A model generated the notes under the pieces. It was not told where the DNA came from and made no database searches. It worked only from the letters and a program-made list of their open reading frames with translations. Made by a program: the position numbers and the translations under genes. DNA of 64,000 nucleotides from Adineta vaga (taxonomy: Eukaryota; Animalia; Rotifera): positions 8,494,001-8,558,000 of the forward strand of contig CP075494.1 of assembly GCA_021613535.1 (NCBI GenBank), given 5' to 3'. Below are positions 1 to 64,000 of the stretch, piece after piece. Positions within the stretch are counted from its first letter, which is position 1. Every line of letters starts with the position of its first letter.

Positions 1-261
1 CATACTTTTATATTAAGACCTAAGCAAAGGAAATAATTCATTCTTAAGAGAAGACAAATGAAGCGTAACGATGATCATTCGTTCGAATATTTCTATAATT
101 ATATTTTTGACAACATTCAAAACATACTTCTGTCCACGTGTTCTTTTTCTGGCAATGTATATATGTATATAAGCAATTTTACATGATGCAGATAAGAACA
201 CATTACTTTTTCTACCTATACACTCGCATGGTTTTTTATTCTTATTTTGAAATTCCAACAA

Positions 262-1533
262 ATGAATTTGTCGTCGTCTATTGAAGTACTCCTTTCAAAA
301 ATCAATGAATTCTCACGAATTAGTTCAATAGATTCCAATGAAACGATAAAATATGCTCTTCGACAATTACTTTCTTATTGGTCGGATGTTCTTGCAGTAG
401 CTGATCAAGCATCTGATGATGAATTATTTTTCTTGAATACAAGTCGAGCTGTTCTTTCAGAAGTGTTTATTCTTACTTTAGCGAAAGATTGTTTTGACAG
501 TGATCATTTATTTACTCATGAAATTCTTCGCATTTGTTTTAATCTTCTTATTGATTATATCAATGTTTTTATCGATCAAAATACAACATTTCTCATATCA
601 AATATATGTTTAATTATGTCAATTTCATCAACATTGACTTCATCAATATTATACACTGATATGAATCTATTTAATGAAAATGAAAATCATTTATTTGAAG
701 TAATGCGTCAATATATTGATAAGGATTTTACACATGATAATCTAACTGATGGCATTATTTCTTTCGTTTGGAATTTAAGTGATAATACTCTACTTGTTCC
801 ATTGTTTCTAAAAACAGGTTATGCAAAAAGTCTCATCGACTGGATTCATGTTTGTCAAAAGAAATTTCGAGAAGATAAACAAATCGCTTTATTATCAATT
901 CTTATCAATATGTTACGACATGATGATGGAATTGATCAATTCAAGACTTTTGATACAATCAATGCTATTGAAAATATACCAATGGATTCAACTAAAATAT
1001 TGGAACGTTCAATGATTGAAATACTTCTATCGGATGTTTATCATATGAAATTAGAATCAATGGAAATTGTCGATGAACTTCTTCGGATAATTATTGCTGC
1101 AGCTGAAGATGCTAAAAATTGTTATGAAGGAACGCATATTAGTGAAGCATTAGCAGTTTTAACAAAATTATTTTTTAATGATAAAATATTACTAGATACT
1201 CTTGGTAAAACTGATATTAACCTACCATCAACAACAAAACATGGAATTATTGAATTTTTTGCATCATTATTGATTAAATTTTATCCAAATTTATCTTTTA
1301 CAAATAATCCATCCGATAATTTTACATGTGTTCTATTATTAAATGTTCTGGAGCTTATTTCCTGTCATAAGGAATATAGACAGATAATTTCTACGAATAA
1401 ATTCTTGATGAAGATTATTGGAAGTGCTGCAAATAATGAAAAAAATTTCAATGATTCATTTATGCCACGAACAATGAAACGTATACAAGAAGCTGCTGTA
1501 GAAATTCAAAAAAATTTAACTAAAAAGAACTAA
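262..1533 (+). CDS. Uncharacterised alpha-helical (ARM-repeat-like) protein, intronless, ~423 aa
   Basis: Long uninterrupted ORF; the first ATG is at 262 (the track start at 247 is TTG). Leu/Ile-rich amphipathic helical segments with ARM-like motifs (ISFVWNLSDN, LSILINMLRHDDG, EALAVLTKLFFND). AATAAA near 1633. Confidence 0.7.
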   Translation: MNLSSSIEVLLSKINEFSRISSIDSNETIKYALRQLLSYWSDVLAVADQASDDELFFLNTSRAVLSEVFILTLAKDCFDSDHLFTHEILRICFNLLIDYINVFIDQNTTFLISNICLIMSISSTLTSSILYTDMNLFNENENHLFEVMRQYIDKDFTHDNLTDGIISFVWNLSDNTLLVPLFLKTGYAKSLIDWIHVCQKKFREDKQIALLSILINMLRHDDGIDQFKTFDTINAIENIPMDSTKILERSMIEILLSDVYHMKLESMEIVDELLRIIIAAAEDAKNCYEGTHISEALAVLTKLFFNDKILLDTLGKTDINLPSTTKHGIIEFFASLLIKFYPNLSFTNNPSDNFTCVLLLNVLELISCHKEYRQIISTNKFLMKIIGSAANNEKNFNDSFMPRTMKRIQEAAVEIQKNLTKKN

Positions 1534-1809
1534 TATTTTTCACTTTTCGTTAGTAATCACACTTGCTAGTAAGTCTGTATGAAAAAAAACATGCTTTGAT
1601 TTACTTTCAAATTAAATATGATAATGTCTTCAATAAATCTAATATTATCACAAATGATGATTCATAGTATTTACCATTTATGACTTTATTTCGACTAATA
1701 TGTTGTCAGAACGCGATTTTTTTTTCTTCCTACTGTGTAATAACATGTTGTTTTACATGTCATCATGCATTTGTGTTGAAACAGTGAAGAACGTTAGACG
1801 TCCCAAAAG

Positions 1810-3033
1810 ATGACGTCTGTTGCTTCACTTGAGAAACATTATGCTGAAATAGCTGCAAAAACAGCTGCAGCAATAGCAGCTGAAGGACCACCGCACAATA
1901 TTTTGAGCGAACCAATAATTCAAAATTCGCTTCCTCAACTACCACGCTATATACCACCGCCACCAATCGATCGCTTTGGCATGTTCGCGAACCGAATGGC
2001 AACGATGCACATGTTTTTTCCCACATCAGGTCGTTTAGGTTTCGACACAGTAAAATCATCAACCGAACTTCCACCTATTGAAATACTTCGTGAAATGATT
2101 CTCTATGAAACACGTCTAAGATTATCTGATTCAATTCAAAATCTTATGGATGAATATCATACAAATGAAGCAGATGCCGTGTATGTTTGGTTTTGATTTC
2201 ATATGAACGCTCACTAATTTAATTTGCATAAATTTTTAGTTTGATAGTTAATCTTCTTCAAAAACATGTAGTGGAATATTTTGGCTATACCGATGTTAAT
2301 ATTCTACGTTCAGCTCAATCTCGTTTTCCTGATGATTCTGTTGTTCAAGAAACGTTTTACAGTAAAATTCGTCCGATAGATTTATTATAATATTTCATAA
2401 GATATTTTTATCCTTCTAGTCAAACATAATAAAGTCACTCAAGGTTTAATTAATCAAGGTGAATGTGCTCGTGATGTCAATTTATATACATTGGATGGTC
2501 AACTTACTAATCTTTTCTCGCGAATTAATGCTGATCAACCATTAATAATTGTAGCTGGTTCAATAACATGACCTCCATTTTGTGCGCATGTCGAGCGAAT
2601 GAAGTAAGTCGATTATTTGAAATTGATTGATTAAATCTTGATATTTTCCATAACTAGCGCGCTTGTTCGCTCACATGTACCAAATGGAATTCAATGTTTA
2701 GCAATTTATATTGCAGAAGCACATGCTAGAGATCAATGGCCAGCTGGAAAGATCATTTCATGTGTCAATCAACCAACTACACTGGAACAACGACTTCAAC
2801 ATGCCCGAGAATTTATAAAAAAATACAATTTTCAAGTACCTATGCTTGTTGATACAATGGAAAATACATTTCATCATACTTATGGATCATGGCCATTTCG
2901 TTTCTATATTATTTATCAAGGTAAATTAATATTAAAAGTTGAACCAAATAAAACAACATTTACCTATGATATAAATGAGATTGATCGATGGACAAATGAT
3001 TTCTATCAAACACGTTGTACACAAACAGTTTAA
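1810..3033 (+). CDS. Deiodinase-like selenoprotein (thioredoxin fold), 350 aa, Sec215 encoded by in-frame TGA 2569-2571
   Basis: Exons 1810-2180, 2240-2361, 2420-2603 and 2658-3033, all joined by GT..AG introns, total 1053 nt in frame. The translation contains QPLIIVAGSIT-U-PPFC, IYIAEAHARDQWP, MLVDTMEN and YGSWPFRFYII. These match the deiodinase motifs RPLVxxFGSxTUPPF, IYIxEAHxxDGW, VDxMxN and YxAxPxRLYI. A SECIS lies downstream. Confidence 0.9.
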
Positions 3034-3089
3034 TTGATTTCTATTTTCGATTGATTTTTGTTTTTCGATAGTTCTCAACAAAACAAAAG

Positions 3090-3168
3090 TTTAACATGAA
3101 CCCATGATGAACGTAGATGAAAATCACACAATGTGAATGTCTATGTTCGGATAAATATACATGTTAAA
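3090..3168 (+). promoter_or_regulatory. Eukaryotic SECIS element (type II) in the 3' UTR
   Basis: Helix I TTTAACATG (3090-3098) pairs with CATGTTAAA (3160-3168). Core A-UGAU (3104-3108) lies opposite GGAU (3149-3152). Helix II GAACGTAGAT (3109-3118) pairs fully with GTCTATGTTC (3139-3148), allowing G-U. Unpaired AAAA at 3120-3123, and an apical mini-helix TCACA/TGTGA (3124-3136). AATAAA at 3209-3214. Confidence 0.9.
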
Positions 3169-3322
3169 TAGTTTTTTCTAAGATATACTTTTGCGCGTAA
3201 AGTTATCGAATAAATATCGAGAGAAATAGAAGTACAAATAAATTATATGTACGTTTAATTGTACTACAAAATAAATTCATAATTAAAAAAACAATGAACA
3301 GAAAGGAAAAAGAGTATATTTT

Positions 3323-5151
3323 TTAAAGTCTTGTATCAAAATCGTAGTTATCATTGAGAACTGCATTCGATCCCAATGATTCCAAATAATTTCCTTGAAC
3401 ATGTAGATTTGCCAATGATGCTGAATCAATCCAAATTGTTATCGAACTACTTTCTTCTAATGATCTTAAATGATAATCTATTCTTAATGAAGTATGGAAT
3501 AAATTTCTTTGACGTACGACAGATAAGAGACGTAGTTTATCATGTAATTTGAATGTAATTGAACGAATATGCGGTAGTTGGTTTTGTAAAAGAATCAAAT
3601 CCGGTATTGTTGATGTTCTAATTACTAAACATTCGACATTAGGAACCAACTGAGTGACAAGTGGAATTTGTTCTAATCCGTAACTATGTTCACCGTCAGA
3701 CGTAATATCCAAAGATTTAATAAATTTTATACGATTTAAAAGTTCATGTTGATAATCATATAATTGATAACAACGAATTCGTAATGAATTGATATTTTGA
3801 ACATCTGATAAAAGTAAACTTAATATCTCGCATTTACTTCTTAAAGGTGAAATATCGAGATGTTTTACTCCTACAAGATTTACATGTGTTCGAAGCCAAT
3901 TAAGTACATTTGTATCAAGACGACAAATTGTAAGATTTTGAATATGATTAAACTGATAATAGATCGATATAGAATTGGTTTTATTCGAAATGGCAAAATT
4001 AGTAATATCATTGACAGGAATATCATCATTAAGATTACGAAAAGGCACTATCCACCATCGAATTACTGGATCATCGAATTCATCTTTAGTATCGTTTGAT
4101 AATCTGAATAAGTCATATTCTATATGTTGATGTTCAGTTATAATAAAATAAAAATTTTGCATATTTATCCAGAATGGAGTTTCAAACGATTGTAATAATG
4201 TTTCTAGTTCATCATCAGTAAAACGATATGTTGTTTGTAAACGAAAATGTGTCAATGACAATAGAGCTGTTTGAAATAAAGTTTCCCATGCTATTGCATC
4301 AATAAGTGCTTGATGTGTTTTAATTTCTAGACGATGTAGAGCAGGCATATTTTGCAGATATTCAGATAGCATGTTAAATGTTGTAGAATGATCACGTGGA
4401 AAAGATATAATTAATGTATGAAGAGCCGGCATTGATTGAATATTCCTGTTGGTAGAAACGATCGGATAGGTTGAATCAACATTTGAAGGTGGAGTAAATC
4501 GAATGTTAAGATATTTAAGAAGCGGATAACGATCAAAAATTGTTTGTAAATACGAAAAATCACTACAAATATTCAGATTCGTCAGACAAACCAGATTTGG
4601 TGCGATAGTTTGCTAAATTCCCATCGTGTATGTGGTAAATAACCAATGAAAACGAGCCGTCTCAATGTTGATAATTGAGGTACAATATCAAAGGTACTAT
4701 CAAACAATAATATTCCTTTACTATTTGATACTTTAATGATAAGAGTTTTAATTGGTGTAATAGCAAGTGTAAGTAAAGCTTGTTCAATACGATTCCACTG
4801 AACACTCACAGCATCGACATGAATATAAAGTTTACGAAGTTTTGTGAATCGGTGTAACGATGGGAAAGTCGTTAGAAAAGCTAAAACTTGTCCAAATGTG
4901 TCATAATCTGATATAGCTAATTCTTCGATTCGTTGGACATAGTAGGGCAAAATACGCATACAAAGTTGAAAATGATCGTTTCGACAATTAATAAAATTGA
5001 AATTATGTCGTTGGCATTCATCAAGAATTGAATCAATACGTCCATTTTGTTGAAACGCAAAAGCACGAATAATATCGATACCGTTGATATATTTATCAAA
5101 AAGATCTGCTAAAATTTCATTTGGTAATGATTCTAACGTTGAAATCGACAT
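3323..5151 (-). pseudogene. F-box/LRR protein, intronless, interrupted by an apparent 1-nt frameshift near 4600-4612 (pseudogene or sequence error)
   Basis: N-terminal F-box-like STLESLPNEILADLFDKY followed by LxxLxL repeats. The 5' frame stops at 4582. The 3' frame is open from about 4612 (QTIAPNLVCLTNLNICSDFSYLQTIFDRYPLLKYLNIR...) straight into the 3323-4432 ORF. Confidence 0.7.
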
Positions 5152-5979
5152 TTCTTCTTTTTTTTACTCTGAAGAAAATCAATGTTTGACAAGGAAATAC
5201 TAATATATTTATATCTTGCGCACGTTTCTCTTACTTTCACATTGTTGAGTGAAAAAAACACACATTCTTTTCTTTTTCACACAAATGCTTATTGGGGTTT
5301 TTTCTTTATTTCATTCTTAACAAAACTGAGATTACGCATGTGCGTTGTTTACTTGACTTATTCATTGACTAATGTTTCTCTCGGATATTTGTAACTGAAT
5401 AATAGTTTGATGTATTTTATTTTCCAGTGAATAGAAAACATTGCATCTCAATATAGAAATATAATCACATGAGGGAAAAAAGTATCAGCCTTTGATGTTA
5501 CTCATCAAAATACAAACAAGAATAAGAACAAGGAATCGTGGGAAAAAAAAACCTAACGATATATTGCAACCTGACAAGAATATAGAAAATTATGAAATAG
5601 TACAAACAATAAACTCATACCTACATAGAGAAACCTTAAAAACGCCATTCATATCTGTTTTACTAAAATCGTTAATAACTATATAATCTATAAATAACAA
5701 GAAAAACAGCAGATCATTTAATTTAAACTATCAAATCAAGACTCATGAATAATGAGATGTGTATGAAGTAGTAATTTGAATAAATTGATAATGATTGGTT
5801 TAGATTCTTTTCTTTCTTACTTTATTTTCTTGAAGGTTTTTAATTATCTTACTTATAATAAACTCGTTCATTCAGAAAATATTTAAGTCTGTTTAAGATA
5901 TCTGAATTAGACAAGATCTCAGTCATCATTTGCTTCACTAAAGAATAGTTTGACAATTTATTTATTCAGTTTCTTTAAA

Positions 5980-6939
5980 ATGCAAGAAGTTGTAAGTCTT
6001 ATATTCTTGGTAATTATACAAGTTGTTTCACTTGCTTGTACATTATATATTCTGATTGAATTTGGAAAGAAACGAAGTCAATTACGATCTTTACAAAATC
6101 ATTTAATTATCGGTTTATTATTAGTATCAACATGGTTGATTAGTTTTGATTTAGTTTCAACACAATTTTATTATTGGAGTGGTTATGTTCCAGTTCAAAC
6201 AGCATGGGCATGTCGAGTGTATAATTTTTCATTTTTTTCTATCGCAGGATTAAATCGTATGTTAATGGCATTTCTATCTGTTGAACGACATTTTCTTGTA
6301 TTTCGTGTCCAAGGTTATCGAACAACTCGAACACGTTTATTGTTTCATTATCTTCCATTGCTTATGATTATTCTTTGGGAATTTAGCTATTCAATTGTAA
6401 CAGATTTAATTCTTACTTGTCCACAAATGCATTTTCGTTATTCATATTTTCTATGCAATTATACATGTTCAATTCTTATACCACAATTACTTTTATTTTA
6501 TATTTATGTTCAAGTATTTTGTCCAACTATCATTACAATTATTGCATGTATTCTATTACCCATACGATTTGCAATGCAAAAACGAACTCTTCAACGTTTT
6601 CAATGGTATCAAGCAAGAAAAATGATTATACAAACGATTTTAATTTGTGGTGTATATACAATATGTTGGTTTCCTTATGTGATTCTTCTTCAACTTGTAT
6701 CAAATAATCTTATTTCTTTAAATGATTTAAATGTATCACGATTTTTAATTTTTGCACCATATATAACTTCATTACTAGTTCCATTCATCTGTTTTTATAC
6801 AATATGTACGCCTTTAAAATCATTTATAATCAAACAGATGAATCGTTATTGTTTTCCTCATCGCGAAATATCGTACATCCACGTATCACAAATCAAAATG
6901 AAATTAATCAATGAAATGGTCATTCTATTTCTAAACTAA
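5980..6939 (+). CDS. Rhodopsin-like (class A) orphan GPCR, intronless
   Basis: Seven hydrophobic segments, TM3 Cys (WACRVY), SVERH (DRY-equivalent) and CWFPY in TM6. First ATG at 5980. Confidence 0.85.
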   Translation: MQEVVSLIFLVIIQVVSLACTLYILIEFGKKRSQLRSLQNHLIIGLLLVSTWLISFDLVSTQFYYWSGYVPVQTAWACRVYNFSFFSIAGLNRMLMAFLSVERHFLVFRVQGYRTTRTRLLFHYLPLLMIILWEFSYSIVTDLILTCPQMHFRYSYFLCNYTCSILIPQLLLFYIYVQVFCPTIITIIACILLPIRFAMQKRTLQRFQWYQARKMIIQTILICGVYTICWFPYVILLQLVSNNLISLNDLNVSRFLIFAPYITSLLVPFICFYTICTPLKSFIIKQMNRYCFPHREISYIHVSQIKMKLINEMVILFLN

Positions 6940-7494
6940 CAGATGCTGATAAGATTTCGTTTCTTATCACGATCATTTTATCCATTGAAATCAGACAAAA
7001 AAAGGAATGATTGATAACATCTGATGTTTTTCTACCTGTCAAGACGTTTTTTGTTTTCCCTTATTGTGAAATTTTCGTGTGAAAATCCATTACAAGCAAT
7101 TGTATGTTGTTTTTTCTGCCTAGGGAAGAACAATTAACATTTGCATACATGACTTATTCATATTAGTGTGTAAAGCCTGACATGATTTGCTGTTTCTTCG
7201 ATATCCAACAATTCAAATTGTCTGTCCAACGGTTCGTTTGTTCGTTCGTTCGTTCGTCCGCTGTTATTTCTTTTCATACATATTCAGTCAGTCAGTCATT
7301 GGAAACAAAAGACAAGTATATATATATATTCGGCCGTTTCATCTCTTCTTTTTCCTTCTCTTTCCCTCGTATTCGATCACTGCACAACTTCTTCGATTCG
7401 ATTCATTTCATATCCATAGAAGAGAAAGGAAACTTCGCTTGCTGTTTCATTATTTCGTCGTCATCGAAAGACAACTATTCGCTATTCAAGAAAA

Positions 7495-8030
7495 ATGTCT
7501 ACATTCGTACAAAGTAACTTAGACAATGCAAATACTCGATTAATTAATGTAACCAAGGTTTATGAGCAACCATGTCCAACTTATTTTGCACCTTTTTATT
7601 ATAATTCACCCATGGGATGGAATGCTGTGGTATGTCAAAGTTCATGAATTACAAGGCAAATCATTATCTTTGTCTATCTTATTCTTTCTAGCTTGTTGGA
7701 TTATTATCATCCGTTCTTGCAATAATTTTTCTTTTAACATGTCTTTATTATTTACTTTGTCGTCGTCGATATTATAGTGAAATATCGGAAAGTTCAACAC
7801 CCGTTGCTCTCGTCGATAAAAACGGAGCATTAGGAATTCCGGTAACAAGTTCATCTCAAACAGCTACGACAACTTTTATTAATGAAGCTGGCAAAGAAAC
7901 AAAAATTAGTACATATACAGAGCAAGGTACCGGTTCGACAGGTAACGGACATACAGGAACGAACGGTTTGATGGCAAATGGTAATGCTGATCCAAGTGAA
8001 CTTCGTTTACTTTCACATGAACATCATTAA
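7495..8030 (+). CDS. Small single-pass membrane protein, 157 aa (not in ORF track)
   Basis: Exon 1 7495-7629 (MSTFVQSNLDNANTRLINVTK...GWNAV), intron 7630-7691 (gtatgt..ttctag), exon 2 7692-8030 (LVGLLSSVLAIIFLLTCLYYLLC-RRRYY...ELRLLSHEHH*). One TM helix followed by a basic RRR stop-transfer; AATAAA near 8168. Confidence 0.75.
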
Positions 8031-8646
8031 TAGCAAATCAAATTTCTATCAAAGAGAATTTTTGTTGAAAACAAAATAATACATAACTGATCTTGTCTTA
8101 TTTCTTTCTGTCTACGTGTATCTATAACCAAATGTATGTGCTTATGTATTATTCTTTATTTGTTGCAAATAAATAAAAGTATCATGCTTGAAATATTAAT
8201 TCAATTTCAAAAATTGAATAGATTGTCAGAGAAATGTTGCAATTCATTCTCTACAAAATTCTTACTACACATTCAGTAGTCATTTTATCAACAAGTTTCT
8301 TCCTTCTGAATTACATGGAATTTTTTCTCTTCTTCCTAGTCGGAAGAATAAGTAATTGTATTTCATATTTTTCCAAGTTGAAAAATTTTTTATAAACAAT
8401 TGAGAAAAAAAGCAACAATGCAATCATACTATATTTTGTACCCATTTATATGCGTACGTGTATATCGAAAAAAAACGTATGTTAGTATAATGCAAAATCG
8501 AATCACTTTTTCTCGCTCTTTCTCTCTCCTTCGTGTTCTTTTCTATCTTTGTCTTTCTCTTTCAATTGCGTTTTAACTTGTTGTGATTTTTGTGAAAAGG
8601 TGTAACGATAACCACTAATTTACCTTTGTACATTCATGATCCTACG

Positions 8647-8680
8647 AGAAAGGTCTCGAATATTCTATAAGTCTATTTAA
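8647..8680 (+). promoter_or_regulatory. Heat-shock element plus TATA-like box of hsp70
   Basis: aGAAagGTCtcGAAtaTTCt (8647-8666) is four alternating nGAAn units with one mismatch. TATTTAA follows at 8674-8680, about 70 nt before the ATG. Confidence 0.75.
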
Positions 8681-8746
8681 TCGTCGTTCGTCATACATTT
8701 TCTACCTCAATTAAATACTTCATTACATTTACATTTACTTCAGGTT

Positions 8747-11290
<2,544 letters not shown>

Positions 11291-11730
11291 AAGGTGAATT
11301 TTTATGAAACGGTTACAATGAACAGTTGTAAAATTTTACTAACAACTCTGCATTGTTTTTCTGTATGAGTGTGTGTGACTGGTGAATTTTTTTTTGGTGA
11401 TTAAATAAATTTATTCGTTATTTTTTTTGCTTCTTTTTAATCAATTGAACAGTAAAATCTATATTTAATTAAAGTTAAGTTTCTTGGCATTACAGAATAA
11501 TAACGAACAAAAACATAAAGAAAAATATAAATTAAATCCGATTCGTTCAAATGAAAAGAATGATCTTACTTATCGAGGGTTATGCTGATGACAGTAGCTG
11601 TTTGTTTGTTTGTTTCTTTCTTTCTTCGTTATTCTTTATTCTTCGTATTTATAGTCTGTAACCATTTCATCTGTTTTGTTTAACATCGAATGATATGAGA
11701 TTGATTGCTTTTTGAATTGCAAAAAAAAGA

Positions 11731-12563
11731 ATGTCAAATTCAGGTTCAACTTTATTATCTTCAAGTAACAAATGGCATTCTACAGCCACGCATACATCCT
11801 CATCAATTACAGCTACTCATGGTTATCGTCATCGACCATCTATACCTTTATCGGATATTTCAACAAATATTAATACAGCAGCAGCAACAACAACTTTTTC
11901 AAGAAAATGTATTTATGTGAAAGAAGGTTTGAATAAAATCATCTTATCGATTTAAATAACTTTTTTTTCTTCATTTTTCGTTTAGTTATTAGTGTTAATA
12001 ATAGTGCAGCACATTTACCATTAGCTTCATCAGATGCTGGTAGTGCTAGTGAATGTGAAAGTGGAGATATAAGTTCAGATGAATATCCATCACAAATCAA
12101 ACCTAAACCTTTATCCATGGATCATGGTCAAGAAAATCATCTTGATTCAACACATGAAATGGGAACCCTAGCACAATTACTTAATCATTCAGTTCCTAAT
12201 CATTTTGATTCATCAATATCATTACAAAAGTTCGTTGAACGATTTTTTAAAAGTTCATTCTAATGAATCGTTTTTAGACATGAATCTGATATTCGTCGTC
12301 ATGAAGTACCTGATCATCGTATTCGTTCATCATCAATATCATCTACACCACGAATTGAAGGTCCATTAAAAACACGTCGTCTATCAGAACATTTATCAAC
12401 GACTATTCAACGACAAAAAACACGTAATGAGCAACGACATCATGCTTATGCACAATTAAAACATTTAGCACAACGACGTTTGAATGTTGTTGCAGAATTA
12501 GTTACATTAGATGAAGAATACGAAGCAACACTTGCCAAATTATTACTTCCAGGCCATAATTAA
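11731..12563 (+). CDS. Uncharacterised Ser/His-rich protein with C-terminal helical/coiled-coil segment, 235 aa
   Basis: Exons 11731-11908, 11986-12229 and 12278-12563 join in frame (708 nt) through GT..AG introns. Ends ...HAYAQLKHLAQRRLNVVAELVTLDEEYEATLAKLLLPGHN*. Confidence 0.65.
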
Positions 12564-12929
12564 GCATGCCCTTTTCTTTTAGCATTGTGTTGGATTATTA
12601 CTCATACAATTGTACATAAATAAATTATTGTTAAGTGAATTTATCTGATGGAAATAAAGATACTCTAATTTGTTAGAAGACTATTTTGTTTGTGAACGAA
12701 AGGAAAAGAGATTGATATAGATTCTTGTCATATTTAATCAATATAATAGATGATAGAATATAAACAAGAATTCAGAATTAAAGTCATTAAAATAAAAAGA
12801 AATCAAATATTTAAATTCACAGAAAATTGTTAATAATACTTAGGTATACCGATGATGAAAATAGGACTGTCAGAATAATACATACAGTTACTATTGAAAG
12901 AAGAATTATTTAAAAATCGGCGTTAATTG

Positions 12930-15081
12930 TTAATTCGTCTTATCAACCTTAGTCGATGGTTGAGATGAATCGGATTTTTTTGTATGATTTCCACGAAATG
13001 AACGAAGGTATTCGGGTGATTCTAAATGATTTTGTAGGAAATTTTTAATTGCTAATAAACAATATGCATCAGTTGCTGAAAATAAAGATCAAAACTAAAG
13101 AAGAAAACGAACAAAATCTAAATTTTTTCCTTACCAGCATAATGAATTTGAGCGGTTCTTAGTGGTCGTCGTTCCCAATTCGAACATTGTTCAGACTTAT
13201 CCAATGCTTTACCAAAACAAAGACGAACCAATTCACTCAGACCTTTATCTTTCGATGGAGTATTATCCGTCATCACATATGGAAAAATATCTCGTTGAAT
13301 AAGCATTAACTAAAAATAACAATCGAAATATAAATAATTACACGAAACTTCTGTCGATATCTACATCATGTTGTACTAAAGATAGATCTAATAAAGTCTT
13401 TCCGGAAGCGAGTACTTGAGTGAATATTGGATATGATGAAGTCAACATTGATGCATCTGCTCGAAAACCATAACCTAGAATTTCGTTATAATAAAAAGAA
13501 AAGAAAAGATGAATAATTCATTTTTGAATCAATTTGATGAACGTACAGAGTATTGTCACATGATCATCATCGAATAATCGATCTGCTAAACGTTGTTGAA
13601 TACTTTTCGAATCACAGGTACGAAAAAAATGAAACATATCAAGTAAAAAGATATGATCATCAAATGCAATTTGCATCACACTAATACGTTGTTCAGAAGT
13701 TGTTGTATTATTGAACATAGGTTTCCATTCACCTAAATAAAGAGAATTCTATGAAATATCAGGATCTCATTCTGATACACTCTCGATAGATGAATGAAAA
13801 ATCCTATTGTAAATGTATAAAGTAGATTAACATACAATCAAATCCAATATATATATCTTGATGTTCGCTATTAACGTTGAATAATCGATCAAATAAACAT
13901 TCATATTTCGGCATTGAATCAACAAAAGTTATTTGAGAATCATTCAATGGTATTTTGTAAAAATTTGTAGATATATTTTGTACAAAATTTTGATTTAATG
14001 AATTTGTTGTTGGTTTAGTTCGAATATATCTTTGCATCTATCGAAAACAAACAATAAAGCGTGATAGCGAATGATTTCTACATACCCAATGTGGTAATGT
14101 ATGCAGCGGTCGATTGGATTGAGTTACTAAAATGATTTGAAGATAAATTATCAAATAATGAAAGAAATATTAGTTGAAGATCTCACTCCAATGTCTAACA
14201 GTAACAATATCATCTTTATTGATCAATTGCTCTAATAAATATTCTAATAAATCAGTCTTTCCTTGAATAATTTCCTCGACCATTTCATTCCAAGCATCAT
14301 TACTCATTGGTTTTTCATCAGTTGATCCACTATATTTTACATTAATCAAATAATTTAATGTTCGTTTATGTTGTAACAAAGCTAAATTTGGATATTTATC
14401 AGCTCGTTCATGTCCATAAAGATTCCAATAGCGAACTGTTAATTTTCCCAATGCTTTCTTATTAATATTCGGAACATTCATATTAAATTCTTCAGCTAAT
14501 ATTCTTCCAATTGATTTGCCATCATTTCGATACAAAAGATTTAATATGTTCAAGAAATAATCTTCTAACTCAGGAAGTTTATCAATAAATAAATGAATGA
14601 AATGATCTTTCGTATTTAAAATTAATGGTAAAATAATTTCTTTCGGAGAAAATTCGAGTTGATATTGAAAGTTGACAATAATATTCAATGCACGTTTGTA
14701 TGAATTCGAAGTGATTGATTCATGTAATAAACTACGAAGTAAATAGAGGAGATTTTCTTTTGATATTTGAAATATTTCACAAAAATCTTTTAAAAATGCA
14801 ATTGGTAATTTATTTAAAATTAAATGATTCATTAAATTTTCATCGATATTTGAAATTGATGATGTTTCATTCGATTGATTTCTCCATTGAAGAAATGACT
14901 GTATTAGACAATGAATTAAGTTCGTATTTTGATGACTTGATTCGGATAAAAATGATAGATATTCAAATAAATCATTATAACATTGATTAGATTGATTGAA
15001 ATGATCAAAAGCTATCTCCAACGCTTTTGCATCATCATGTAAATGAATTTGTTCAGATAAACTTGTTAAGAACGAAGACAT
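12930..15081 (-). CDS. EXD3: mut-7/EXD3/Nibbler-like DEDDy 3'-5' exonuclease
   Basis: Helical N-terminal domain, then spliced exonuclease motifs YIGFDC|EWKP (ExoI), ISVMQIA, GLSELVRLCFGKALDKSEQCSNWERRPLRTAQIHYA|ATDAYCL (ExoIII). Stop at 12930-12932. Confidence 0.85.
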
Positions 15082-15269
15082 GAACTTGAATGAAATGAAA
15101 TGGGAAAAAAAACAGAACAATCTATCGATAAAATCTTCATTTGCATAAAAACGAGCAAATGTATTTGCATTCGAAGACAGATGGCAGCATATATTGATGA
15201 AAGAATTGATTTACATGAGATTTTATTGAAACAACAGAAAAATTATGTGAAATAAGAATGTTTTCTAGT

Positions 15270-17428
15270 TTAGGTTAGTATTATTTCATTTTCATATCCA
15301 ATATCATTAGTAGCAATATGTTCCATCCGATTGTTATAATCTTTTGAATGAAATTTACGCCAAACTTGTCCACTATTGAGTTCTGCATAGATTTCATCAA
15401 CAGTCTTTGCTTTTGTTTCAGGTACGAAGAAGAATGTGAGAAGAAAAAATATCAACAAAAATCCAGTAAATAATAGAAATGTATATTTATCGAGAACACC
15501 CTAAAATTAAAGACGAAGAAAAGTTCAAAAAGGTGTCTGTTTTCAATTTTTTCATTTACTGTAAAAAGCGGTTTGAAACCGAGGCCAACGGCAAAATTAG
15601 CTAACCAATTCACAAGTACTGCAATACTTGATGCTGGTACTCGATAAACTTGATTAAATAATTCCGATGTAATCAACCATGGTATTGAACCAGGACCAAT
15701 AGCAAAAAATGCGACGAAAAGAAATGTCGTAATTAAGGAAATTTGATTCCAAACCTTCGTTGATTGTACAATTAATGAAATGAAAAGTATCACGCTTGTG
15801 ATTAACATGCCACCAATACCAATTAAATGTAACGGACGTCGGCCAAGACGATCCATTAGAAAAATACTAAAAATTGTGACTACAATATTAGCACCACCTA
15901 AACCTAAATTGGCATATTCAGCTGTTTGTTTATTAAAGCCAGCTGATTGTAAAATAACAGTTGAATAATAGAAAACAGCATTGATACCAGATAATTGTTG
16001 AGATAATTGAAGAAAGACAGTAATAAATAATGCCCAACGAACAATTGGTGTTTGAAATAGATCAATCCATCGAGCCTAAATAAAAATTAAGTTTTGTTCG
16101 AAAGAAATTTCGAAAGAGAGAATCTACAGATTTCTGTTGATGATTTTGTTCATCTCGCATTTCAGCTATTTCATTTTCAAGATTAGAATCTTGTCGAAGC
16201 CATTGAAGAGCTAGAAAACAATGTAGAATATTTTTATTCTAAAAAACACAGCAAACCTTTTTCTGTTTGATTTATATCATTTTTCTTCAATAATAAATAT
16301 TTCGGACTTTCCGGTACGAGAAACAGTAAGATCACTTGTAAAATACTAAACACAATTGGTAGACCTAAAGACACTCATTTTGCTTTCGAATGAAAATACA
16401 ACAACTCATTTTTACCCAAAGCATAATGCCATTTATCTTCAGAACCTAAGATTGGATATAAACTAATTCCTTGTGAAATAAATAGAAAGACCACTACTCC
16501 TAATTGAAAAATAACTCCTAATGTTCCACGTAAATGTTTTGGAGATATTTCATTGATATACATCGGTGCTACTGACGATCCATATCCTTTATAGAAATAT
16601 TTTAATCAAGAAAAATTTTCATAAAAACAAAAATTATTACCACAAGAAAGTCCGATAAAAAATCGTCCGATAATAAGAAGTTCATATGTATGAAGAGGTT
16701 TTGAAATAAACATTAAGATACAAGCAATAGACGAAATGATATTATTAATAAACATTCCACCTTTTCTGTATTGAAAAACAACCCAGATAAATCAATGTAT
16801 TGTAAACTAAATTTACCGTCCTAATCGATCGGTTATGAAACCTCCGAATATACCACCAATAATACCACCGACGGCAAAAATAGATACGGCAAAAGAACTA
16901 AAATAAAATATAATTTTATTCAATGATAAAAATTAGAAAACAAAAGTTTTATTTTACATACAAAATCAATGTTATAGTCGATTTATTGAAATTAGAATTT
17001 CCATTACGTCGATGATTTGTTTCATTAATAAATGCTTGAATAACCTACATATTAATTCATCAGAAGAAAATAATTCATCTATTTCAAATCTACTTACATC
17101 TTGCGGTGAATTCCTATAAGAAAAAAAAGAGCGTAAACGATTCTTTTCATCAATATTAATAAGTTCCATTCACTTACATTACACCTGAAGCATAACCAAA
17201 ATGAAAAGATGATCCCGAAACAGCTGCCAATACAGCTAAGAGAAGTGTACTTGTAATACCCTATGTATCGATATCAAAAAAAGTATATCAGAAATAAACC
17301 AGACAAACGCAAGAAAATTCAATAGAATAATAATAATAAAAAACTTAATTGTGTACCTTACGATTCGAAGAAGTACTTTCAGAACTTTTATCATAGTTAA
17401 TATGTGTTGAAGATGATTGATTAGTCAT
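15270..17428 (-). CDS. Facilitated glucose transporter (SLC2A/GLUT, MFS sugar porter), multi-exon
   Basis: Motifs GSSFHFGY, DRLGR, PMYINEISPKHLRG, VPESPKYL, QQLSGINAVFYYS, DRLGRR, IGPGSIPW and VPETK, spread over many short-intron exons. Probable ATG at 17428. Confidence 0.92.
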
Positions 17429-20400
17429 AATCTAGAATTTATTAAAACTGTTTGAAAATATGGTCATATTAAGAGATTGTGACGGGCAAAACAAACATTC
17501 ATTAGACAAAGTTATGTGAAATTTCTTTTCTTATTGTATCGATGCATTGAATGACTACGTTTTGAATATGAAAGAGATGATTCTTGACCAATAAAAATAC
17601 GAACTATCGAACAATGAAAGAAATCGTATCATGTCATTGATATTGTTACATGAACTATTCGTCGTCGAAAAGAAAACCAATATTCGATAATCACAGCAAT
17701 TGATGACGTCACAAATAAAACAAACATGTATTCATGATATAGATTTATTTGACAATCAAAAGATGAAAAAGACAGTATCAAGTGAAGATTTGCATATGTA
17801 AGTTTGATGTTATGCAACTGAACTTTTTCTATAGTGAAATCAAAATAAATGAAGTAAAATTCAGAAAATTGATAGATCTATTACGAATGTCACAATCATA
17901 CAAAACCTCGATAATCAATTCATAATAATGGTGATTGTTAAAGTACAGACACGTTCCAACTGAAGGAACATTTCCATTGATAAAATTCAGGGTATTACTC
18001 CTTATCAATCAATAAATTTAGATATTGAAAAATGAAAATATTCAAATATCTACCAAGATCCATAGCACAGAAACCAACATAATATGTGTATGATCGAGTA
18101 ACAAATGATACTATCATGTACTTGAGTCGATGATTTCAATTAGTGTTTTCGAAGGAGAAGAATTATCGATCTAGCTATGATCTAGACCAAACGGAATAGT
18201 TTTAATTTTGTATTTCTATACTTTGTTCATGATATTTTGTCAGTAATGATGAAATAACACATTTATGTGATGCCCGTTGTTCAACTGATTGCAAAATAAG
18301 GTATCCTCTGGAAAATGCTACATAGTAGTATATCACAGCTGGATAGTTTCATCGAATATCTAAGAAAACGTGTCGAAAGAAAATCATGAATTTTATATTT
18401 TTGTTTCTGTTTTTTCGTTATAGAGCTCTTTGACTAAGAAATATGTTTATTGTGAATAACAAATTTGTTACAGATGAAATGCAACAATTGATCAATAACA
18501 ATGGATCGTGAAGTAGGATTTAGTATTAGCAGTAACAGAAATAGTCTTAATAGTCTGAAGTATGTTGTGGAATCGAATCTATCTGATATGCACATCTAAT
18601 TTTGATTTTACATTGGAATTGAAATTCATCAGAAGAACTGATTCTATGTATGTATTTATTTACAACGATGATTATAGGTCAAAAAGTAGAACTTTAGAAA
18701 ACAATCCTTGATTTTATAGCAAACTTTCGATGAAAAATCTCATGTATGTGTTGAGATAGAGATTAGAAGATGAAGATTTTGGTAGTGAATGGCATATTGA
18801 CATTGACACATTTGATAAAAATAACAAAATTGAAGGATTACAAGTGATGAGAAAATAAGACATGATCGTCTTATGAATTACTTATCTCGTACGACTTTTG
18901 AGTTCATATGTATATTTTCTGTATTTCCATAGAATATAGATATCATGCATAAAGCACAAAAATACACTAAAGGAAATCACTTTCACAATCATTTTATTCA
19001 TAATCTCCTGGATGGAAGTTTCCTAAAACGCTTGGAAAATGTTTCGATCCAAATTTTTATTATTAAAATAACATAAGGATAATTCGCTCTTCTAAACTTC
19101 GTATCATTCTAGGTATGAAGAGGGAGAAAAACTATGATCTCTATTGGCAAATCAGCATAACAACATTCATTTGATCAAAACTTCATTCTATTATCTTCAA
19201 CAGACGACAGATGACGAAGTTATATATTTAAAGAACGCGAATTTCTGATCGATTAGGACAGACAAATTTTGTGCATTTAAACCCAATATTTAACACGCTG
19301 TATAACCTTTTCTTTCGGAAAAGAAAATAACTTTAGCATTAATTGATGTGCCAGTGTCAGCATCAAGAATTTTCTTTCGAATAAATCTTTTCTAATATGA
19401 AAACCATTATCTATATCAATAAATTCTAATTGTAACATTACATATTTTCACAAACACCAAGTTTGTTAAATTTAATATTGAGAGTTCATTTGTTGAAGTA
19501 GCTTTATCTTGAAATATTTCACTAAGACGTTTTCAAGTAAATTATTTATTCCTGTATTTGTAGTCACACAAGATAATGAATTTCAATCTATTACTCTTGT
19601 ATATAAAAATGAATTATTAAATATTCATGCTCCTAGTTTTTCTAAATTAATCCATTAGTACCGACATGCATATTAATTTGTCAAAACCCATGAAATGATC
19701 CATCTCTTTATCTGAACAATTTTAGTGCTTAAAAGCTGCTTTTATTAACAGCTTTCTTATCAATAGTAAAAGAATGAGTTCCTTCATTCAAACTATGGAA
19801 GAAATATATAATTTTTTACTTCGATAGATGAGCTTTGAAGTTGTCCTACAAAGGGTCTCACTGATGGAAATCATCGACTCGAAATGGTTAATAAAAACAA
19901 TCTTTTAAAAAAGCAACATAACTATTTATTTTTCCGATCTAGCTTTCTCCTGTTCAATCCATATTAGTCTTAACTTCATCAGAGATTAATAAAATGTTAC
20001 ATATATTATATAAATGATGAACACCAAACACATCCAATATTTGGTTTAGTTTTCTTATTTGTAATACATCGTGTTTTTATCATTACAATCAATCAACTGC
20101 ACATGAGTTGAGTGAATAGTTTTATTAAACATAACTAATTAAAAAGAAACTGCAGATATTCAGTATTATAAGATAAACTTCTCTTTATAGAAATCTCCTA
20201 GAAAAATAATTCATTTCACAAAAAATAATAATATCGGATCAGATACAAAAAACTTTTGTTGTCATGATCTTTCTCATATCTGCTCAAATCTACTCTACTG
20301 TCGGATCAGTTTTCATTATATTATATAAATTTGTGTGAAAAATTCAATCCGTTTTCTGTCACTTCGATAAGAGTCGACAAATATCATTGATGAATCTGAA

Positions 20401-20879
20401 GAGATCTCACTAAGTGTATCTCTGCTCATAAAAAATGGATCTAGTAATCTACAATATCTTTAACCTAATATTTGATATTTTTCCTAGTTTATTTATTGTA
20501 TTCAAGTAATTAATCAATAATTTCAATGTATTTATAAGTAAAATAAACATTGATATCATGGTATATCTACTGGTTGATTGATATGTACTACTGATCCAGT
20601 TCTTTGCATTTTCGTTCTGGATGATTAATTAGAGCATTACTAACAGCAATAAGTAATGAAATACTTCTCAAAAATGAATAGATATACTACTCTTCAATTA
20701 AAATTGAATTGTTTACATACACATTTTGAATGAAGCTAAGATTCATTGAAACAAAACAACACTTAGTAAATTAGATATAGAGTAATGTTTGTTGAATAAC
20801 AACGGTCTGAGAGAAACTATATGAGTTCACATACAAAATATTAATATAAAGAAAGTTTTTCAGATAAATTTAACTATAT

Positions 20880-21891
20880 TCATTTCTTTGCCGATGGTGG
20901 ACGATCGATTTTTTTAGGTACTTCATCTTGTTTTGGATCTGGTGGACTGGCTTCTTTGGGTGGTAAAGCTGCTCGACCAATTTTGAATACAGTAACTATT
21001 TGTGCAAAATGTGATCCTTGATGTTCAGCAAGTTTTAGTTCAAGTTGACTAGGTTGGCGTGAACCATCAGCTCCAGCATAAGTACCTACAATTTATAAGT
21101 ATAATAGAATCATTTTTAGAATTAAATCTACCTGCTCCATAAGCACTACCGCCATGAATCTCATCCATATTTCCTTGCAATGGACTTGAAAAGCCGACTG
21201 GTACCTATCAGATAAAGATTATTCAAAATCATTCAATAAAAATATACTTACAAATACCATACCATGATGGACGAAATTTGTTAATGATGATAACGCTGTT
21301 GTTTCCTGTCTATGAATAGAAAATTAATAGATTTTCAAGTGACATGAAAGATGAATTATCATACCCGCCACCTTGAGTACCCGTAGAAAAGAACACACCC
21401 ACTGGTTTACCAACAAGAGCACCTTTCATCCAGAGTCCGCCAGTTGCATCCCATACAGCTTTAACTTGAGCTGGCATTGCACCAAAACGAGTAGGATAAC
21501 CAAATAAAATGCCATCACAATTGAGAAATGCATCTTCTAATGTTACTTTATTCTCTCCACTTTCACCAAAACTAATAGTAGGTACACCTTGATCTTTTTC
21601 AGGTGCATGCATTTTAGCTAAAACTTCTTTTGATAATGTTTCAGGAACTTGAATTAAATGAGCTTCAGCACCAACTGATTCCACACCTTTAGCAATTGCT
21701 TTTGCCACTAAAGAAAACAAAATAGACGAGAGATTAGTAGTCGATAATAGTTCAGGTGAAAAAACTCATGATTTACTCGTAGAAATATGACCATACATTG
21801 AATAATAAATCACATGAATTCGTGGTTTTACTGTTGCACTAGGTTTAGCTGTCACTGGACCGGACTTTGATGCACTAGAAGCTCGTGACAT
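20880..21891 (-). CDS. wrbA: WrbA-family NAD(P)H:quinone oxidoreductase (flavodoxin-like), 5 exons
   Basis: Motifs IHVIYYSMYGH, QVPETL, GYPTRFG, WDATGGLW, STGTQGGGQET, HHGMVFVP, IHGGSAYGAGT and ADGSRQPS..EL..AEHQG, with four GT..AG introns. Confidence 0.93.
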
Positions 21892-23287
21892 GTTCAGAAC
21901 TTAATGATTTAAAAACTTTGGTGCGTATGTGTGTGTGCGTTATTTTACTCCTATTGACATAAAATGCTAAACTTATGTGAATTCCTTATTTTTTCTTTTT
22001 TCTATCAATTTATTTTATGCATCGTCATTCTCTTCGTTTATGAGAATGACTAAGCCGTTTTTTTCCCTGTTTAATGCATCTGTGAATTGAGAGAAGAGAA
22101 TAGTAGCCATATATGTGGCTGAAAGTACTCGAAGTATTTTATTTTCTACGTTTGTCGAGTAGAAAAAGAAACTTTAACAAACATGTCGTCCTTTTAAAAA
22201 TTTAGAGTTCGCTTATCGATTCAAAGTACGCTCTTATGCAAATATAAGACACTCAAAAAAAAAGACTATTTATGACAATGCAAAAAATAAGTAAATAATT
22301 TATCTACGAATGTTTGCTGCATTCAAATGTAAAATATCCTTCGATATTTCATAGGTCAATTCTAAAGATAGAACATTTACATTACTTCTTTTGATTATGG
22401 GAAAAAAACAATGCTGCTCAAACGATTATTTATCAGTATATATTGCATTATCATCGAATGGGAAAAACATTTTTCACGTGACGTACCTTTTAAGCGGACT
22501 ATGTAAGTTATATTGAGTACACAAGAGTTTCTATCTCTTGGATTCTGTTAATAATAGATATCAGGAAAACGACATTTTAGTACAAATGAAATAGCTTTGA
22601 ATAAATCATGCAGAAAACACACCAGTATTCTCTTTTTAGATAGTTTTCTTTATTCAATCCGGAAATTAACTCGTTATGGCACTCAATTCTTTTGTATTAA
22701 AAACAACCATTCAATAGCGAGATTAAAGTAATTTTTTATGCTTATTGATAATCACCAAAGAAAAGTTCTTAGACATCGGTATTTTTCTGGATCTTTACTG
22801 AATGAATTGGTGGCTGTCACGTAGGGTATGTTGACCTTTGATAGTACATTTAATAATCTTGCGTACTTGACCATCGAAATGCTTTCTTTTTAAATCTTGT
22901 TTTGAAGAATACGAATTAAAGATTGACAGGATATCATCGTTAGTTGTATGTTATACGTTGTATGAATATTAAATATTCTCAAATCAATTAAAACCATCTG
23001 ACAACAATTTTCGTTCCGGAACTGCTTCTGCAGCTTCATTTAATCTTTTCTCTTACTTCGTATTCAAAGGAAATGACCTATTTTCTTTGCTCTTGAACTA
23101 ATTTCATTTGACATTTTTATGAAAATCATTCAATTCTTTTTCTTTTTTGTAATAGTATATTTACTCTGACGAAAGAAAAATACATACATGAACCTATATA
23201 ACGAAATGAACATCGGAAAAAAACAAAAACACGAACATCGGTTGATAATCGAAACTAGATCATACATTGTTCGTTCGTCATGATATC

Positions 23288-24916
23288 TTAATCTAACGCA
23301 AATGATGTTAATAATGAATAGACAAGATTGCTAAATGGTTGTCTTTCGATTAAAATTTCGTCAATATCAGCTCCATAGTTTTGTTGCTCAAGCACATGTC
23401 CTATAATTGATATAAAAAGTTTCTGCGCTTTGATTTCTCCATAGCGATAGATTAAATATGACCATAACATCTGAGTATATTCTTCTTGAGAATGAAAGAT
23501 ATGTCGAATTGTTTCTAGTGATGGTTGATAGGAGTTCACTATTGATACAGAGTTTGTTACTAAAGATGGAGATAGAAATAAAATTATCTGCATCATTTTA
23601 CTAATAATGTTATCAAAACCAATTAAATTATTCAGTCTAAATAATAAATCTGTTGCACGATCAACTAAATCTTGTCCATAAACATATAAATAAACATTAT
23701 GACAAGCTTTTGTTTCATCAAAATGTAGTTGATTACCATTAATATTCATTAAATCCATCGAAGAAAATAAAAGTAAATAACGTAAATTCGTTCGAATTAG
23801 CCATTGCCGATCATTTCCATTCATACCAATAGAAAATGCAGGTATAGTTGTACGAAAAAATGCAGTTAATGATGTTAAATGAACATTTAAAACATTGAGA
23901 AATGAATGTTCTTTTAATCGACATTTGATTGGTTGAGCATTTAAATATTCTTCACGTTCATCTTCAGCATGTAATAATTGATTTAAACAAAAATGTTCAT
24001 ATGCATTACGAATATTTGTTAATTGAATCCAATCGTTCGATGTTGGTAAATGTATCAATGGTGATTTATCGATTTGAAACAATGTTTTCTTTAAATTCGA
24101 TGTCATTTGTTGTTGACTTTTTTCGAATCGTTGTAAACGATTTGTTTTTACTAATTGTAAACGAGCAGCACGTTCTTCATCCGTGCGTATGAGATCTTTT
24201 TGCATACCAACAGCAAAACATTTAGCTAGTCGACATTTCGGACATTGCCGACGTGTTCGTTCATTTACAGCACATTTTCCATCAAAACGGCAAGGCGGTA
24301 ATGACTGAATAGAAAGAACAAATTATGATTACATTTCATTTTCTTTGAAAATTGCTTCGAAATTTACCGAACCGTTACGACCATTTCTTCGAAAAAATGC
24401 TTTACATGTGGAACAAGATATCACACCGAAATTACGGCCGGTATTTTTGTCAAAACCACAAACACGACATGGATCACCAGAGATGTTTGGATTGTATAAG
24501 CTTGAATGCATCTATTTCAAATAAATAAGCATAAGGTAAAAGATCAGTCATCATTGCAAAAGATATTTTTGATACAGAAAAAAAAATATACATCATTAAT
24601 AAATAGCGTACAAAATAAAATCATTGGATAAGAAATTATGTAGAATGTTTCGCACATATATTTCGACGTAGCTACCTGCATATCTGTATGTGGGGAAATT
24701 TGTGACGCAGTTTACCTATGCAACTATGCACATATGCGTATAAACAACAGAAAAACATGACTGATGTTTCTAAACCTGATTTCTATGAAAAGGATGATAA
24801 ATCTTACTAATATTTACCTTTTTTGCAACAGGTTTTTTAAGTAATGAATTATCATTATTGCTTTTCTGTTTGATATATGGTTTGTGATCTATATTATTGA
24901 AATCGTAAGAATTCAT
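23288..24916 (-). CDS. Nuclear hormone receptor (divergent NR1I/J-like)
   Basis: C4 zinc fingers [29 protein letters not shown] and CRFDGKC...[17 protein letters not shown], followed by a ligand-binding domain (23288-24205). The 5' exon with ATG at 24916 is tentative. Confidence 0.9.
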
Positions 24917-26567
24917 AGTTTGTAACCTTCGATTTTGATTGGAATAAGTCACGTCCTTCGAGGAAATATGTTATACACGAATATATTTTGTTCTATTTTT
25001 TTATTCTTTCGTCTAGAATAACAAAATGATTAAAAGAAGAAGAGAAAAAGAATCAAAAGTATTTTTTTCTTTCCTTCATCTACTGACGCCTCCTTTTTTC
25101 TTTTTCATACTGACATCTCAGATTCTTTTGCTTGCTTTTTTTATGTCATTAAGGGCATCTTAAAGAAGAAACGAATTTTACCCAAGTCACTATTCAGAAG
25201 TTAGTCGGTAATGATTGGGCAAATGACTACAAATATATATTATGAAAATGTAATAAACATTGGTTATAAGCTAAACAATCTTCTAACGGAGAGAAAAAGG
25301 ACGTGTTTGTATGTTAAGAACATCATGTAAGTGCAGATTTAAAAATGCACTGCATGATCTTTTTTTTGTAAAATCGTTGGATGTTATATTCACTATCGGC
25401 CTACCTATGTATATAATATAATGATTGTTTCATGCGTAAAATAACGCATACGTATGTATACGGACACGTGCTCTTCTCAAGGTATACTCCGATGTTGTTG
25501 CGATTCGTACATAAGTATGTACTTCATCTGGCAATGTACTGAAGCACTTACTTTTTCTTCCTTTCTTTTTTTTTCTTTTCTTCACATTGCCGACAATACG
25601 CTAATAAGTCCTTTAGTGCGTGGCGACAGGAGAAAAAATAGAAGAAAAAAGAAGAGACGTAAAAGAATACTGACGAAAAAAGAAGCTATAAGAAAAAAAG
25701 AAACGGAGTAAACTCCAAATAGAACTGAGACGTTTTTAGGTCGGTTCGAAGTACATGTATCACATTAGTAGAATCATATATATATATCTATTCTTCTATA
25801 CAAATATATACATATATATATGTAAATACATGTGTAAGCATCGAAAGAATGTACTTAAAAGACGCACTCATCATAGCACAGATGAATAATGAAAAAAAAT
25901 CAGTCAAAAATTCTTTATCAGTGTCATTTCTAGGTCAAAAATGAAACAAAGTAACTAGTCAATTTCATCAACGTAGATATCTCAAATGTCTTTTCCAGTG
26001 CTTTATTTTTAGAAAGTATCGACTTTCTAGTGTCTCATGGCTCAGTAACATATCCACGTGTATGTCACACGTGATCTCTTTTTCTTCGCTTCCGTTTCTA
26101 AATAGAAAGTTCCTGATGTTTTAGACGTCGTCCATGTAAACCATATTTAAATATTTTGTAGACATTTCTTCAAATAGAATTCTTACCGTTATTACATATA
26201 TATATATATATACAGAGAGAGAGAGAAAGATTCTTTTCGAAGCAAAATAAGAAAGTTTAATTTACTTTTTTCATCTGACATTATTGATTTTATGTATTCA
26301 GTCGTGTTGCATCTGTCGGTCTTTTTTCTTTTCTTGGACAGTTTACAATAAATAGATATTGGTTTATTTATATCTCTTCTAACGACTAAATATAGTCGAC
26401 CTCACGATGTTCTTTAACATATTTAGACAAATCGAGTACATTTAAGTTGATCGTTCTATCGTATATATTTCGATGTCCTTGAATACAAATATTCCTGAGT
26501 ATTAAGAAAATCATTACTTTTTTTTCTATTGTCTAAACATGATATATTCATGCAAATAGAATCTTAT

Positions 26568-27572
26568 TTATTCCAGACTGATTCGATTTCTTTTATTGTT
26601 TATTTTTTCACTCTTCGAACGTACAAAGGTCAATTGTTTTACATCATTTCGAAATTCCGATGAAAATAAAAATTTCAAATAAAATTTCAATGTATAGATC
26701 GATGCTTCACACATTATACAAATCGTATTGAATATTTTCCATTGTTTTACTTGAGGATCCGTTTTTGAACAATGAGACAAACAACATGAATTCAATTCAT
26801 ATTTCCACATAATTTGTAAAACATTAATTGGTAGAATGGCCACAAATGTATAAATACTATAAATAACCAATATTAAAGAAAATGTTTGTTGTTGACGATG
26901 AAAAAATGTTTTTCTATGAACATTTTTATAACATCGATTATGAAATATATAGATAGTACAGAATATGCTGATCATACAAGGTGTCAAACGAGCAAGAATA
27001 TGTATGTATGGCCAAAACGAATAAAACCATTGCTGTGCATATGAATATACTCGACATGATTGACCAAAGATGATAAATGCATTAGAATCATAATAAAGTG
27101 AAAAATAATAATGAAGTATAAAAATAATCAATGAACAGTGTGTTACAGTAATTTTAATTAAAATACGTTTATGTGTAAAATAGGAATGAGTTCGTTCAGG
27201 TTGATAAATGATCGAAATTCGATCGAGATTTAGTTGTGCAAGTAGAAGAAGTGAAATAAATCCAGTTCCGCTAACAAATGGATAAAAGAATGCACAATTA
27301 AGAATTCGACGTGGATCAGTTACAAAATTAATAACAGCAAGCCAATCCCAAAATAAAAATACTAAATAAGTCAATTCCGTAATTGAAATAAAAATAAAAT
27401 ATGAATAAGTTGGATGAAAACATTTTCGTTTTGAATTTAATATTATTGTTATTATTATTATTAGATGACCAGGAATACCAGCTATTGGAAAACAAAATGC
27501 ACCTACTTTCCAGATTAATTTATCTATATCAATACTATTCAACACACATCTCGTTGATGAATCGTTCGTCAT
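26568..27572 (-). CDS. Rhodopsin-like orphan GPCR (peptide-receptor-like), intronless
   Basis: Seven hydrophobic segments; GIPGH in TM1, LNLDR in TM3, and KFYLKFLFSSEFR at TM7/helix 8. Confidence 0.8.
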   Translation of the reverse strand: MTNDSSTRCVLNSIDIDKLIWKVGAFCFPIAGIPGHLIIIITIILNSKRKCFHPTYSYFIFISITELTYLVFLFWDWLAVINFVTDPRRILNCAFFYPFVSGTGFISLLLLAQLNLDRISIIYQPERTHSYFTHKRILIKITVTHCSLIIFILHYYFSLYYDSNAFIIFGQSCRVYSYAQQWFYSFWPYIHILARLTPCMISIFCTIYIFHNRCYKNVHRKTFFHRQQQTFSLILVIYSIYTFVAILPINVLQIMWKYELNSCCLSHCSKTDPQVKQWKIFNTICIMCEASIYTLKFYLKFLFSSEFRNDVKQLTFVRSKSEKINNKRNRISLE

Positions 27573-28232
27573 TCAATCTATCTAGTCGTGTGAAAATGAA
27601 GCGTTACACACTCATGTTTGGAATGTTAATAGAAATGGTAATGTTTCACATTTCCAAATTCTGAATATTGATCTCATTGGAGGATTATTGAGAGAATTTA
27701 TTTTAGGAAAGTGAAACCTTTTAAGAGACAAACAAAAAACTAAAAGCTCTTTCAATCATCGAACATTTAAAAAAATAATCCTTGATTATTATGTTATGTC
27801 CAAACACGTTTTGTCAACACTAACAATTGCATATCGATGTTTAACTATTTTCGAATTCTTTCTTTCTTTTTTTTCTTCTTCTTATATTCGATTTGAAAAT
27901 GAAACAAAAAGAAATGACTTAATCTACGACATTTATTAATTTGACCTTCTTATCACGACATGAATACATTTCATTTTCTTGATCCATATGTCTGATTTGA
28001 CTTTCTTTCTTTTTTTTTCATTATCAACGTCACACACACATATGTAAATTTGGCATCATCACAAGAAGTCTTTACTACATTGCTTTGCTTTGCTCTCTCT
28101 CTCTCATCTGATTGTTTGTTTAACATGTTCGTCGTTTCTATCACAATTCATTCGTATTTTAACACACACTGATGGTAATATTTTCTCATTTTTTTTACAC
28201 GTTCGAAAGTTGATTGCAAGCCACAACCCGAC

Positions 28233-30605
28233 ATGACGGATAACAATGATTTCGCGCATATTCAACGTCTGAATAGTACTATAATGGCGAAATGTGAATG
28301 GACATCATCATTAATGGGTATGAGACAAACGGGTGAAGAAGTTCATCATCGTCGAACTAAAACACATCGAAAAGCGAATGCATTTTTACAAGAACTTCTT
28401 GATCAACGAAGTGATGGAAATACAGTCGATGATGATGGTGTTACTGATCGATATCATAGATTTCTTCGAACAAAATCAAATTTAAATGATGATAGTCATG
28501 TCTTGGATGAATTTGATCGACGATTACGTGCGTTAAATAATAATCGATTATTAAAAGATTCAAAATCTATCGATACAGGATTAAATTCCATACGTTCACA
28601 AATAAAACCTAATATGAAAGATCGAGTATGAAGATAGAATAGAGAAAAAAAAAGTTAATAGTTTATATGTATTTTGATGATATTTTTAGTATTGGACGTC
28701 GTCGAAATCAACATTAGACAGTAATCTCTTATCGAGTATACCTTCTCAAGGTAGTCAAACGAATATTAGATCAAATGCTATCGATCATCAATCATCATCG
28801 TCATCATCAGAAGATTCTACTACAATTTCACAGAAACCTAGTACACGACGAGTTGATAATCTTGAAGAAACGGAAATAATCTCAGTACCTTCAATGTATC
28901 GTGATATAACTCAACCACATGTTCAACGAGATACTGATCGAATGGAAGAATCTGCTATACCTTCTGTACATTATCCATCGACGAAAACTTTACAAAAATC
29001 AAATGTTCTACGAATGGACAGCAGTGAAGATGCCGAGGAATTGTCTACATCCCTATTAAACCGTTTCATCGCTCAGTCACATATTCAACAAGATCTTGAT
29101 CAGACAAGAAAATCTTCAATATCTTCTTCAAGTTCTTCAGCAACAACGAACATATACGGTTCTAAAGTTCAACAAACAAATGAAGATGATGTTACGGAAG
29201 AATCTATCAAACCTTCATTACTTCGTTCTGTGACGAACTCACAAGTTCAATATACAAATGATGATAGTGGTAACTATAGAAAAGAAACATCGATACCGTC
29301 TTCATATCATACAACAACAACAAAAATCAAACAGAAATCTAATGTACAACATGCTGATAGTAACGAAGAGACGGAAACATCTTTTGTATCCACTTCGAAA
29401 CAATCAACAATAAAAAATTCACCAAAACAATTAGTTCAACATACTGATGATAGTGAGTATATAGAAGAAAATTCGATATCTTCTGTAATTTCATCAGCAA
29501 CAAAACCGTTGCATGAATTACAAGTTCAACAACTCGATAGTAATAAATCGATTGCACAATCCTCAACATCTGCTGTACAACGATCTATTAGAAAGCCTTC
29601 AAATACTGGGAAAACGATTGATACTAAACATGTTGACGAATTTTCGAAGAAAAGATTACCTAAATCACAAATAGAACACACTGATCCTACTCGAGAAAAT
29701 TCAGAGACATTATCGTCATCAATACAGGTGCCATCAAAAACCTTATATAGACCAGTTGCTCGTCGCGCTGATGGAAGTGAAATAATTTCGACTGTAACAG
29801 CAGAAAATCCAATACGCAATACTTCAACAACTAATTCACTTTTTAATCAACGTTTTTTTCCACGCTCTTTATTATCACATGAATCAATTAGTTTGAATTC
29901 AACAAAAAAAAATTTATCATCATCTTCACCACCGCCAATGAAACAATATGACAATACTCAATTGTTCTATTTACTGGATTGTATAGAAAACGAATGTACT
30001 CCTAATGATTTTACTCAAATACTTGATCAATTGAATCTATCATTTGGTCAAGTATCTAAAATAGATGATGATACAGCGGTACACAATGATGATAATGACG
30101 ATGATATGACCAGAGAAAATATGACTATTATTCCAAATTTATTTGATGAATCATATTCATCGCAAGATTATTATACGACATTCATTGTAAATATTGATGA
30201 TCCACGAAAACTTTCTCTTTATACAATGACAATTAGTACTGTGCAATTGAGTCCATTTCGTATAATTCCATATTCTATTCTTATTGGTCATCGTCCTTTT
30301 CTTCAACATTCAAAAGATACAAATTTCAAACGATTTCGTTCACAACAATACAATTATACCTATCAAGTAATCGCCGTTGAATCTTTTACAAATATGGAAC
30401 GTATTCAAATGAATGATATTATTTTGAAGGTAAACGTTTTATTCAATATATTCTTAAATAATTAAAATAATTTTTCGTTTAGATTAACGATCAATCCGTC
30501 TGGAATTTAACTATCGATGTTGTAAGAAAAATCCTGAGAGAATCCAACCAACAATCAAATAAATGTTCACTAAAACTTGCTCGACTTTGTCAACCATTTA
30601 TTTAA
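28233..30605 (+). CDS. Ser/Thr-rich repetitive protein with C-terminal PDZ-like domain, ~751 aa
   Basis: Exons 28233-28625, 28690-30429 and 30483-30605 in frame. The C-terminus RIQMNDIILK|INDQSVWNLTIDVVRKILRE matches the PDZ pattern (L..GD.IL.IN...V........V...L). Confidence 0.65.
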
Positions 30606-30891
30606 ATTTCTTTTTTTACAGAATATAGTTTGTTTTATCTAGAATAAAAAGTGAAAGAATACTAAATGATCAGGAAAATAAGTTATCAAACGTAGTTTTT
30701 ATCCTAAGATTTCGAAATGCTTATACATCACTAGTATGCTTTTCATTTACTCGGCTCGGAGGTTGTCTTATGACTCATCGAACTCATTTTACCCAATAAT
30801 TTCTCTTTTCTGTCGTAAAGAAAGAAAAACTCTGGGAAAAAACAACTATTTATATTGAGTGTCATCTGCTATCGTCATTTAAGATACAGAG

Positions 30892-31626
30892 ATGGAAATT
30901 TTGAAAATATTGCATGATCACATTGAAAATAATCGAACTTCTACTATTCCCAATGTCGAAATATTTTCAAATATATTAAGCAATGCTGAAGAGCAATTAA
31001 TAGCTGATTGTCAACATCAAAATAATGAATTACATAATGATCAATGCACAGTGCGTTGCATCGATCTTGAAGGTCTTGATGGCTGTGGAAAATCGACATT
31101 AGCAACTGAATTACAACAACAATTAAATGGACGTGGAGAAAAATCACGTCTCTTATCAACACCACCCAGTCAACTTCTTCCATTTCGATCTTATTTCGAT
31201 GCACAACCAGAATCAATACGTCGTGCATTCTATAATTTAGGAAACTTAGTTGTGTCCTATGATTTAAAACAACAACAACAAGACACAATTAGTATTCTTG
31301 ATCGATATTGGCCATCGACAATAGCTTATCAATTAGCAAAAGTCAATGAAAATACTCACATAAATATTTCATGGCCAAATTATTTAGTTCAACCTGCATT
31401 GATTATTTACATTTATGTCGATGAAAAAGAGCGGTGCCGACGTATTGCTCAACGATCAAATTCTATACCTGTGACGTTAGAAGAAAAACAACTAGCTGCG
31501 CAAGAAACATTTCGTCATCGACTTGATTTTATCTATCGAAATCATATACCTAATCCTCATCTACATGTAATTGATGGTAATAGACCAACCTTGGATATTG
31601 TTAATGATATTCTTAATTTACTTTGA
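30892..31626 (+). CDS. CMPK2: CMPK2-like UMP-CMP kinase (thymidylate kinase family), intronless
   Basis: P-loop EGLDGCGKST. LLSTPP...RSYFDAQPESIRRAFYNLGN and ILDRYWPSTIAY resemble the CMPK2 segments LLKSPP...FDDEP..IRRAFYSLGN and VDRYWHST. Confidence 0.8.
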   Translation: MEILKILHDHIENNRTSTIPNVEIFSNILSNAEEQLIADCQHQNNELHNDQCTVRCIDLEGLDGCGKSTLATELQQQLNGRGEKSRLLSTPPSQLLPFRSYFDAQPESIRRAFYNLGNLVVSYDLKQQQQDTISILDRYWPSTIAYQLAKVNENTHINISWPNYLVQPALIIYIYVDEKERCRRIAQRSNSIPVTLEEKQLAAQETFRHRLDFIYRNHIPNPHLHVIDGNRPTLDIVNDILNLL

Positions 31627-32310
31627 ACAATAAAATTATTACGAATGTAGTAATGTGAAATACTTGTTGATTGATCAAACAATTAGAACTAGAAAGACAG
31701 CATTTGTTTTTCATTGAATAGCAAAAAAATGTTTGTTTTTTCCTACATTCATATACTCTCGTGCACTACAGATCTCAAAATCCAACTGATTGTAAAGAGA
31801 AACGTGAAGTTTTGAAGAATTTACTAAGTTGAAGTATAAAGATTTTGAGACAGTATTTCATTCAAGACTAGTAAAGATAGGTAGCGTTGAACAGATTCAG
31901 ATGTTCTGTAATCATGCCATCGATCTCACTTATCTGGCACACTCATTCATCTCTTTGCTATCATTTCGGATTCGTTGATCTTGTCTTGATCTCCTTCAAG
32001 ACGTAACAATATATATATATATATACTATGGAAAAAGTCCTTTCATTAGCACGCACAACGATCAAAATTTCGATGGATAGAAACAAGCAAAAGTTTCTCT
32101 TCACATATATTAGATAAATACAGCAAAAAAGATGAATATGTTTTTAGCAATAAAATATACATAAGCAAATTTGAATTCAATTTGTTATTTTCTGTTCAAA
32201 TAATAATGACTCAATATATTTTCTCTTCTATTTTTGATGAATAAAAATTGTTCAACAGAAATACAATTGCACTTTATTTAACTAGTTTTGGTTTCTGAAG
32301 ATGCTAGTAT

Positions 32311-34073
32311 CTAGTCCGAAGACTCGCATATTGGCCACATACTTTGTATCAATGGGTCCATTTTTTGTATTTCACCTGTTAAGTTGTATATGTATGATTC
32401 AGCCATGAAACAAACACGTTGTGTCCAAAGTAGATCTCGAATAAGTTTATTATAAAATCTCACCGCATGTACTTCCGATGGAGAGCGTGACAAAAAATAT
32501 TTCCATAGAAGTTCAACATAAATATTTTGAGCAGCAAATATGGATAGTGTATCATCATAAATGCGGTCCATATCTGTATCATTTCGATATCGATTAATAC
32601 CACTGGATAAATTTATAACGACCAAAAGCAGTTGAAGTAACATGCGATCACTGGTATATGAATGTATCACTGTTATACATTTGATAAGTTCTCTAGAAAG
32701 ATCAGCATCGTATAAAATTGATACAGAATCCAACAATGATTGTGATATATTGGAGGAAAGTGCTGCTTCATTAATAGTAAGTGCTAGACAAAAATGATTT
32801 CTAACTAAACGTATTTTATCACTAATCGATAATCGATCAAATTCAGGTATAATTTTGAAATATTTAATTAAGGCAACTTGTCGTTCAGTATAATCGTTGA
32901 GAAATGTATGTAAAGAAGTATGTCTGACTCTTGGAAATGCCGGACTTTGTGAGACTTTTGTTGCTATACAAGTTCGTTCATAGGCACTGAAGATATTTGT
33001 AAGACTCGTTTGATCAAATGGAGATATACATTGAGATGAACCATTTGACAAAAGCAATAAGTTTGACGGTCGAATCTATGAATAATAAAGATCATATAAA
33101 CGTTATCTCAATGAGTAATACTGATATCTAGTTATCAATAACTCGGTAACGAAATATAAGTCCTATAGGCAGAAAATTTTTAAAGTGTATCAAAAATAAG
33201 AAATCATATAGCATAAATAGTTATATTCAAATATCAAGCGTATAATTATTTCGTACTTGACGTACATCTGGATTTAACAATCTCATTAACAACAGTATCG
33301 AAACCGTCTAATCATATTTAGTTCTACATAGAATAATATCATAAGAAAATAGGAATATTACTTGTCGTTTTTTTTTCAGCAAACGTTTTTTGATTAAAAT
33401 CAATGAAATGAATTATTGTTTCTTGGACTCAAGCATTGTTTAACATTAAGTTGAACAATATTGCCATCTTAACATAAATAGTTTTACTTCTCATTTGTCA
33501 CATTTTCTATTAAAATACTCTTAATAAATTCTCCTGTTACACTTCCTACGATTAAGCTAGTATGTCAATCTTATCAAAGTATTTTAACGTTATTTCTCAA
33601 TCTACTTCTTTAAGTATAAAAACTTGTACTGTGTTTAGAGAAATCTATTTGATAAATAAGATTATTTGTTTCATACCAGGCCTACTTTTGTTATCGAAGT
33701 ACATTGGGAACGTTTTTTTCGATTTTGTTCTACCAATTGTTTTCTTGCTTCTCGTTCTGCTTCTGATCGTATCAAGGATTTTTGCATTCCAGTTCGAAAA
33801 CATTTTGCAAGACGACAACAATTACAGAAACGACGTGATTTATATGTTACCGGACAATCACCATCTTGCTGACATATAAAATCTCGTCTCTACAAAGAAA
33901 AAAAAATCTTCTCCGAGTCATAATTATCTATTTATGAACAATGTACTTACGCCAAGTTTAACAGCATTTCGACGGAAAAATGCTTTACACGGTGCACATG
34001 TTGGAATAGCAAAATTGATTCCAACAGCAGGAGCATCACATACCAAACATGGGCCGAGTGCTCGAGATGACAT
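32311..34073 (-). CDS. Nuclear hormone receptor (divergent NR1I/J-like)
   Basis: [37 protein letters not shown], second finger CQQDGDC...CNCCRLAKCFRTGM, and the LBD signature YFKIIPEFDRLSISDKIRLV. Confidence 0.9.
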
Positions 34074-35520
34074 GCATATATATTCGAAAACAGTGATTTA
34101 ATATCTAATTAAAATGTGATAAAAACAGATTTGTCGATTTTGTGTAGATATACAAATAGAATGTTATGAACTTCATTCGTTTTCCAAATGGTGATTAGTT
34201 TTCTTTGCATGTAAAAAATAATTGGTAAACAAGAGAGACAACTATTTAGAAGATATTATATTCTTATGTTGATAGGAATCATTTTCATATTGTTAGATGC
34301 GATCGCAAGAATAAATGTTAACAGTTACCTTATGAGCATATGTATCTTTGGTTACAATAGCATTTGGTCTTTTTTTCTCTACGTAATTAGATGAATATTA
34401 TGAAGAAGAAAAGCAAACTAAATGAAATTTTCAAGTGAAATTAATGCATGACAGAACACTTCAACTTTCATATATGAAAAGTTTTGTAAAAGGAAATTCG
34501 ATGTAATATATTACGACAAAGATTCGATTGTCTCGAAAAGAAATGCGAACTGCTCTATATGTTAAATCTAATAATTCAATTGCATGGCAAAAAGTTATCT
34601 TCTTTAATGACTTTTAAATATGAGTGGATATTAATATTTCATGAGAATTATCAAGTGTGAACGAGAAAAAATATCGAATAGAAAAGAGCAGTGTGTTCTA
34701 GTTATTTCTTCTGTAAAATGAAAGATAAGGACAAAAAAATGAACCACTATAGCAAAAAAACAATATAGAGACTTTTCTAAAAGGAAATAAATACACAAAA
34801 TACCATTATATAATATGAAAACATGTTTCAAAGATTTTTTCTTGTCAAAATAAATTGAACTGAATGAATACTTACAAAACTAAAAGTATTGATTAATAAG
34901 CTTATCTATCGATAGATAGTTTTACATAATCAGAATGCGTTTTGAAAAGAATATTTTGTAGGAAGAAGAAGCAGTGCTTTATCTTAAATAAAAGAAGGAA
35001 AAAAAGAGTTTCTTTGAATATATCTTTCCATGAAATGATCTACTATTTTCTTATGTTTTTATTACAAAAAGAGAAGAAAAGAACAAAATGTGGCGCGACT
35101 GTAGAGAACATTAATAATAATAATAAACGACAATTAGAGAACGAGAAAAGATGAAATTAATTTGGGAAAAAAAACTAATTGATTAACTTTTCGTTTGTTA
35201 CACATAAAGACAAAGGACAATTCAGAGAGAAAATGCACATCTCGATTTCATACGTACACATCGACAAAAGAAAAACAAATTTCACTATAGAGAAGAAAGA
35301 TAAGAAGAAAATACTTTTATTTTATTTCATAGATTTGCTTTGTTTTAGTTTTGTCATTAAACAGTCGGGAAAATCATGAAAGAAGTGATAAGTAGAATAC
35401 AAAACAAGAAAAAAAGAAACATGAGATGTTTATGACAAAAAGCAGAATATTTTTTTGCCAGTTGGAAATCTTCTTCTCTCGACTTATTACCGGTTCTTTT
35501 ATTATCGAACATTACTAAAT

Positions 35521-38500
35521 TTAAGGTGTTGTCCGCATAGAACTACTAAGACGATGAACCGATGAAGATTTCGATTGTTGCATTCCTTGTAATTGAGCGA
35601 GACCTATGGAATTGGATGACTGGGATAGATTCGACGAGCTTTGACTTGGTTGCCGTGATGACATTTGAAAGACATTTAATGTAGCATATTGAAAAGCAGC
35701 ACGAGCTTGTTGTGTCATACTGACAAGTTGTCGAATTACAAGATATGCTCGTTCAAAGACTAAAGAAAAGAAGAGATCAGACATTAATTATCTACGTAGT
35801 TCTTGTATCGGAATAGGAAGAGTTCTTCTTGTTTTAATGCACGCTAAAAGACTTCAATACCATTATAAACCAGAAATAAATCGCAGACGCGAGTTATTGA
35901 AATCAAAGGTATTCAGTTAAAGTTTAACATGACACTGCGCTAGAGGAAGTTCGAAGACTCTCAGATTACATCGACATCAGGAAATCTTCTGATGTTTAAT
36001 TACGATAGAACAGAAAAGCAAAGTTGCAGATCATTATTTGTACGAAAATTTAATTATTACATCCTATATTCTAGTAAAATATTCAACATAACAGAGTAAT
36101 AACCAATGTTAGTCAAAGTATGGTGCGAATCAATACAATTATCTTTTCTGACATGATCGAGTACTTGAAACTCTTTTGTCATGACTCTTCACGATAAACA
36201 TACAGTTCAAGTTCTTCTCCCATTCTTAGATTAATATACTCGACGATCGATAAGAACTAAATAAAATTGTAATGTAAATATTCATTCAAATTCGATACTC
36301 ATCCTTATCCTATTAGCATATTTTTATCGTTGAAAGATCTTGCTAATTGTTTTCATTATAATCAAGCTCTTTTTCTATTAAAAAAACTTTATCTAGGGAA
36401 AAATAAGTTTACTCAGTCGGAAAATCTTGAAAGATTTGAACATCATGAAGAATGATTAATAAAAAAACAACTGCCTTTCCTTTCCTTAATGTCATTTTTC
36501 TATATATTTATATAGAAGTAAGAAATATACAGGTTAATACACAGATACTTCATGATAAGAGTTTTTTTCGACATCTAGATAAAACTATATCAACAAAAAC
36601 GTTTCATTAGAAACTTTAAGAACATTTTTGATAGAGATTATATTTCATCGATAAAGTTTTTTTTTCAAATATCGAATATATTAAAAGTGTCTATTACTGT
36701 CAAGTTCGAACTTAGTGTTCTCTATGTACTTATATATAGTAATAACATGTTCAGAGAGGAAATAATTAGCGAGATAATACAATAAGTAATTAACATTAGA
36801 TGTGGTTATGTAAAATTCTATAAAAAGATTCAAAAATGAATTTTTCTCTCGATTTGATACTATATGAGGAAGAAAAAATTGAGAATGACAATTCTTATTT
36901 CATTTACCTGCTTGTAAAATAGTTTCATTCATATAATATGAAGGAAAATGTTCAGTATTTAATCGTAATTTTATTTCTTCTTCTTGATGAACATGTTCAG
37001 CGTTAGCAATTGTTTCTCTCCATGATTTAAAAACAAACATTAAATCTCGTAAACGTAATTCTGGTCGTCCTGTTGCTAATAAATCATAAACATGACTTGC
37101 CTAAAATGAAAAAAGAAAAATAGCAAACAATAATTTCTAATAAATTAGAAAAGCATCAATACTTACAGTCACTTCTACTTTTTTACATTTAAATATAAAA
37201 TATTCAGGTACAATTAATATACGTGATGAACAACAATTGGCACCAGTGAGATTTACTAATGGTAAATTCGATGATGGAAGCGATGAAGAATTTACATTGA
37301 GATAATTTTGTACCTAAAAAATAAAATCAATGATATTTTATGGATGATAAATTAGAAGGAGAAAAATTTCAGATTTGTATAATCGATATTAAATGAAAAC
37401 AAAAGGGAACAAAATAAGAAATTTCAATGTTAAGTTATAATTCTTATAAATGTATTTGTAATGAAAAATTTTCATGAATCACTCAGCATACTTAATGAGT
37501 TTATCTTCGGTACAGATCTTTTATGTCTCATTGTATGATATTGAATGAGTTCAAATAGAGATTAACATCTTGAATATCTTTTATGTAAGTCTGATACTAC
37601 TTGAAAATAGCAATCAAAGGATCTATAACAAGTGGATTCATAACGTAAAACTAACTGTTATTATCATCGAATGTAATATGAATAGAGTCAAGCTTACCCA
37701 TCGTTGTTCTTGTATGAGCGCATTAAGTTCATCGAAACCACGATAACAAAGTTCATTTAGATTTTCCATTAATTCTTGCATGTTCGACGGACAACTTTTC
37801 GAAGGTGACTGTGGAACAGCAGATTGTTGTGGTTGCTGTTGACGCATCGATTGTCTCTTTGATTGTACATTTACATTGGAATGAATTGTCGGTTGTTGCC
37901 AGGGTGATTCTGGTGTTACTGGTGTTGAAGCTGCTGCCATTGAAGCGAGAAAATTAATATTATCATGAACAGCACGTTGTTGTTTATCGATATTTGTTGT
38001 TGATTTCGATGTAGGAAAATTAAATATTGAAAGAGACTCATCAGAAAAGAATTTGTTAACTGTTGGTGCTTGTGTTTGTGATTGTTGTTGTTGACTTAGT
38101 TGAATAAGTGCATCATCAATAGAAGATGAAGTTGATGATGATGCTGATGATGATGATTGACGATTATTAGATGCTGATGTAGATGATGTTTTATTTGATG
38201 ATGGTTTTGCTGAAGCAAAATCTATGAAAATAGTATTGTAACAGTTTGCAATAGCAGATTATTGAGAACTAAACTAATTCGTTCGATAAATAAAGATTAG
38301 AGACACTTGGGATTCTATTTATCACTTTATATTGTTTTCTCACGAAATTTTTCATTTCTTTTTAATATATTATTAGATTTAGAAATAAATAAGTAGTTGC
38401 AACAACTAACGAAATCAAAAAAGTTTTCTATCTCATTCATCTATCAACTAATACACAATAATAGTCGTTTTAAGATTTTCTCTTTCTTTTTCTTTTTCGT

Positions 38501-40071
38501 ACAAGTTTTATATCCGGATCAATAATCTCTTTTAAGCACATCTAATCGTAAAGAAAAAATATTTTTAACTATTCTAGGGTGCATGTCTCGAATTAATAAG
38601 TTATACCTGCTTGGCCATTCGTAAAAAATGAAATTGGAGATGGAAAAATTTGATTTGGTGTCGCATCTCCATCTTTTAATAGTGTATCAGTATCGTTTTG
38701 TGTTGTTAATTTTGGGCTTGTTGCATCACTTTTATCTGGTGATGCGAAATGTTTCGCATTGGTTGAAAGACTATTTGGTAGAAATGGTTCCGCATTAGAA
38801 TTCATTGAATTTGTTGCTCCAGATAAAGGTGCTTTAATGGGAAAAATCTGACTTGAGGATGAATAAATATGAGCACCCAATGGAAAGAAGATTGTTTGAT
38901 CATCGGATGCAAATGATGAATGAGATGATGATGAACAAACATTCCCGTTAATGAGTGCTGATTGTTGGGTGATATCTGAAGGTAATGCCATAGGATTGAA
39001 AAAGGAAAAGATGAAGTTACTTACCGACATTCGTCGAAGGTAATAACTGACTAAAATTAGTTGTATCTGAAGAAGAGACTTTTGATTGGCCAACAGCAGC
39101 AGCAGTACTTATTGATGAAACTGTAGTTAAACTATCCGATGATGATGATGTTGTATCAAAACGAAAATTTTCAAAACCAGGTGGTGGTCCAAGAGGATTT
39201 TGTTGTGATGCACAAACAAGTTCACTAACTTGTTGAAAAAAAATATCATCTAATGTATTTGGATTATCTGTTATATCATTCTTATCCATCGCTGTACTTG
39301 ATCGTGATATAGAAACAATAGATGAGGCAAATAGACCAGCCAAATCGGAATCATTTAAATAATTAGTATTTCCTTTCGTCGTAGCTGTAGAACCAAATGA
39401 ACTTGCATTGGATTTAGTTGTCGCAGAATAATCGAACAGATCATGTTTTGACGGTTTTTCATGAACAGCTGACATAATTGAAGTGTTATCAACTGCTAAA
39501 ACATTGATGAATAGATTTCATTCATACGAAATGACAATATACTAAAGTTATCACTAATCATAAGATATCTGATAGATAGTACTAACTAACATATAGATTA
39601 ATATGAAAGTAAACGTACTCGTTGAATTATTATTTGTATGTAAGGCCATTGTTGAACTTTGTTCACGAATAGGCATAAAATAGTATTGATCTGTTTGATT
39701 TACGGCAGCACTTAAAATGAAAATCATTCTAGCTCAATTATAGATGAACATCGAATAATTTACCTCGTTTGTGATTGTTGTTGTTGTGGCTGTTGTTGTG
39801 GTTGTTGTTGTTGCTGTTGCTGTTGCTGTGGTAGTGGTTGTTTCTGTTGTGACTGCTGTAGCTGTTGCTGTTGTTCAGGAAAAACTGATTGTTCGAAAAC
39901 TTGTTGATTGTAGTTTTTTTCCAAAATTAAATTAACTTCGTTATCACAGCGTGCGTCTTCGTTGAAACTAAACAATAATCTTGTGAATACATAAAAATTA
40001 AAGAATATAATATACTGTGAAGAAGTAGTTTGCGGACGGTGCGTCGTATTTTTTGAATGCAGAAAGTTCAT
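35521..40071 (-). CDS. Probable MEIOC-like protein (long Q/S-rich low-complexity N-terminus plus C-terminal DUF4582-like domain), ~9 exons
   Basis: Spliced C-terminal exons (38222-37698, 37313-37167, 37100-36908, 35759-35521) read SCPSNMQELMENLNELCYRGFDELNALIQEQRW|VQNY...SSNLPLVNLT...RILIVPE...KVEVT|...WRETIANAEHVHQEEEI...|VFERAYLVIRQLVSMTQQARAAFQYA. This is collinear with the MEIOC conserved domain as recalled from memory. Confidence 0.6.
39771..39873 (-). repeat. (CAA/CAG)n poly-Gln-encoding tract
   Basis: Imperfect tgt/tgc triplet run on the + strand, encoding QQQQLQQSQQKQPLPQQQQQQQQQPQQQPQQQQSQ on the - strand. Confidence 0.9.
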
Positions 40072-42387
40072 TGGGATCGGAAATCAGATTTATTATCCGT
40101 TCGATGCATACAATAAGAAATTATTTTGATACAATCATTTTTTTATCGATATCTGTATCTATATTACTACTAAATGAAAAAAAAAGAAAAAAATCTTTCT
40201 TATCAAAACTTGACAAGTAAATAATCCACCTCGAAGAGAGATAAGTTTTTCTTCTTAGTCGTGTTGTTATTGTTTTTGTTGTTATTAAGAGTTACTGCTA
40301 CTGCTATCTAGTCCCTATATGATTATATAAAAAAAAGCCGTCAGACGGATGATGATGACGACATTGTTTAAAAAAATAGCAGCAGTATTAGTAAAACTTA
40401 TAGAGGATCAACAAATAGAGAGCATTTGATATCGAACACACAAATGATATTGAGTTATCGATAGATGGCGTTCAATACACGAAGATTTACATTATAGTTG
40501 TAATGAAAGTAAATGTCTTATATTTTCATTAGCGAAAGCAATCATTAGAATACCGATATAATTTTCTTAGTTTTGAACTTCTCACACACAGTTATTTTCT
40601 AAAATGAAGTACTTGATATAAGTTGTAATGTTGTAACATAACTGAAACAATCTTGTCATCAAAATTTCAAAATCATCAAATTTCATGAAGAAACCATAAC
40701 ATAGAATTCTTTGAAGTTTATCCAACTTTTGACTCTTGTCAAAAATTGACTAATGATTAACTTCTTATTGCTTTTTAATAGACAAACCATTTTCTCTATG
40801 CTTATTGATCAAAGTCATTCCGCTGCTGTTGTTAACATAAGCACATTCTGTCATGTTTCATCGAGCAGACTATTTCTAAGTCTTCTCTTCTCTTCCTTAT
40901 CTTGTCTTACACTCGACTTGTTTCATCACTATGAAAAAAGCTAATTACTTCGTTTATTGTCCAACTGAACGAACCTAATAAATCACAAAGAAAAGAGATT
41001 CCATGAACAATCATCAGTACTTTAGGGATCAATCTTTGTTCATCATGTCTGCGTGATGTTTTCATTCCAGTCTATTTCTTTTAGCGAGTTATTTTCTCTA
41101 TGGAATTACATGACTATTATCTACTAGCTGAATAGAGATCAACGATAAATATATTTCGCCGTTGGGTACTAATGAATTGAACATAACGGCAATATTTATA
41201 TTAGAGAAAAGAGCTCGCTAATTGCTCAGCATGTGAGTTTGGTGAATCTTTGTTTATAGAAAGAAATAAAAACCAAATTGTTGAATATGTCTGTATGTAT
41301 ATACTTAATTTTGACACATCGAGTTCAGAAGCATTCATTCTTTATCTCTTCTTTCCCATCCATTCTATACAATAAGTGTGTCAAATCTAATGAACTATTG
41401 GACTTGGTGTTCATTGAAGCACATCAATTCTGTTGTATTTAGGTGTCAAGAAAGAAGATCAAACAAATAGAAAAACAAAAAAAGAAAACGAAGAAGAATA
41501 AGAAGAAGAGATAAATACGATTTTGTCACTCGATCGTTCGTGTTTAAACATTATTGTGTATAATACCTTAACTTAATGGTGTCGTGTTGAATTGCCTTCT
41601 GGTCAAAGTTAAGTCTACAGATGGTGTCATGTTGTGTATATAGCCTTTCATATTCTTTTTTTCTCTATGAAAGAGAAAATAGATAGTGATAACCACACCC
41701 TGCCGACATCGCAAGAAGAACCTGTGGATCCACTAGCGATTGATGCATAACTGACACGAACATGCCAATATAGCCTTGATGATGAGAATAGCTGATAATG
41801 ATAGAAGAAGAAGAAGAAGAAAAAGAATGGCACGTCATCAAACAATCCTATCGATTATCGGTTCTACATTTTGTATCGTTAGCACATTTATGTCGAGAAC
41901 ACAGCGAGTAATGAATGGTGATTGTGGCATAGGAGCAATAAAAAAAGGGAAAAGAAAGAGAAAGAAAATTACTAGAAACGATGCCGACAACATTGGCGTG
42001 TGTATAAGATGAAAAAGAACGAAAATGATTATTCGATGTGAATTTTACACTTACCTGTAATCATGACTCAATCATTAACGATTATCAAACAAAATCGAAC
42101 ATTTTCGTTCTATTACAAAAAATATAGATTAGAAAGTTTATTCAAAAAATCTTGTATTCTTTTCATATCATTTATAATCTTTTCTTTAGAGTACATTTCA
42201 AATGAGATTTTTCATTTTTTCGATTTGACTTGCCCGCCCATATCGTGTCTTTTTCTTTGCTTTAATATACCGCTAATGAACTCAACCATAACGGTGTCCA
42301 TATGGTGATGTTTACCTAGGTGATTCAATGAACAAACGTCGTATAAGGAGAAGAAGAAGATGATGAAGTGTCCTCGGGCGACAAGAA

Positions 42388-42427
42388 ATAGATAGATCGA
42401 TTGATAGATAGATAAATAGATAGATAT
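42388..42427. repeat. Imperfect (GATA)n microsatellite
   Basis: atagatagatcgattgatagatagataaatagatagatat. Confidence 0.7.
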
Positions 42428-42768
42428 CCATGTTAGTAGTGATCATCGTTTAACGGTTATATACATATATGCATTTATATATGGCGAGAAAGCAAGAGAG
42501 AGAGAGAGACTAGAACAGCTTGCTGCATATTTGAGATATTTATCTTTGATGGAATGAAGTATAAGCTTGAGGCAGAATCTATTACTGCTGTATTAAAGAA
42601 AGAAGACCAAAAAAGAAAAACAAGACTTTTGATATAAATGAACAACCACAATGTACAACATGCGAAAGAAATCAAGAAGAAAGCAAGAAAGAATATGTAA
42701 TAAAAAAATAAGACAAATTCTTCGATATATGTATGAATATATATATATATAACGAAAGATGTCAATTT

Positions 42769-44326
<1,558 letters not shown>

Positions 44327-47300
44327 AGTTTGTTTGATCTAATTGAATAAAGAATGTGAAGATAAGACAAAAAGGGTTTTATCGAAATTTTTGATATCTT
44401 GTCTCCGATAGGATCTTTTGTTGAAGCTACAAGTTACACGCGTCGACCGGTAACATAGATAACAACAACTATTTTTTCTATGTCTGACTGGGTAGATTGC
44501 AAGATTCTATTTCTTTCGTTTTTTTTCTTCTCCTTACTTACTTCTCTTTCTCTCTCTCGTTTTATGGTTCGATGTGCAAGGCAATTTGTGTCTTCTTCTT
44601 CTTCTTCTTCTTCTAACGACGACTAATCAGATAAATGCATTCATGCGAAAGGAAACGAGAGAAAGCAAGACACAGTCATTTTCTCTTTTGCGTCTTTTTT
44701 TCTTTTTTTGTCCCGAAGTTATTTGCAACTGGATTGGTTGATTGATTAAATGGTTGATTTTGTCCAATGATAAAAGAGAAGTATGTCTTATCTGATTGGA
44801 AAAAATACAAAGAACGACAGCGAAAGGAGAGAAGAAGGAAAAAATCATAATTAATAGTTTATTTCTTGATTCAGTCTATGATGATGTTTCAGTATAGATA
44901 TTCAGTACAAATTTTTTTGGGATGATGGAAAAGATAAAATATGTTTAATTTGCAATAAAATAGTTAGTATCTAGTCGTCAATCATGTTGAATTATGAAGC
45001 GGCAATATTTGTCAAATATGTTTGAAGAAATACAAATTGATGAATGATGCAACAGTTCGAGTTTTTAAATTTGCTTTATCATCTTGTATACCACCTAGGG
45101 AGCTATTTAAAATATTTGTCAAATGAATAATACGGTATTGAACATTAAATGAAATGAATTAGTAGTTAAATGATGATTATCACAAAAACATAGTTCCGTA
45201 TGAGATCAATAGATGGCAAAGAATTTCTTTTCTTGTTTAGTTTTATAAAAGAAAAAAGTATAAGAAAGAAAAATGAGAGTGAACGATCGACTGATTTTGA
45301 TCATGTTGGTTACATCTCCTTGCTTGATGACGTTGATATTTGTTTATCTATATATTCAATCAATCATTGAATTAATCGACAGTATAGGAAGAAAAAAACG
45401 ACGGTCGACGAGTGTGACATACCATCATCATCATATAGATATATATGTTGAATATGTATATTTTAAAATGAAATCACTTTCGAGACGATGAATGAGAAAA
45501 GGAGCACATTAGATGACAGTTAATCGAACACGAGTGTAACTGTCATCCATGAACGAATCACTATGTAGAAGAAATCCATATGCGATTGAATAAAGACATT
45601 CTTGATATGAATTATCACCTAGACAAAAGATTTCCATTGTTATTCATTTTCTCCACATCAAAATGATAATTGGATCATTTGCAAAAGAAAAAAAAGAAAG
45701 AAAGAATCGGACTTTGCTTGATAGAAATAAGCTAGATATATGTGTATGCCCGAGGGTGGGCGTTACCGACTCTCTCACACATCTCTGACGTGCAAAAGAA
45801 ATGAAATAAGGAAATGAGTGACAGACAGATGGGTGATTATCTATTGCTGTTACATACATACATACAAATCGATAGACACTTGTCGGAATAACAACGACAG
45901 TTTTTATTATTTCAATTCTATCCGTTTGTTATTCTACTTTGACGCTTATTTCAAAGATATTCTCTTGATTCACACATCGAATATATTGATCATTAAAACT
46001 GTTCATTTCTATGACAAGGATCCTCCCATTTAAAATATGTTCATTTGACACAAAGAGATATCGATGAGTGTCTCTATCTTTCGTTTATAATTATAACTAG
46101 AAGAGTAAGAAAATTTGAAGAATATGTCGTCGACGAATACATAACTAGCAGCTGACTATCATTCATCAAAATTCATGTTTCTGATCTCTATCAATGTTCT
46201 GTCTGGAAAACAGACTAAATACACTCTCAACTCATCATGAAAAAGATGCCATCAGAAAGAACAATCTCTTCCAAACTATTTATATCGATCATTTCATTTT
46301 CTTCATCATTTGAAATCTCCTCCTATACTACAAATCATAATTAAACTATGATGAACCAAACAAAAATTGTAAAAATATCTAATGATAGACCATGAAGGAT
46401 AAGGTGTCCTTGACAACAATTAATTGGATAGGTTGAATAGAGAGAAGAAAAAAAACGAAATATACATACATAATTACTAATGATACTCATGAGAATATTA
46501 ATGTTTAGAATAAAAAGATGTTCGATTTTATCATATAGTTTTCTTTTTGTAATTGATGATTAATACATTTTTGGTTAGAAGGTTATTTTCAAAGTAGATG
46601 ATATTTCGTAATTGTAATGACAATAAATATGATTGGTAACTAAAGTAATTAGATCGATTGAATTAATTGTCTATTATATGTTGTATTTTTCGTAACAAAT
46701 CAAACGGTAATATGTCCGACGAACGATATAATGGATACAAAATAATTCTTTTATTAACTGTAACATCAATCATTGTGATCATAATAGAATATGATCAATG
46801 TATGCGAACGTCATATCATGATGAGCATAACTATTTTCACAGTCCGTTTGTTTAGACAAATATGAACTGAAAAACATGATTGTTTGTTTCAAAAATATCG
46901 AATTTTATCTGTAAATTCATAAGTAGTCTACTACATTGAGAACATATATTCAATTTTTTAAATTTAATACTCAAATTATGTCGTCATTTATTATTAATGT
47001 CTAAAAACCGTTGGACCATATGAGATATAAATGATCTTCATTACCGTTTTTTTTTTAGATTTTTCTTTAATATCTATTTCATCTTCATACGTTTGAATAA
47101 CAGGCACATAGTTATACGCATGACTGATACAAAATTTTGCTTACGTCATCATTTATCCACTTTTTATTTTATAGAATTTTAAATAATTAAATTTGAATAA
47201 GTATAAAAAGAAAGTATATTTCACGTGTATATTAACATTTAAATACACGAACGTTTCACACCTACACCCTTACCGATTGAGATATTGAGTACTTTCGAAA

Positions 47301-47365
47301 GTATATGAATGAACGTGATTCATTTTGAATATTCTATTTATATTTCTTTAGAATTAACAGCAACT

Positions 47366-47683
47366 ATGAACTATCAATTATTTACTTGTGTTATTATTTT
47401 ATTTATACTTACAAGTCATCTTTACGTAACAATCGGTAAGATAATCGAAAAGAAATCAATAATTTCATTGAAAATGACTTGTTTTTCTCTTCGTCTAGGA
47501 TCATCGGTACATCAACATGACAAAAAGGTTTCTATTGATTTGGATTCAGATTTGGATTTGGATTTCAAGCCTGTGAAATGGAATCGTCGATCATCTCAGA
47601 TGAAAAAAGACAAAGGTCGATCACGTGTTCTTACATATGATTTTTTACTTCATAAATGGTTTATACGAAAGATACGAAATTGA
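47366..47683 (+). CDS. Small secreted protein / candidate peptide precursor, 84 aa
   Basis: Exon 1 47366-47435 encodes a signal-peptide-like MNYQLFTCVIILFILTSHLYVTI. A 63-nt intron (gtaaga..tctag) precedes exon 2 (47499-47683), which has dibasic KK/RR sites. TATAAAAG at about 47203 and AATAAA at about 47705. Confidence 0.55.
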   Translation: MNYQLFTCVIILFILTSHLYVTIGKIIEKKSIISLKMTCFSLRLGSSVHQHDKKVSIDLDSDLDLDFKPVKWNRRSSQMKKDKGRSRVLTYDFLLHKWFIRKIRN

Positions 47684-49333
47684 ACACGTTTTCTAATAGA
47701 ATTCAATAAAATTCTACTCATTATTCTTCTGAGAAACAAATTATTTGATGAATAATAACAATCTATTATTAAAGAGAACACCACCTAAGAGATTCAATAG
47801 AACCGTTTCTGATTTATATTATTAGATTGTAGATTGCGGGGAAAAGTTTTTCACTTGAACGAAGATCTAATAAATGATTGTCATAAAGAAAATTTGTTTT
47901 CTTCGTCGAGAAAACTATCAAAAATGAAATCGTCTAGAACGATTTGTTATCACCTATATTGATGAAGTATCTTTTCTTTTTCATACGCAAAACTAAACCT
48001 CCTACGCAAGGACATCATTCAAAATAGAACATGAGAAATATTTGTATACTATGAATTATTAATACTAAGACATTCGGCTTCTTCTTCTAAAAAAGAAGTT
48101 AATTTAATTATCTGTTTTATACATTTGTCAAGAAAGAAAATTCATTGCATGACATATGCGATTAAACAGAAGGTTTTTCTTTAACGTAAAATGTTTGCGT
48201 GATAATATAAACGTCAAAAACAATAACAAAATTCTAAACGAATCAATACCAATCATGTTTATTAGAAGAGGAAATAAAAGTCTTTGCAATATATAATACA
48301 TTGAACACAAAGTTACATATTCATTATTCTTCTCAAACAATAAATCAATGGCAGTTTATCGTCCATATTTCATCTTGTCTATAACTATTTTTCTTTCGAT
48401 TATATTCTCATCATGTCATACTTATCAATTATTTCGAGATATACCGAGTATATTCGACAAATTTTGAAATAATTATCAACAATTTTTACTCTTCTTTAGT
48501 TCCCAATCGACCACTTAAATATCATATATTGAACGAACCTGATCGACATGTTGATCGTGTAAGAACAACAAAGCAATGAATCTTTTGTCAATTCGCTTTT
48601 TCTCTTAGATGAAACAATATCATGATACCATTGCGCAATTGAAACATTGGGGTCGATCAATTGACGATTTTGATAATGGTAATAAACATAACTTCTAATC
48701 CTATATGTCTATTGCGAGAAAATATGTATCTTTTTGTATATTTTCGAAATTCAGAATTATCTATATATTTTTACTTATAGATATTCTTCATCCATATAAA
48801 TCGTCAGAGGAGAACAAATATTAATTACAATTACAATTACAACTTTTTTTTCTTTCAAAATAAATCTATATCTACATTAATTTGTTGTATAAGTCTGACT
48901 ATGCTTTAAAGAATTCTTCTATCTATACTAATATGTCAAATGTTCATAAAAGTATAATTAGTTATCAATCATTGAAATCATGTTAGAGATTGTATATAAA
49001 CTGTATCTTGAAAATAATTAGCTGTTTTTTATGTTATTTTAAGAAAACAAGAACACTATACAAATATCGAAGGAACAACATAAGATGTATGTGAAATCTA
49101 TACTGATAAAATTGAATACATTATCTGATAATGGTTAACTCACAAGAAAGAAGAGGACGAAGAAAAAAAAGAACACAGCACACGTACAGATAATATATGT
49201 TAAGAGAGAGAGAGAAAAAGTAAGAAATCAAGGCATTATGTGTTGCATATACATGAAACAAATTCAATACTGTTGTTAGATGAGAGAATATCATATCACA
49301 AAGAGAAAAAAACGTAGATTCATCGGATTAAAG

Positions 49334-56293
<6,960 letters not shown>

Positions 56294-56309
56294 GTGAACG
56301 ATGTTATTC

Positions 56310-56333
56310 AATAATAATAATAATAATAATAAT
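56310..56333. repeat. (AAT)8 microsatellite just upstream of the TRPC start codon
   Basis: aataataataataataataataat. Confidence 0.85.
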
Positions 56334-59300
56334 ACCAAAGAAAACAAAGACTAATAGTCTGAATTAGCAAGAAAGCGTTTAGACGAATGTCGACATACGC
56401 AGGTATGATTAGACTATCGAAAAAAAAGTAGTTTAATGTCTCGTTGTTGCTGTTGCTGCTGCTGCTGTTGTTCTCGTCGTTTCTTTTGATGTTTATTTTA
56501 TCTTTAAATAACAAGCGAGAGAGTGAGAGAGTAAAAAAGGAAATAGTTAGTCTAGAGGAACTGATTAAATTGATCCGACATGAAAGTTAAAAAGAAAATA
56601 GAAAGGTATAAGTGAAGATTCTCTTGACAAAACTACAAACAAATGAACCGCAATAAGTAAAAGTTACGTTTGATTTGTTTTTGGTCTCTATCGTCTAACG
56701 ATTAGTAACGCTTGTGAAAACCATTGCACATTTTAAGAAGTTGCGAACAATGCAATAGCTTTCGCTTCAATCGCACTCAGCTCTACATGTAAATGCTAGG
56801 AACGCGCATCGTACGCTTTGTCACTAATGAAATTCTTTCTGCTTCTACACTGTATTCTTTCTCTTGCTTCTTTTTTTTTGTCTGAATATAGACTGCGTTC
56901 TTCTTTTCTTTCTTTCTTTCTTTCTTTCTCTCGTTCCTTCTATCATCCTGCTGTTCTCATAAACAGTGACACTAACTGTAAAGCAAGTGCGCTACCAATA
57001 TCTCGCGCATCCTTACACTACATGTTTACTTCTATCTCTTTGATCGATCTCATCTCATCATTCACTGATGATGAGAAGTGTAAATCGCGTATAAGATGCT
57101 TGATTCATCTCGTAATAGAACTGAAGTAATGATGATTATGCGATAGAAAATGAAGAGAATGCTTTCCTTTCAAGATGTACGTATCTAAAGACAATTAGAG
57201 TTAGTCATTATCATCGACATTTGTGTTACTATTCTATTCCAAGTATTGGATTATTTTACATGTGCGTTATTATATGTGACGTTACACAGGTAATCATGAT
57301 TACTTGAGACATAAAAAAGATAACGAGAGAAAGAGAAAGAGAGAAAACGGATATTTACATTATTTTCATGGTTTTTGACACAAGAATATGTCGTTAGTAA
57401 TGCTGATGTAAATTTTATACTGGAATGACGTTTACTGGAAGCAGAGTTGATAATATTATTCATCAAAAATATAACAGTGAAGAAAAAGAACAGAAGTCGA
57501 TTCAATACAATATAATACAATCAATTTATTGTTCATAATAGTATCAATCGTATCAATTGATACTCGCTGTGTCTATTGATTTCTTTCATTTTTTGCCGAA
57601 AAGAATTTTGAGCATTCAAAACAAAACCGAATACATCAAAAAATATCAACAGTTGTCGTCAATATAAAACTAAAATAGCACGTATAGGCCATCGAAGAAA
57701 ATGGCCAGATGGGTATTTATATAAAGCAATGAACATTAAGTGACATAAGCTATTATCCATGTATGACCTTACTAATCTTCTCTCTGTTTACTCATTGTCT
57801 CGGTCGAAGAACTTATGCTCTCATTTTTTACTGGATAATATAACTTCTTTACATTAGCACAACAGACAATTTCCAAGTCAGTTAGTAGTATAGACAAGAA
57901 GATCGAATCTGCATCTCGTTATTAATTAGGAAATATAGAAAAAAAAGAGAAAGAAAGACATCAATAGTCGAATACTCGATCGATAAAATAAGTAATCGTT
58001 GCTTTCTTTCTCCTTTTTTTCTCTCTCTCTTTCTTCTTTTCAATTTTCTGTTTTATTGTCTGTGCCTAATCATCAATACTCAGCATGATGAACGAGCAAT
58101 CAATTCGGCTATCAAAAATCTAGTCCAAATATAAGCTAATACAAATACATACATTCTTTTTTCTCAATATTTTCATCATTGATGAACGCTAGTAAGATTC
58201 TTTCAGAAAAACCAATCTTCTTCAGTCGATAAACATTGGCATTCATTTGACTAATGTGATGGGAAACTAACTATCAAGTAACAGAACAAGAAAGATAAGA
58301 AAGGAGAGAAGAAAAAGAAGAAGAAAAAAGGGAAAAGCACAAACAGAAGAAAACACCAGCAAGATAGATGTAGTCACGTTTTGTTGATTTATCTCTCTAT
58401 ATCTCGAAAGAATGACTCCTTGAGACAATTCTACTGATGGGAAATAGTTTCATTGAACATTCTTTTCTAACGAGTTCAGAAAAGTTTTGATTTTTAATGA
58501 GTGAAATTTGTTTTGAACGACGACAAAATATATAATGCCGATGTCGTCTTTCTTTTCCGGTAATACCTTAACGAACTCTCGAGCATAAAAGTATCGAGGA
58601 ACTGATTAACATAGATACACACATACATACTGTGAAGGTGTCACAGATGGATCGAATCGAAGAAATATGAGTAAAGCAAATTGATGCATTTTTTCGTTAT
58701 ATTTACTTATTCCATGACGATCGTCATCTGTTATTATTTTAATGTGAACGTGAAACACCCTCCGGCTTAATACTTCAAATAAAATAGAAGAAAAAGAAAG
58801 AAAACAGAAGGAAAACTTGACATTTCACTATTTCTTCTTGAGATATTTTATCTAGTGTCAATGAGACGATGATAACGCCAACGCTAAACTATTTGCCGCA
58901 GGGGTTCGAACAAGAATGACAACTGTTCAGTAAAACAAAGGTCTTCTTTCTTCAGCAAGATAATTAATCATTGTTGTCGTTAACAGTCACACGAATAACA
59001 GAGAAAGAAACAGAGACATCAACGAATCAATAAATCGTTGTATTTGCTTGTATGTATATTACTGTTAGCATGAAGGAAGAGAGAAAGAAGCATGTGAGCA
59101 GCACAAATGTCAATCGCAAAATATTATCAACTGAGCATGGAACTATCATACATATGTAGAGAGATACACATGTGTCATCTATCGATCTAGATCAATCTCT
59201 GTTTGATGAAGAGCAAAAAAAATCGAAGGACATCGAGAGCAAAAAGATTTGAATAAACAAATCAGGAGTAATCCGTTCCATACATATGATCTCGTCTAAC

Positions 59301-60360
59301 ACTGCTCAAACTGATAGCGGAAATGAGGCGAGTAAAAGTCATTCATCGGTCGATTTTCTGATATCTTGTATTTCTGTGCAAATGTCGACATAAGAGAAAA
59401 AAAATATCAAAACGTTTCTTTCCCTCTTTTTTTATCATCTGTCATCTGAAGATTATTTTCCATTTTTCAATTCGAATCAATGTTGATATATATATATATA
59501 TTAATATGATGACGAGACCCATTTGTATCTCGACGAATTAATGACAGAGAACAAATGGAAACACCATATGAAACCAAAGCAATCTTATATATGTATATAT
59601 ATGTTTGACAAGTCATCTAATGATTGTTCATGCGTTTCGATTAGCATCTATTTTGCATTCTTATCAATGTGTTAGTTGTCTAGAAGAAGAAGAAGAAAAA
59701 AAAGAAGAGAAATCATCAAAAGACATTTCTTTTTCGTTTAGAACGCATCTTATGTAACTAGAAGAGATAAGAATAATGAAATCATCCGTTTAAATGGAAA
59801 TTTCGAAGATTACAGTTGATGTTTATATTTGAAAGAAAATGTCGTTGATTTTGATTTTAATTTCTATAAATATACAATGACTAGAATATTAACTAACTAG
59901 TTCTTTTTCAGAGGAAGCACGTAGACAAAATAATATTAGTTTTATGTTTTTCTTTTTTCCTTTTTCATTGACGTCATGAACTATTAGGAGAAGCTTATCT
60001 TATTAACGTGAACTGATGAATTAAAATGAATTTTGAAATAAGAGGAGAGACAAAAAGAAATAGTAAAATTACAACGACAAAAAAAATGATTCAATAAATT
60101 AACAATATTGTATTGTCAAGTTTCATTATATTTAATAATCATATCAAAGTACATGGACCAGAACTATTCCCTATAGAAAATGAAAACAATATATTAAACA
60201 CGCCTTTTTCTTTCTTTTTCTGTCGATTTAATCGAAATCTATGATAAAATTTCAAAGTAATCTCTCTCTTTCTTCTTTAGTCTATTTAAATAGATATCTA
60301 TAGACATGTACGCATTTCATTTCTTTATTTTCTCGATTGTTAGATCGTGTTTATATCATT

Positions 60361-61669
60361 ATGGCTTCGGATTCAACTGTTAATTCATCTTCTGGTGATA
60401 AAAAGTTACAAATGTATGCTGATGCTGATCATTGTACTGATAAACATTTACAAAAATCTCGTTTATCTCAAATGAGATCATATCTCTATCCAACTTTATT
60501 AGCCTTAATTTTATTAGTTGGAACGACACTTCTTGTTATCACTGTTACCCGACGAAATACATGTCGACAATTGCAAGAACAACGAATTATGCCTAAACTC
60601 GACGTCTTATCTGCTGATTCTGTATGTTAAATATAGATTTGATATTTTCCATAGCATTTAAGACGATTTTGTTTTTTTCTCTAGACAGAGCCATGGATAT
60701 CGTGTGTTAGAACAAGTAAATCATCATCATGTGTTTGTCCTGCCTCATTTATTCATTCGCCAAAAAATCCATCACATTGTATTCCCAGTCATTCCCATTG
60801 TCTTCAGTCATGCAAAACAAATCTTCATTGTTCATGTCATAAACTCAATGACGTAGGTCGTTGTCGTGAAGTGACACGTAATTGGATTGAAAATGAACTT
60901 CAAATCGGTTCACTCGAACCAACCAATCATAATCTGATAAAAAAACAAATTTTACAATATCCATGGTCAGATAATATCAATCATCATCTTGAACATTTAC
61001 TTGCAAATACAAAATCAGGTGAACGATTATTTTTCAGTTCTGATCGACGAACAGGTATTACGATACATGAACAAGAAGATGATTATTTACTTAATGAACG
61101 TTGGACTAAATTTGAAGCAAACACAACTCAACAACATATTGCCTATACACAACTAGATCCTCAAGCACATACTGTATATCGTTTAGATCCATATCTTCTA
61201 CAATATGATATATTTTTTCTTCTTCTTTTTGTTTTAGTGTCGTATGTCATGGATTAATGATGATGGAGCAGTTAATCATGGTTTAATTCATACATGTCCT
61301 GGTGAAACCATTGGTGCACCATATTTCTTCGGTGTAGCTTGTGAAAATGTTCTTGTTCTATGGCAAGGTAGTAAACAATCTCAATTACGACAAGAAGTTG
61401 ATTGGGCTGTATCACGACACCATTTCGAATCAAATCGTCCACATTTACCAGTCTTACTCGATCCATTTCATCGTTATTATTCATTATATGATGATTTAAT
61501 GATGGAAATCAAAGATTTAAATGGTAATGTACTTGGCCAATTGTTTACAAATATCTATAAACCAAACAAATTTGAATTCATTGATGCACATGGAACTATT
61601 CTTATTGCTAATCATACACATATGCAATTCTTACGTTCAACAGATAAACATGCTTGGCTTGATATGTGA
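60361..61669 (+). CDS. Type II membrane protein with Cys-rich (EGF-like) stalk and beta-rich C-terminal domain, ~393 aa
   Basis: Exons 60361-60621, 60685-61173 and 61238-61669 in frame. TM segment YPTLLALILLVGTTLLVITVT; Cys cluster CVCPASF...HCIPSHSHCLQSCKTNLHCSC...C. Confidence 0.65.
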
Positions 61670-61973
61670 ACATGTTGTTGTTGTTGTTGTTATTGTTTTT
61701 TTATCTCGTTTTTATTTGGTTTTAAAGGAAATAAATCGGTTTACTTTCTTTCGTTTGAAGGTTAAAATCTGAATTGTTTTCCAGACAATAATATAGACAA
61801 TTGACATTCGAGTTTAATTGCCATCCATTATCTAATCCGACAATGACAAATGATTGACAGAAGTAAACAACGAAAGATCATTTGGTCAACTTGACTCTAA
61901 TCTAATGTGTTTTTTTTATGAAATGTTACACATGATTTTTATTGATTAGAAATATATTACAAAAAAAAACAAA

Positions 61974-63992
61974 TTATGAACGACCGGTATGATTATTAAT
62001 AAAACGTAATGCACAATATGCAAGTGTTCGAAAAACGATAAACATACCGAAAAGTACCAAAAAATTATAACCAATATCAATTCCTACATCGAAATATTTT
62101 ATTGCATCTTTACTTAGAAATGTACCAGTGGGATTATTTCGACACGAAGGAATGTATGAACCATCAACACATGTATATATACGATCACCGCGAAATTGTA
62201 ATTGTAAACATGCATCATATGAATATTTAAAAAATGATATCCATTTACCCCACACACCTAACCAATGTGGAAGATTTCGAACAAAAAATCCACCAACTAA
62301 CATTAAAGTAAGAAGAAGAACCGTTGCACAAGTCATTGCATGTTGTAAATTTTTCAATGCTGCACCTAATAGAAGACCGAGTGATTCTGCGACAAGTATA
62401 GCTAACAATTGAAAAACCAGAATAGCAAGAAAAATACCAAAATTTGGATTGATATTCGCCATCCAATAGGCAATAATAAGAAATAATGTTGGTAAAACAA
62501 GTTTTAATGGACCTTCTGCTAGAGATTTTGCTACAAAATAGGATGATAAACGATATGATCCACTTGCACGTTCTTTTTCAATGACTGCTCGTTCAAATGG
62601 AAATGATAGTAAACCATTCATTAATGTTTGTAACGGCCAAAATGTCATTAAAAAGAAAATAAATGATGAACGATCAGAAAGTGTATCTTCGGAAAAATCC
62701 ATTCGTAACCAACACAAACCACTAACAACAGCTAAACCTAATGCTTGTATACAATTAAGCAATGTTAATTGACTTTTACCACTTAAACGAAATGCTCGTG
62801 AATAAAGAATTAACATTTGAGGTAGAAAACCTATTGGCCATTTACTTTCATCATTTGTTGGAATTAAATTGACATTATCCGGATTGGTTAAATCTGCTTC
62901 ATTACCGGATGGTTCAGCAAGAAGATATTGTTGACTAGCTGGAGAGGACTGTTGTTGAAATTCAGAAGAAATTGTTTTAATATTGGATACTAATCGATTT
63001 CGAAGATAAACTTGTTTAAGTTCTTCACGAACGTTCATATCTTGATTTACAAGATCCATAACATAATCAGCCGGATTATATTGTTCCGGAGAATGATGTC
63101 CTAACGTAGCGAAATATGCAAGAGCATCATGTGGTTTACCCTAAAAAAAAGAAAATAAGTTTTCTAAGAATAGACAGAGAAATGATTAAAATTACCATAA
63201 AAATTGTTTTTCCATCAGCTAAAAGTATCAATTGATCAAATGATTGAAATATTTGTGATGATGGTTGATGTATAGATGTAATGATTGTTTTACCCTGCAT
63301 AGCTAATTCACGAAGTACATCCATTAAAGCAACGGCAGATGTACTATCCAAACCGGATGTTGGTTCTAGAAAAAGATTGATTAGAAGTTTTTCGTTCGAT
63401 GGTAATCATTTTCAGTTGACTTACCATCAAGAAAAATAACACTGGGATTTGTTAATAATTCTGTTCCAATATTCACTCGTTTCTTTTCACCACCAGATAC
63501 TAACATAATTGGAGTATTAGCACATTTTCGAATACGTAATTGATCAATAATTTGTTCAACTTGAGCTAATTTATCCTGTTTAGATAGATGATTTGGTAGT
63601 CGTAATAAAGCGGTATATGTTAATTGTTGTTTAACAGTTAATTGTTCAAAAAATAGATCTTGTTGAAGAACATATGCTAGTTTACGTTTCATACTTTTAT
63701 CATATCGTTGATTATTAAACCAAATATTACCAGTAACACCACTCAATGCTCGACCAGCAAGTGTATTCAATAGAGTTGTTTTACCACAACCTGATGGACC
63801 CATTAGAGCAACCACTTGTCCTGGATGAATTTGACCAGAAACTTGATCAAGTAAAGTTCGTTGAATAAATCGTTCTTTCGATGATGGATCAATCATTTTT
63901 GCTGGAACGCTGATAACTTTTGAAACGTTGTGAAATGTTACTGTAATACGTGGTGATAAGGAGGACAGAATTCGACTACCTTCGACAGACAT
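61974..63992 (-). CDS. ABCG (White-type) half transporter, NBD-TMD, 3 exons
   Basis: Walker A GPSGCGKT, signature VSGGEKKR, Walker B IFLD|[18 protein letters not shown] and a C-terminal ABC2 membrane domain. Confidence 0.95.
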
Positions 63993-64000
63993 TTGAACTT

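Follow-up and report, generated by a model that had tools for sequence, protein, structure and literature searches.

A deiodinase-family gene of the bdelloid rotifer Adineta vaga with a predicted selenocysteine at its active site

Identification of a predicted selenoprotein gene

Analysis of a 64,000-nucleotide stretch of the genome of the bdelloid rotifer Adineta vaga (assembly GCA_021613535.1, contig CP075494.1, C5:8494001-8558000; hereafter the window) identified a four-exon gene whose product is, with a probability of roughly 90%, an enzyme of the iodothyronine deiodinase family, 350 residues long and apparently soluble, with a predicted catalytic selenocysteine, Sec-215. This residue would be specified by an in-frame TGA. 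The reading of this TGA as Sec215 of a deiodinase-like protein had been proposed in a first-pass annotation of the sequence, and transcripts, a selenocysteine insertion (SECIS) element, paralogues, the occurrence of Sec and Cys in the same alignment column and the genes of the Sec pathway were all found to agree with it. The first-pass annotation did not contain a SECIS element; the hairpin described below was identified in the present analysis.

Gene structure and transcripts

The gene is situated on the forward strand at positions 1810-3033 of the window, with its four exons (Table 1) joining to form one frame of 350 codons in which the TGA is the sole internal stop. Each of the introns (2181-2239, 2362-2419 and 2604-2657) was found to possess GT at its start and AG at its end. 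The stop-free pieces of the exons translate to 123 aa (1810-2178), 40 aa (2241-2360), 49 aa (2422-2568), 10 aa (2572-2601) and 124 aa (2659-3030); adding the three codons split at the joints (GT/T, A/TC and AA/C) and the TGA itself gives 350 codons before the TAA, with the TGA thus being codon 215. The segment AGSIT-TGA-PPF at 2554-2580 corresponds to the family motif G-S-x-T-U/C-P-P-F, while the deiodinase domain, of thioredoxin fold, has its C-terminal half encoded by exon 4. Coding sequence continues in frame past the TGA, and the strings QPLIIVAGSIT*PPFC, IYIAEAHARDQW and YGSWPFRFYI were all found to be present.

Four public sequencing runs were compared with positions 1600-3400, three of these being RNA-like and from three studies (X1, X5 and X6) and one DNA-like (X10). 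Contigs of the RNA-like runs were found to possess the joints 2180/2240, 2361/2420 and 2603/2658 exactly as predicted, all of them GT..AG. A single X6 contig spans exon 1 to exon 4 across all three joints, and a single X5 contig links exon 2 to exon 4 by way of exon 3 and its TGA. Introns were retained in contigs 2135-2527 and 2498-2691 of X10. The TGA was retained in contigs of X1, X5 and X6, and the reads support TGA at this codon rather than TGT or TGC, with no other letter at 2569-2571 in the four runs, for which the neighbouring variants 2565 A>G and 2580 T>C are listed. With these splice sites and transcript joints, the exon structure, the reading frame and the retention of the TGA exon put forward in the first-pass annotation were all borne out, as was its observation that the open reading frame (ORF) track cuts the gene into two pieces (1810-2196 and 2638-3033), both of which are listed as ORFs.

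A contig of X1 covers 2884-3258, indicating that the 3' UTR, including the SECIS hairpin, is transcribed. The signal AATAAA is located at 3237-3242, approximately 16 nt before the end of this contig at 3258, and we infer a poly(A) site just after it. A convergent ORF of 369 aa (3323-4432, reverse strand) ends approximately 65 nt away from where the transcript contig of the selenoprotein gene stops. Furthermore, an X5 contig extends from 2884 past 3398, so the 3' ends of the gene and the convergent ORF may overlap.

Table 1. Features of the predicted selenoprotein gene, in positions of the window
Feature	Position	Strand	Evidence and remarks
Exon 1	1810-2180	+	ATG start; 123 codons and 2 bases; N-terminal extension
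Exon 2	2240-2361	+	Joints 2180/2240 and 2361/2420, GT..AG, in X1 and X6
Exon 3	2420-2603	+	Active-site motif AGSIT-U-PPF; both flanking joints in X5 and X6 contigs
Active-site TGA, predicted Sec, codon 215	2569-2571	+	No alternative letter in four runs
Exon 4, coding part	2658-3033	+	124 codons and TAA (3031-3033); YIAEAHARDQW; PF00837 match
3' UTR	3034-3258	+	As far as X1 contig 2884-3258 extends
SECIS, form 2	3089-3169	+	Rfam SECIS_1 below threshold; fold; covariation; covered by transcript contigs to 3258
SECIS helix I	3089-3098 / 3160-3169	+	Fold
SECIS AUGA	3104-3107	+	Fold
SECIS GA, opposite AUGA	3150-3151	+	Fold
SECIS helix II, 11 bp	3108-3118 / 3139-3149	+	Fold
SECIS unpaired AAAA	3120-3123	+	Fold
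SECIS mini-stem, 5 bp	3124-3128 / 3132-3136	+	Fold

Similarity to iodothyronine deiodinases

Homology and profile searches were run on the separate exon pieces. Exon 4 alone matched the Pfam family T4_deiodinase (PF00837, gathering score 27 bits) at 52.8 bits (E 4.5e-14) over profile positions 136-233, and a six-frame scan of the genome gave a match of 62.3 bits to positions 72-233 that takes in exons 3 and 4 together with the TGA. Matches of exon 4 to structures of deiodinase catalytic domains were also obtained, namely to mouse Dio3 (4TR3, E 3.5e-7) and to Dio2 (9H48, E 8.5e-4). No Pfam match was obtained for exons 1, 2 and 3a searched alone, and approximately 165 N-terminal residues are without a Pfam match, although they contain a motif (E-x-x-L-R-L-S) that recurs in distant homologues. 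No membrane segment was identified, with the maximum Kyte-Doolittle value over 19 residues being 0.61 in exon 1 and not exceeding 0.98 in any exon.

When aligned with full-length relatives, the pieces on either side of the TGA abut one single column. This column is occupied by Cys in homologue P0120 and by W in two metagenomic homologues (P0005 and P0103). Selenoproteins are classically recognized by such a Sec/Cys pair at a redox active site. The W of the two metagenomic homologues is probably a TGA that was called under a code in which TGA specifies Trp; some Sec proteins may be hidden as W in metagenome catalogues.

The segment IYIAEAHARDQW of exon 4 aligned to IYIEEAHPSDGW of 4TR3, sharing the motif YIxEAHxxDxW, which was found to be conserved in all nine paralogues of the genome. 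The proton relay and loop D of deiodinases have been described to involve Tyr157, Glu160, His162 and the loop-D Trp167 of Dio2 (PMC11592359). Among the relay and loop-D residues, Ser, Thr, Tyr, Glu, the first His and Trp are present here. The exception is the third relay histidine (His182 of Dio2, His219 of Dio3), in whose place the protein possesses Pro (NQPTT as against PQHRS). This Pro is shared by the window copy and seven other loci, with His present only in L009. A Lys is aligned with Dio3 Arg275, as in Dio2. Counting from the 4TR3 alignment, no Cys was found to be aligned with the residue that we take to be Cys239 of Dio3, presumably its resolving cysteine.

A family of nine genes in the genome

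The genome scanned comprises 100.8 Mb on six contigs, with 30% G+C and introns of approximately 55 nt. Nine PF00837 loci were identified, all nine possessing a stop at the active-site codon within the motif GSxT-stop-PP(F/L). In eight of the loci, the window copy among them, the letters TGA were read directly at this codon, and for L008 the genome scan counted one TGA inside its match. Four of the paralogues (L002-L005) have the same four-exon layout as the window gene, giving a five-member subfamily with a long N-terminal extension. Comparison of exon 1 with paralogues and with a gene of Rotaria (see below) gave identities of 44-68%, and comparison with L002-L005 gave 50-68% for exon 1, 55-62% for exon 2, 61-65% for exon 3 up to the TGA and 61-66% for exon 4. 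Constraint is therefore equal on both sides of the TGA, which is the conservation downstream of the stop that would be expected under the reading of the first-pass annotation.

Further observations were made on individual members of the family. L007 (C3:4161551-4162048, forward strand) and L006 (C3:4181773-4182267, reverse strand) are nearly identical, inverted and approximately 20 kb apart, and represent a recent inverted duplication. L009 (C5:4270444-4270890), the most canonical deiodinase-like paralogue (PF00837, 121.9 bits), was found to be without an intron after the TGA. In L002 (C3:17728386-17728742, reverse strand), the intron that follows the Sec exon is free of stops and stays in frame between PPFRANVERMK and SALVRSH, and ORF calling from beyond the TGA consequently gives a frame of 154 aa.

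SECIS elements

The SECIS hairpin of the window gene, which has the canonical form-2 architecture, begins 56 nt after the TAA stop codon. Folding gave a minimum free energy of -24.4 kcal/mol with a z-score of -4.75, and none of 200 shuffled sequences was as stable. In a search of 401 nt, the full Rfam SECIS_1 model matched 3095-3163 of the forward strand at 27.2 bits (E 0.0027), this being below its gathering score of 35. Rfam searches of the whole window at the gathering threshold returned no match, and with an E-value threshold the element was lost to the search filters both in the whole window and in 30 kb of the paralogue loci, the match appearing only when short stretches were searched. 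Due to this loss in larger searches, the Rfam evidence is weak by itself and it is the comparative evidence that carries the claim. With the strain variant C3112T, which is present in two of the runs, a C-G pair of the hairpin becomes U-G.

In the same window, several models for plant miRNA precursors and 3' UTRs were found to match weakly on both strands of one stretch of approximately 110 nt (57923-58034), which suggests a long palindromic hairpin at this position.

A hairpin with the arrangement ATGA...AAA...GA was found at all nine loci, starting 24-110 nt after the stop codon. A simple SECIS scanner detected the structure in seven of the nine UTRs, compared with a background rate in the window of 0.014 per 250 nt on each strand; L003 and L008 were missed because of bulges, with their hairpins being seen by eye and in the fold. 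Matches to Rfam SECIS_1 or SECIS_5, below threshold but on the coding strand and in the expected place, were obtained for five of the nine UTRs. When the SECIS elements of the five close paralogues were aligned, pairing was seen in 87% of cells, compared with 29-50% when the partners were slid, and eight of the 14 pairs showed changes on both sides of the same pair, compared with 0-2 when slid. The covariation score of this alignment was reached by no shuffle. A covariance model (R1) built from the five close paralogues recovered two of the four distant copies (L009 at 19.2 bits and L006 at 18.7 bits); as it holds too much primary sequence, this result was set aside as evidence.

These comparisons bear on whether the TGA is simply a true stop, in which case the locus would be a pseudogene or would yield an N-terminal product of 214 residues with exon 4 left untranslated. 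In this genome, TGA serves normally as a stop codon, terminating three of the 14 ordinary long ORFs of the window, which means that a TGA read as Sec is a case of recoding and not of a reassigned codon. However, conservation of exon 4 equals that of the protein before the TGA, half of the catalytic domain is encoded by this exon, all nine loci and the Rotaria gene have the TGA at this codon, every copy possesses a SECIS-like hairpin and a homologue has Cys at the TGA column. Termination at this codon is thus considered highly improbable.

Genes for selenocysteine synthesis and insertion

The first-pass annotation had held that its reading implies a working Sec machinery, and the genes for most of this machinery were identified. 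One tRNA-Sec was found (66.7 bits, cut-off 47) with the anticodon TCA, along with SepSecS at 300 bits and eEFSec, whose domain IV matched at 95.6 bits with none of 14 prokaryote controls matching. For PSTK, a weak match of 49 bits was found, the cut-off being 382. Two selD/SPS loci were identified (L019, C6:5391560-5392538, and L020/L021, C3:10490262-10491202), both with an in-frame TGA at the active site G-U-GCKVP, indicating that both are SPS2 genes and encode selenoproteins themselves. Judged by its gene content, this is a genome that uses selenocysteine and encodes tRNA-Sec along with enzymes for the synthesis and delivery of Sec-tRNA.

By the established eukaryotic mechanism, SBP2 would bind the kink-turn formed by the AUGA and GA of the SECIS element and recruit eEFSec together with Sec-tRNA(Sec), upon which the ribosome would insert Sec at UGA-215 instead of stopping. 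Read-through of the UGA by a near-cognate tRNA for Trp or Cys, instead of by Sec-tRNA, was considered as an alternative, as W is recorded at the TGA column in some metagenomic relatives. The catalytic residue of the family is, however, Sec or Cys, and with a SECIS element in every copy and Sec pathway genes that include UGA-bearing SPS2, Sec insertion is the economical reading, leaving read-through of this kind as remote a prospect as termination at the TGA.

Relatives and their annotation

Exon 4 was searched against 1.84 billion representative proteins, giving 1325 matches at E <= 0.001. Among the best 150 of these, most were 100-190 residues in length with the match starting within approximately 20 residues of the N-terminus; these short relatives are fragments of the C-terminal part, with gene calls beginning after the UGA. 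The top match (P0001), a "hypothetical protein" of 128 residues, has its start within the intron, as does the ORF of the window gene. The best full-length relative fetched was that of Rotaria socialis (CAF3303973.1; P0002, UniRef A0A820LL31), named "Iodothyronine deiodinase" and 60% identical over exon 4.

The deposited Rotaria model joins exon 2 directly to exon 4, skipping the Sec exon. Examination of its locus (L034; GCA_905331295.1, CAJNYD010000879.1) revealed the skipped exon to be intact and conserved (L034:2410-2559), with AGSGS-TGA-PPF at its active site (TGA at L034:2557-2559) and with a canonical SECIS element after the stop codon of the gene (L034:~3125-3185). The gene is thus like that of the window in exon layout, TGA and SECIS, and the lack of the Sec exon in its deposited protein is an annotation artefact and not a biological difference. 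These findings indicate that the TGA and the SECIS element are conserved in another bdelloid genus and that public annotation breaks such genes, which had been predicted for the window gene in the first-pass annotation and is seen in its relatives both as C-terminal fragments and as the Rotaria model without the Sec exon.

That the functional mRNA skips exon 3, so that the TGA never meets a ribosome, finds a precedent in the deposited Rotaria model, but it is the least probable of the alternatives, as contigs of the three RNA-like runs hold exon 3 and both of its joints, no 2361 to 2658 joint is listed among the run contigs (contigs can miss rare isoforms), the skipped exon of Rotaria is intact and conserved, and the skip would remove the entire active-site motif.

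It is well known that deiodinase-like selenoproteins occur outside of the vertebrates and that they are misannotated, genes of this ordinary kind being routinely broken by gene predictors. Passages of PMC12822975 and PMC2958745 recognize the misannotation of selenoprotein genes as a general problem. The recoded reading of the TGA corrects a gene that is split or mis-spliced by ORF-based and automated annotation. Its practical value lies in better annotation and in an entry point to deiodinase-like enzymes in animals without a thyroid; what is known of Sec decoding and of the deiodinase family is unchanged by it.

Comparison with known deiodinases and predicted function

The vertebrate deiodinases DIO1-3 (PF00837; 4TR3 for Dio3, 9H48 for Dio2) share with the window protein the thioredoxin-fold catalytic domain, the Sec predicted here within G-S-x-T-U-P-P-F and the motif YIxEAHxxDxW. 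Their Sec decoding is SECIS-dependent, and a SECIS element is likewise present in the window gene. Dissimilarities were also identified. Passages in PMC9141512 and PMC11592359 describe DIO1-3 as membrane-anchored homodimers with an N-terminal anchor, whereas the window protein has approximately 165 unrelated N-terminal residues in place of the N-terminal membrane segment. Furthermore, the histidine of Dio3 (His219) and Dio2 (His182) is replaced by Pro, and the chains of Dio3 and Dio2 match the catalytic half of the protein only at the E-values given above.

A Sec-containing deiodinase homologue has been described in Dictyostelium discoideum, an organism with no known thyroid hormone, along with a type II SECIS element possessing an unpaired AAA (Lobanov et al. 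2007, PMC2375036). The window gene resembles this homologue in belonging to the Sec deiodinase family and in having a SECIS element with an unpaired AAA. It differs in being part of a family of nine genes, all with the TGA, five of which have the four-exon layout and the long N-terminal extension. Searches of the literature for selenoproteins, deiodinases or the selenoproteome of rotifers or Adineta found nothing relevant, and no thyroid-hormone system described for rotifers was found in the literature.

By analogy with characterized deiodinases, the selenolate of Sec-215 would act as the nucleophile of the thioredoxin fold and attack an electrophile, which in deiodinases is the iodine of an iodinated phenol. 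The oxidized selenium intermediate would then be reduced back by thiols, and the Ser/Thr/Tyr/Glu/His proton relay, being mostly conserved here, may assist. The reaction could be the reductive dehalogenation of iodinated tyrosine-derived compounds, a proposal made tentatively on the basis of this analogy, with another thiol-dependent redox reaction being about equally likely.

The analysis documents a nine-member set of deiodinase-family selenoproteins in a bdelloid rotifer, an animal known for its survival of desiccation and radiation. As a more speculative proposal, which we consider rather unlikely to hold as it stands, this all-Sec set, and in particular the soluble five-member subfamily with its long N-terminal extension and without the third relay histidine, may consist of lineage-specific selenium-dependent reductases or dehalogenases unrelated to thyroid-hormone-like signalling. 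If this is the case, possible roles would include the detoxification of halogenated dietary compounds or redox defence.
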